Source: Selaginella moellendorffii (lineage: Eukaryota; Plantae; Lycopodiophyta). From it: a stretch of 64,000 nucleotides of DNA. Where the stretch lies: positions 269,102 to 333,101 of the forward strand of contig NW_003314285.1 of NCBI RefSeq assembly GCF_000143415.4, given 5' to 3'. Numbering within the stretch: the first letter of the stretch is position 1; every line of letters starts with the position of its first letter. Position numbers and translations under genes: made by a program. Below, in pieces: positions 1 to 64,000 of this stretch. Below the pieces are notes generated by a model. That model had not been told where the DNA came from. It did not search any database and saw only the letters and a list, made by a program, of their open reading frames with translations.

Positions 1-115
1 GAATATGCCACCAGACATTCCGCGTTCTAGACGCCGTCAATGTGGACCAAACGAGAGCATTAATTATTCCGTCAAGTAGCAAAACATTATATATTCCGTC
101 TAGTAACAAAATCTA

Positions 116-1471
116 CTAGCTCGAGAGCGATGGGAACAATCTATTGGCTAATAGCGAGATGAGCTTTCCTCCTGGATGGATCGCATCGAAGAATATGTAT
201 TTGGAGCGATCAAAGCACAGTCCAAAGTAGCTCTGGCAGCCATCGCCAATCTCCGTGGTGCCACTCCCACAACAGCCACGATCCACGGTGGTATATCCTG
301 GGAAAATAAGGGAATCTATATTATATACGAAGACAATGGTTAAAACTATAGCTCACCGTATGTGGCCGGATTGCTTATGGCGTCCCGGGTGATGTTGAAA
401 GCATCGTAGTTGTAGTAGTAGCGGAAGCCGGAGAGGCTCGCGGAGAGATTCCTGAGCATATTCTCCACGGCCACGTCGAACGCGTAGACGATACCGTTGG
501 TCGTCTCGTTGCACATCGATCGACACGTAGCGTTGTACGGGCCACACATGAGTGTAAGCGTGATGGGCGTGCATCCCAGCGGTCCAATTGCGGACACGAT
601 GAATCTCCGGCATCCAATGCTGTAGATGTCCTGGAAATAATTACCAAGTATTAGTAGATTTTAATATTAATAATATTAGTATTGTTAATATTTTTAATTA
701 TTATTACCTGGATACGAGTGGAGAGTGTGTTGACGAGCAAGGTTCTAAAATCGGCATCGCTGAGGCTTGCGGTGGTGCTGTCCATGCTTTTGTATGAAAA
801 ATCATTGGATCCAATGCTTATGAGGCAGAAGGCATTCCGAATTCGCGAAGCCGCAGCAGTGGCACCTTCCACGGCTTGTAGTCTCTGAGTGACATTTCGA
901 AACCACTCGACTTGGACGCTGAAGGTGTATGGAGTTTGCAATACCTTGGGGAAAAGGAGCCATATCAACAACATTCTTACAAGAATCATAAGAGTTCTTA
1001 CAAGGTTGCTGGAGAGCTTATCGATGATTGCAGCTCCCCCGGATGCGAAGTTAACACCTTGAGTGAGATTCATTCCATTTGCAGATGGATGGAGAAACGG
1101 AAAAGCTCTAGCAACACCAATGTATTGCGCTGCATCGATCAACAACAACCATTACCAAATATTAGCTCACTTTCGTCAACTCTAAAGATTATAGAGGGTG
1201 TACCAATAAGATCGGGGAGGACTAATGCATTGGAGAAGCGGCCAGTGGGAGCTTGATTATCGTAATCACATCCATATGGAGTGTGATTTGCTCTTGCGAT
1301 CGAGAAGTATGTGTTGAGATAGTTGTTGTTTCCTGCATCCACTGTTGAATCTCCAAAGCAGAAAACCGCTGTTGCATTTGTACTGTTTCCCAGTTGGGCC
1401 GTTGCTGCGGTGCCAAGGAGCAAGAGCAGCAATGGGATGAAGACGATCACTAAGCTTACAAACTTTGCCAT
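116..1471 (-). CDS. GDSL esterase/lipase, secreted, multi-exon
   Basis: Signal peptide MAKFVSLVIVFIPLLLLL; block I FGDSTVDAGNN, PTGRFSN, GVNFASGG, IGSNDF, IGPLGCTP. Last exon read manually as GCCGSG...YIFFDAIHP...PSLSS* (stop 116-118). Split by short introns across ORFs 1139-1471, 651-1148 and 346-597. Confidence 0.93.
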
Positions 1472-4311
1472 CTTGTTCTAAAATCAAATTATGCGATGAG
1501 TAAACTTTGTTTGATCTAGATGATAGTTTTTGTGCAGCATTACTGCCCCTTTTATTTAATAAGAATCGAAATTTCTCTGCAATTTACAACTTCTCGTAAT
1601 CGTATTGGATCTGGACTAGATAGAGATTCCAAACTTTTCCTACCACCTTTTTGCAGCATCAAATCCACTGACGCGCTAAACCAGCCAGTAGAGTGAAGAG
1701 ATCCCAGATCTAATTCACTTTATAAGTCGGTGTTCCTGGATTGTTCCTCGAAAACTCTCAAGGCTTGGAGTCTTCCCATGATATTATATAAGTTTTAAAG
1801 TCCATATATATTATATGACAGCACTGGGGATGGCTGACGATCCCACGAACCACGAAGTCGTATTGGTCGTGAGCTCGAATCCACTCTCGAGAGCCCCTTG
1901 AAACTAGCGAGTGATATTTCGATATGATCATCCCTATCCATAGGCCGGGCACTGGCCGGCTTGGCATTCCAAATCCAACAAACAATGTCAACACCAAACG
2001 ATCTGGAGAGAGCAGCAGCAGCAGCGATTGCGATCAAGATCAAGCCTTGTAAATGTCCGACCGTGGCTGACACTTAAGTACATGCAACATGGACGGAGAG
2101 AAATAAAATACAAAGAGAGCAAAGATCGCTGTCCGTTGGTTGAATGGTTTGTGTCTTTAGAGTAGTGTCTTGGCTTGAGAAAAATAATAGAAAAGTAAAA
2201 AATGTATAAAATCCAAAATAAAATAGAAATAAATTAGAGGCGCACATACGCACAATACAAAAGCCAGTCCAAAGTTCGAAACCGATGCCCAAATCTCCTT
2301 ACACACATAAATGGCCACTCTGGTTCCAGCTCACACCCACATATGGCCATGGCCCATACCCGTCTGACACGTGTTTGTCAGCGCCTGGTGCCACCTGTCG
2401 GGTGTGTCCTTAGCAGAGGGTCCCCGGCAACGCCAGCATCTCCTTTTCGCATGTCCTTAAGGCATATGCCTTGGGCCCCTTTGGCATTCTCTCTTCTTTA
2501 GTAGAATATCTTGGGCCCTGACCGGTATGGGCGACGTACGGCGCAGAGGACGCCGTACAGAGAAGATTCCAAGCACATGTTTGTTGCAAGTTGGATAATG
2601 CCACCTTTTTCTTTTGGTCTGTTTGGGTGGTAGTGTGGTCACTGGTAATGTCGTGGTGTCTAGTGGCTGTATTCCTTGTGAGTGATCACTCACTCCCACC
2701 ACAAACAATATATATAGTCTATTAGACCATAATCAGTACAAAAAATAAATAAATAATAATAAGCTTGTTATTATTGTTAAAATAAATTAAAATTTATAGA
2801 TATAAAGGTAACTATCCACATTAACACGTGAATCCAGCACGAAAGTGAAAGCCAACAACGAGAACAATAGTAATATTCCCAATTTAGCGACTCTGTCTGT
2901 TGTCTTCACTTGGGAGATTATATTATAAGAGTTGTTCTAGCGGATGCGCGCGAGTCATAAGTGAGTTGGATCTTGGATCAATCAGCGTCAGAGATAAGAA
3001 AAATTCGCTGCCTTGAATGATCAATCAAAAGGGAGATGAATGGAAATGAAAAGCCCCTTTGGATTCCTGTAAAGTTGGGGATCTCTCAGCGTCGCAACAA
3101 GGAGATCTATGCTGTATTAGACCGCCAAACTTTATAGAATAGCATAAACAAGGACGTGTAATGCTGGGCGTCCACGTCCCCAAACAGGGCATTTGTCGTC
3201 CAGGCGCCACACATTGGATCGCCGGGCATTTGGATTGTAATGCCAAAACAATGCGGGGATTTCACATTATAGTACGCAAACCATGCACGAACAGTGGAAG
3301 CTATTGTGGTGGCCAGAGACAATATGAATTTCTCTAGTGCGATTACGGAGACCCTATTTTGGATTGTGTCAAAATCTCTTTGTCGCTCGAGACGCAGCAA
3401 AGACAAGTGGGGGGTGGTGCAACGCATCATATAGGGCTTTTAGGGCTGGGCATTCCGTCCCGGAATGTGGGATGGGCGTTCCGGATTCTGGGGGTGAAAA
3501 CCAGGGAAAAAGGAGGGAGCGTTACCAACCAGTAACGTTTTTAGGTACCACACTCCTGCGCCACGATAACATGAAAACATTTTTAACCCTTTTTATAAAA
3601 CTTGCGGTTTAAACGCGTGCGGCATATTCCGCACAAGCCACGCCGGAATCCTTCTTTTGCCGTATGCAAATGATGAAGCCACTGGATGGGCCATGGCCGA
3701 GACCACATCTGTACGGTCCCGGCTCCTCTGAGAGAGCAAAGAGAGCGCTAGGTCATTCTTCCTGTGTTTGTAGCGTTCTAGCCGAGGATCCAAAGCGCCT
3801 CTTTCTCAGTTTCTCCGCCGCGCTAGCGTGTGCTTGCCAAGATCTGTGCCGGGAAGGGGGCGGTGGGGCAAATTTCGTGGCAGATCTCTGCGGAATTCGA
3901 GCGGCGCGCCTCGGCTTTTCCATGGCGCAACAATTTCTTCGAGGAAATCCGGATCCACAGGCAAGCTGCTACTGGTCTTCCCTGCATTCTCCATAGCGCG
4001 GTCTGCCCGAGCTCCAACCAGCGCCATCACTGTTGCATCGGGCGGAGTAAAGATTGGCGCCCGCGCGGCCGAAATATTTCTTTTTCCCTCTCTCGATTTC
4101 TTGCCTAGCGCGGCGCTCGAGGAAGCAACACAATGCATGCTAGGTCCCAGGCGGCAGCAGCAGCGCACTCCTCTTTCTCGAAGCTGGAAACATCAGGTCT
4201 TGTCGCTGCCGGGGAGCCCTTGGCAGGATTTCTCGGCCTCTAGGCACGGCAATTCCAGGTAGCTCTCGCTCTGATCTAGATTTCTGGGTTCCTGGGCCTT
4301 GTAGCGCTAGA

Positions 4312-6073
4312 ATGGGGACTCTGGACACGGCCAAGCAGCCAAACTGGGAGCACCAGGGCGACAGCAATAGCAGCACTAGCACTAGCACTAGCAGCAGCAT
4401 AGACATGAGCGTCAAGACTAGTTTGAGTAGCAGCACAGTCACTGGGGGGAGCAGCAGCACCGATAACAGTGGCAAGATCAGCGATGGCACCAGCAGCGAT
4501 GTCAAGTGTAGTGGTGGGAAGATCAGTGGTCGAGGAGGAGGAGGAGGAGGGGGCGCTCTCGCTGAGAGCGCCAAGAGCAGCCTTAGCCGGGGAAGCAATA
4601 GCAGCGATGTGAGCGACGAGAGTAGCTGTAGCAGCTTTAGCAGCAGCGCCAATAAGCCCCACAAGGCCAACGACAAGAGATGGGAGGCGATCCAGTCGGT
4701 GAGAATGCGGGATGGGAGCTTGGGTCTCAGCCACTTCCGGCTCTTGAAGAGGCTCGGGTGTGGAGATATCGGCAGCGTCTACTTGGCAGAGCTGCGGAGC
4801 ACAAGCTGCCACTTTGCGATGAAGGTGATGGACAAAGCGTCGCTGGCGAGCCGGAAGAAGCTGCTCAGGGCCCAGACCGAGAAGGAGATCTTACAGTCGC
4901 TAGATCATCCCTTCCTCCCCACGCTCTACACCCATTTCGAGACGGACAAGTTCTCCTGCCTGGTGATGGAGTTTTGCATGGGTGGTGATCTTCACACACT
5001 GAGGCAGCGGCAACCGGGCAAGCATTTCACCGAGCAAGCTGCCAAGTGAGTCTTCTTCTCATCCGACTTTTTACTTCATAGTCTTCCTCTTATCGGACTT
5101 TGATTTCATACTCGTAAACTTTTTCAGGTTCTATGCGTCCGAGGTGCTCCTGTCGCTCGAGTACCTCCACATGTTGGGCGTCGTCTACAGAGATCTCAAG
5201 CCGGAGAATGTGCTCGTGAGAGAGGACGGGCACATCATGCTGTCCGACTTCGACTTGTCACTCCGGTGTGTCGTGAGCCCGACGCTGGTGAAGTCGTCCA
5301 TGGATGGAGATAAACGGGGGCCGGCCTACTGCATACAACCGGCGTGCGTGCAGCCATCGTGCATCCAACCGGCATGCGTCGTGCAACCATCGTGCTTGCT
5401 CCCGCGGTTCCTCTCCAAGGCCAAGTCGAAGAAGAGCCGGAAGCCCAGGAACGACGTCGGCAACCAGGTGTCTCCACTCCCGGAGCTGGTCGCAGAGCCA
5501 ACAGGAGCAAGGTCCATGTCCTTCGTCGGGACTCACGAGTACCTGGCCCCCGAGATCATCAAGGGCGAAGGCCACGGCAGTGCCGTGGACTGGTGGACGT
5601 TCGGCATCTTCCTCTACGAGCTCCTCCACGGCAAGACGCCGTTCAAAGGCTCGGGCAACCGGGCCACGCTCTTCAACGTGGTCGGCCAGCCGCTCAAGTT
5701 CCCGGAGACGTCCCACGTCAGCTTCGCGGCGAGGGACTTGATCCGCGGGCTGCTCGTCAAGGACCCGCAGCACCGGCTGGCGTCCAAGCGCGGCGCCACC
5801 GAGATCAAGCAGCACCCCTTCTTCGAAGGCGTCAACTGGGCTCTCATACGGTCGACTGTACCGCCGGAGATCCCCAAGCCGTTTGAGCCAGAGCCGGTGC
5901 TTCCGAGCAGGGTAGCACCACCGCCGCCACCTCCGCCGCCGCTGAGCTCTACTACCACGCAACACTCGCTGGAGAAGAGGCCGGTGACTCCGGCCAGTGC
6001 TCCTCCAGCGGTAACTCCTGTTGGTGGCGAGGCAAACGGGTCAGGCTCGTATCTGGACTTCGATTTCTTTTGA
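4312..6073 (+). CDS. AGCVIII Ser/Thr kinase, D6PK/PVPK-like (intron 5046-5127)
   Basis: [34 protein letters not shown]-type DFDLS, CxQP-repeat insert, [15 protein letters not shown]-terminal FDFF (PIF motif). Ser-rich N-terminus. Confidence 0.95.
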
Positions 6074-6602
6074 GCTTTTGGAGTGGGTAGTGGCTGAGCG
6101 AGCAGCAGCAGCAGCAGTGGCGGCAGTAGCACAGCAAATGTGTGGGTGTGGAGGGACTGGCGGATATCGACACGGGGCAGGACAAAAAGGAGCTACAGGG
6201 AAGGAAATGCGTTTCTTCTTTCGGTACTTACAAACCTTTCCAGCTATGGAGGACTGGAGGACAGTGAGAAGACGAAGAAGAAGGAGAAGAAGAAGAAGAA
6301 AGGAGAAGAAAACGAAAGGGGGAGAAGGAAGAACTTCACTGTCGGGGGATTGGAACAAATTTTCGACAAGCGATCTTCAACAGCAACAAAACAAAAGCAG
6401 CAGCAATTCAGAGGCCGGAGGACTTACCCAACAAGGAAAGCAGGGAAAGAACAAAACGGAGAGGAGAGAAAAACTCGAGATCAACAATTTCTGGGGAAGA
6501 ATTGGAATTTGACAGGTGAGGAGAAGTAGTCACTGTAGCTATCCTTTGTGTTCTTTTAATACTAGCCACTCTTGTATTGAAATATTTCTCTTTTTTCTCT
6601 TC

Positions 6603-6860
6603 CGTGATCTTGGCAAGATCTTCTCGCAACTTAAAAGTTCTTAAGTTGTATGCTTTGTAAGTTCTTTGCTAAGTTATCACTTAAGTTCTATGTGGAATTG
6701 TAAGTTTTTCGCCTAACGTGATCTTCGCAAGATCTTCTCGCAAAGTAAAAGCTTTGTAAAGTCTTCGCACTTAAGTTCTATGAATTGTAAGTTCTTCGCT
6801 AACGTGATCTTCGCAAGATCTTCTCGCAAAATAAAAGCTTTGTAAGAAGTTATTCGCTCT
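6603..6860. repeat. Short degenerate tandem repeat (CGTGATCTTCGCAAGATCTTCTCGCAA...GCTTTGTAA units) between convergent genes
   Basis: Units at ~6603, ~6717 and ~6804. Confidence 0.75.
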
Positions 6861-6863
6861 AAG

Positions 6864-9800
6864 TTACCACTTGTATCCATACTCTGGCTCGTAAAAATCC
6901 TGTTCTTGCAGCTCTTTCTCTTTTTTGTCGTAGAAAAACTCCATCTCCTTCATGGCGTTGGATTTCACGTAGCTTCCCTGGCTCACCAGCGAGTAGTGAG
7001 ACGAGGAGGAGCTCTTGTTCTTCAGAGCTCGCTGCCTCAGCTGGTAGTAATCGTCACGCTCGCCTTCCCAGCAATCGAGCTCCACCTTCGTCTTGCGTGG
7101 AACTATTCGATCGTCGTCACTGCGCGAGGGCCGAGCTTGCTGCTCTGGCTGATCCCAGCTCTCCTCCTCTCGCCACAGCTCGTCGTAGTCCTGTGCTCGA
7201 TGATCGTCGCTACGTGTTTCCTGGCTTGGAGGATCATAAGAGTAGCGAGCTTCTCGGTGGAGCTGGCCTTGCGATCGCTGGTAGTCTCCAAAGATCTCAC
7301 GCCGCTGGACATAGCCGTCCTCCACAAAGCCATTCCGATCGTCCGGCGGGAACTCCACGTCCGGCCACTCGCTGCTACTACTCTTCGTCCTCGACCACCT
7401 TGTTTCATCGCCACCTTGCCTCATCGATCGTCGACTGGAAGAAGAAGAAGAAGCGAGCTCCTCCATCTTGGATGAAAGTTGATCCAAACTCTTCTCGACT
7501 TCCCGACTTCTCTGGTTTGTCACTTGGATTCTTCCAGGCACGACCATCTTTTCTTCTTGACGAGCTCCTGTTGCATATGAGAGTTGCTCCATATGGGATG
7601 AAAGTTGATCCAAACTCTTCTCGAGTTGGATCTTTTCTCTCTGGCCTTGCGAATCTCTGGACTGGTTTTCTTGCCAAACTTCGTGCTGGCTTTTGCTCGT
7701 TCCTTGTTCTTCTTCCCGGGCTCTCCATCGCTCATCTTCCGGAGCTCCGCGTTGGTGTTCCTGGTTTGTCACTTGGATTCCTCCGGGCTCGACTCTACTT
7801 GCGACCATCCTTTCTTCTTCACGAGCTCCTGTTGCTTCCACCTTTGCATTCCCGGCCTCGGCATGTAAGACTCTACTTGCGACCATCTTCTCTTCTTGAC
7901 GAGCTGCTATTGCTTCTTCCACCTTTGCATTCCCGGCCTCTGCGTTTAAGTTGGAGAGGATGAGATATGGAGAGCCACACCCCGGATCCAGCTCACTGTT
8001 CTTCTTTGCCGCTCGGTCTGCTCGCTCCTTATCGTTGTGCGTCTTGCAAGCCGAGAGCAGCGTCCTCCAGGCCCCAGCAACAGGCTGGAATGGCATGGTT
8101 TCAATTAGCTCCTCGGCCCTGTCCAGCTGCCCGGCTCGTCCCAGCAAGTCGATCAAGCACAAGTAGTGGTCCAGCTCTGGTACCACCTTGTAGTCCTCGA
8201 GCATCATCAAAAAGTACCACCGCGACTCCTCCACGAAGCCGAGGTGGCTACACGCCGAGAACAAGTGGAGGAACGGCACGGCCCCGGGGCTCAGGCCATT
8301 CGCCAGCATCTCCCGGAAGAGCTCCACGGCCTTCACGTCGAGATCGTTGCGCACGTATCCAGCGATCATCGCAGTCCACGCGACTTCGTCCTTGAAAATC
8401 ATCTCCCGGAACAAGATCTCGGCGGTTTCCAGGCCTCCGCAGCTGGCGTACATGTCGAGCAGCGCGGTCGTGAGCACTGCATCGTCTTCCAGGCCACCGC
8501 TCTCCAGAAGTTCCTGGTGGAGGAGCTTGCCTTGCACTGGAGCTGGAATGCTCGAACACGCTGTGAGAGCGCTCGCGTAAGTCGATCTGTCCGCGTAGTA
8601 GCCTTCCAGATCCATGAGTCCAAACAGCCGCAGCGCCTCCCTTCCAAAACCCGACTTTGCGTATCCCAGGATCATCCAGTTCCAGCTCGCCCAGTTCTTC
8701 TCGCTCATCCTCTCAAACATCTCCCTCGCCTCGTCCAGCCTTCCAGCGTTGATGAGAGCTCCCAGCATGGTGTTGTGCGAGACGACGTTCTTGATCGGCA
8801 TGGCCGCGAAGAGCCCCTGAGCATCGCCAAACTTCCCAGCGTTGGCGTACGCGGTGGTCATCGCCGTCCAAGTTACCACGTCCCGGTCGGGCATCCGATC
8901 GAAAACCACCTGAGCCTGATGAAGGTTCCCACACTTTGCGTACATGTCCACCAGCGCGGTGCCGATAGTCACGTCCACCTCCAGGCCATTCTCCACGAAC
9001 AGCTCGTGGAAAGCTCTCGCCACCTTGAAGTTCTTGTACTCGGCACAGGCGTGGAGAACCGTCAAGGACGTAACTCTGTTCGGCTGGAGTCCCTCGAGAG
9101 CCATTTGGTAGTAGTAGCGTATCGCCTCCTTCCCCTGCCCGGCCTGGGAGTGAGCCGTGACCATGGCCGTCCAAGTAACTCGGTCCCGGAAAGGCATCTC
9201 CTCGAACAAGCTCTTGGTCTCCTTGAGCATGCCTTTGGACGCGAAGGCCGAGAGCATGGTGTTCCAAGTCACGGGATCCTTGTTTTCCATCTTGTCAAAG
9301 AGCTGCTTTGCGTCCTCCACATTGCCGCTGCGAGAGAGAGCTTGAAGCATCCCCGTCCAGGAGACGACGTTCTTGATCGGCATGCTCTCGAACAAATTCT
9401 TTGCCTCGTCCAGCATCCCCCGGTGAGCGTAGGCCGCGATCATGCTGTTCCACGAGACCACGCTCTTGTCTGGATTCGCGTCGAAGATCTGCCGAGCGCC
9501 TTGCACGAATCCGTTCTGGATGAACGCCGCTTGCATGATGTTCCACGAGAAGACGTTCTTCTCGTCCAGCATGTTGAAGACGCTGCGAGCCTCCTCGATC
9601 TTGCCGCAGTTTCCATACATCTGGATCAAGAGGTTGCCGAGGTAAGTGTGTCGATCGTAGAAGCCTTCGGCGAGTCGAGCGTGGATCTTCCTCCCTTCGG
9701 CCAAGTTCCTCGTCCTGGCACACTCTCGCAGCGCGTCTCCGAGCTCGAAAGTGTCGACGCACGCAGGCTGGCTGTAGAAGAGCTCGCGGCGGTGCTTGAG

Positions 9801-10973
9801 GCTCTCCACAGCTTTCATCTCTTCGAGCTTTTCTTTGCTTGCTGGATCGATGCTTCTGTACTCGCCACCACCGTCACGCTGCTCCAGACGACCTCTCGCG
9901 TTTGAGAGCTCTCGCCGGTAGCTGTCTCGTCGATCGCGCCCCCATGCCTTCCAGTCGTCCTCCTCGAGCTTAAACTCCTGCTTAACTCCCTCCCACTTTC
10001 GCCACCTTCTCTCGCTCTTTAGCTCGTCCTTGAATCTCTTGTTGGCTTCCGAGAGCTCCTCGAGCTTGTCACGAGCAGCCTTGTCGCGGTCAGTCACTGC
10101 TTCCTTTTGGAGCCTCTGCACGGCAGTCTCATCGCCAGGAGGTTTTTCCGAGTCGGCAGTTTTTCCATCCCGCGGGTTCGATCTTCTCTCGGCACCCTTC
10201 TTCATGTTGATTCTCTCCACGGCATTCGTCACCGAGCTTCTTCTATTCCTCTTCTCTTCGAGCTTTCTCGAGCTCTCCTTCTCTTCCATCCTGTCGTTAA
10301 GTTTCTTCTGGAAATCCCGCCTACTGTGCTTCGAAGGAAACTCCTTTCTAGCATCTGCCAACTTCTTCTCGTGTACCTCGGACGAATTCACCTTTCCATC
10401 CGACTTCTCATCCGTCCTTCTCGAACCCCGACCACTTTCCTTGCTTGAAACGACCTTCATAGCATCAGAAACTTCTTTCTTGTCCAGGCCTTTCTTCTCG
10501 TCAGCAATGCTTCGTTTCTCCTCGCTAAGTTTGAAGCACTTGTACTCGCCAAGAATCGATACCGAGCTTTTCTTCTTCTCTCCAACCACAGCCTTCTTCT
10601 CGCTAAGAACTGGCTCCAAGCTTTTCTTCTCGCCAAGAGCACGTCCCAAGTTTTTCTTCTTATCATCCACTGGACATTCCTTCTCCTTGTCAACAACAAG
10701 CACAGGCTTCTTCCTATAATCAATCGCCTTCGCTGTTTCTCCTTGCTTCCTCGCGGCACCAGGCTTGGACCTCTCTTCCTTGCTTGGCGATGGCAATGCA
10801 GCAGCCCTGGCAGAAGCATCACTCTGCGCCTTCGCTTTGCCGATCGCCTTACCTCCATCATTCGCGAGATGCGCGCTGAGCGAATCCCACGACGTCCTCA
10901 CGATCAAATGCAGGCACTCGCGACGCCTCCCAGCAGCGGCGCAGCGAAGCCCCCGCCCGGCGCTCAGTGCCAT
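6864..10973 (-). CDS. PLS-class PPR protein with E domain and long charged N- and C-terminal extensions
   Basis: 1369-aa intronless ORF with tandem PPR motifs (e.g. KNVVSWTGMLQALSRSGNVEDAKQLFDKM) and an E domain (HYLCLIDLLGRAGQL...WRTLLSAC...PYLILSN). Arg/Ala-rich transit-like N-terminus. No DYW deaminase motif. Confidence 0.92.
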   Translation of the reverse strand: MALSAGRGLRCAAAGRRRECLHLIVRTSWDSLSAHLANDGGKAIGKAKAQSDASARAAALPSPSKEERSKPGAARKQGETAKAIDYRKKPVLVVDKEKECPVDDKKKNLGRALGEKKSLEPVLSEKKAVVGEKKKSSVSILGEYKCFKLSEEKRSIADEKKGLDKKEVSDAMKVVSSKESGRGSRRTDEKSDGKVNSSEVHEKKLADARKEFPSKHSRRDFQKKLNDRMEEKESSRKLEEKRNRRSSVTNAVERINMKKGAERRSNPRDGKTADSEKPPGDETAVQRLQKEAVTDRDKAARDKLEELSEANKRFKDELKSERRWRKWEGVKQEFKLEEDDWKAWGRDRRDSYRRELSNARGRLEQRDGGGEYRSIDPASKEKLEEMKAVESLKHRRELFYSQPACVDTFELGDALRECARTRNLAEGRKIHARLAEGFYDRHTYLGNLLIQMYGNCGKIEEARSVFNMLDEKNVFSWNIMQAAFIQNGFVQGARQIFDANPDKSVVSWNSMIAAYAHRGMLDEAKNLFESMPIKNVVSWTGMLQALSRSGNVEDAKQLFDKMENKDPVTWNTMLSAFASKGMLKETKSLFEEMPFRDRVTWTAMVTAHSQAGQGKEAIRYYYQMALEGLQPNRVTSLTVLHACAEYKNFKVARAFHELFVENGLEVDVTIGTALVDMYAKCGNLHQAQVVFDRMPDRDVVTWTAMTTAYANAGKFGDAQGLFAAMPIKNVVSHNTMLGALINAGRLDEAREMFERMSEKNWASWNWMILGYAKSGFGREALRLFGLMDLEGYYADRSTYASALTACSSIPAPVQGKLLHQELLESGGLEDDAVLTTALLDMYASCGGLETAEILFREMIFKDEVAWTAMIAGYVRNDLDVKAVELFREMLANGLSPGAVPFLHLFSACSHLGFVEESRWYFLMMLEDYKVVPELDHYLCLIDLLGRAGQLDRAEELIETMPFQPVAGAWRTLLSACKTHNDKERADRAAKKNSELDPGCGSPYLILSNLNAEAGNAKVEEAIAARQEEKMVASRVLHAEAGNAKVEATGAREEERMVASRVEPGGIQVTNQEHQRGAPEDERWRAREEEQGTSKSQHEVWQENQSRDSQGQREKIQLEKSLDQLSSHMEQLSYATGARQEEKMVVPGRIQVTNQRSREVEKSLDQLSSKMEELASSSSSSRRSMRQGGDETRWSRTKSSSSEWPDVEFPPDDRNGFVEDGYVQRREIFGDYQRSQGQLHREARYSYDPPSQETRSDDHRAQDYDELWREEESWDQPEQQARPSRSDDDRIVPRKTKVELDCWEGERDDYYQLRQRALKNKSSSSSHYSLVSQGSYVKSNAMKEMEFFYDKKEKELQEQDFYEPEYGYKW

Positions 10974-10983
10974 GGGCGAGGGC

Positions 10984-10991
10984 TAGGGTTT
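10984..10991 (-). promoter_or_regulatory. Telo-box (AAACCCTA) just upstream of the PPR ATG, in the ~190-bp divergent PPR/lectin intergenic region
   Basis: TAGGGTTT on the + strand, 11 nt 5' of the PPR start. Confidence 0.5.
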
Positions 10992-11166
10992 AAGAGCTAG
11001 GGCTTTGACTATGTTTAACTAATGTCGTCAACGGTAAAATTAATTGACTCTTTTTGACTTACCAGTCAAAAAGGCGCTTGCGCTACCGTGTTGAACGGGG
11101 AGCACGAGCGACCTTTTCCTTGAAATCCATGAGAATTCATCCCATTGCACTCCATTGGGGATTGTC

Positions 11167-12231
11167 ATGGCTGGCCATGGATCATCGAGTCTCCTCGTTT
11201 TCCTCCTCTTCTTGCTCCATCTTCTTCTTGTCTCATCCTTTCGATTCTCCTTCTCGCCCCCTTTCACGAAGAATGACAGGATCCTGGTGGGAGGCAACGC
11301 AACCAAGACGGGGTCTTGCTTGCGCCTGACTTCCAGATCGCGATTCGAGACCGGGCGAGCAATCTACGCGGAGAGAATCAGGCTCGTCGATAGCAGCTCC
11401 AACACTGTTTCATCCTTCAGCACCAACTTCATTTTCCGGATTCGCCAGGGCCTGATCTCCGCCGATGGCCTCGCGTTCTTTCTCACCTCCTCCACCGAGG
11501 ACCCGCGAGTTCCACCGGAGGAGAGCTCTGGCCGCCAATTGGGCTTGATATCGGCGAACAGAGATGGATATCCGAGCAACCAGATGGTGGCGGTGGAGTT
11601 CGACACATACCCAAACGTGAACGAGACGCAAGACCAGCACGTCGGCATCGACATAAACAGCGTGAGGAACTCGTACCGGGTGGCGAATCTCTCGTCCAGC
11701 GGGCTTCAATTCACCAACATGACTCTCATGTCCGCCTGGATCGACTACAGCAGCAACAGCAGCGTTTTGGAGGTGAGATTGGGCTACTTTTACGAGCCAA
11801 GGCCCGAGGAGCCGATGGTTTCAGGCGTGGTGAGACTGAACGATTTCTTGGGTGATCGCGTTTGGGTTGGATTCTCGGCCGCAACGGGTGCTTTCGCCGA
11901 TGGCTATGAAGTTCTTGCATGGGAGTTTGCTGCTGGAGGTTTCAATCCAGAGATCTCGCCACCTTTGCTCTCCCCGTCACCGTCACCATCACAGTCACCA
12001 CCGTCACCTTTACCCGCGTCTCCTGACTCGTTGGAGCCACCGTCACCTTTACCCGCCTCTCCTGACTCGTTGGAGCCACCGTCACCACTTTCACCCCCAC
12101 CTTCATCGCCACCGTCACCACCAGCACCAGCACCAACACAAAGCTCTCCTTCCACCACTCCATCTTCATCACAACTTAGAAAGCCGTGGCCATGCGCTTT
12201 GATGCTCTTATTTGCGCTAGCTCTAGTATAA
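11167..12231 (+). CDS. Legume (L-type) lectin with Pro/Ser-rich stalk and hydrophobic, GPI-like C-terminus; no kinase domain
   Basis: Signal peptide; SFSTNF, ADGLAF, VAVEFDT, HVGIDINS, VGFSAATG; SP-rich tail containing PPSPLPASPDSLE x2; ends ALMLLFALALV. Confidence 0.9.
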   Translation: MAGHGSSSLLVFLLFLLHLLLVSSFRFSFSPPFTKNDRILVGGNATKTGSCLRLTSRSRFETGRAIYAERIRLVDSSSNTVSSFSTNFIFRIRQGLISADGLAFFLTSSTEDPRVPPEESSGRQLGLISANRDGYPSNQMVAVEFDTYPNVNETQDQHVGIDINSVRNSYRVANLSSSGLQFTNMTLMSAWIDYSSNSSVLEVRLGYFYEPRPEEPMVSGVVRLNDFLGDRVWVGFSAATGAFADGYEVLAWEFAAGGFNPEISPPLLSPSPSPSQSPPSPLPASPDSLEPPSPLPASPDSLEPPSPLSPPPSSPPSPPAPAPTQSSPSTTPSSSQLRKPWPCALMLLFALALV

Positions 12232-12301
12232 CCTGAGCATGGCTATTATAAAATAAAGAATCGATCTTTTTTATGCTATAGCGTTCTTATTCAACTTCCC
12301 A

Positions 12302-13572
12302 TTATAAGATCTTGTAAGAGTCGAGGCATCTCTTGCCTTGCAGCTTGTGCTTGAAAAAATCGGCCAAGTAATCCTGGAAAGTTACCTCCTTGTAGGCCGG
12401 GGGGTGCTCCTCGTCCAGTAGCTCCGGAATGGGACGAATTCGCGCTCCTCTCGACGGCTGATAGAACGTAGGAATCGAGATGCGAAGCTTGTCGCTGCTG
12501 ACTTTGGCACGGTGTTCCACGCTCTTGAATCGCCCGTTGCTCAAAATCTGTAAGGCATCGTCCACCAAAGTTCCAAAAGAGAAAATGCCGAAAGAATGGT
12601 ACCTGGAGCTGGTCGCCAAGGTTGACGACGAAGGCATCCTTCACTGGTTTGATCGAGTACCAGTGCCCGTCCTTGCGAACTTCCAGGCCCTCCACCTCGT
12701 TTTGCAGGAGCACAGTGATGCCTCCCACGTCCGAGTGCTCGCCAATCCCGATCGTAAGCTCTGGATTCGGACAAGGTGGATAATAGTTGCAAAACATCTC
12801 TTGCAGCCTCTCGCTGCCAAAAACACTGCCCAGGTATCTCCGCTCCAAGCCAAGGCTCTCGGAGAGAACTTCCAGGAGTTTGTCCGCCAGGCCCTTGACT
12901 CCTCTACAGTAATCCGATGCGACCCTCCTGGTTAAGAAACAAAAGAAAATTGTGCGTGGTATCTTTTAGTGTTCTAGTGGCTTACGCGAAATAAAAAATG
13001 ATACCTGTATGAAGCTGGCTTTGTTGGCCAGGACTGCATAGACTCCTCCAGTGGAAGGCAAGGATGCCGTAAATAATCCTTCCACTCGAGCGAAGTTTCT
13101 TGCGATGGATTGTGGCTGGTGCCAAATCGCGTCCTCTTAAACAAGTCCGCCGAGAAAATCTCCATGCGATCTTCCACAGGCATGGCGAAGAACTCCTTCG
13201 CGACCTCCACCATTTCGTGGATTGTGGCAGCCTCGACTCCGTGATTGATCACCTAGAAATCCATGGAAATATTTCGTGAAAGATCTCGTGATGAGATACT
13301 ACCTGGAAGAAACCCCACTCCTCCGATGCCCTCGCCACCGCCTCGACGATTCGGCCGCGATCGCTCCCATCCAGCTCCCGGAGATCGACGATCGGAACCT
13401 CGCCCCCGGGCGGCAATACAGACGATTGGACGCGCATCCGGCTGTCCGATCGGATGTAGAACCTTGGAAGCTCGCGAATGCCGCTGTCGACGAGATCCTT
13501 GACGCCGCGCAGCGATTCCTTGAACGAAGAAAAGTCCTCCGGAGTGAAGAGATTGGCCGCGGTAGCCGCCAT
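12302..13572 (-). CDS. 2-oxoglutarate/Fe(II) dioxygenase (DOXC class, DMR6/F6'H-like), 4 exons
   Basis: GVKDLVDSG, VPIVDL, ASEEWGFFQ|INHGV, NYYPPCPNPELTIG, EHSD (HxD), NLGDQLQ|ILSNGRFKSVEHRA, RIS (RxS). Confidence 0.93.
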
Positions 13573-14370
13573 TTTCTTTGTACTACAAATTCTAATCTCT
13601 GTCCTCGCGAAGAACCCCAAAATAAATACCTCGAGAGTATATTCCATCGGGATTAAAATATTTCCCCTAAATGACTTTACCGGAGAGCCCCCCAAACATA
13701 CAGCGCGGTAAAATTTTCAAAATGCGGGGGCTGTGCCACGTGGCGGGCGTGACAAGGACAAGGACGCATCCAGGCCGCCCATCTGAGATGTCTCCAACGG
13801 CTGCCTGCGCAAAGATTCCTGGCCGTCGGCTGCTGGCATCCGACGGCCATTATTGCCTCGTCGCGCAGTGTATCTTATTTCTTTTGTTCTTGCCTAGGTA
13901 GAGAATAGGGGAAGGTTTTGCGCGGTGTGGATCTTGGAAGAAACGTGCGCCGCCTCCACAGCGCGGCTCTTGGCGGGATCGAATCCAAGTAAGCGCTGTG
14001 CTTGATTAGATCGTTGCATTGCATCCTTCCATGGCGAGCGCGTTGCATCCCTGAATCGCGAGAGAGGGAGGGCGAATATCATGAATCATAGATCGTTTCT
14101 TGGCGAAATGTCCATTGCGCAAGCACGAGAGATGATCGATCTTGACCTTCTTGCATATTTCAGTGTGGCTGCATGCTATGCGTCCGCGATTTGGGGTCTC
14201 GAAGGAATGAGAATGGTTTCTTAGAGGAGATCATCTTGCATGTCGCGACACGCCATTCGTGGTCCTGTCGTGACGATTTCTCCTCCTGTTTGGATTTGTC
14301 TTAGATAAGGTTGCTAAAGTTTCTTCTGTGTGATGCATGGCGCAGGGAGATTTTGTCCACTTGGGAGCTC

Positions 14371-15856
14371 ATGAAGATGGACATTGGGAGCTCTCAGTCC
14401 TGGTGGTGGGAAAGCCATAATCGCCCAAAGCACTCAAAGTGGCTCCAGGAAAACTTGGGAGGTAAGTTTACTCTTTCCTGGGATTCTTCCCGCTATGAAG
14501 CAACGTGTTTGCTAAAGTTTTGATTTTTTTTTGTTAGCAGATGTTGAGGCGAATGTACAGGCAATGCTGGTTTTGATAGAAGGGGATGCCGACTCGTTTG
14601 CTCAGAGAGCGGAGATGTATTACAAGAAGAGGCCGGATCTCTTGAAAGTGGTGGAGCAGTTCTACAGAGGCTATCGGGCCTTGGCTGAGCGGTATGACCA
14701 ACTTACTGGAAGCATTCGGCAGATACCATCCACAATTCAATCGCAGTACGGGCTTGTCTCTGAGTCCCCGCGATCGTCTCCTTTCGGCAAACAGAAGAAG
14801 CAAGGAAGTGATATTATTAAGGAAACTTCTTCCACTTTGTTTACCGATTCCAATAGCGAGACTGGCGAATGTGACGGCAACGGGGATCACTTTGATATTT
14901 CTAGCGTGGACGAGAAGTCGGTGGAGCAGGGTCAGGACGGGGAGGAATCCTCGTCGTCCTCATCGTGTTCTGATGGGGAGGCTGATGGTGCAAGTCTGGC
15001 GATTCAGAAGTTACAGGAAGCTTTGGAGAGGTCTCAGGCAGAGAACAAGAGACTCAGCGAGAAGGCCAGGGAGAAGCTGCAGCAACATCGTGAGACTGAG
15101 AAACGACTGCACGGGTTCAGAGAAGATTTTCTCAGGGTGCAGAAGGAAAACAATACGCTGAAAGCCGAGCTGGAGCAGCTGACGAAGAAGCTGGAGGGAG
15201 AGGTTCAGGAGCTTTGCGCCGAGAAAGAGACTTTGCAACACAACCTCCGGGAGCTGGAGGAGAAGTATTCTTCACTTGACGAGAAGTCATCCCTGACTTC
15301 TTCGTCAATGCAGAAAGAGATTGCCTTCTTACAGGAAGAGAATGGGAAGCTGCAAGTTCTGATGGAGGAGCAAGAGGAAAAGCAGAGAGAACTTACAGCT
15401 GGTCTGAGGTTTATGAAGGGCACAGCCACGAGTCTGCTGGCCAAGAACAAATCCTTGATCGAACAGGTATTCAGCCTGGCCGAAAACGACGAAGCCAAGG
15501 AACATGCTCTGGTTGAGCAAAGAAACGAAGCATCAAACCTTTCTGATGAAATCCAAAGGCTCAAGTGCTTGGCAGAAGACAGGGAATGGACTGTGTCAAG
15601 TCTAAACTCGAAGGTGGCGGAGATGAACCGGCAGGTGTCTGAGCTAGAGATGGAAAACCAAAGGCAGAGAGATGCCATTGCGGAAAGTGCCGAAGAGAAG
15701 AGGGAAGCAATCAGGCAACTTTGCTTCTCTATTGACCTGCTCAACAATCGAAATCAGTGGCTGGAAGAGTTGGTGTTGTCAGCAAAAGCTAAGATCAATG
15801 ACTACAACGACAAGTTGGCTTTGAGATCTGCCAGGAGAGGCTGTTTTACGTCCTAA
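14371..15856 (+). CDS. NETWORKED (KIP1/NAB domain) actin-binding protein, NET4-like (intron 14462-14540)
   Basis: SWWWESHNRPKHSKWLQENL|D..., DADSFAQRAEMYYKKRPDL...YRALAERYD, a coiled coil, and C-terminal EEKREAIRQLCFS (IRQ motif). Confidence 0.92.
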
Positions 15857-16150
15857 GGTACTCATTTCAAAAATATAAAAAGAGTAACTAATGTAGTTGT
15901 ATTTGTTTGTAGTGTGTAAAAGGCTGCTTTGGACTTCAGCAAGCGTCCTTCATATAGACGCTACTACTTGTATGGAGATGCAGCCAAGACAATCGTTTTG
16001 TATTTGAGTGAGGTAATAAAGTTTTATAATGTTCTTTGTAGCGAGTCTCAGCCGAAAGAGTAATTTCATTCCTTTTGCTTGCACACCCAGGCATTCGGAA
16101 TACATCAGGCAAGTATTTTTCCTGCCTCTGTCTTGTATGTTAAATAATGT

Positions 16151-16970
16151 TCTTAGTTGTCGTCCTGCAGTTTGCTCATATACGGTGACTGGAGTCTGAA
16201 GATCCAGAGACGCAAGATTCGAGTTCCATCCGGTGCTCGGGCAGGTCTTCTCCAGGTTCGACTTGAATGATGCATCAATGGTGTCCCACTGTGGAGACGA
16301 GCTCGGAAGTTGGTGCACTGGGCTTGGCCGATGGGAGATCTTGAGTTGAGAGGCCTTGGTTCTGGAAGCTGGTAATGAGCCTCGAGGCAGTGAACGATGG
16401 TGCGGGGACTGCCGAGTTTGCCGTGCTCTGGCTCGAAGTTGTGCTATCAAGACGGTCCACAACAAGTAATTACCATCAGAAGTTTCCAGAGGCTCTGAGG
16501 TGAATGGAACAGGGAAATAGAGGGGATACATGATCTTGGGACGATCAGACGAGGTAACCCGTAGGATAGATATTCGGGTTCGGAGAACAGCTGGGACAGA
16601 GTCAGGATAGGTACCACAACAACCTTCCTCGCGCTGAGTGCACGCGCCTTTGCTGAAGCTCTCCATCGCGTGCTTGACGTTGTGAATTACATCAATGCCT
16701 CGTCCTGCTTTCGTTTCTCCACTGGAGCCAACCAGAAGAATCGAAGAAACAAGTCAGGGGACACCTTGACATGCAACTTGCAATCTCAGGAACTCCAGCT
16801 GAAGTGGAGACGGAGAAAGGATGCTGCCATCCTGTTCTCCTTGTTGACAAAGTTTGTGATGGACAATGGAAATGAAGTTGGGACAGGTACTTGAAGAGCT
16901 GAGCTGAGCATTGGCTTCAGCAGCATCGCCGCCATGAACATGACCACACAGCCGCTCGATTATATGCCAT
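16151..16970 (-). pseudogene. Collapsed class III peroxidase pseudogene (duplicate of 17601-18744)
   Basis: Fragments [52 protein letters not shown] and LDLQTPVT, with many deletions and frameshifts. Confidence 0.88.
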
Positions 16971-17253
16971 TGGACCTGAAACTCCTGGGAAGAGTTTGAG
17001 ATGACAAGTGAGTGAGGTGAGATGAAGTACCTCTGGTTTCTTGGTAATTGAAAGTCCATCTTTGGAGTCACAAACGCCTTGAAAGCGCAATGACTGGGAC
17101 AAAGAGAGAGCGTAGGGGCTATGAAGTTGAAAGCCTAGGAGGTTGGAAAGAAGTGTGGAGATGTCCAGATATTATCTTTCTTGTGTTACCGCAAGGTTGG
17201 AGGCCTGGAAAAACAAGTAGCAGACAGCCTGAAGATTGTAAATTACATGTTTA

Positions 17254-17400
17254 AGGCATTTGCAGAGAGTGCCAAAGAGAAGAAAGAAGCAATCAAGCAA
17301 CTTATGAACCTGCTCGACAATCTAAATCGAGGAGCTGGTGCTGCCAGCAAAACCAAGATCAATGAAGCTGGATGTGAGATCTGCCAGGAGTCCAATCTCA
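17254..17400 (+). pseudogene. Fragment of the NET gene 3' end
   Basis: AFAESAKEKKEAIKQL...LDN...ASKTKINE matches AIAESAEEKREAIRQL...AKAKIND at 15675-15800. Confidence 0.8.
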
Positions 17401-17600
17401 ATAACTTCAAAAGAATAACGGATATAATTGTATCTGTTTGCCTTGACGAGTTTTGTATTTGAGTGAGGTAAAAGAAAGCTCGTTGTTGAGCCGAAAGTGT
17501 TATTGAGTTCTTACTTTCAGGTACACAGGCTACACCCAGGCGCAAACTTGGAAATACATCACGCGAGTAACTAGTATTTTCCTGCCTTCTGTCCATGTTC

Positions 17601-18744
<1,144 letters not shown>

Positions 18745-19804
18745 CGGACCCGGACCTCCTGAAAAGAGTTTGGAATGACAAGCGAGCGAAGCGAGACGAT
18801 CGTTTCCTTTTTTTCTTTCTTCGCTCAAACGCTTGTATATGCCTGACAGGGATGCGGCTTGATATATAACACCAGAGGATGTAAGAACATGTCAATATGT
18901 CGGCTTTGGAACCTTCTCTACTACAAACGCGTGTGGGTCTCACTCTGTGGGCCGGCTGGACGACCTTTTGCTACTCCTGCTTTAAAATACTAGGAGATCT
19001 TCGTTTTTACCAAGAGAGACTAGACTGATGTCCGAGAGTTTTAGCACGATCAAGACTTTGACTTGCTGGCGATTGTTTGGAGGAGTTTGAAGATGATATC
19101 ACAGCTTGGAAGAATAAGATGATATCACGGTGTTCCGTTTGATAACAGATATTTTAACAATGGAAAGTCCAATTCTTCTAGTTTGATAACAGATATTTTA
19201 ACAATTGAAAAATCCAGACGTATGATTGATTGTAACACTTCATAAATTCAAGGGTGTTGTATACAACACTGCCTCTCACAAATCTCTAGACCAGACGTGA
19301 AAATATTACCAACCAGGAACATCCCACCTAGAAGGAAAAACATCCAGAAAAGAATTTGTTAAATTGGGAAATAGTGTAAACTTTAAACGAAAAATACAAA
19401 GCGGTGTGACACTGATCGAAGCAAAAACCAATCCCAATCGCCCACAAAAGATTGACGAGCGAGCGTTTTTTGGAGCTTTTGCGCTAACCGCGTGGACTGG
19501 CATGAATCCGTTAAATGAGACTGAATCCTATCTCTTACTGTTCCCGATTACTTCCTGTTTCTTGCTGGTGACTTGTCCAAATTCCGTGCGATGGAAGTGA
19601 GCTGCCCCGATTGTCAAATGCGATCATGCTGTCCGTTTACAAAACACAGATGAAAACGATTGAGCAGGACTTGGAGCCGCCATTTTTACTTTGAGAATTT
19701 GTAACTAGGTGCAATTATGAGCAACCTATTCAAAGTCAATTGGCTGCAGCCGCGATCGATTGACGAGAAGATTAAAAACTAAACACGACTTTAAAACATC
19801 ATCC

Positions 19805-20152
19805 CAAGCTCTTTGTTACGTCGCAACAACGAATTCTACCATTCGGACTTGTGCAACTTTTAGATGCTTGAAGAGATTCTTTGTTCTGGAAAAAATCTAA
19901 GAACATCAATCGAAGAGTTCCAAGTTCTTCGAACAACGAATTCTTGTGGCAATCAATGAATCGAGAGTTCCGTAACAAGGAATTCTACTTGGATTTGTGT
20001 GTTATTGGCATGTTTTAAATGCTTCAAGAGATTTTTCGACTAGTTTAGTAGAATTCTATAGAACAGTTCCAAGCTCTTTTTGTTACGTCGCAACAAGGAA
20101 TTCTTCCAATTGGATTTGGTATGTTTTTGGCATCTTTTAGATGCTTCAAGAG
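19805..20152. repeat. ~130-bp degenerate tandem repeat (about 3 units) downstream of a peroxidase
   Basis: CCAAGCTCTTTGTTACGTCGCAACAA.GAATTC...TTTAGATGCTT.AAGAGAT recurs at ~19805, ~19965 (partial) and ~20068. Confidence 0.65.
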
Positions 20153-20161
20153 ATGACTATA

Positions 20162-21329
<1,168 letters not shown>

Positions 21330-22041
21330 TGCTCGGAAAACGCAAAAACCTCTAGAGCAAAGATGATCCAAAAACTGTAACTGTTCTTCTTCTTCAAAAG
21401 ATCTAAGAAAGAACTATGGATTGAGATGATTGCTTGCTTCGGAATTGGAACTCTGGACTCCACAGTCGCTTACGCATCCATTATATACTACGAACGCCGC
21501 TCGGTTTTTGCTTGGAAGACGTATAGTCGGTTGATAGCCCAGAAGTTTCTCTTCAGACCACCCACGAGTCCTTTGGCCAAACGTGTGTGGGACACACTAA
21601 CACTCGTACAGCTCTAATTGTTTTGCCGCGCCGTTTGACCCAATAGCTCCAAGAGCACGACAAATTTTCGGTTGCGTGATCACGATCGAGAAGGAGATCA
21701 AAGTGAAAGCCACGCTTTCGGATCATGAAGACCACCTCTATCTCTCACTCTTTCTTTCTCTTTCACGTCTCACGGGATGATAACAAACAAGATCAAATCA
21801 ATCACAGCTGTCATTCCGGGGCCCTCCTTGCCTGGTGAGCAAAACATCGCTTTAGAGCGTCTTTAAGATCTTACGTGAATGGAAGCTCTCATGGTACGTA
21901 AGACCTCAAAGATGCTCTAGCTTGAATCTAAACGATTTGATGGATGGAAACTTCTACCCTCGCCATAACTAACACGGTCAACGCCGTCGCCGCCATGGTT
22001 GGACTACCGTTGAATCTTGTTTATCTTTTCGTCTTGGCGAG

Positions 22042-23994
22042 ATGGTGTCAACGATGAGAGCGTGTGAAGTTGGGGCCAGCCTCGATCACGCATCATGCGT
22101 GGAGCTCGTAAATTCTTGCAGCAACCTCTCCATGGTACGCTTTGCCCACTCCAAAGTCCGCCACCTCCTTGGCAGCCACATTTACCTCTCAAACAGGCTC
22201 CTCGAAATGTATGGAAAATGCGGCAGTGTTCACGAAGCCCGCCACGTTTTCAACACCATTTCCACAGGGAATATCTACACTTGGTCTCTCATGCTATCAG
22301 CATATGCCCGAAACGGGCATATTGAGGACGCCAAACAGATATTCGATGCCATGCCGCAGAGGGATCTCGTGGCGTGGACTACGCTCCTTGTGGCATATAC
22401 CCAAAGAGGGTATTTGCAAGACGCCGAGAAGGTGTTTGATTCTATGCCCGAGCTGGACCTCGTTACGTGGAATGCCATGCTGACGGGGAATGCCCACAAT
22501 GGGCACTTGCAAGGCGCCGTGCTGGTATTTCAAAGCATGCGCGAGAAGAACCTTGTGTCGTACAATGCTATGCTGGCGGCGTACGGACAGAACGGGAATC
22601 TCTGTCAGGCAAGGAGGATATTTGAAGAGATGCCAAACCGCGACCTTGTTTCATGGAACACAATGCTAGCGGCATGCGCTCAAAGCGGGGATTTGGAATC
22701 TGCGAAGATAGTATTTGACTCTATGAAGGAAAGAAATCTAGTTTCCTGGACAACAATTCTTGCGGCATATGCCCAAAATGGGCATCTGCAAGATGCCATG
22801 AAACTCTTTGATCGTATGAAGGAGCACGATCTCATCGCCTCCAACGCAATGCTCTCTGGGTTTGCACTTAACGGCCAGCTCCAACAGGCTAGAGGAATAT
22901 TTAATCAGATGGGCGAGCGCAACGTTGTGTCCTGGAATGCCATGCTGACTGCGTGTGTGCGAAATGGTGACATGGGAGAGGCAAAGCGGATATTTGATCG
23001 AATGGAGGTACGAACGCTAGTGTCGTGGAATGCCATGCTGGCTGCATATGTTCAGGCAGGACAGTTACCCAAAGCCAAAGAGCTCTTTCAGCAAATGCCC
23101 GACAGGGATCTCATCTCGTGGAACGCCATTCTCTCCATGCACGCGTGGAATGGTGACGTCGAAAGAGCAAGGGAGGTGTACGAAAGCCTCCACGAGAAGG
23201 ACATTGTCTCGTGTACGGCGATGCTCAGTGTGTATGCCCAGAACGGGCATCTGGAGGAATCTAAGCAGATATTTGACGGGATACCCGAGTGGGACTTGGT
23301 ATCATGGAATGCGATGCTGTCCTCGTATTCCCAAAACGGATATCTTCAAGATGCAAAGTTCATGTTTGACGAAATTCCTCAAAAGGATCTCGTTTCCTGC
23401 AATGCTTTGTTAGCGGCATATGCCCAAAATGGGCATCTTCTGGAAGCTAGGCGTGTATTTAGCTGGATGATCGAAAGAGACATTGTTTCGTGGAACACTT
23501 TGCTTGCTGGATATGCCCAGAACGGACATTCTTCCGAGGCACTGGATTTGTTTGCCTCGATGAAAATGAGCGAGATTCCTGATGAGATTGCTTTCACTTG
23601 CGCCTTGGTTGCCGCTAGTCATGCTGGAGTGGTCTATCCGGGTTGGTCTCTCTTTATCGCTATGAGAATGGACTATGGATTGATACCAAGCAAGCAGCAC
23701 TACTGCTGCTTGATTGATCTCCTCTCGAGGGCGAGGTATCTGGACGAGGCCGAAGATCTTATCACTCGCATGCCTTTTGTTCCAGACGTTTACGACTGGA
23801 CGTGCATTCTGGCCTCTTGTATCGATCGGAAAGACGCTGAAAGGGGCGCTCGTGTGAGTGAAAGAGTTCTAAGTCTGGATCCCCAAAATGCCGCAGCGTT
23901 TGTTTTGCTGGCAAACTCTTTCTCGTTTGATGAGACAAAACACCACTTGCAGAATGCACTTAGGAGGTGGAAGCTTTCTCCTCGAAAGTTCTAA
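22042..23994 (+). CDS. PLS-class PPR protein (S-motif-rich) with E domain
   Basis: 650-aa intronless ORF; long run of 31-aa motifs (RDLVSWNTMLAACAQSGDLESAKIVFDSM); E domain HYCCLIDLLSRA...; no DYW. Confidence 0.93.
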   Translation: MVSTMRACEVGASLDHASCVELVNSCSNLSMVRFAHSKVRHLLGSHIYLSNRLLEMYGKCGSVHEARHVFNTISTGNIYTWSLMLSAYARNGHIEDAKQIFDAMPQRDLVAWTTLLVAYTQRGYLQDAEKVFDSMPELDLVTWNAMLTGNAHNGHLQGAVLVFQSMREKNLVSYNAMLAAYGQNGNLCQARRIFEEMPNRDLVSWNTMLAACAQSGDLESAKIVFDSMKERNLVSWTTILAAYAQNGHLQDAMKLFDRMKEHDLIASNAMLSGFALNGQLQQARGIFNQMGERNVVSWNAMLTACVRNGDMGEAKRIFDRMEVRTLVSWNAMLAAYVQAGQLPKAKELFQQMPDRDLISWNAILSMHAWNGDVERAREVYESLHEKDIVSCTAMLSVYAQNGHLEESKQIFDGIPEWDLVSWNAMLSSYSQNGYLQDAKFMFDEIPQKDLVSCNALLAAYAQNGHLLEARRVFSWMIERDIVSWNTLLAGYAQNGHSSEALDLFASMKMSEIPDEIAFTCALVAASHAGVVYPGWSLFIAMRMDYGLIPSKQHYCCLIDLLSRARYLDEAEDLITRMPFVPDVYDWTCILASCIDRKDAERGARVSERVLSLDPQNAAAFVLLANSFSFDETKHHLQNALRRWKLSPRKF

Positions 23995-24456
23995 TTTCTT
24001 ATTCACAGCACACGAAAGTTTTTTGGGCTGTGGAGGGGCCATTAGCCAGCAACAAGTTACAATGGCGGACAGGCAGGATGCTTTGGTGGCGGAATGGGAA
24101 TGATTCCACTAAAACACTCCACCAAGAAAAATTGTCCAAAGTCACAGGATGCATTTGAGCTTGACTTTTTTTTGCGTCATGACAAGCTTGATCATCTCTT
24201 GTGAGATTTGGAAGTTGTGAGATTTGGTTCTTTAGAGGGTGAAATGTTTGAACTTGTGTGCCACCGCCGACTTTCATTCAAACAAACCACATGAAATGGA
24301 TACGACTTATTCCATCACAAAACAAAAAGCTTGTCAAAATACACCGGCTCGAGTTGTGTTTCACCACCGTGGCACCCGTGCTCGATACGGCGAGGTTCCA
24401 TCTATAAATGCAAACGTTTCAAACGTTTCAAAGGCAGGCCTTTCGAGTGAAGCTAA

Positions 24457-25558
<1,102 letters not shown>

Positions 25559-25624
25559 CTTGAGAAAAAGTATACTTGATAAACACCTTGGAACCAAGGG
25601 ATAATTTTTATATATTGAAAAAAT

Positions 25625-26584
25625 TTGCCACAGTATTTACGGATCTGTCCATTTGGAGCCAAGAGTGGCTTGAGGTTTCCCATATTGATCATTCCAGTCG
25701 CAAAGTCCTGGAAAACAACGCTTGAGCCATGGCATAAGTGTGCACCAGCTGTGCAACTGTCACAGTGTCTGGTCAGAGTGGAACGATCCGCTGAAATTTA
25801 TCAAGTTTTTGTAGTAGTTGTTGTCAGACACCACTGGAGTTTGCAAATCTAGAGGAGAAAGGTTTGTGTCACCACCACTGTTGGGACACTGGCTCCTGAG
25901 CGATTGGTTGTAGTAAGGGTTCATAGAATCTGGCGAAGAGCTCGCGATGGAGCATTGAAGGTCCCACATTGGCCTTGGCCGATGGTGTGAGATCCCAAGA
26001 GAGCGACTAGATCTTGCACAGAGAGGCCACGGCTTTGAAAGTTGGCGACGAGCATGGAAACATTGAAGAAGAAAGGTGGAAGTTCTACGTTTGCAGCCGT
26101 CTGGCTGTCTCGCCGGCCAAAGGTAACGGTCCATGTTGGTCCATTCAGCTGGTCAATGTTCATCCTAAGTGGTATAATTATTGTCATTACCACAGCCGAC
26201 CGACGTGCACGATCATATCAGCACATGAGACAGTGTTTAAAGTCTTTATGTTTTCAATCACGTTGTATCCTCGCAAGGAGTTTATGTTTGGGAAAGCAAA
26301 CTGCTCATTCTTTGAGCCATTCAGCATAATGGATGCATCACATCCCTGCAAATTATTCTTAATTTTCCTGCTTAATAGAAAGGGGAAAGCTTTTCTTACA
26401 TTCACATGACAGTCGTGAAAGAAGAGTCGAACTAAAGATGCACACATTTGTGGCTCGCTTGCCACAAACTGCAGCTTGGACAATTCCTGTGAGATTTGAA
26501 CAAGAACGTTGGGCTCAAGTTTGCAAGCGCATGGCCAGACATTGCAAACAAAAGAAAGATGCTAATCATGATGCTTGAAGCCAT
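25625..26584 (-). pseudogene. Peroxidase pseudogene (duplicate of 27219-28296)
   Basis: Same RLFFHDCHVN, GCDASIMLNG and LDLQTPVV segments with multiple internal deletions and frameshifts. Confidence 0.9.
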
Positions 26585-26819
26585 TCTTAGTGATAATCAA
26601 AATATGCAAGTTTATTATGGATTTGGCCTTTCTTTATATACAAGGGAGCTGATCAAGACAATTAAGTGAAACTCTTGACGCAAGCAATATTGACTTTCAG
26701 AGTTGAGAAAATGATAATTAAGATTAGCTTGTGACGCTAATTGTGGGTGGGTTGGCAGAAAAAATATCGGAATTCTTTGCGTGGGTGTTAGAAATCAGAT
26801 TCGGAAAATATGGCTCTCT

Positions 26820-27160
26820 CCAGGCAGACCCAGTGCGCCAACTTGAAGGCTCGGCTCTACAGGCCCTTCCAAAGCGGTGACCAGACGTTGCAAAGCTCGT
26901 GCGTGGGCAGCAATGGCGACACCAATCTCTCGCCGCTCGACATCCAGACGCCCACCAGCTTTGACAATCGCTACTTTAGGAACTTGCATAACCGGAGAGG
27001 GTTGCTCTTCTCGCTCTTTTCCGGGGACCAGTTCAGCAGGAGGAATCTTGCCAAATCATAGGCTTCGAGCCAGAGCACCTTCTTCCAGTACTTTGGTAAT
27101 GCAATGGTAAGGATGGGTAATATCAACGTGTTGACTGGATCCAATGGAGAGATTCGAAGA
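26820..27160 (+). pseudogene. 3' fragment of peroxidase 24472-25558
   Basis: KARLYRPFQSGDQ...[25 protein letters not shown] with deletions and stops. Confidence 0.88.
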
Positions 27161-27218
27161 AGTATCTTGATAAATACCTTGGAACCAAGGGATAATAATT
27201 TTTATTTATTGAAAAAAT

Positions 27219-28296
27219 CTAGTTCACTTTGCCACAGTATTTACGGATCTGTCCATTTGGAGCTAAGAGCGGCTTGAGGTTTCCCATATTGATCATTCCA
27301 GTCGCAAAGTCCTGGAAAAATCGTGCTTGATTCATGGCATAAGTGTGCACCAGCTGCGCAACCGTCCAATCGCCACCACTCCACAGTGTCTGGTCAGAGT
27401 GGAACAATCCACTGAAATTTATCAAGTTCTTGTAATACTTGTTGTCAAACACCACTGGAGTTTGCAAATCTAGAGGAGAAAGGTTTGAGTCACCACCACT
27501 GCTAGGACACTGGCTCCTGAGCGACTGATTGTAGTAAGGGTTCATGTAATCTGGCGAAGAGCTCAGTGATGGACCATAAAGGCGAGACTTGAAGTTCCCA
27601 CATTGGCCTTGGCCAATGGTGTGAGATCCTGAGAGAGCGACTAGATCTTGCACGGAGAGACCATGGCTTTGAAAGTTAGCGATGAGCCTGGAAACATTGA
27701 GGAAGAAAGGTGGAAGTTCTACGTTTGCAGCCGTCTGGTTTGCCGTGAGGCTGTCTCGCCGGCCAAAGGTAACGGTCCATGTTGGTCCATTCAGCTGGTC
27801 AATACAGAATTAGTTCTACTTAATGGTATAATTACTGTCATTACCGCCATGACGCACTCTCTAGCGACGATCACAATGATATCAGCGCATGAGACAGTGT
27901 TTGGGCATTTCGCCTCCACCAAAGCCTTGATGTTTTCGATCACGTTGTATCCTCGCAAAGAGTTTATGTTTGGGAAAGCAAACTGCTCATTGTTTGAGCC
28001 ATTCAGCATGATGGATGCATCACATCCCTGCAATTGTAGGCATGCTTAATTTTCCTGCTTAATCGAAAGGTGAAAGCTTTTCTTACATTCACATGGCAGT
28101 CGTGAAAGAAGAGTCGAACTAAAGATGCACACATTCGTGGCTCGCTTGCCACAACCTGTTGCACTGCGGCTCGAACGATTCCTGTGAGATTTGGGCATGT
28201 CGAGCTGTAAAACGTTGGGCTCAAGCTTGCAAGTGCATGGCCAGACATTGCAAACAAAAGAAAGATGCTAATCATGCTTACAATGCTTGAAGCCAT
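27219..28296 (-). CDS. Class III secretory peroxidase (3 exons), divergent
   Basis: Signal peptide, RLFFHDCHVN|GCDAS, VSCADIIVIVARE, DLVALSGSHTIG, GQIRKYCGKVN*. Confidence 0.92.
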
Positions 28297-28698
28297 TCTT
28301 AATGATAATCAAAGTATGCAATGGTGTGGGTTTGGGCTTTCTTTATATACAAAAAATTTAGAGTCGTGATCAAGTAAAACTCTTGACGCAAGAAATATTG
28401 ACTTCGTGCTCACAGTTGTGAAGTTTCATGGAAATGATAATTAAGATTACCTTGTGAAGCTAATGGTGGGCGGGTTGGCAGAAGAAATATCGGAATTATC
28501 ACGTGGGTGTTAGAAATCAGATTCCAAAAAATATGATTGAATGTGATCTTATTCCAATATTAACCACTTCAGCTTGAAAAATCGCCCAACATAGCATGGA
28601 TATGGAAACTTATCTACGAGGAGCTTCCTAGAAGCTTAAGATCGTAACTCTAAGTCGTGGTGTTGGTTGGCAGACCTGAAAAATCAAAATCTACAAGA

Positions 28699-30801
28699 TC
28701 AAGGACTTGTGGCAAGTTTGTTAGGTGCTCTTGAATCATACAAGTTGGCCAAGAGGATGTAAGCTGCACCAGATGCCGGATTGGCATCCATCATGGCTTT
28801 TGCAACACGAGCTCCCTGCTTGAAGTCGTCATTACTTCTGCAAGAGCCCAGCAAAGTCACCCATTCGAACCCATTGGCCACAAACGGCATTGCGTGAACA
28901 AGCTCTCGAGCATCTTCCAGCCTTCCAGCTCGCCCAAGCACGTCAACCATGCAAGCGTAGTGTTGCTTGGCCGGCTCAAACGCGTAGTCCAATCTCATGG
29001 AGACGAATCTTTGGCCAGCCTCGACCAGCTTGCCTCCATGGCTGCAAGCGACCAAAACCAGCACGAAGCAAATCCCGCTGAGAGAGCCATCCACCATCTT
29101 GAGCATGTCAAAACTTTCAAAGACACCAGATGGGACGGAGTTTTGGTAGTAGGCAGTGAGCAAGGCATTCCACGAGACAAAGCTGGGTTCTGGGATTGTG
29201 CTAAAGAACTTTTTTGCTTGGGGGAGATGCCCTTTACGGGCATATGCTGCTAGCATTGTGCTCCATGATACCGCATCTCTCTCAGGCATTATATCAAAAA
29301 TGGTTTTGGCTTGATCCACATAGCCGTGCTGAGTGTAAGCTGCCAACATAGAATTCCATGCCACAATGTCTTGAAAAGCCATACTATCAAACATGGACTG
29401 TGCCTCGTTTATTGACCCATGTTGGGCATACATCGCAAGCATCGAGGTCTTTGAGACCAAGTGCTTCTCCGGCATTGAGTCATAGAGATTCTTGGCATCT
29501 TCCACATGCCCGTTTTGGGCAAATGCCGAGAGCATTGTCGAGTATGCTAGCATGTCCCAGTGGGGCATTCCATCAAATAGAATCTTCGAGTCCTCGATGC
29601 GTCCGTTGTGCGCATAAACCGTTAGCAAAGCGTCAGTCACGTTGATGGTTCTCTCCGGGAGCGTGTCAAATGTACGTCTGGCCTCCGTCACCTGCCCGTA
29701 CTGGGCGTGCATGGCCAGCATGCATGTCCATGACACGAGATTCCTGTACGGCATAGAATCAAACATAACTTTTGCTTGTTCTACTCGACCATTATCCGAA
29801 TACGCCGTCAGCATCGCATTCCACGTTACCACATTTGTCTCCGGCATTGTATCAAAGGCATGCTTAGCTTTTGCAAGATGGCCATTTTGGGCAAATGCTG
29901 TTAGTATGGCATTAAAACAGACAAGGTTGTGCTCTGGCATGGTGTCAAATACTCTCTTGGCGTCCATTAAGTGCCCGTTATGTGCATATGCAGCTAGCAT
30001 GCAGCCCCATGAGATCAAATTCCGCTCCGGCATGGAATCAAACACGAGTTTAGATCTTCCAAGATACCCGTTTTGCGAATATCCGTCTAGCATCGTCGTC
30101 CAAGAGACAGAATTCCACTCGGGCATTTCCTGGAACAATCTATTTGCTTTCTCCATTAAACCTTTAACACCGTAGAGCGCTAACATAGCATTCCACGAGA
30201 ACAGATTTCTCTGCGGCATTCGCTCAAAGATATCCTGTGACTTTTCCAAATGCCCAAAATGGGCATAAGCAGTAAGTACAGAAGTCCACGTAATAAGATC
30301 TTTCTCGGGCATATCCTCGAAAACCTTTACGGCCTCTTCTATTCTTCCGCTTCTTCCGTACGCAACGAGCATTGAGTTCCAGCAGACCAAATCCCTCATC
30401 GGCATTTGATCAAACACTTGTTGGGCTTTAATCAAATGCCCGTTTTGGGCAAGTGCAGTAAGGAGACAAGTCCACGAGATTAAATCTCTGTGCGGCATCG
30501 AACGAAAAACCTGGTTTGTTCGATCTAGCTGCCTGTTGCGACAGTAAGCGTTGAGAAGCATGACCCACGAGAGGGAGTTCTTGTGGGCGATGGCATCGAA
30601 CACCTCCTGCGCGTGGAGGGGGCTTCCAACGCGGCCATAGAGCTCGATCAGCTTGTTTTGCACGAAGACATCGGCAGCCCCGAGCGTGGATTGGATCCGG
30701 CTGCGAATTTCGTGGGCCGCCGGGATGGAGCGGCATGACTGGAGAAGATCGAGGAGATGGCTCCGTTCGTAGTCAATCCTAGTCAAAAGAAGCATATTCA
30801 A
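28699..30801 (-). CDS. PLS-class PPR protein (S-motif-rich) with E domain
   Basis: 700-aa intronless ORF of tandem 31-aa PPR motifs; HYACMVDVLGRAGRL...WVTLLGSC...YILLANLY; no DYW. Confidence 0.93.
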   Translation of the reverse strand: MNMLLLTRIDYERSHLLDLLQSCRSIPAAHEIRSRIQSTLGAADVFVQNKLIELYGRVGSPLHAQEVFDAIAHKNSLSWVMLLNAYCRNRQLDRTNQVFRSMPHRDLISWTCLLTALAQNGHLIKAQQVFDQMPMRDLVCWNSMLVAYGRSGRIEEAVKVFEDMPEKDLITWTSVLTAYAHFGHLEKSQDIFERMPQRNLFSWNAMLALYGVKGLMEKANRLFQEMPEWNSVSWTTMLDGYSQNGYLGRSKLVFDSMPERNLISWGCMLAAYAHNGHLMDAKRVFDTMPEHNLVCFNAILTAFAQNGHLAKAKHAFDTMPETNVVTWNAMLTAYSDNGRVEQAKVMFDSMPYRNLVSWTCMLAMHAQYGQVTEARRTFDTLPERTINVTDALLTVYAHNGRIEDSKILFDGMPHWDMLAYSTMLSAFAQNGHVEDAKNLYDSMPEKHLVSKTSMLAMYAQHGSINEAQSMFDSMAFQDIVAWNSMLAAYTQHGYVDQAKTIFDIMPERDAVSWSTMLAAYARKGHLPQAKKFFSTIPEPSFVSWNALLTAYYQNSVPSGVFESFDMLKMVDGSLSGICFVLVLVACSHGGKLVEAGQRFVSMRLDYAFEPAKQHYACMVDVLGRAGRLEDARELVHAMPFVANGFEWVTLLGSCRSNDDFKQGARVAKAMMDANPASGAAYILLANLYDSRAPNKLATSP

Positions 30802-30859
30802 AGAGCATCTTATGACTAAGAAGGATATTCAAAGAACATCTAATGCGCTTCTTCGTTCT

Positions 30860-31570
30860 TAGTTAGGCGAGCAGCTCCCATCTCCTGCTCAAAAAATCCA
30901 TGGCTGCGAACCTTGGACAGCTACTATTGATCTGCTCCAGATCACTTTCGTCCCGCGCCTCCAAACTCTTCTGAATAAGAGAATTTAGAGTCTAGAGATC
31001 TCGTTGCTTCATCACAACCTGATAATAAGAAACGCGTTGTGAAACGCTCAAGGGAACAAAACAACCGGCTTACAAGATTGTCACGGACGGATTTGAGGAA
31101 TGCTCTTGCCAGCGCTACTCTTTGCTTCTCTCCTCCACTCAGCTGCAAAGCTAGACGGAAGTGAAGAGCTTTGAATACCTTTAGTCCCATGGTTTCGTAT
31201 TGATTTGGAAACTTGATCCATGAATGGCAGCTTGTTTCGCGGCTTCATACACCTGTTCAAAGGAAGGGCTTACCTCTTCCTCAGTTGCTGATAGCCAACC
31301 ATACCGAATGTTGATGGTATCATTGAAAACAATCTGAGGTAACGATGCGAAATCTATAAGTGATTAGTATGAGAACAGTTCACCTTTTTTGCGGTACTAC
31401 TCCAATACCAAATAAAAGACCGAGGCTAGCATCTTCGATATTCTGATCGCCTATCTTCGCCTGTAATCGAGATACTTGAGCATTATTACGTTCACTTCAC
31501 AATAAACAAGCTTACCGTTCCAGATCCGTTGCAGTCGTAAAACCTATAAAGAATTCTCAAAAGCAGCTAG
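30860..31570 (-). pseudogene. ATM3 3'-half pseudogene fragment, copy 1
   Basis: [17 protein letters not shown] and CDEATRSLDS, plus intron remnants colinear with 38700-39700. Confidence 0.85.
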
Positions 31571-32325
31571 GCCCAGTTTAAAGTAGACTTGGCCAGCAGA
31601 CGAGCTGGAAAGGTCTGAACCTGAGCGCAAGCAAACAAACACGTTAAAAATATGGTGGTTGGTAAACGAAACATCAAGTGCTGCCACGGTAGAAAGTGCC
31701 AAGTACTTGAAAACACCTTTGTACCTGTAAGATATAGAAAACTACAAGCTAGAAAGGCTCTTAAAATACAAAGTTATGTAGGAAGTGGATCGATTGAATT
31801 GAATCATACGTGGGGGAACAATGTTCTTTGTGGGTAGGACAAAGACAATGAAACCAGGAATCTTTTTATACAAAGAAGAAGTCCAACAAACCTGAGATGG
31901 ATGCTGCAGAACCATCGGTATCCTGGCATCTACCAATCGCCACAATCGTGTCCTGGCGGATTGCCATTGGCAACACCTAGCATTCAGCCGACAATCAGGA
32001 CTGTCGTATAGATATGCCAGCGTTCTTCATGATCCTCCTACCGCCCTTTTCATGAGAAAAAGCCACGTTGCATAAGCAAGGACTGTGGAGCATGGACTGG
32101 AGCCTGGGCCGTGGAGTGAAAACTCTCAATTGCATTGCATTCAGAAAGTCTTATGCTTCTCGATGGTCACCACAAAACTATAAACACAGATAGATAGACT
32201 ATACTCGGACCGGGTCGTTCATAGTGGGGATGGGCCGTGGGGCGGTCACTCAAACGGCATAAATAAGAATAGAGTTCGAAAGGAGTGAGACTTCAACGAC
32301 GTCAACACTCGAAACTACTCTTATT

Positions 32326-33426
32326 TTAGTTGGCAGCTAATCCTGAAAGAATTTTTCGTGGTGGTCTCGATGGTTCCCTTGCATGTAAAACAGCATCGTT
32401 GTCGATGATGAGCACATCTCCTTTGTGCCATTTGAATGCAACTTTTTCCTCTTCCATTATCCTCTTGCAAGCTGCGAGAAACTCTTCATTCAAAGGAGTG
32501 CCATCACCAAAGCTTATTCCATGTTCTCCAGGTGGGGAGGTGAGCATGAGCCCGTAAGTTGAACCAATGTTGTTGAACCAAACCTTTCTTCCATTTGACT
32601 TGCAAAATTTTGTTCCAATTCTTGGTCCCATGAAAAGAGATGCTGTGCCGTTTTGATTCCACTCAATGCGATTGTTCCCTTCTTTAGCTCTGATTGCGAA
32701 TGAGACCGTGAAGTTATCAAAGCAAATTACGAACCAGGAAGACTTACTTCTTCTCCGCTTCCTCTTTGGTAGATGCTTGCAAGACTTCTTGCCAGCTATT
32801 CTTTGCTGATGGATCGTTGCACAGAGTCCTAATGTAAGTAAGCCCCTTATCCTCAACCATCTTCAGAAATTCTGGCATCTCTTTCTTGAGCCTTTGGTAT
32901 ACAATGTGGCCCTGGACGATGGGTGTGGCGCCTCCGGCACCTTCAGGAGGCTCAATGTCGCAATAAAACATCACCTTGCTTGGTGTCTTGAGTTGCTACA
33001 AGCAGGACAAACGAAGCATGAGTATAGATAACTGCCAAGGTGGAAAGCAACACTCACGTATGCCATCTCGTTGTGGAAACCTATAGGAAGATGCACAGGC
33101 TTCTCGTTAGCCGTGAAAACCCTTCCAATGATGGCTTTCTTTACTGTCCCACGACCATTGTAGACGAAATTATCGTACCCGAAGGCTTCAAGTACGTCGT
33201 TGAAATCTGAGGCAGTGAGTACTTCGAATCCACGAAGAAGGACAGCTCCACTCTGGTGCAGTGCATGCTCAATGTCTGCCTTTTGGCTCTGAATGCCTTC
33301 GAGCAGCATTGACAATGCAGCGCAGCTGCTGTCGAAAGGAACGAAGACATGAGGAATTCGAAACGGATGAGAACGCTGCTCGGGAGTATGGCCTTCTACA
33401 AGAACACCAACTGGGATCCCTCTCAT
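32326..33426 (-). CDS. TauD/clavaminate-synthase-like Fe(II)/2OG dioxygenase (At3g21360-like), intact; exons 33426-33058, 32995-32748, 32689-32326
   Basis: GAVLLRGF, GFHNEMAY (HxE), PSKVMFYCDIEP..GGATPIV, WHKGDVLIIDNDAVLHAR..PPRKIL. GT-AG junctions checked in frame. Confidence 0.9.
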
Positions 33427-33701
33427 TGTTGAGGTTTCTATACTTCTAGAGGCCGATATACTACACTCTTCTTGCTATAGATCGTAGTAATGTGAAACTG
33501 TGCGTGTCCACACACATATCTATCTATCTATTTATGTATCAATATGTGTGTGGACACGCACATCCTTTTCATTGCCAAATTGGCAGTTCAAAATGCATTT
33601 TTGACTACCATTTTGCAGTAAAACTTAAACACCGCGCTGGCGGCGATTGCTCGTGGAGAAAGCCCTCGTCCCACTGCTAGTATTTCTTTCATCGCGATAG
33701 A

Positions 33702-34277
33702 ATGGATAGAATGGTGCCTGTCCAAGGTACACGCAAGGTTCTCCTAATTGAGAGTATCGATGTGTTCATAGAGGATGAGTACAGTAGGCACGTCTTGTTC
33801 CTCACCAACATAGACCAGAAGTTTGGTTACTTTGTGAGAGCTCTCTTTTTCTTCACGCCGAATCCTGGGCTTCAAGTTCTCAAAGAGATCTTGAGGAAAG
33901 GATTGAGCAACGTGTTGGCTGCCTACCCTTGTTGTGCAGGGAGGTTAAGGATCAATTCAAGTGATAAGCTTGAGATCGATTGCAACAACCAGGGTGCACG
34001 TTTGGGTGTGGGGAGCTGCACGCTGTCCATCTCTGAGGTGATTGCAGCATTTTGATGAGTTTTTTCTCGAGCCTTCCGACAATCTGGAGTCGTTTGAGGA
34101 CCTTCCTCTGATGAACATTCAGGTAATGGGGGTGAACTCGTACTGTCTCAACGGGCACGATGCTGACAGAGCTAAACTATGAATTTGCAGGTCATCGAAA
34201 TTATCAATGGATATGCCATCTCCATGCTGCAACATCACACCTTGGGAGAGGCAACATCGGCAATTTGCTTCCTCATG
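33702..34277 (+). pseudogene. Truncated, frameshifted BAHD acyltransferase copy
   Basis: Near-identical to 37110-37687; frameshift near 34050; homology stops after HHTLGEATSAICFLM. Confidence 0.88.
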
Positions 34278-34393
34278 GATCAGAGAAAGAATTAAAGCTT
34301 GTAAGCTTCAAACACACATCCAATTTCTTTTCTAGGGGTTATATCTTCATTGTAGTTCTTCTTTTCCCGGGCATCCAGAGAAGAAGGGAGAAG

Positions 34394-34570
34394 ATGGTCT
34401 CAATCTTACGAAGGAGCCAGAGCCACCATGATCAGAGTGATGATTCCTTGGATCCCAACACAGGCTTTACAAGAAATCGCAGCACAAGCTACTTGCGAAG
34501 GAAATCCTCTCCACCATCAGATGTTCCAAAGGGATCGTTGGCTGTTTATGTGGGCGAGGAAGGGAGGAGA
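34394..34570 (+). pseudogene. SAUR (small auxin-up RNA) 5' gene fragment
   Basis: PPSDVPKGSLAVYVGEEGRR is the SAUR signature. It is truncated before the RFVIP..L/CPC region. Confidence 0.75.
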
Positions 34571-35145
34571 ACAGCTCACATTTCCCGCTCAAAAAATCCA
34601 TGGCTACGAACCTTGCACAGCTACTATTGATCTACTCCAGATCTCTTTCATCCCGCGCCTGAATAAGAGAATTTAGAGTCTAAAGATCTCGTCGTTTCAT
34701 CACAACCTGATAATGAGAAACTCGTGTGAAACGCTCAAGGGAACAAAACAACTGGCTTACAACTGATTTGGGGGACTAAAGGTATTCAAAGCTCTTTACT
34801 TGCGTCTAGCTTTGCAGCTGAGTGGAGGAGAGAAGCAAAGAGTAGAACATTCCTTCTCGCCAAACCATGGTTTCGTATTGCTTTGAAAACTTGAGAATTG
34901 ACTCATGAATGGCAGCTTGTTTCGCGGCTTCATACACCTGTTCAAAGGAAGGGCTTACCTCTTCCTCAGTTGCTGATAGCCGACCATACCGAATGTTGAT
35001 GGTATCATTGAAAACAATCTGAGGTAACGATGCGAAATCTACAAGTGATTAGTATGAGAAGAGTTCACCTTTTTTTGCGGTACTACTCCAATACCAAATA
35101 AAAGACCGAGGCTAGCATCTTCGATATTCTGATCGCCTATCTTCA
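34571..35145 (-). pseudogene. ATM3 3'-half pseudogene fragment, copy 2, with an internal inversion
   Basis: Colinear with 30870-31460, except ~34770-34845, which is the reverse complement of the LSGGEKQR exon region. Confidence 0.8.
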
Positions 35146-35886
35146 ACACGTTAAAAATATTGTGGTAACCTTGGTAAACGAAACAACGGTAGAAAGTGCA
35201 GAGGAGCAAACTAATGCTGCCAAGCTGGGAGAAATCGTTACCCATGGGAACAATCAAGATATTGAGGCCCCAGTCTGGTTTAAGATGTGAAAACACCTTT
35301 GTACCTGTAAGGTATATAAAACGACAAGCTAGAAAGGCTCTTAAAACACAAAGTTATGTAGGAAGTGGATCGATTGAATTGAATCATACGTGGGGGAACA
35401 ATGTTCTTTGTGGGTAGGACAAAGACAATGAAACCAGGAATCTTTTTATACAAAGAAGAAGTCCAACAAACCTGAGATGGATGCTGGAGAACCATCGGTA
35501 TCCTGGCATCTACCAATCGCCACAATCGTGTCCTGGCGGATTGCCATTGGCAACACCTAGCATTCAGCCGACAATCATCGTATAGATATGCCAGCGTTCT
35601 TCATGATCCTCCTACCGCCCTTTTCATGAGAAAAAGCCACGTTGCATAAGCGAGGACTGTGGAGCATGGACTGGAGCCTGGGCCGTGGAGTGAAAATCTC
35701 AATTGCATTGCATTCACCACAAAACTATAAACACAGATAGATAGACTATACTCGGACCGGGTCGTTCATAGTGGGGATGGGCCGTGGGGCGGTCACTCGA
35801 ACGGCGTGAATAAGAATAGAGTTCGAAAGGAGTGAGACTTCAACGCTCCTACATCAACACTGGAAACTACTCTTATTTTATTAGCT

Positions 35887-36834
35887 CTAGTTGGCAGCTA
35901 ATGCTGCAAGAATTTTTCGTGGTGGTCTCGATGGTTCCCTTGCATGTAAAACAGCATCGTTGTCGATGATGAGCACATCTCCTTTGCGCCATTTGAATGC
36001 AACTTTTTCCTCTTCCATTATCCTCTTGCAAGCTGCGAGAAACTTTTCATTCAAAGGAGTGCCATCACCAAAGCTTATTCCATGTTCTCCAGGTGGGGAG
36101 ATGAGCATGAGCTCGTAAGTTGAACCAATGCTGTTGAACCAAACCTTTCTTCCTTTTGACTTGCAAAATTTTGTTCCAATTTTTGGTCCCATGAAAAGAG
36201 ATGCTGTGCCGTTTTGATTCCACTCAATGCGACTGTTCCCTTCTTTAGCCCTGATTAAGAGTCTTAAAGAGGAAGAGTGGAGGAAGCGGAGGAGAAGTAA
36301 GTCTTCCTGATTCGTAATTTGCTTCGATAACTTCACGGTCTCCGGCACCTTCAGGAGGCTCAATGTCGCAATAAAACATCACCTTGCTTGGTGTCTTGAG
36401 TTGCTACAAGCAGGACAAACGAAGCATGAGTATATATAACTGCCAAGGTGGAAAGCAACACTCACGTATGCCATCTCGTTGTGGAAACCTATAGGAAAAT
36501 GCACAAGCTTCTCGTTAGCCGTGACAACCCTTCCAATGATGGCTTTCTTATGTGGCCCACGACCATTGTAGACGAAATTATCGTACCCGAAGGCTTCAAG
36601 TACGTCGTTGAAATCTGAGGCAGTGAGTACTTCGAATCCACGAAGAAGGACAGCTCCACTCTGGTGCAGTGCATGCTCAATGTCTGCCTTTTGGCTCTGA
36701 ATGCCTTCGAGCAGCATTAACAATGCAGCGCAGCTGCTGTCGAAAGGAACGAAGACATGAGGAATTCGAAACGGATGAGAACGCTGCTCGGGAGTATGGC
36801 CTTCTACAAGAACACCAACTGGGATCCCTCTCAT
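35887..36834 (-). pseudogene. Second TauD/CAS-like copy, exon 2 deleted and inverted
   Basis: Exons 1 and 3 near-identical to copy 1. Most of exon 2 is missing and is replaced by an inverted ~65-bp copy of the exon2/intron2 junction (36275-36342). Confidence 0.85.
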
Positions 36835-37109
36835 TGTTGAGGTTTCTATACTTCTAGAGGCCGATATACTACACTCTTCTTGCTATAGATCGTAGTAATG
36901 TGAAACTGTGCGTGTCCACACACATATCTATCTATCTATTTATGTATCAATATGTGTGTGGACACGCACATCCTTTTTATTGCCAAATTGGCAGTTCAAA
37001 ATGCATTTTTGACTACCATTTTGCAGTAAAACTTAAACACCGCGCTGGCGGCGATTGCTCGTGGAGAAAGCCCTCGTCCCATTGCTAGTATTGCTTTCAT
37101 CGCGATAGA

Positions 37110-38500
37110 ATGGATAGAATGGTGCCTGTCCAAGGTACACGCAAGGTTCTCCTAATTGAGAGTATCGATGTGTTCATAGAGGATGAGTACAGCAGGCACG
37201 TCTTGTTCCTCACCAACATAGACCAGAAGTTTGGTTACTTTGTGAGATCTCTCTTTTTCTTCACGCCGAATCCTGGGCTTCAAGTTTTCAAAGAGATCTT
37301 GAGGAAAGGATTGAGCAAGGTGTTGGCTGCCTACCCTTGTTGTGCAGGGAGGTTAAGGATCAATTCAAGTGATAAGCTTGAGATCGATTGCAACAACCAG
37401 GGTGCACGTTTGGGTGTGGGGAGCTGCAAGTTGTCCATCTCTGAGGTGACTGCAGCAGATTTTGATGAGTTTTTTCTCGAGCCTTCCGACAATATGGAGT
37501 CGTTTGAGGACCTTCCTCTGCTGAACATTCAGGTAATGGGGGTGAACTCGTACTGTCTCAACGGGCACGATGTTGACAGAGCTAAACTATGAATTTGCAG
37601 GTCACCGAAATGAACAATGGATATGCCATCTCCATGCTGCAACATCACACCCTGGGAGAGGCAACATCGGCAATTTGCTTCCTCATGAATTTTGCAGGCC
37701 AATGCCGTGGTGAGGAGCTTTGGCTAGTTCCCGAGTTTGACCGGACACAGATGAAGGCAAGCGACCACCCCATGCCAAGTTTCCAGCACCACGAGTTTGG
37801 CAAGCAAGAGAAGGACAGCCGCTACACAGTGACATCCGAGTCAGTGCTCAACGCCGAGTCCCTCAGGAGAAGCGTGGCCAAAGGAAGCGTCAAGCAGCGG
37901 AAGAAGTACCACTTGTCTCGTTCCAGGCTCGCTCAAATCAAGCAAGCAGCTCTCACGGACGTCTCCAACTGTTCAACTTTTGAGGCGTTGGCTGCTCAAG
38001 TATGGAAAGCCAACGTTGCAGCACTACCCAAGAAGGAAGTTGCAAGAATGAGGTTCCTGGTGGACACGAGGAGCATTATCCAGCCTCCATTAAGCCGTGG
38101 TTTCTTTGGTAGCGCGGTCTACGTGGTCATGGTGCAAGCAAGGACGGAGGAGCTGCTTACTGAGCCGCTGGGTGTCACGGCAATGAGAATCCAGCAAGCC
38201 AAGAAGAGCGTAACCGAGGAGTACGTGAGATCGGGGCTCGACTTTCTGGAGCTGCATCCGGACTACTGGTACCACCCAGACTGTGACACGGTGATAAACG
38301 CCTGGCCAAGGGCCATGAGTAACTCCACCCAACTGGACTTTGGATTGGGCAAGCCGTGTCGAGTCGAGTATCCCATGCATCCGGGGAACAAGTCCATCAT
38401 CTTCTTCCCTTTCAGCAGCAACAACGAAGGTTTGGAGCTCTCGGTTTCCCTGGAGCCTGCTCTCTTTCCGGCATTCGAGCAGATGCTTCACGCAGAGTAG
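37110..38500 (+). CDS. BAHD acyltransferase (intron 37533-37600), about 440 aa
   Basis: LSKVLAAYPCCAGRL, IDCNNQG, conserved Q-intron (LNIQ|VT), HHTLGE at the HxxxD position, CSTFEALAAQVWK, DFGLGKP. Confidence 0.9.
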
Positions 38501-38728
38501 CTGGTATGAATGACTTGATAATGAATGAGTTATCCTGTGAATGCGGACTTCAAACCCGAAGACCACCGAAAGAAATCTGGTTGGGAGTTGTCAAAAGAAG
38601 AGAACATCCAAATGTCTTTAGTCAAACGAAGTAAGAACATGTAATGAGCTTCTTCGTTCTCAGTTAGGCGAACGCTAACCTTCCAGCTCCCATCTCTCGC
38701 TCAAAAAAACCATGGCTACAAAACTTAC

Positions 38729-41700
38729 TCAGCTACTATTGATGTGCTCCAGCTCGCTTTCGTCCTGCGCTTCCAAACTGTTCTGTTGGCTCCAGAGCTG
38801 AGCATACCGCCCATTGTTACTCACTAGTGTCTCGTGTGATCCTCGCTCCACCACCTTGCCACTCTCCAAGACAATAATCTGATCACACAAAGTGTGAAGC
38901 TCTTGCAAAGCTTCTAAGCAGAAGATAAACATCTACCTCGTCGCAGTTCATTGCTGTTGTGAGACGGTGAGCGATGAATATGGCAGTCCTGTCAGCCGCG
39001 AGCGACTTGAGAGACGATAGAATTTCTGCCTCGGTTGTGGAATCCAGAGAGCTCGTTGCTTCATCACACAACCTGATAAAAAAAACGCTTCATGAAACGG
39101 TCACAGGAACAACACAACTGGCTTACAAGATTGGCGCGGATTTGAGGAATGCTCTTGCCAACGCTACTCTTTGCTTCTCTCCTCCACTCAGCTGCAAAGC
39201 GAGAGACGCGTAAATTGACGGAAGTAAAGAGCTTTGAATACCTTCAGCCCCCTCTCGCCAACCATGGTTTCATATTGCTTTGGGAACTTGAGAATTGACT
39301 CATGAATGGCAGCTTGTTTAGCGGCTTCATATACCTGTTCGTCAAGTTAAGTACCGCACGGACAAAGAAAGGGCTTACCTCTTCCTCAGTTGCTGATAGC
39401 CGACCATACTGAATGTTGTAGAAGATAGTATCATTGAAAAGAACCTGAGGGACGATGCCAAATCCATAAGTGAAATGCAAATTAGTTAGGGAACAGTTCA
39501 CCGTGTCTTGCGGTACTACTCCAATAGAAGATCGCAGGCTTTCCAGCGTCACATCTTTGATATCCTGATCGCCAATCTTCACCTGTAATCCAGATCCTTG
39601 AGCACTACGTTCACTTTCCAGCAAACAAGCTTACCGTTCCAGAGTTGCAGTCGTAAAACCTATAAAGAACTCTCAAAATGGTCGACTTCCCTGTACTTGT
39701 CGGTTAACACAGACACAGCATAAACGTAGCTTACCGCTTCCACTAGACCCGACAATAGCAAGACTCTTTCCTCCGGGAACTTCGAAAGACAATCCGTTCA
39801 AAATCTGTCTGTCTGGTCCATATCTGCAACGAATGCGCTACTTAGAGACTGGCAGTAATCCCCAAAATGGTCTTACCCAAAGTGAACATTATCGAACTTT
39901 ATGCTTCTTTGGTGTGATGCCAATGATTTCGCATTGGGATTATCAGCAATGTCCGGCTTTACCTGAATATATCGATCAATATCAAGCTAAGAAATATCCA
40001 CGGAACCATTTACCTCAAGAAGTTTAAACATTTCATGCATGTCAATAAGGCTCTGTCGCGTTTCACGATAGACAGTACCCAGAAAATTAAGGGGCAGAGA
40101 CAACTGAAAGAGCAAACCATTGACCATAACCTGCACAAAAAGAAAGGATGACAAAAAAAAAAAAAACACCAAAACATAACACCAGAAAACGGAAAACGAT
40201 TGTACTTACAAGATCCCCAATGGTTATTGATCCTTTCAAAATCCCGTCAATGCACATGATCATTGCTGCAGACAATGCGGCGCTGAAGATCACATTCTGG
40301 CCGAAGTTTAGAGCAGCCAAGCTGCTTTGAGTCTTCAATGCAGCATGCTCGTATTCTGCATATAAGAAATCTTAAAACCATACCGAAAAAGAAAAACTCG
40401 ACGTACTCTGTATATGTTCATCGTATTTATCCACTTCATGCTTCTCATTGTTGAAGTATTTCACAGTCTAGCATGTGAACAAAACTGGTCAGCAGATCCG
40501 TCAAATCGAGCTTGCATACCTCATAGTTAATCAACGAATCAATCGCTCGGGTACCAGCAGCATTCTCGGCCTTATTCATTTCTTTTCTGAATTTTGTTCG
40601 CCACTAGAATTTGAAAGCATTAGAAGTACGTCCAAATCGCTGAATTCGGCAATACCTGTGTCACAATCAGTGTAAATGCCGTATAGGCTCCAACGGTAAC
40701 AGTAGTCACGATTGCAAACGAGCTTCCAAATTTGTAAGCCAGAATGCCTGCAACCATTGAAATCTGACAGCGGGTGCTGAGCTAGAACATCGTTTTCACA
40801 ATGAAACGTACCTCCAGAAAAGTGGGCACCACGTTAAACACCATCGATGAGAGGATGAAATTTATGGCTCTTGTGCCTCGATCAATAATTCGATGTAACG
40901 CTCCAGTCTGTCGGCTTAGGTGGAAGTTAAGGTCCAGGTTGTGAAGATGAAGGAACACCTGTAGACAACATAAACTCAACAATCAGCTACATTACAATAG
41001 CAGACATGCCTGGCGAGACACATTCCGTATCGCTCCCTGAGCAACTTTAGCAAAGACTGTATTACGAAGCTCTGCACCAAAGAAATTTCAATACATCAGT
41101 GTCATAGCATATTCAGCGAAACTTTGAGTACTTACCGTTACATGCAGATGCTCCTGCTCGAGCAAGACCATAACCGATAAGCACAGAGACTGGAGCAGCA
41201 TAAGCCGCAGAAGCCAGAGTCACTTCTTGTGACACTCCCGTTGCAGCAGCCAAACCATCCACCGCATGCTTGAACAGAAATGGAACTTGTACGTTCAGAA
41301 CCTGCACATACGCATAGATGAGAGGTGACATAGGAAGAACGAAAAATGATACTTGCCTTGCCACCAATTAAAAGAGCCAGCGAGACGACGACTCTCCTGC
41401 GAAACTCTAAGTTCCCAGATGGCCAGATGTAAGCCGAGAGCGATCGCAAGATCTTTATGTCAGCAGCATTCTCTTCCACGAGAACATTAGCAGTGGCCGG
41501 AGTAGCAGCAGCTTTCGTGCTTTGCGTGGAAGCGTCGGTTTTCTTCTCGATCTCAGTCGCGTAAGTGGCGACGAAAGCTTGGCTTGCGGCTGGAGCACAA
41601 GAAATTCGGTATCCATCTCGCCTTATGTCTCCGGCCTGTCAAAACTGCTCAGCAAAGTAAGATGATGAAACAAGAGAAACAAAAGGCGCACCAGACGTGA

Positions 41701-41844
41701 CGATCGAGCAGGCAGTCCAGAGAATAATCCGCCATGAGCATCAAAATGCCGGTTACAATGCTGAAAGCATTGCACGGCCCCTCGGTCCCAGATTATCCTG
41801 CCCGCGCTCTTCAAGCTCGCTCTCGATCTCAAGATGCTCATCAT
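38729..41844 (-). CDS. ATM3: Mitochondrial ABC half-transporter ABCB25/ATM3 (Atm1 ortholog), many exons
   Basis: Transit peptide [12 protein letters not shown]; [29 protein letters not shown]...[63 protein letters not shown]. Confidence 0.93.
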
Positions 41845-42120
41845 CCTCGCCTGTAAAACCTAGCCTAAACTAGCACCGGGAAGCGAAGCGATCGACCTGA
41901 TCGCGATTCCACTACATACGCACCTCTTGCAATCGTCCCGATCGATGCCGCCAGCTGGATTGATGCTGCGCGAGCTGGATCGATGGCAGCGCCCTGACCT
42001 GATTGCGAGCGAGCGCCGTCAAATCACTTGCAAGGGTTTTACATAGAAGAATTATTGGTCTGCCAACGTGGAAATACGTGGCGCGCAACTAGAAACGTGG
42101 AAGCTTTGCTGGCGGCCAGA

Positions 42121-43826
42121 TCAACCGTCCATGGAGAATACACACTTGATGCAAGAACCGGACGAGAGAAGCTTCACTCCTTCGTTTACTTCTGAGAATG
42201 GTAGCCTGTGAGTGATGTATCCGTCGAGATTGATTTCCTAGACGATCCACGAAAACTTAGAATCCTTCCAGCTTGATCAATCTAAACAAACCTTTGTGGA
42301 GCACATATCGACGAGCTTCCGCATGTCGGATTTGCCCCTGAATCCACCGAAGTATCCCGACTTGAGTTGGCGACCCGAGAGGAGAATCACGGGTGGGAAT
42401 GTCACCATCTCATCGGGCCTGGGAGCTCCAACCATGACCGTTGTTCCATACTAAACAATCCAGGAGGTAATAGTTAGCAAGCACACTGCTGGAAACTAGC
42501 AGAGCTTTTCACTCACGCCTGTGGTGCTTAGCAAAGCTTGTACCAACAGATTAGGCTTGCCGACGCATTCAAAGCAGTAGTCGACTCCTCCATTCGTGAG
42601 CTCGAGAAGCACCTGAGAGAGAGTGAGAGAACCATTAGAGCTCGGGTGATAAAGACGAGAGTTAGAACACACAACCTCATGAAGCGGCGCTTCGTGGTCC
42701 TGTGGATTTAGACACTCGGTCGCACCAAATGCTCTGGCTGCGCAGAAAAAACGCTTAGCACTTCCGTGTATTTGACGAGTAAAACACCAGCTGACCAGCT
42801 TCGAATTTTCGAGGTAAGATATCGATCCCAATTATCCGAGTTGCACCGGCGATTCGAGCGCCCTCGACAGCCTGAAAAGCAAATGATTTCTCTTCCAGAA
42901 CTTTAGGGAAAGCTATAGAGTACGTACTGCTAGCCCGACGGTTCCCAGTCCAATTACAGCAACAGTGGAGCCGGCTTCGACGTTTGCCAAGTTTAATGCG
43001 GATCCCAAGCCTGGAAACAACGATATCAGAGAAGGAATGCGCAAGCAAGGAGGAACGTACCGGTGGGAACTCCACAGCCCAGAAGACAAGCTTTCTCCAG
43101 TGGAACCGGATCAACTTTGACAACCGAGGTCTTGTCCAGCACCGTGTACTCCGTGAAGGTGGACGTGTTCACGAAGTGGTGAATGGCACTGCCGTCAAGC
43201 GAAGAGAACCGTGCCGTGCCATCGAGAGGCATGAAAGGCGTGAACAAGTTCCCGAAGCTGACCTCGCAGTGGTTCGTGGTGGAGAGCTTGCAGAGCTTGC
43301 ATTTCCCGCATTCCCCTTGGTAGACGCAAATGACATGGTCGCCGGGAGCAAACTCCGTCACTCCCTCGCCAACGCTCTCCACAACTCTGGTTGGATTGAG
43401 AAGATCACATAAAAAAAAAGCAAGAGTAAGAAACACACTCCTCAGATCAGGACAAAAGGGGGAATATGGCAGAAGAGAAATTCACTCTTTACCCAGATCC
43501 CTCGTGCCCAAGAATCACCGGATACTTGAGCGTGCCCTGTCAAACAAAAGGATTAACACGGAGCAAAGAGATTGGAAGAGTTTGAGCACAAACTTACCCA
43601 GTCTGCGATGGTGATGTCCGTGTGACACAGCGACGAGTAAAGGACTTGCATGCGAATCTCTCCAGATTTTGGCGGCTCCACATTGATCGTCTCCAGCTCA
43701 AACTCCGATCCAGCGCTGTGGAGAACAGCAGCTGGAGAGAAAGAAGAAAATCACGATCGACAGCCAAAACAAAGTCAAGCGAAGCATACCTCTGCATTGA
43801 ATTGCTCTCCCGACTGTAGACGCCAT
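42121..43826 (-). CDS. Zinc-dependent alcohol dehydrogenase (MDR, plant ADH-like), multi-exon
   Basis: SLCHTD, PVILGHEG, structural-Zn CGKCKLCKLSTTNHC, CLLGCGVPT, GARIAGATRIIGID, GGVDYCFECVG; ends CIKCVFSMDG*. Confidence 0.9.
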
Positions 43827-43974
43827 TGGGATCCGCGCAAGCAGCGCCGGCGACTACTTATACGAGAATTCTCCAGAATATACGCCATCGCTCGGTCGCG
43901 TGGACCCAAGACCGAAACCCTAGCTGCTAGCCATTAAAAGACGAAATTTTAGGGTTCTTGAACTGGAAAGCCCT

Positions 43975-44170
43975 TGTCCCCGCGATCACTCGGCACACCA
44001 GCATCGCGTGGAGATCATCCGCCCCATCCTCGTCCGATAGATCCACTCCAATCGCTCGTTTGTTTGGAGCCAATCGTGTGAGCCAGCGATGATCTCGACG
44101 ATGTTCTTGGACGAGTCCCTGCGGCCTAGCTCCGTCACTGCAGCGACATGGAGCACACCACAATGGTCCA
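43975..44170 (-). pseudogene. Collapsed fragment of a plant C2H2/ADP-ribosylation-like domain gene
   Basis: Two family motifs, AVTELGRRDSSKNIVEII and AMLVCRVIAG, in different frames and only ~70 bp apart. Confidence 0.6.
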
Positions 44171-44320
44171 GCAGGACACCAATACTCTTAGATAATGATA
44201 AGCTCCTTTTCCTAGTTAGATCTGTTTGGTTTGTTCTTCATTTTCTCATGGTATCCCCGATAACTGCTAAGGGTTTTTTTTTGCCTGAATAAAAGCTCGA
44301 TCTTTATTTGGATTGAAATT

Positions 44321-45193
44321 CTATGGCTCGCAAAGATTTACAGCAGAAAGATTTCGAGACTCAAGTTCAAGTGCTCCACGCTCTTGCTCTATCTGCTCAG
44401 AAGCTTGACGCTCATGCTCGATCATACGAAATATATACTGCTGCAGCCAAAACAGATCAAACTCAACGTAGTAGTCACCCTTCACATGAGCAGTGAAAGA
44501 CGACACTGGAAACTTCACCACAAAGCGCTCTCGGTTCTGCTCATTGCAAAACTCGGGACCAAACTGGATCTCCATGGCATCCTTCCCGCTCTCCCTGGCT
44601 ACAAACGTAAACTCGTCACCAGGTCGCGCAATCTTCACCCCGATCGCCACCAAGCAGCCCGACTCCACCCACAGATCCAAAACCTCCCTTAAAACTTCCA
44701 GTGGCTCGTTCTTGTAGGCCACCTCCAACACCGCCCGCGCTGGCTGCGCGAGCGACGACCCGGAGAAGAAGCAAGCGTCCGGCTCCTTGTTGCCGGTGAT
44801 GGTCCGGAGGCGAGACGCTCCAGTGCCCGTGATCACTTTTGTAAGAGAGGCTAGCCCAATACCCGGGATCTGGATGATGCAAAAGATGATGGAGCGCTCT
44901 AGCGCAGATGACACGGTGCTGTGGACTATTGACGGATCCCCATAGGCCAAAACCTCACCCCTCCTGTACTCTAGCCTCCAACTCGAGTCGCAGGCGTCGT
45001 ACACACCCCATGGGACATTTGTGGCCACGACAAATCGTCCCGGCTGCCCTCTGCTGTAGGCGGCAACCGCTTGCTTCAATCCGGCTTCCAAAGCGTCCAT
45101 ACAAATTGCTTGCCCAAACTCCCTAAATATCCAGTAAGATCTCATGTCCTTTTTCTCCTCACTGCAAGATTGATCAAAAGTGAGTTTCATCAT
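44321..45193 (-). CDS. Intronless ORF, putative Uma2/DUF820-like PD-(D/E)XK nuclease-fold protein
   Basis: RLEYRRGEV...PSIVHS, KEPDACF, PARAVLEVAY, LREVLDLWVESGCLVAIGVKI. First in-frame ATG is at 45193; the true start is uncertain. Confidence 0.6.
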   Translation of the reverse strand: MMKLTFDQSCSEEKKDMRSYWIFREFGQAICMDALEAGLKQAVAAYSRGQPGRFVVATNVPWGVYDACDSSWRLEYRRGEVLAYGDPSIVHSTVSSALERSIIFCIIQIPGIGLASLTKVITGTGASRLRTITGNKEPDACFFSGSSLAQPARAVLEVAYKNEPLEVLREVLDLWVESGCLVAIGVKIARPGDEFTFVARESGKDAMEIQFGPEFCNEQNRERFVVKFPVSSFTAHVKGDYYVEFDLFWLQQYIFRMIEHERQASEQIEQERGALELESRNLSAVNLCEP

Positions 45194-45885
45194 GTGTAAA
45201 GATGTGGATCCGGGGGAGTTCTCGAAATGGTCCAAGGACGGTTAACTGGTGCTGATCATCACGCGCTGAACAGATCTGCGGACAGGTTATCCAAATGGTT
45301 GGGATGGAACAAGGTTCACAGGCGTTCATAAGGGGTGGGACATCAACTTGACGGGCAAAAAAGAGCCGCATGCTTGCTACTGGAGCGGTAGTGCTTCTGG
45401 GAACAACCTCCGGCCATTATAGAAACCACATGTAGTGAGTCTATGAGCAAGCTCTCTAAAGACTTGCTTCTCTGGCACGTCACTGATACAAACAAAAGCG
45501 GGACATGCTGTTCATGTGGAGGTCACTTGGAGCATGAGATTCCATAACCGAGTCTTGTCAAAGTTCCACACATTCCTGCTCTAGGGACTTGCTGGAGGAC
45601 TCAGAGTTTTACATTAGGCCTCTTTGAACTTCAACGACGTCTCTTGTGTACGCTTGATCAGCACCTGTGTAGACCTCAAGTCTCCACTTGTGGATGCAGC
45701 TCTATACCTAATCACATGCTGCTACCCGGATTGTGACATTAGTAGTTCCATGCCTTGGCATTGAATCAAAGCTAACCAATCATGTTGCTAGATTTAGCCT
45801 CAAAAGGATGTTCAAGGCTTTGGAAGAATGAAAAGAGAGAGAAAGACAAGAATTTCAATATATGTAAAGGTGGTTCTTGATTTGG

Positions 45886-46248
45886 TGTTGTAGTTTAACA
45901 TTAGAAAGGCATTGTTAATTGCCATGACAATTCATTAGTTGACCTTTACTCCTCATCTAATAGCCCATGAGCAAGGTGCACCTTTAATGAAGATTGAAGT
46001 CAATGATTTTTTCTGTTTTTTCTTTGATCTCATCATTATTATTTATTTTCTCTCAGAAATGAGAATAAATAATAATGATGAGATCAAAGAAAAATCAGAA
46101 GAAATCATTTGTCAAATGTTTGCCGTGACAATTAATTACAAAAACATTAGTTGACCTTTACTCCTCATAATAGTCCTAATTTTGGAGAACCAGTAATGAA
46201 GATTGGAGTCACCCATTGACAATGCTTTTCTAATGTTGAACCACAACA
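45886..46248. repeat. Nested inverted/direct repeat (foldback) with a central ~50-bp-arm hairpin
   Basis: 46001-46052 pairs with 46061-46111; 45886-45918 pairs with 46215-46248; direct repeat CATTAGTTGACCTTTACTCCTCAT at ~45933 and ~46145. Confidence 0.8.
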
Positions 46249-47007
46249 TTTATAATATTTTTGCAACAATTAGCATCCTTTATATAAACAACATCTTAAT
46301 TGTTGTAAATATAACAACAAATATTTTGCAACAATTAACATCCTTTATAATATTTTTGTTGACCATAATACCTTTTTTTTATATAAAGTGTTAACTCAAA
46401 AAATATGTATAGATATAAATATGCTTTTTGATTTACAGAAACCAAGACGTTTTTGATAAATATTGATGTGGCATATTAGGATATCCAGATATTAATATAG
46501 TGCTATATACATTACACATACTTATTAAGTGGAAATTGTTATTTGTATATTGTGAACATCAGTGGTAATTTCTAATCATATTATGAAGTAGCATAATTTC
46601 CAGCAACAAAAGTGATATGTGCCTGTTACGTTGGCATGGAGAGCTTGTTGGACGTAAGCACCAAATGCTATTATTATTGTAATTTTTTTCTAAAATTCTA
46701 CCCAGTTCACCTCTTATAGTAGCTCCTTCCTTTGTACTATTTGCAATATTCTTAGACAAAAGAATTTTCAATTGTTCAATAAATCAAAATATTTATTGTA
46801 GTAATTGTTTTTGTCCCATCCTCATTTATTAGTTTTGCTTGACCATCTTGCCCTTTACTTGCAAGTATGCCATTTGGAATAGCTGCAACCATACTATTAA
46901 TTGCATTAAAAAGTAAATGAGTAGATTCCAAAGATAATACATACATAAAGAAGTAACTTTAGACTAGAATTAATATAAAATATAATACTTCATTTAGATA
47001 TTTTTTT

Positions 47008-50000
47008 TGTGAGTGCATGGAATATGGAAAGGGAATACAGAAAATATGCATATCAATTAACCCAAAAACCCTAGTTTATATATAGAAGCGAGTGGTCTGA
47101 ATTGAAACCAATCCGATGGCTACCAAAATCCCACTACGCTAATATTAGTATACGGCATTGTAGCCGTACACTTGGCCTTACATCATCCCCTCCTTTCGGA
47201 ATAATGGAAGACCATCAAGGTTCTCTTGTAAATGGGCCGGGATCAAGAGGAACGTCAGGAGGAGGCATCGGCAGATCTGTAGGTGGTATTAATTGCTCTT
47301 GATCCCTTGGTATGAAGCGTTTCAACTGCTGCATATGCACAATCTTTGGAGGATTGGCTTGCTAGATGTCATACCGGACCTCATAAACTTGTGGTCCAAC
47401 TTGCCACAACACCTGATATGGTCCTTTCCACTAAGCAAGAAGCCCTTTATATAAACCATATACTGTAAGATGGGGAAAACAAACTAATACCAAGTCATCC
47501 ATTTTGTACTTTGCAGGTGGACGATAATAGGAGTTGTAGCGCTGTTGTTGTCCCACTTGTACGTGGTCTAAGTGTTTGGCAGACTCCGCTCGAACTAGTG
47601 GAAGAATGCTTGTCAAATACTGATCCCACGACCTAGCATCGGCAGCTCGTGGCAATTGCGAAGGTAAACCTAGCTCCATTGGTAATATTGGATCATAACC
47701 ATATAAAAGTTTATATGGTGAAGCACTAACAAAACTCTGCACCCTTGTCACATATGTATACCAAAGAGACGATAAATAACCATCCCAATCCAAATGCTGA
47801 AAGTTCATGTACTTCGCGATCATCCTTTTGAACGTCTAAACGAGTCGTTCTACCAAACCATCTAATTGTGGATGATAATCACTCATGAAAGTGTGGCATA
47901 TCCCTAACCGAGATGTCAAAACATGAAATACCTCAGCCATAAATGTGGGACCATTGTCCGAAAGAATCCACTCTAGATAGGAATGTTGAAACACTACTCA
48001 ATTGAAGAGGAAGTATTCAACAGCAATTGCAAAGGCGCTAACAAGAGTACTAACTTCCACTCAACGAATCAAGTAGTCAGAAGTAATAATAACATACTCA
48101 TTGCTAGAAGTCGATCGTGAAAAAGGTCCTATAAGATCAAACACCACCAACTCAAACAGACGGAAAACTACAATTGACTCCAACCGTCCTTCCGCAGCAT
48201 GAGGGGGAGTATTACGAGCTTGGCACCAAATGCAGTTATGCACATACTGGATAACATCATGTTGCATCTCCGGCCAATAGAAAAACCTGCATAGCTTCTC
48301 GGTCACATGATGATGTCCCATATGCCCACCTAAAATAGGAGAATCATGGTAAGCATGGAGAAACCGTGGAATAAAGATAGAAGGCACCATCAGCCGTAAA
48401 GGATCATTAGGATCTGTCCCCACAAAATAAAGAAGGCCATCTTCAACGCGATATTGAGAATGTAAATGCCAGAATGGCAAGTCATCAACAAGTGATGCAA
48501 GATTCTCAAACCCATCTCGAAACCTTCGAATCCATGGCTCAAGCTTTTGAGCCTCGTGAACCTCGTCAAGAGAAGGTAGATCCTGCTCTGCACCTTATGG
48601 ACACTAAACATTAAGTATAGCAACCATCAATGGCATAGAATCCTTGTCTAGAAAGTTTACAAATGCCAGAATAACAGACTCATTAGAAATATGAGAAGAA
48701 AATGGAGAAGGAAGAGGAGCTTGAGAAAGGGCATTAGCATTACCCATAGAACTCCTAGGGCGATGAACAATATCAAAATCATATATTTGAAGCTTCAAAG
48801 CCCACTGAGCAGTACGACAAACTAGGTTCTTTCACTTCAATAATGAAGTAATGGCAGCATGGTCACCTTAAGTAACATTTGAGAACCATGTAGATATGTA
48901 TGAAGTTTTTCAAAACCCCAGACTACTGCTAAACACTCCTTCTTAGTCGTTGAATAATTCACCTCTCCTGGTTGTAATGTACAGTTTATATATGCAATGG
49001 GATGGCGCTGACCAAGCACGCTCGGGCTCTCTTGCATCAACACACCTCCAAAACCAATATCAAAAGCATCCACACGCAAAATAAAAAATCAAGTGTAGTT
49101 AGGATATGCTAAAATCGGAGGGGTTGTCAAGAGCTCTTTAAGATCCACAAATGCCCGTTCACAATCTAGAGACTAGATGAAAGATGACGTTGATGACTTC
49201 AGCAATGCTTGCAACGGTGTAGTGCAATCAGAAAGATGATCCACAAAACGACCGAGATATTGCACCTTGCCTAGAAAGCGCTGCACATCATTCACACACT
49301 TCGGAACTTTAGAATAGCTGTAAGTTTGTCAGGATCAACTTGCAAACCCTCATGAGAAATACGATACCTAAGATAAGTTGTGTCCTTGGACCCAAACACG
49401 CACTTCGACCACTTCAGCTTTAAACTAACGTCCCGTAGCTGATCCAACACTTTACAAAAATCACGAATGTGCTCCTCCCACGTCCCCTTCGAGTGGATCA
49501 AGACATCATCAATGAAGTCAGTAGTCACTTCTGCCATATCGCAAAGAACTTTGTCCATCATCCGTTAGAAAGTTGTTGGAACACTGTTCAAACCAAACGG
49601 TATCACCAAAAACTCATACAAACCAAATGGTGTACGAAAAGTAGTCTTAGGAATATCTTCTTCGGCCATCTGTACTTGCCAGTACCCAGAAGCAAGATCT
49701 AGCTTGGTGAACCAACGACTTCACCCTAGACGATCTGAGAGATTAGTAATGTGAGGATGAGGGTACACATTCGGGATTGTCACTTTGTTTAATGGATGAT
49801 AGTTGATGTAGAAACGAATACTCCCATCAGACTTTATCACAAGATGAGGTTCACATGCTTAAGGACTCCGTGACTTCTGAATAACACCCTTCTCCAACAT
49901 CTCCTTGACGTTTGCATATAAAATCTTGATTTCTTTGGGTGATCGATGATGAACAGGAACCTTGATTGGACAAGCATCCCTGGTTGGAATCGAATGATGT

Positions 50001-50766
50001 GTGGCAATCTTAGCCCTAGACGATAAATCAAATTCAAAGAGATCAAAATACTCCTTCATGAGCTAGGCCACTGTTGCAGCACAAAGATTGTCGGAGGGAT
50101 CGGAAAAGGGAAGAGTAGAACAAGATGGAAACATAGGAGGAAATAGTGGGGGGACAAAAGTAATGGAAGCAGAGGTAGAAGTAAAGAGACAAAAATGTAC
50201 GAAAGTGAGAGGAATGGATGAAATATAAGGAAGTATGAGACAAGGGGAGAAGCCTTAAAGTTACACTTGGCATGATTGCATTGCAACCAATCCATATTAA
50301 GGATGAGGTCAGAAGCTTGACTCGGCACCACTTGAAATGATTGCTACCCAAGCTTGAAATCACCCATACGCACAACCAGGTTTGCCTCATCTCGTGCACA
50401 TGTATATATACGGCCGTTGCCATAAAGAATGAAAATTAGTTCCGCTGCACGACACAACTATAGACGGCAACGTGTGGCAACAGGTCAAGCAATAGAAGAT
50501 AAACTTGAATCTGTATCAACCAACATGGAGAGAATAATAGTAAACCTCTTGTTATAAAAACGAGCTTGGAAAGTAAACACTGCATGAACTGGTGCTGAGT
50601 GAACCCCTTGATGATACTCCCGAAAGAAAGATGGAAGGGTCACTAACTTATTTGTGCAAGATCCCTCTGTTACTCGCGGGACTCCTCGTTTCCCGGATGC
50701 ATCTTGGTGTCCAGAACTTCCACTACAACAACACTAATAGGACGTTGTGATGCCAAGATCTCCACC
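47008..50766 (-). mobile_element. Degenerate Ty3/gypsy copy (3' LTR 47008-47182; pol with stops), runs into the gap
   Basis: LTR and PR/RT/RH/INT fragments colinear with 58066-61830; many stops and frameshifts. Confidence 0.93.
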
Positions 50767-51530
50767 NNNNNNNNNNNNNNNNNNNNNNNNNNNNNNNNNN
50801 NNNNNNNNNNNNNNNNNNNNNNNNNNNNNNNNNNNNNNNNNNNNNNNNNNNNNNNNNNNNNNNNNNNNNNNNNNNNNNNNNNNNNNNNNNNNNNNNNNNN
50901 NNNNNNNNNNNNNNNNNNNNNNNNNNNNNNNNNNNNNNNNNNNNNNNNNNNNNNNNNNNNNNNNNNNNNNNNNNNNNNNNNNNNNNNNNNNNNNNNNNNN
51001 NNNNNNNNNNNNNNNNNNNNNNNNNNNNNNNNNNNNNNNNNNNNNNNNNNNNNNNNNNNNNNNNNNNNNNNNNNNNNNNNNNNNNNNNNNNNNNNNNNNN
51101 NNNNNNNNNNNNNNNNNNNNNNNNNNNNNNNNNNNNNNNNNNNNNNNNNNNNNNNNNNNNNNNNNNNNNNNNNNNNNNNNNNNNNNNNNNNNNNNNNNNN
51201 NNNNNNNNNNNNNNNNNNNNNNNNNNNNNNNNNNNNNNNNNNNNNNNNNNNNNNNNNNNNNNNNNNNNNNNNNNNNNNNNNNNNNNNNNNNNNNNNNNNN
51301 NNNNNNNNNNNNNNNNNNNNNNNNNNNNNNNNNNNNNNNNNNNNNNNNNNNNNNNNNNNNNNNNNNNNNNNNNNNNNNNNNNNNNNNNNNNNNNNNNNNN
51401 NNNNNNNNNNNNNNNNNNNNNNNNNNNNNNNNNNNNNNNNNNNNNNNNNNNNNNNNNNNNNNNNNNNNNNNNNNNNNNNNNNNNNNNNNNNNNNNNNNNN
51501 NNNNNNNNNNNNNNNNNNNNNNNNNNNNNN
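50767..51530. other. Assembly gap (N run)
   Basis: 764 N. Confidence 1.
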
Positions 51531-51540
51531 ACACACACAC

Positions 51541-51576
<36 letters not shown>

Positions 51577-51586
51577 ATTTACAAGC

Positions 51587-51762
51587 TGTGAGGTCCAAGT
51601 GTATGGTTACAATGCTGTATACTAATATTAGCATAGTGGGATTATGGTAGCCGTTGGATTGGTTTCAATCCGGACCACTCGATCTTGTATATAAACTAGG
51701 GTTTTTGGGCTAATTGATATGCACATTTTCCGTATTCCCTTCCTATATTCCAAGCACTCACA
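51587..51762 (+). mobile_element. Solo LTR of the same gypsy family, with a 4-bp TSD (AAGC)
   Basis: TGTGAGG...CACTCACA flanked by AAGC at 51583-86 and 51763-66. Confidence 0.88.
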
Positions 51763-52069
51763 AAGCTTATTTACCATTTATTATAATAAAATATAATTTA
51801 TTATTAAATATATAATAAATATATTTTTAAGTCTCTATTAAACTTCCTAAATATACAACATTATAGCCCACTATGCTAATATTAATATACAGCATCATAG
51901 CTATACACTTAAACATAAAAATGTAATTAATTAATTCAAAGTAATAATCAAAGATAAATTATTGCTTAAATTTATATACTAATTAAATAATTATTAATTA
52001 TTTAATCAAAATTATATATATATATATCTGTGTGTGTGTGTGTGTGTGTGTGCATAAGTTAATTTTTAT

Positions 52070-55026
52070 ATTAAAGCTAGTAAGCCTAAAAAATTAATAA
52101 TATTTTAGTTTTGGTAGCTATCAAATTGATTTAAATCTAGACCTTTTACTCCTCTATATAAACTAAAGTTTTGGGGTTAATCAAATATGCATATTTCTAT
52201 ATTCCATTCATTCACATTAGTGGAGGTGAAGGATAATGTAGGTGATTTCAAGTTTAAACTTCAATCATTGCAAATGGTGTTGAGTCAAATTTTTAACCTT
52301 ATCTTTGATATGGATTAGTTACAATGCTATCATGCAAATTGTGATTTTGAGGTTTCTCCCCTATTTTTACTTTTGATTCCATTATTTTTATTTTCTCATT
52401 ACTTTCTATTGTGTTTTTGTTTTACTCCTTTATTCCCCCTCTAATAATCTTTGTGTCAAATGAGAATGCTGAGAACAATGTTCCCAAAACTATTTTTAAT
52501 ATACTATATGGTTTGTATAAGTTCTTAATGATGTTATTCAGTTTGAATAATACTTTAGCAACTTTCTAGTAAATGATGGATAAGGTTCTTTGCAATATGT
52601 TACAGGTGATAATTAACTTTATTGATGATGTCTTGATCCACTCAAAGGGAACATTAGAGGAACACATCCATGATATTTGCAAAGTGTTAGATTAATTGCA
52701 GAAAGTTAGTTTAACTAAAGTGGTCAAAGTGTGTATTTAGATCCAAGAATATTATTTATCTTGGGTATTATATTTGTTGTGAGGGTTTATAAATTAATCA
52801 TAACAAACTTATGGTTGTTCTAAAGTTTCATATTCTAAGAGTATGAATAATGTGTAATACTTCATGGGCAAAATGAAGCATTTAAGTTATTTTATTGATC
52901 ATCTTTCTAATCATATTGTACTATTGTGAGTGTTGTTGAAGTTGTCAATATTATCTTTCATTTAGTCGGAAGACTATGAATGAGCATTCATAAATCTCAA
53001 AGAAATGTTAACAACTCCTCCAATTTTAATGTATTTTAACTACACTTGACCATTCATTTTATATGTAGATGCTTTTGATATCGGTCTCATGAATGTCTTG
53101 ATGTAAGAGAGTATGGATGTGCCTAGTCAGTATCATCCCATTATGTACATCAGCCATATGTTACAATCACCAAAGGTGAACTACTCTACGACAGAAGAGT
53201 ATTTAGTAGTAATTTAAGGTTTTGAGAAGCTTCATGCATATTTATATGGTTCTCAGACATTACTAGAAAATGATCATGCTACAATTACATCATTATTGAA
53301 ATAAAAGAACTTTGTTGGTTGTACTAATTAATGGGGCTCTTAAGCTTTAAATATATAATTTCAAAGTTGTGAATTCTATAGTGCATTTTCTTGGGTTCTT
53401 CTCCCTTCTTTGCTCTCTTCTCATATTCATGTATAAATTTTCTAAATGAAAATTCTGTGCCATTAGATGTTGTTGTATTTAATGTTCAATATCCACAATG
53501 TGTGGAACAAGATTTACATTCTTTTAACGAAGTTCCTAAGGTTTAAAAGGTTAAACTATGGATCTGAAAGCTTTGCAATGGGTTTGAAAATTCTATATTA
53601 CTTGCTGATAACTTACCATTTTAGCATTTGAAGACAACCTTCTTTATTTTATGGGGAGAGGTCCTAATAATTATTTATGGCTGGTGGTGCCTTTAATCTT
53701 TATGCCACACTTTTTTTATGTTTATCATGATTCTTCTATTTTAGGTGGGCATATAGGATATTATCATATGTTTGAGAAGCTATGCAAGTCTTTCTATTAG
53801 TCAAAGATATGACATGATGTTATCTAACATGTGTATAACTGTTTTTAATGCTAAACTCGTAATACTTCCCCTCGTGCTATAGAAGGATAATTGGAGTCAA
53901 TTGCAATTTCCCATCTATTTGAGTTGGTGGCATTTGATGTGATGGAGCCTTTAACGTAGTCAATTATTTATAATGAATTTGTCATTATTACTTTTAACTA
54001 TTTAATTCGCTAAGTGGAAGTTGGTGCTTTTACTAGTGCATTTGCAATTACTATTGAATATTTTTTCCTCAATTAAGTGGTGTTTCAATATTCTTATCCA
54101 AAGTGGATTCTCTTGGATAATGGTCTTGCATTAATGGTTAAGGCATTTTATATTTTAACATCTCAATTGGGGATACACCACACTTTCACAAATGTTTATT
54201 ATCCACAAATGAATGGTTTGCTAAAACAAATTGTTTAGAACTTCAAAAGAATAACTGTAAAGTATATGAAGTTCTTGCATTTGAATTAAGATGGTTATTT
54301 ACCCTTTTTTTGGTATGCATATGTCACAAGGGGTATAGAGTTCCATCAGTGCTTCATTATATAAATTCTTATATGGTTATAATCTGATACTACCAAAAAA
54401 GTTGAATTTACCTTTGCAATTGCCATGAGCTACAAATGATAGGTGTAAGAATTAGTATTTTATGAGTATTTTTCAACTAGTTCACGTGGAGTCTATTGAA
54501 CATTTGAGTTATATATAAATTTGATAACAACAACACTACAACTCCTATTATCATCCACTTATAAAGTATAAACTAGATGATCTAGTGTTAGTTTGTTTTC
54601 CCAATTTTTGTTTAAGGGGCTCTTTGCTTAATGTGTATCAGTTGTTGCAATAAGTTGGACCACAAGTTTATAAGATTTGGTATAACATTCAATTGGCCAA
54701 TCCTCCAAAAATTGTATATATATAGCAATTAAAGTATTTTGTATAAAGAGATCAAGAATAATTAACACCACCTACAAATTTACCAATGCCTCTTTTTAAT
54801 GTTCCTTCAAATCCTGGCTAATCAACTAAAGAACCCTAATTGCCTTTCATCCTTTCGAGAGGAGAGGATGATGTGAGGTCCAAATGTATAATTATGATGT
54901 TGTATATTAATATTAATATAGTGGGATTTTGGTAGTGATTTGATTAGTTTCAATCCCAAAAATTCACTTCTGTATATAAGCAAAGTTTTTGGAGCTAATC
55001 ATATTTTAATATTCCATACACTCACA
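52070..55026 (+). mobile_element. Old, AT-shifted, internally deleted gypsy copy (gag largely missing)
   Basis: LTR remnant, PBS-like TAGTGGAGGTGAAGG at ~52218, RT/RH/INT remnants, PPT GAGAGGAGAGGATGA, 3' LTR 54872-55026. Confidence 0.88.
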
Positions 55027-55289
55027 ATAGTAAAGATAACATTTAAATTGTTTTATTATAGATTTACAATATGAACTATTTACTTATTTGCTACCTAGTC
55101 ATCGGGGATGAGAATATTCATCTCGTACATTCAATGGGCATGATAGCACCAGATCCAGCAAGATGTCTAACACTAGAATCATAAGTATTTTCTTTAGAGA
55201 GCAAGGTTTTTGATATTTTGCTGACTGGATTGGTGATTGTTGGCTCCTTGGAATGCAAATAGAGGCTACTCGGTGTTGCCTTTTCAATT

Positions 55290-56490
55290 GATCCATCTCA
55301 GGTTTGTTGGACTTCTTTTTTGTATAAAAAGGTTCCTGGTTTCATTGTCTTTGTCCTAGGAAGGAGATCGATTGAATCATATGTGGGGAATTATATTCTT
55401 TGTCAGTACTTAACTTTTTGTTTTAAGAGCCTTTCTAGCTTGTCTTCTTGTTTTCTATATGTAAGTTGTTTTCAAGTACTTGGAATATATCTTAAACCAG
55501 ACTAGGGCCTCAATAGCGTAATTGTTCCCATGGGTAAAGATTTCTCCCATTCTTTGTTCAAGTATCTAGTCAAATTCCATCTATTACAAGATCTGGATTG
55601 TCAAGCTTTTTAGGTTATCACAATTGTTTACTTGCACTCAGTTCAGCTCGTCTGCTGGTCCAGTCTACTTTAAATTTGAATAGATATAAAGATAGGAGCG
55701 ACGTAATTGCTGCATAAGCACGAGGATCAAGCTATGGCGCTGCGTCGCCGAGGCGATCAGAATGTTAGACTCAGTCTTTAATTAGGTATTGGAGTCACTG
55801 CTAACCACTTATGGTTACCTCAGATTGTTTTCAACACGAAACAAGCTGCCATTCATGAGTCAATTCTCAAGTTTCCAAAGCAATACGAAACCATGGTTGG
55901 AGGAGAGATAGCGCTGGCAAGAGCATTCCTCAAATCCGTGTGAATCTTGTAAGTCAGTTGTGTTCCCTTAAACGTTTCACAACGTGTTTTCTCATCAGAT
56001 TGTGTGATGAAGCAACGAGTTCTCTAGATTCCACCACCGAGGCAGAAATTCTATCATCTCTTGCGGCCGCCATAATCATTGCTCACCATCTCACAACAGC
56101 ACTAAACTGCAATGAGGTATACATTTCTGTTAGCTTTGCAAGAGCTGGGCGGTATGCTCAGCTCTAGGCACAATAGAAGAGCTTGGATTATGGTCCATCG
56201 CTGATCTCTTCACCAGATTATATGACCCTTACTACAACCAATCACTTAGGAGCCAGTGTCCCAGCAGTGGTGGTGACTCAAACCTTTCTCCTCTAGATTT
56301 GCAAACTCCAGTGGTGTTTGACAACAAGTACTACAAGAACTTGATAAATTTCAATGGATTGTTCCACTCTGACCAGACACTGTGGAGTGGTGGTGATTGG
56401 ACAGTTGTGCAGTTGGTGCACACTTATGCCATGGATCAAGTGCAATTTTTCCAGGACTTTGCGACTGGAATGATCAATATGGGGAACCAT
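55290..56490 (+). pseudogene. Inverted mosaic of the TauD-side spacer, ATM3 fragments (55740-56180) and a peroxidase 3' fragment (56185-56490)
   Basis: [20 protein letters not shown]; QTPVVFDNKYYKNLINF...FFQDFATGMINMGN matches gene 27219; 55290-55550 is the reverse complement of the 31700-31900/35220-35480 spacer. Confidence 0.82.
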
Positions 56491-58271
56491 GAACCACAAG
56501 AATATTCTGAGAATATTCTATAGCATGTGGGATTTAAGGCCAGAACACCTTAAGGGTAGGATTAGCTCTCTTGTTCATTTCATTGGTATCGGGGTAACAT
56601 GTTCTTTTGGGGATGGTGGGTGAGCAAAATATTGATCTTGGTGAGGCATTAGTGATGATGGCTATAACAATGAAGAAGAGACTCTTGATGATGTCATTGT
56701 ATGGCAAGGATGATAAATTTTTGAAATTAAGAGTAACATAAAGGAGGTTAAAGATTTTGTCAATCTTATTAAGGATTTCTTGCTTCGCATGAACCCTCAA
56801 GGGTTAAATTAATCTCATGTCCATAATTACCATTTATACGTCAAGCATGCCAAGCATTACGGTATCGTGGAATGGAAATCATTACCAGATGTTTGTGATA
56901 GCCAAGAAGTTGATTCTTGGTAGGAATTGTGGGAAAGTTGTTTGTCTCACAATCCTTGTGAGGATAAGGTGAAGATTGTTTTTTTGTGACGAAGCTTATA
57001 AGCCATGTTTCTTCGTGGTGGAAGAACTATATCAAAGTGAATGTAGACCATATTTGAGCTCATGAGCTGAAGAGTTGAACTCATGAGTTGAGCTCAATTT
57101 TCAATTATAATTTAGTACAAACATTATAAACTTTAAAATTTTAAGGTTATGGCGAACCTAATAATTTCATAACTCTGTATATATTATATAGATAAAAATG
57201 TTCTAAAGGACATTTCTTGTTGTAATAATTTAAATATTTACTATATACAATGATAGGGACATTTTTTAGAACATAAAATAAAATGTTTACAAAAAGAGTA
57301 TTCTTGTCATTTCTTTAAATTTGAACTCTATGCTTTCTGGCTAGTAAATGTCAGGTTTGTTAGAATTTAAAAATTATTTGAATTAAGATTCTATAGAAGG
57401 CCATATAACCGTTTGAAAGAAAAAAAATTTGTTAATATAAGTTTTTTGCATATATAAGAGAGACTTGGTTCTTTTTTAGAATAATATTTTTGAGGGATTT
57501 ATTATAGCATACTATCTAAAATTTATGGATCTTCACTTGTACTCTCATTCGAAGAAAGAGGAATACACATAAATATCTGTGGGTTTTAGTGATGGTAATT
57601 TTAAGTCTTAAAATATTTCTTCCCAAGGTTCAAGGGCTAGAAGATACAATAGTTATCCCATTGCACAACATAACCAAACCATACAAAAGAAAGAAAGAGA
57701 GGATAGTGAATATAGTGATCATGAGCTAAAGATAAATGCAATGACAAAGAGTGCTACAAATTGGGTGAAAAAGAATGCTTTTCTATTTATTTTAGAAAAT
57801 TGCAATTCTGTGACTTTCAAGAAATGCTTTATATGTTTTTTAGGTTTTAATGGACACAATGGCAATGATCAATATAATGGTATATATGCTCTCGTAACAC
57901 ATTGCAATATCATGCACCCGAAAGACTACCATGAAATATTTTTTGAGATGGTAAAAACAGAAATGGAGACACATGAATACTATGGGCAATATTGCAAAAA
58001 GAACACTTATAAGTATATGAAATCAAAAGTGAAATGATAAAATATTTTTATTAATTATATAAAGTTGTGAGTGCATGGAATATGGAAAGGGAATACAGAA
58101 ATGTGCATATCAATTAGCCCAAAAACCCTAGCTTATATACAGGAGCGAGTGGTCTGGATTGAAACCAATCCAACGGCTACCAAAATCCACTATGCTAATA
58201 TTAGCATACGGCATCGTAGCCGTACACTTGGCCCTCACATCATCCCCTCCTCTCGGAATAATGGAAGGCCG

Positions 58272-61200
58272 TCAGGGTTCTCTTGTAGATGGGCCGGGAT
58301 CTGGAGGAACGTCAGGAGGAGGCATCGGTGGATCTGTAGATGGTATTAACTGCTCCTGATCCCTTTGTATGAAGCGTTTTAACCGCTGCACATGCACAAT
58401 CTCCGAAGGATCGGCCTGCTGAACGTCATGCCGAACCTCATAAACTTGTGGTCCAACTTGCCACAACACCCGATACGGTCCTTTCCACTGCACAAGGAGC
58501 CCCTTAGATAAACCACGTACCGTAAGATGGGGAAAACGGACTAACACCAAATCATCCACTTTGTACTCCGCTGGTGGACGATGATGGGAATTGTAGCGCC
58601 ATTGTTGTCCCACTTGTACGCGGCCTAAGTGTTTAGCAGACTCTGCTCGGACAAGTGGAAGAATGCTTGTCAAATATTGATCCCATGACCTAGCATCAGG
58701 AGCTCGTGGCAATCGCGAAGGTAAACCCAGCTCTGTTGGTAATATTGGATCATGACCATATAGAAGTTTATATGGTGAAGCACCAACAGAACTCTGCACC
58801 CCTGTGACATAAGCATACCGAAGAGATGGCAAATAACCATCCCAATCCGAATGTTGAAAGTTCACATACTTCGCAATCATCCCTTTGAATGTCCGAACGA
58901 GCCATTCCACCAGACCGTCTGATTGTGGATGATAAGCACTCGTAAAAGTGTGGCATATCCCCAACCGAGATGTCAAAACATGAAATACCTCAGCCATAAA
59001 TGCAGGACCATTATCCGAAAGAATCCGTTCTGGACAAGAATGCTGGAACACCACTTGATTGAGGAGGAAGTATCCAACAGCAGTTGCAGAGGCACTAGCA
59101 AGAGCACCAACTTCCACCCAACGAGTCAAGTAGTCAGAAGCAATAATAACATACTCATTGCCAGCAGTCGATCGAGGAAAAGGTCCCATAAGATCAAACG
59201 CCACCAACTCAAACGGACGAGAAACTGCAATTGACTCCAACCGTCCTTCCGCAGCACAAGGGGGAGTATTACGAGCTTGACACCAAACGCAGCTACGCAC
59301 ATACCAGATAATATCACGTCGCATCTCTGGCCAATAAAAAGATCTGCGCAGCTTCTCGGTGACACGACGGTGTCCCATATGCCCACCTAGAATAGGAGAA
59401 TCATGGTAGGCATGGAGAAACCGCGGAATAAACACCGAAGGCACCACCAGCCGTAAATGAGCATCAGGATCCGTCCCCACAAAATAAAGAAGGCCATCTT
59501 CAAGGCGATATTGAGAATGTAAATGCCGAAAAGGCAAGTCATCAGCAAGTGATGCAGGATTCTCAAACCCATCTCGAAGCCTTCGAATCCACGGCTCAAT
59601 CTTTTGAGCCTCGCGAACCTCATCCAGAGAAGGTAGATCTTGCTCTACGCCCTGTGGACACTGAACGTCAAGGACAGCAACCGCCGACGGCACAGAATCC
59701 TCATCTAGAAAATCCACAGATGCTGGAACAATAGGTTCATCAGAAACATGAGAAGTGAGTGGAGAAGGAAGAGGAGCTCGAGAAAGGGCATCAGCATCAG
59801 CCATAGAACTCCCTGGGCGATGAACAACATCGAAATCATATATCTGAAGCTTCAAAGCCCATCGAGCCGTATGACCAACCAGGTTCTTCCGCTTCAATAA
59901 TGAAGTAACAGCAGCATGGTCACCTTTAAGTAACGTCCGAGAACCATGTAGATAGGCATGAAGTTTCTCGAAACCCCAGACTGCTGCTAAACACTCCTTC
60001 TCCATCGTGGAGTAGTTCATCTCCGCTGGTTGTAATGTATAGCTTATGTATGCAATAGGATGGCGCTGACCAGGCACACTCGAGCTCTCTTGCATCAACA
60101 CACCTCCAAGACCAATGTCAGAAGCATCCACGCGCAAAATAAAAGGTCGAGTGTAGTCAAGATATGCCAAAACCGGAGGAGTCGTCAATAGCTCTTTGAG
60201 ATTCACGAACGCCCGCTCACAATCGGGAGACCAGATGAAAGATGACGTTGATGACTTCAGCAACGCTCGCAATGGTATAGTGCGATCGGAAAGATGATCT
60301 ACAAAACGACCGAGATACTGCACCTTACCCAAAAAGTGCTGCACATCATTCACACACTTCGGAGTAGGGAACTTTAGAACAGCCACAAGTTTGTCAGGAT
60401 CAACTTGCAAACCCTCACGAGAAATACGGTACCCAAGATAAGTTGTGTCCTTGGACCCAAACACGCACTTCGACCGCTTCAGCTTTAAACCAACGTCGCG
60501 TAGCCGATCCAACACTTTACAAACATCACGAACATGCTCCTCCCACGTCCCCTCCGAGTGGATCAAGACATCATCAATGAAGTCAGCCGTCACCTCCGGC
60601 ATATCGCAAAGAACCTCGTCCATCATCCGCTGAAAAGTTGCTGGAGCATTGTTCAAACCAAACGGCATCACCAAAAACTCGTACAAACCAAATGGTGTAC
60701 GAAAAGCAGTCTTAGGAATATCGTCTTCAGCCATCGGTACTTGCCAATACCCAGAAGCAAGATCTAGCTTGGTGAACCAACAACTTCGCCCCAGACGATC
60801 CAAGAGATCAGCAGTGTGAGGAAGATGGTACACGTCCGGGATCGTCACTTCATTTAACAGACGATAGTCGATGCAGAAATGAATACTCCCATCAGGCTTC
60901 GTCACAAGATGAGGTTCACATGCCCAAGGACTCCGCGACTTCCGAATAACACCCTTCTCCAACATCTCCTTAACGTTGGCACGTAAAATCTTGATCTCCT
61001 TGGGTGACCGATGACGAATAGGAACCTTGATTGGACGAGCATCCCCGGTTGGAATGGGATGACGTGTGGCAATCTTGGCCCCAGATGATAAGTCAAATTC
61101 AAAGAGATCAGAATACTCCTTCATGAGCTGGTCAACAGCTGCAACACAAAGATCATCAGAGGGATCGAAAAAGGGAAGAGCAGAACAAGATGGAAACACA

Positions 61201-61760
61201 AGAGGAAATAATGGGGGAACAAAAGTAATGGAAGCAGAGGTAGAAGTAGAGGGACGAAGAGGTACGGAAGTGAGAGGAACGGATGAAACATAAGGAAGTA
61301 TGAGACAAGGGGGAAAAGCCTCAAAGTCACACTTGGCATGATTGTGCTGCAACCAATCCATACCAAGAATGAGGTCAAAAGCTTGACTCGGCACCACCCG
61401 CAACGATTGCAACTCAAGCTCGAGATCGCCCACACGCACAACCAGGTCCGCCTCATCTCGTGCATATGCATGTGTACGGCCGTTGCCATAAAGAATGAAA
61501 ACTGGATCCGCCGCACGACGCAAGTGTAGATGACAACGTGTGGCAACAGGTCGAGCAATAGAAGATAAACTCGAACCTGTATCAACCAACACGGAGAGAA
61601 GAATAGGAGACCTCTTGTTATAAAAACGAGCTTGGAAAGTAAACACTGGATGAACCGGTGCCGAGTGAACCCCTTGATGATACTCCCAAAAGAAAGATGG
61701 AGGGGTCACTAACTTATTCGCGCAAGGTCCCTCCATTACTCGCGCGACTCCTCGTTTCCC
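58272..61760 (-). CDS. pol: Retrotransposon Pol (PR-RT-RNaseH-INT) in the -1 frame relative to gag
   Basis: [33 protein letters not shown]...CVWC, SDNG, HPQSDG, WKGPY. Open frame of ~1160 codons. Confidence 0.95.
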   Translation of the reverse strand, partial: GKRGVARVMEGPCANKLVTPPSFFWEYHQGVHSAPVHPVFTFQARFYNKRSPILLSVLVDTGSSLSSIARPVATRCHLHLRRAADPVFILYGNGRTHAYARDEADLVVRVGDLELELQSLRVVPSQAFDLILGMDWLQHNHAKCDFEAFPPCLILPYVSSVPLTSVPLRPSTSTSASITFVPPLFPLVFPSCSALPFFDPSDDLCVAAVDQLMKEYSDLFEFDLSSGAKIATRHPIPTGDARPIKVPIRHRSPKEIKILRANVKEMLEKGVIRKSRSPWACEPHLVTKPDGSIHFCIDYRLLNEVTIPDVYHLPHTADLLDRLGRSCWFTKLDLASGYWQVPMAEDDIPKTAFRTPFGLYEFLVMPFGLNNAPATFQRMMDEVLCDMPEVTADFIDDVLIHSEGTWEEHVRDVCKVLDRLRDVGLKLKRSKCVFGSKDTTYLGYRISREGLQVDPDKLVAVLKFPTPKCVNDVQHFLGKVQYLGRFVDHLSDRTIPLRALLKSSTSSFIWSPDCERAFVNLKELLTTPPVLAYLDYTRPFILRVDASDIGLGGVLMQESSSVPGQRHPIAYISYTLQPAEMNYSTMEKECLAAVWGFEKLHAYLHGSRTLLKGDHAAVTSLLKRKNLVGHTARWALKLQIYDFDVVHRPGSSMADADALSRAPLPSPLTSHVSDEPIVPASVDFLDEDSVPSAVAVLDVQCPQGVEQDLPSLDEVREAQKIEPWIRRLRDGFENPASLADDLPFRHLHSQYRLEDGLLYFVGTDPDAHLRLVVPSVFIPRFLHAYHDSPILGGHMGHRRVTEKLRRSFYWPEMRRDIIWYVRSCVWCQARNTPPCAAEGRLESIAVSRPFELVAFDLMGPFPRSTAGNEYVIIASDYLTRWVEVGALASASATAVGYFLLNQVVFQHSCPERILSDNGPAFMAEVFHVLTSRLGICHTFTSAYHPQSDGLVEWLVRTFKGMIAKYVNFQHSDWDGYLPSLRYAYVTGVQSSVGASPYKLLYGHDPILPTELGLPSRLPRAPDARSWDQYLTSILPLVRAESAKHLGRVQVGQQWRYNSHHRPPAEYKVDDLVLVRFPHLTVRGLSKGLLVQWKGPYRVLWQVGPQVYEVRHDVQQADPSEIVHVQRLKRFIQRDQEQLIPSTDPPMPPPDVPPDPGPSTREP
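61697..61760 (-). promoter_or_regulatory. -1 programmed ribosomal frameshift signal: GGGAAAC + 6-nt spacer + H-type pseudoknot
   Basis: Heptamer G_GGA_AAC in the gag frame (61760-61754); stem 1 UCGCGCGAG/CUUGCGCGA; stem 2 AUGGAGGG/CCCUCCAU. Confidence 0.85.
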
Positions 61761-62668
61761 GAATGCACCTCGGTATCCAAACCTTCCACCGCAGCAGCAC
61801 CAACGGGACATTGCTGACGCCAAGGTCTCCACCCAGGAAATGGAGGTCGCCAATCCGGAAAGCGCCGACAACGCCGATAAGTATGACCAACTTCATCACA
61901 CGCCCAGCAACGAACGTCACGGCCACGACCACGTCCTCGCCCTTGTCCTTGGACTCGAGTAGCAGCAGCATCAACCTCCATGGGAACAGGACCATCACTC
62001 ATAGGAAGTGGAGCTGAAGGACGTGTAGCAAGAAGTGGAAGAGGTGACGTCTCATAACGTTGTGCCAAGCGAAGAGCATCGTTAAGAGTGGCAGGAGCAA
62101 GTGCATGCACAAGTCCGACAAGATCTTGACGAAGTGCTGGCCACAGCATTCCTAGCTTGATCCGCTCCGACATATTTGGCTCCGCACGAAGCAAAAGACT
62201 TCGGAAACGAACGCCAAATTGCATCACCGACTCAGATGGCCCTTGGCGAAGATGATGCAATTGTTGGAAGGCATCATCACAATCGTTGGCGTGTCTGAAG
62301 GCGCGTTTGAAGACGTCCGGAAGAACACTCCAATCGCCATGAGTAGCTGCGCTCAATCCATTGTACCACTGCAATGCCGTCCCTTGAAGACATATGGGGA
62401 ACTCACGCAAACGTCGAGCATCATCCCAAGAATGATATGTGGCAATCACCGTGAAGTGATCGAACCAATGGTACACATCATCCCCAAGATTCCCACGAAA
62501 GAACTCCGGCCGAACGCGAGGATTGGCACCAAAAGCAGGAGGAGTTGTACCATGTGCCGTGAACGCCGCCATCAACTGAGTTTGGTTGTTCAATTGCAAG
62601 CGCATAGCATCAAGCAATTGAACCAACTGCTGCTCTAGAGTCAAAGGAGGAGATTGCGGATCGGCCAT
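61736..62668 (-). CDS. gag: Retrotransposon Gag with CCHC zinc knuckle
   Basis: LQGTALQWY, LRQGPSESV, PVPMEVD, CWACDEVGHTYRRC. Confidence 0.93.
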   Translation of the reverse strand: MADPQSPPLTLEQQLVQLLDAMRLQLNNQTQLMAAFTAHGTTPPAFGANPRVRPEFFRGNLGDDVYHWFDHFTVIATYHSWDDARRLREFPICLQGTALQWYNGLSAATHGDWSVLPDVFKRAFRHANDCDDAFQQLHHLRQGPSESVMQFGVRFRSLLLRAEPNMSERIKLGMLWPALRQDLVGLVHALAPATLNDALRLAQRYETSPLPLLATRPSAPLPMSDGPVPMEVDAAATRVQGQGRGRGRGRDVRCWACDEVGHTYRRCRRFPDWRPPFPGWRPWRQQCPVGAAAVEGLDTEVHSGNEESRE

Positions 62669-63129
62669 GAAAATGAATGAAAAAGAAAGAGCAAAAGAAG
62701 AGAAATGACAAAAAGCTGGAAAGAAATGGTAGATCTAGACAATGCAAAAAGCTAGATCTAAACCAAAATCCTGAAAGGAAATAACAAAAGAAAGGAAATG
62801 GAAAAAGTTAGATCTAGACAATGCAAAAGCTAGATCTAAACTGAAATCCCAAATCCAAGCACTCCCCAGGGATAATCAAAGGTGCCCCTCAACTCCACCA
62901 ATGTGAGTGCATGGAATATGGAAAGGGAATACAGAAATGTGCATATCAATTAGCCCAAAAACCCTAGCTTATATACAGGAGCGAGTGGTCTGGATTAAAA
63001 CCAATCCGACGGCTACCAAAATCCACTACGCTAATATTAGCATACGGCATCGTAGCCATACACTTGGCCCTCACAAAGTATAATAAGTTTATATTATTGA
63101 TAGAGAATAAACATCAATAGTATTGGAAA

Positions 63130-63848
63130 ATCTAGTTAGCTCCAAAAGTTTTTTGCAACTCAGCAATAGTAAAGCTTGCTTGGTGTATATAAATATCCAC
63201 TTTAGGATCTTGGTGTAAGATGTTAATGAAAATGTAGTACATATGCTTGTAAGGAGTATATGCCTTCCTATGTTCCTCGTGCTTCGTAAAGTCTGGATAT
63301 GTGCAAGAAGAAAAATCTTGAATGGTAATTGTGTACTCTCCACCTTCTGTTTTGACTATGTACTCATTTGTAAGTGTAATGATTTACTTCGTGGAGAGAA
63401 TCTCACACTCAAGTGTTTGAGCAAAGTTTATTTTACTTTGCTTCTGCTTGAAGACGGTGCCAATAAATTTAACTACTTTACCTTTTCTTGCTGGTCTCCT
63501 ATGCATTTCCGTGGGAATAGTCTTAATTTAATCACTCATGTCTCCAACTCTCTTTTCAAGATTGAAACCAGATTTCTCAAAGTTTTTAATCTCATCCGAG
63601 GTGAGTGCAACCCCACTAGCAACCGACCATTCTTTAGATACTACATCAGGCTTAGTCACTATAGTGTCTTCAAGCCACTTTGTATGGTTAGCATCATATA
63701 GCGAACACCATCTTGAAAATCCTGCTTGTTTTCGTTCCCTATAGAAACATAGGGTTGGAATAGAAGCAGACTTGTCACCACGGATCCAAGCCCAACATTT
63801 GCCCCGTGGAAGCATCCTCACACATCTTATATTTGATTTTGCTAGCAC
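63130..63848 (-). pseudogene. Degenerate SWIM-type zinc-finger ORF (MULE-like or ZSWIM-like)
   Basis: After stops the frame reads EYTITIQDFSSCTYPDF...TPYKHMYYIFINIL, a CxC...CKH pattern with two Cys>Tyr changes. Confidence 0.55.
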
Positions 63849-64000
63849 TTAACGGATTGCATATTGTTTCGGCTCTATGCTATGATAAACAATTTCAACC
63901 TCTTGTGATGCACTTTCTTCATCAGCCACTTGAGGTGGCTCGGTTTGGGGGTGATATCTTGAAGCAGAATGATACTCAACATTAGGCGTATGAGAGCTTT

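What the first reader, a model, noticed from the sequence alone, without database searches (positions are those of the whole stretch)
44321..45193. Intronless Uma2/DUF820-like restriction-endonuclease-fold gene in a plant genome
Seen: a clean ~290-codon ORF without introns at the border between the gene block and the transposon nest, unlike typical plant families. Its motif order (E-x3-G-E-hydrophobic, P-x3-H, EPD, P-x3-VLEVAY, helix with an aromatic residue, G-x-hydrophobic strand) follows the Uma2/DUF820 PD-(D/E)XK pattern. Knowledge: this fold is mainly bacterial, and related REase domains occur in Crinkler-type effectors of fungi and oomycetes. Inference: a horizontally acquired or transposon-derived nuclease, possibly a toxin or defence factor.
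Basis: partly seen in the sequence, partly recalled or inferred. Interest (0 to 1): 0.8.

Follow-up and report, generated by a model that had tools for sequence, protein, structure and literature searches.

The report
Uma2-like nuclease gene in Selaginella
The spikemoss Selaginella moellendorffii carries an intact, single-exon, almost silent gene whose protein has the fold of the bacterial Uma2/DUF820 restriction-enzyme-like nucleases; it belongs to a small, previously unnamed family found in lycophytes, ferns, fungi and a giant-virus-like contig, which is interesting for gene-transfer history, though its function is untested.

Summary
The ORF is real: minus strand, 44321-45193, 290 codons. 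The conserved start is probably Met32 at 45100, giving 259 codons. The genome is Selaginella moellendorffii.

The Pfam Uma2 match is sub-threshold (12 bits; cut-off 27). A confident AlphaFold model (pLDDT 91) matches all solved Uma2/DUF820 structures far above anything else: 1WDJ Z 16.9, 3OT2 15.5, 6OKH 13.6, 9Y1L 11.6, unrelated nucleases 6.1 or less. H91, K136, D139, E157 and E163 are nearly invariant in 31 relatives.

Relatives are at least 8 Selaginella loci, Adiantum ferns, Mycena and Pseudomicrostroma fungi, unnamed eukaryotic contigs and one giant-virus-like contig. No bacterium gave a credible match by sequence (one weak hit looks spurious).

The gene is syntenic in both haplotypes and shows no transposon features. 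It lies head-to-head with a decayed copy. One paralog has GT-AG introns and groups with fern genes. dN/dS is 0.23-0.48, and the alleles show no indels.

Expression is near zero, and the few transcripts match the sister allele.

Verdict: the fold reading is right. Old horizontal spread is plausible but its direction is unresolved. Transposon origin is unsupported, and a toxin or defence role is untested.

The parts
44321..45100 (-). Conserved coding sequence of the Uma2-like protein: 259 codons from Met32, plus the stop at 44321-44323.
   Evidence: ORF. The start Met is conserved in loci A, B and C, and the allele's frame is closed upstream. The family HMM covers 45097-44345 with score 260. The AlphaFold model of exactly this stretch has pLDDT 91.2.
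45101..45193 (-).
   Evidence: Not alignable as protein with other family members. In the sister allele the frame is open for only 14 codons upstream of the conserved Met.
44918..44941 (-). Motif GDPSIVHS at the end of the N-terminal beta-hairpin and the start of helix 1. It holds D86 and H91.
   Evidence: H91 is present in 30 of 31 members and D86 in 27 of 31. Secondary structure.
44777..44788 (-). Motif KEPD at the start of core strand 2, taken as the 'PD' of PD-(D/E)XK. It holds K136 and D139.
   Evidence: D139 is present in 30 of 31 members and K136 in 29 of 31. It lies immediately before strand 109-113 of the model.
44705..44728 (-). Motif LEVAYKNE on core strand 3, taken as the '(D/E)xK' position, read here as E-V-A. 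It holds E157, N162 and E163.
   Evidence: E157 is present in 31 of 31 members, A159 in 26 of 31, N162 in 29 of 31 and E163 in 30 of 31. It lies within strand 123-129 of the model.
45345..45708 (+). Decayed, frameshifted, 5'-truncated copy of a diverged family member, head-to-head with the intact gene.
   Evidence: tblastn finds 'KEPHACYWSGS' at 45345-45413. The family HMM hits 45347-45487. The frames show stops and a frameshift, with an 'EVAYxNES..L..W'-like stretch in a second frame. Window 45429-45708 is 67-69% identical in nucleotides to the region upstream of the locus-B gene, which carries an antisense C-terminal fragment.

Best explanation
Shown: the ORF encodes a protein of about 259 residues with the Uma2/DUF820 type of restriction-endonuclease-like (PD-(D/E)XK) fold. 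The N-terminal beta-hairpin and the alpha-beta-beta-beta-alpha-beta core superpose on the full length of the solved Uma2 structures. An extra N-terminal helix and a long C-terminal helix are added.

Shown: it belongs to a distinct, unnamed family with its own motif set (GDPSxVHE, KEPD, xEVAYxNES, W, GVKI). The family occurs in Selaginella (at least 8 loci), Adiantum ferns, some basidiomycete fungi, unnamed eukaryotic contigs and one giant-virus-like contig.

Shown: in Selaginella the family evolves by local duplication and decay, with intact genes lying beside broken copies. The intact copies are under moderate purifying selection.

Inferred: the protein is a metal-dependent nuclease. D139 and E157 would bind the metal. 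The canonical lysine position is alanine, so its role would pass to another conserved residue, with K136, K187 or H91 as candidates.

Inferred: the family reached early vascular plants by an old horizontal transfer within a fungus, giant-virus and plant exchange network, and was then kept as a low-level or condition-specific nuclease. The window's own allele is essentially silent in the samples read.
For: Fold: the model has pLDDT 91.2 and pTM 0.85. Foldseek ranks 1wdj, 3ot2, 6okh and 9y1l first, with E from 3.5e-6 to 3e-3 and probability 1.00. VIA-align gives Z 16.9, 15.5, 13.6 and 11.6, with rmsd 2.3-3.0 over 137-166 residues, against 6.1 or less for unrelated nucleases. Atlas fold matches are fungal clusters at TM 0.70-0.73, one partly annotated PF05685, and bacterial Uma2 at TM 0.55-0.56; the feature search agrees.

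Sequence: Uma2 is the only recurrent Pfam hit, at 12 to 19.6 bits.

Residues: the candidate catalytic residues are nearly invariant.

Family range.

Giant-virus contig: TFIIB, TFIIS, C962R-type primase, thioredoxin and DUF5755 pass Pfam thresholds on a gene-dense contig. The primase's nearest Atlas clusters are Nucleocytoviricota, score 0.97.

Residence in plants: synteny in both haplotypes; GT-AG introns in a paralog; that paralog groups with Adiantum at 100/99 support.

Selection: dN/dS is 0.23 between alleles, 0.38-0.48 between loci A and B, and 0.27 between A and C; Fisher p is 0.001-0.007 for the allele and A-versus-B comparisons. The ORF has 2.1% substitutions and no indels between alleles, against 2.9-6.2% and 63-95 gap columns in the flanks.

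Decay: broken copies lie at window 45345-45708 and in L007/L006.
Against: No Pfam, NCBIfam or PDB sequence match reaches significance, so homology to Uma2 rests on a predicted structure and weak sequence signals.

Residue-by-residue equivalence of the active site with Uma2 structures was not obtained. The canonical lysine of (D/E)xK is alanine.

No Uma2 protein has a biochemically defined activity that I could cite.

Expression over the ORF is 0-1.2x, against 50-190x for the neighbouring gene. The few transcripts match the sister allele at 6 of 6 variant sites.

The window allele has Arg at position 53, where 27 of 31 members have Pro.

The viral link rests on one metagenomic contig. Three IMG/VR scans and the BFVD fold search found no viral relative.

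The tree backbone is unresolved.
Confidence: 0.6

Rival explanations
1. The ORF is a decaying or functionless copy. It is intact only because the duplication is young, and it is no longer used.
For: Read depth is 0-1.2x over the ORF, while the neighbour has 50-190x. All six variant sites in the few transcripts match the other allele. There is an Arg at a near-invariant Pro position. Sister copies nearby are demonstrably decayed.
Against: dN/dS is 0.23-0.48, with Fisher p 0.001-0.007 for the three pairs that include the window copy (the locus-B alleles alone give 0.067). There is no indel in 777 nt between alleles, although the flanks have many. All near-invariant candidate catalytic residues are retained. 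Only two RNA libraries were read as raw reads, at about 12% sampling.
Confidence: 0.13
2. The gene is a relic of an endogenous giant virus (Nucleocytoviricota). The family entered Selaginella by viral integration, as proposed for other Selaginella genes by Maumus et al. 2014.
For: One family member lies on a giant-virus-like contig. PMC4083422 reports a 23-copy Selaginella family of unknown function (EFJ10148) whose only relatives are in a few fungi and one chlorovirus; that pattern resembles this family.
Against: No other virus-like gene lies near the ORF in the window or in the paralog loci. The viral member does not group with the window's clade, but with unnamed sequences of which the one that could be placed lies on a eukaryotic contig. 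A paralog has introns and fern sisters. IMG/VR and BFVD gave no viral relatives. Identity with the EFJ10148 family could not be tested.
Confidence: 0.12
3. The gene is carried by, or derived from, a transposable element that uses a PD-(D/E)XK nuclease.
For: It sits next to a transposon-rich stretch. The family is multi-copy. R2-type retrotransposon nucleases appear as weak fold matches, Z 5.1-5.8.
Against: No direct or inverted terminal repeats flank the gene. The unit shared between loci A and B is only about 1.3 kb, namely the gene plus the decayed inverted fragment. Both haplotypes have it at the same place. The paralogs lie among ordinary single-copy genes. No transposase, reverse transcriptase or integrase is fused or adjacent. 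The R2 matches are far below the Uma2 matches.
Confidence: 0.04
4. The protein keeps the fold but is not a nuclease. It would be a nucleic-acid-binding or scaffolding protein that uses the long C-terminal helix for assembly.
For: The canonical lysine of the (D/E)xK motif is alanine in 26 of 31 members. There is a roughly 40-residue C-terminal helix. Catalytically inactive members of the PD-(D/E)XK superfamily are known (my own knowledge, not checked here).
Against: D139 and E157 are invariant or nearly so, as are K136, H91 and E163. That pattern is typical of an active site rather than a scaffold. The decayed copies have lost exactly the aspartate, reading KESN and KELN.
Confidence: 0.1

Closest known systems
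Uma2 / DUF820 / COG4636 family (Pfam PF05685; structures 1WDJ TT1808, 3OT2 Ava_3926, 6OKH, 9Y1L)
   Same: Same fold over the whole Uma2 domain: Z 11.6-16.9, with 137-166 residues aligned. Same order of elements: beta-hairpin, helix with a conserved His, a 'PD' strand, and an 'E-V-x' strand that lacks the canonical Lys. Function is predicted, not demonstrated, in both.
   Different: Sequence similarity is below Pfam's threshold (12-19.6 bits against 27). There is no PDB sequence hit. The family has its own invariant motifs (GDPSxVHE, KEPD, EVAYxNES), an extra N-terminal helix and a long C-terminal helix. It occurs in eukaryotes and a giant-virus-like contig, whereas the 2012 superfamily survey lists Uma2 as bacterial (PMC3424549).
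Fungal 'restriction endonuclease domain-containing' or hypothetical protein clusters of the ESM Atlas (Mucoromycota, Ascomycota)
   Same: They are the nearest neighbours by language-model features (0.94) and by predicted structure (TM 0.70-0.73 over 211-227 residues). They have similar lengths (270-306 aa). One cluster is 23% annotated PF05685.
   Different: phmmer with the window protein did not find them at E of 0.001 or better; only Mycena and Pseudomicrostroma were found. Their sequences could not be fetched, so homology is a lead, not a result.
Selaginella 'EFJ10148' family of unknown function (Maumus et al. 2014, PMC4083422)
   Same: A multi-copy Selaginella family (23 copies) of unknown function, with relatives only in a few fungi and one giant virus, and judged 'likely acquired horizontally'. 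The family studied here shows the same pattern.
   Different: Identity was not established: the supplementary alignment is not held and the accession is not among my hits. That paper assigned no fold or function.
Crinkler/RHS-type effector REase domains
   Same: PD-(D/E)XK-fold domains in eukaryotic conflict proteins. One Selaginella paralog model (P0016) has an N-terminal ubiquitin domain, which recalls the ubiquitin-like Crinkler header (my own knowledge).
   Different: The window protein has no header, signal or other domain. The ubiquitin fusion rests on an unverified gene model that also swallows an SMP-C2 gene. No Crinkler-related family was hit in Pfam. The structural neighbours are Uma2 proteins, not other REase families.

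Membership tests
Uma2/DUF820 (Pfam PF05685) | Sequence match to the family HMM at or above Pfam's gathering score (27 bits) | tested here: not met
   The window protein scores 12 bits, E 0.14. The best family members, P0024 and P0035, score 19.6 and 19 bits. NCBIfam gives none.
Uma2/DUF820 (Pfam PF05685) | The fold of the solved family members (1WDJ, 3OT2): an N-terminal hairpin plus the restriction-endonuclease-like core | tested here: met
   Foldseek ranks 1-7 are all Uma2/DUF820 chains with probability 1.00. VIA-align gives Z 16.9, 15.5, 13.6 and 11.6, covering residues 2-187 of 1WDJ. The model has pLDDT 91.2.
Uma2/DUF820 (Pfam PF05685) | Conserved active-site pattern: a His on helix 1, a PD strand, and an E-V-x strand without the canonical Lys | tested here: inconclusive
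   The pattern is present and nearly invariant within this family, on the expected secondary-structure elements.
Uma2/DUF820 (Pfam PF05685) | Bacterial distribution, expanded in cyanobacteria (PMC3424549) | tested here: not met
   All credible relatives by sequence are eukaryotic or from a giant-virus-like contig. The one bacterial hit, P0022, is a STAND/TPR protein matched in six short stretches and is probably spurious.
PD-(D/E)XK phosphodiesterase superfamily | Catalytic D on strand 2 and (D/E)-x-K on strand 3 | tested here: inconclusive
   D139 (30 of 31 members) and E157 (31 of 31) are in place. The K position is Ala in 26 of 31 members. K136 (29 of 31) and K187 (22 of 31) are candidates for a relocated lysine.
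PD-(D/E)XK phosphodiesterase superfamily | Metal-dependent phosphodiester cleavage | not testable with these tools
   This needs purified protein and D139A/E157A controls.
Transposable-element-borne nuclease | Defined element termini (TIR or LTR), target-site duplication and an associated transposition gene | tested here: not met
   No repeats flank the gene. The shared unit between loci is about 1.3 kb. The position is syntenic in both haplotypes.
Endogenous giant-virus (Nucleocytoviricota) insertion | Physical clustering with other virus-derived genes, or nesting of the host genes within viral clades | tested here: not met
   The neighbours are ordinary plant genes. In the tree the viral member is not sister to the window clade.
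Crinkler/RHS-type effector | An N-terminal header or trafficking domain followed by a C-terminal toxin module | tested here: not met
   It is a single-domain protein with no other Pfam domain. The ubiquitin-bearing paralog model is unverified.

The most novel reading that the evidence does not exclude
This is a eukaryote and giant-virus branch of the Uma2 nucleases that moved among fungi, giant viruses and early vascular plants. In lycophytes and ferns it would have been domesticated as a rapidly turning-over nuclease family used in genome conflict (against viruses or mobile DNA), switched on only under attack or in particular cells. That would be a plant counterpart of the bacterial Uma2 modules found next to antitoxin and HTH domains.
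Probability: 0.15. Interest if true: 0.7.

Novelty: new variant of a known kind. Interest (0 to 1): 0.5.

Why it matters
Uma2/DUF820 is a large family of predicted nucleases with no defined function. The main survey of the PD-(D/E)XK superfamily lists it as bacterial only.

This work shows a divergent branch that standard annotation misses: Pfam gives no significant hit, and the gene is deposited as 'hypothetical protein'. That branch lives in seed-free vascular plants, fungi and at least one giant-virus-like genome. It gives a fold and a testable active site to a set of orphan plant genes.

It also adds a case to the growing list of genes shared among Selaginella, fungi and giant viruses, which bears on whether giant viruses once infected land-plant ancestors.

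The practical importance is modest. The window copy is nearly silent, and neither the activity nor the direction of transfer is established.

Tried and rejected
- **First structure prediction.** With only 5 near-identical sequences it failed (pLDDT 34). It was replaced by a 31-sequence alignment.
- **PDB sequence searches.** Neither the protein nor the family profile gave anything meaningful.
- **NCBIfam and PADLOC.** No hits.
- **Word-indexed profile search.** It added only Mycena proteins and was capped at 8000 candidates.
- **IMG/VR scans.** P0019, a 5-sequence sub-alignment and the L001 primase found no relatives. The full alignment was too diverse for that tool.
- **BFVD fold search.** Only generic weak PD-(D/E)XK matches.
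- **Fetching true Uma2 sequences for a profile-profile test.** The first 50 kb of Nostoc plasmid pCC7120alpha holds no annotated Uma2 gene. tblastn of the core against all plasmids at E up to 10 found nothing. The third large protein search was not spent on this, because the fold evidence was already clear.
- **Model coordinates.** They are not exposed to scripts, so 3D clustering of the conserved residues could not be measured.
- **P0022.** This bacterial STAND/TPR protein was rejected as a probable spurious repeat match.
- **P0016.** Its ubiquitin/SMP/C2 architecture was judged likely to be at least partly a merged gene model.
- **N-terminal 'exons' of the deposited models.** Those of P0001 and of P0003/P0004 overlap, on the opposite strand, the decayed inverted copy, so they were not accepted as real.
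- **Maumus et al. supplementary alignment.** It is not held.
- **Sequence look-up in the scan's findings.** Blank, which per the operators means nothing.
- **Complex prediction.** Not run, since the report does not claim a binding partner.

Full report
**1. Observation.** The window is from Selaginella moellendorffii. The ORF's product is 99% identical to the deposited 'hypothetical protein SELMODRAFT_414527'. On the minus strand an open frame runs from 45235 (TTG) or 45193 (ATG) to the stop at 44321-44323, which is 290 codons from the ATG. The gene lies between a spliced, well expressed ADH-type gene that ends near 43814 and AT-rich DNA with a retroelement integrase ORF. The true start is probably Met32 (45100). 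This Met is conserved in the three closest loci, and in the sister allele the frame is closed 14 codons upstream of it.

**2. What the protein is.** Sequence methods alone leave it open:
- Pfam Uma2 scores 12 bits (E 0.14), against a cut-off of 27.
- NCBIfam gives nothing.
- PDB sequence searches give nothing, with either the protein or the family profile.

An exhaustive phmmer search of 1.84 billion cluster representatives found 26 proteins. With 31 of these relatives as the alignment, AlphaFold gave a confident model (pLDDT 91.2, pTM 0.85). An earlier attempt with 5 sequences had failed.

Foldseek against the PDB puts the solved Uma2/DUF820 structures in ranks 1-7: 1WDJ, 3OT2, 6OKH and 9Y1L, with E from 3.5e-6 to 3e-3 and probability 1.00. 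The independent aligner gives the following:

| Structure | Z |
|---|---|
| 1WDJ | 16.9 (rmsd 2.3 Å, 166 of 186 residues, chain residues 2-187) |
| 3OT2 | 15.5 |
| 6OKH | 13.6 |
| 9Y1L | 11.6 |
| 3IJM (another restriction-endonuclease-like fold protein) | 8.8 |
| Best other nuclease | 6.1 |

Uma2 is also the only Pfam family that recurs among family members, at 12 to 19.6 bits and covering profile positions 17-125 of 172. The ESM Atlas gives fungal clusters as nearest neighbours by features (0.94) and by shape (TM 0.70-0.73). One of these is partly annotated PF05685, and bacterial Uma2 clusters follow at TM 0.55-0.56. By Pfam's own criterion the protein is not a member of PF05685; it is a divergent sister group.

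**3. Active site.**
- In the model, the KEPD aspartate (D139) sits at the start of core strand 2.
- The glutamate of LEVAY (E157) sits in strand 3. The canonical PD and (D/E)xK positions are usually on these two strands (that usual placement is my own knowledge); the secondary structure is.
- Across 31 members, E157 is invariant. D139 is in 30, H91 in 30, E163 in 30, K136 in 29 and N162 in 29.
- The canonical lysine position is alanine in 26 of 31 members.
- That the protein is a metal-dependent nuclease with a relocated basic residue is an inference. I could not superpose residues, because coordinates are not exposed. I could not run a profile-profile comparison either, because no true Uma2 sequences were obtainable.
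- The decayed paralogs have lost exactly the aspartate, reading KESN and KELN.
- The window allele carries Arg53, where 27 of 31 members, including its sister allele, have Pro.

**4. Family range.** Named relatives are as follows:
- At least 8 Selaginella loci, most with two haplotype copies.
- Four Adiantum fern proteins.
- Three Mycena proteins.
- One Pseudomicrostroma protein.

Unnamed relatives lie on three kinds of contig:
- Eukaryotic-looking contigs, with fragmented JmjC or CEP76 genes.
- A contig with RtcB and DUF7487.
- A gene-dense 16-kb metagenomic contig (L001) carrying TFIIB, TFIIS, a C962R-type primase, thioredoxin and DUF5755, all above Pfam thresholds. The primase's nearest Atlas clusters are Nucleocytoviricota at 0.97, so I read L001 as a giant-virus contig.

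No seed plant, moss or credible bacterium was hit. The one bacterial hit, P0022, looks spurious. IMG/VR and BFVD gave no further viral members.

The 2012 superfamily survey lists Uma2 as bacterial (PMC3424549). Maumus et al. 2014 (PMC4083422) describe a 23-copy Selaginella family of unknown function, EFJ10148. Its relatives occur only in a few fungi and one chlorovirus. This may be the same family, but I could not test it.

**5. History within Selaginella.**
- The sister allele (L008) has the same neighbours: ADH, an ABC transporter and a BAHD transferase.
- Locus B (L007/L006) lies between the DNA polymerase alpha B subunit gene and a PDI-like gene.
- Locus C (L009) lies between cytochrome b5 and FtsZ.
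- No repeats flank the gene.
- The unit shared between loci A and B is only the core ORF (91-93% nt identity) plus about 280 nt upstream (67-69%).
- That upstream block is a decayed, frameshifted, 5'-truncated inverted copy of a diverged family member, at window 45345-45708 on the plus strand.
- Locus B holds in addition a third, broken copy.
- A further paralog (L013) has two GT-AG introns inside the domain. It groups with Adiantum genes at 100/99 support, while the backbone of the tree is unresolved.

Together this indicates long residence in vascular plants and birth-and-death evolution, not a recent insertion or a transposon.

**6. Selection and expression.**
- dN/dS is 0.23 between alleles, 0.38-0.48 between loci A and B, and 0.27 against locus C, where dS is saturated. 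Fisher p is 0.001-0.007 for the three pairs that include the window copy and 0.067 for the locus-B alleles alone.
- Between alleles the ORF has 2.1% substitutions and no indel in 777 nt. The flanks have 2.9-6.2% substitutions and 63-95 gap columns.
- In two raw RNA-seq runs the ADH neighbour has 50-190x depth with clean splicing. The ORF has 0-1.2x.
- The small contigs over the ORF in two older runs carry six variants, all matching the sister allele.

So the locus is constrained but barely transcribed in the samples read, and nothing shows that the window's own allele is expressed.

**7. Verdict.** The fold interpretation is supported. Horizontal origin is plausible but old and of unresolved direction. 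Transposon origin is not supported. A toxin or defence role is untested, with no PADLOC match. I class this as a new variant of a known kind and score interest at 0.5. An earlier follow-up of this scan (s1-432158) reached a similar reading for a gene on another piece of this genome. I could not establish whether it is the same family.

Noticed in passing
window 43963-44264: RNA reads lie here at 3-7x, but every read carries the same mismatches (43999, 44097, 44120), and reads run on into unrelated sequence at 43977, 44088 and 44138. This looks like fragments of exons of a gene that is expressed from another locus. No Pfam family was found in the local ORFs.
   Followed up: partly
window 42000-43814 (minus strand): The ADH-type neighbour is strongly expressed, with 50-106-nt GT-AG introns. 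It shows alternative or allele-specific acceptor use at 42450>42517/42519/42520 and 42737/42738>42796/42801. Both haplotype variants are visible in the reads.
   Followed up: no
L013 3001-4453: A Selaginella paralog (P0016) has two canonical introns inside the Uma2-like domain. Its gene model has an N-terminal ubiquitin domain (59 bits), with the ubiquitin and Uma2-like parts lying on separate exons joined by predicted introns. The same model also swallows an SMP-C2 gene. A real ubiquitin-nuclease fusion would be of interest, but it is unverified.
   Followed up: partly
L007 8899-9669 and L006 9028-9971 (minus strand): An unannotated third family copy lies tail-to-tail with the locus-B gene. 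It is broken by stops in both haplotypes, and the catalytic Asp is replaced (KESN, KELN).
   Followed up: yes
L001 (ENA ERZ22827514, 16-kb contig, about 56% GC): A gene-dense giant-virus-like contig with TFIIB, TFIIS, a C962R-type primase, thioredoxin, DUF5755 and a family member (P0019). Most of its other ORFs have no Pfam family.
   Followed up: partly
window about 50750-51500: A run of N (an assembly gap) lies inside the AT-rich transposon stretch. ORFs listed there are artefacts.
   Followed up: no
window 47006-47175 and 51595-51764: 170-nt inverted repeat arms (89% complementary, 4.4 kb apart) lie in the transposon stretch and enclose the integrase ORFs and the gap. They are possibly element termini and are unrelated to the nuclease gene.
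   Followed up: no
L002 and L011: Two unnamed family members (P0011, P0023) both lie next to JmjC-domain gene fragments. This suggests conserved synteny in two related, unidentified eukaryotes.
   Followed up: no
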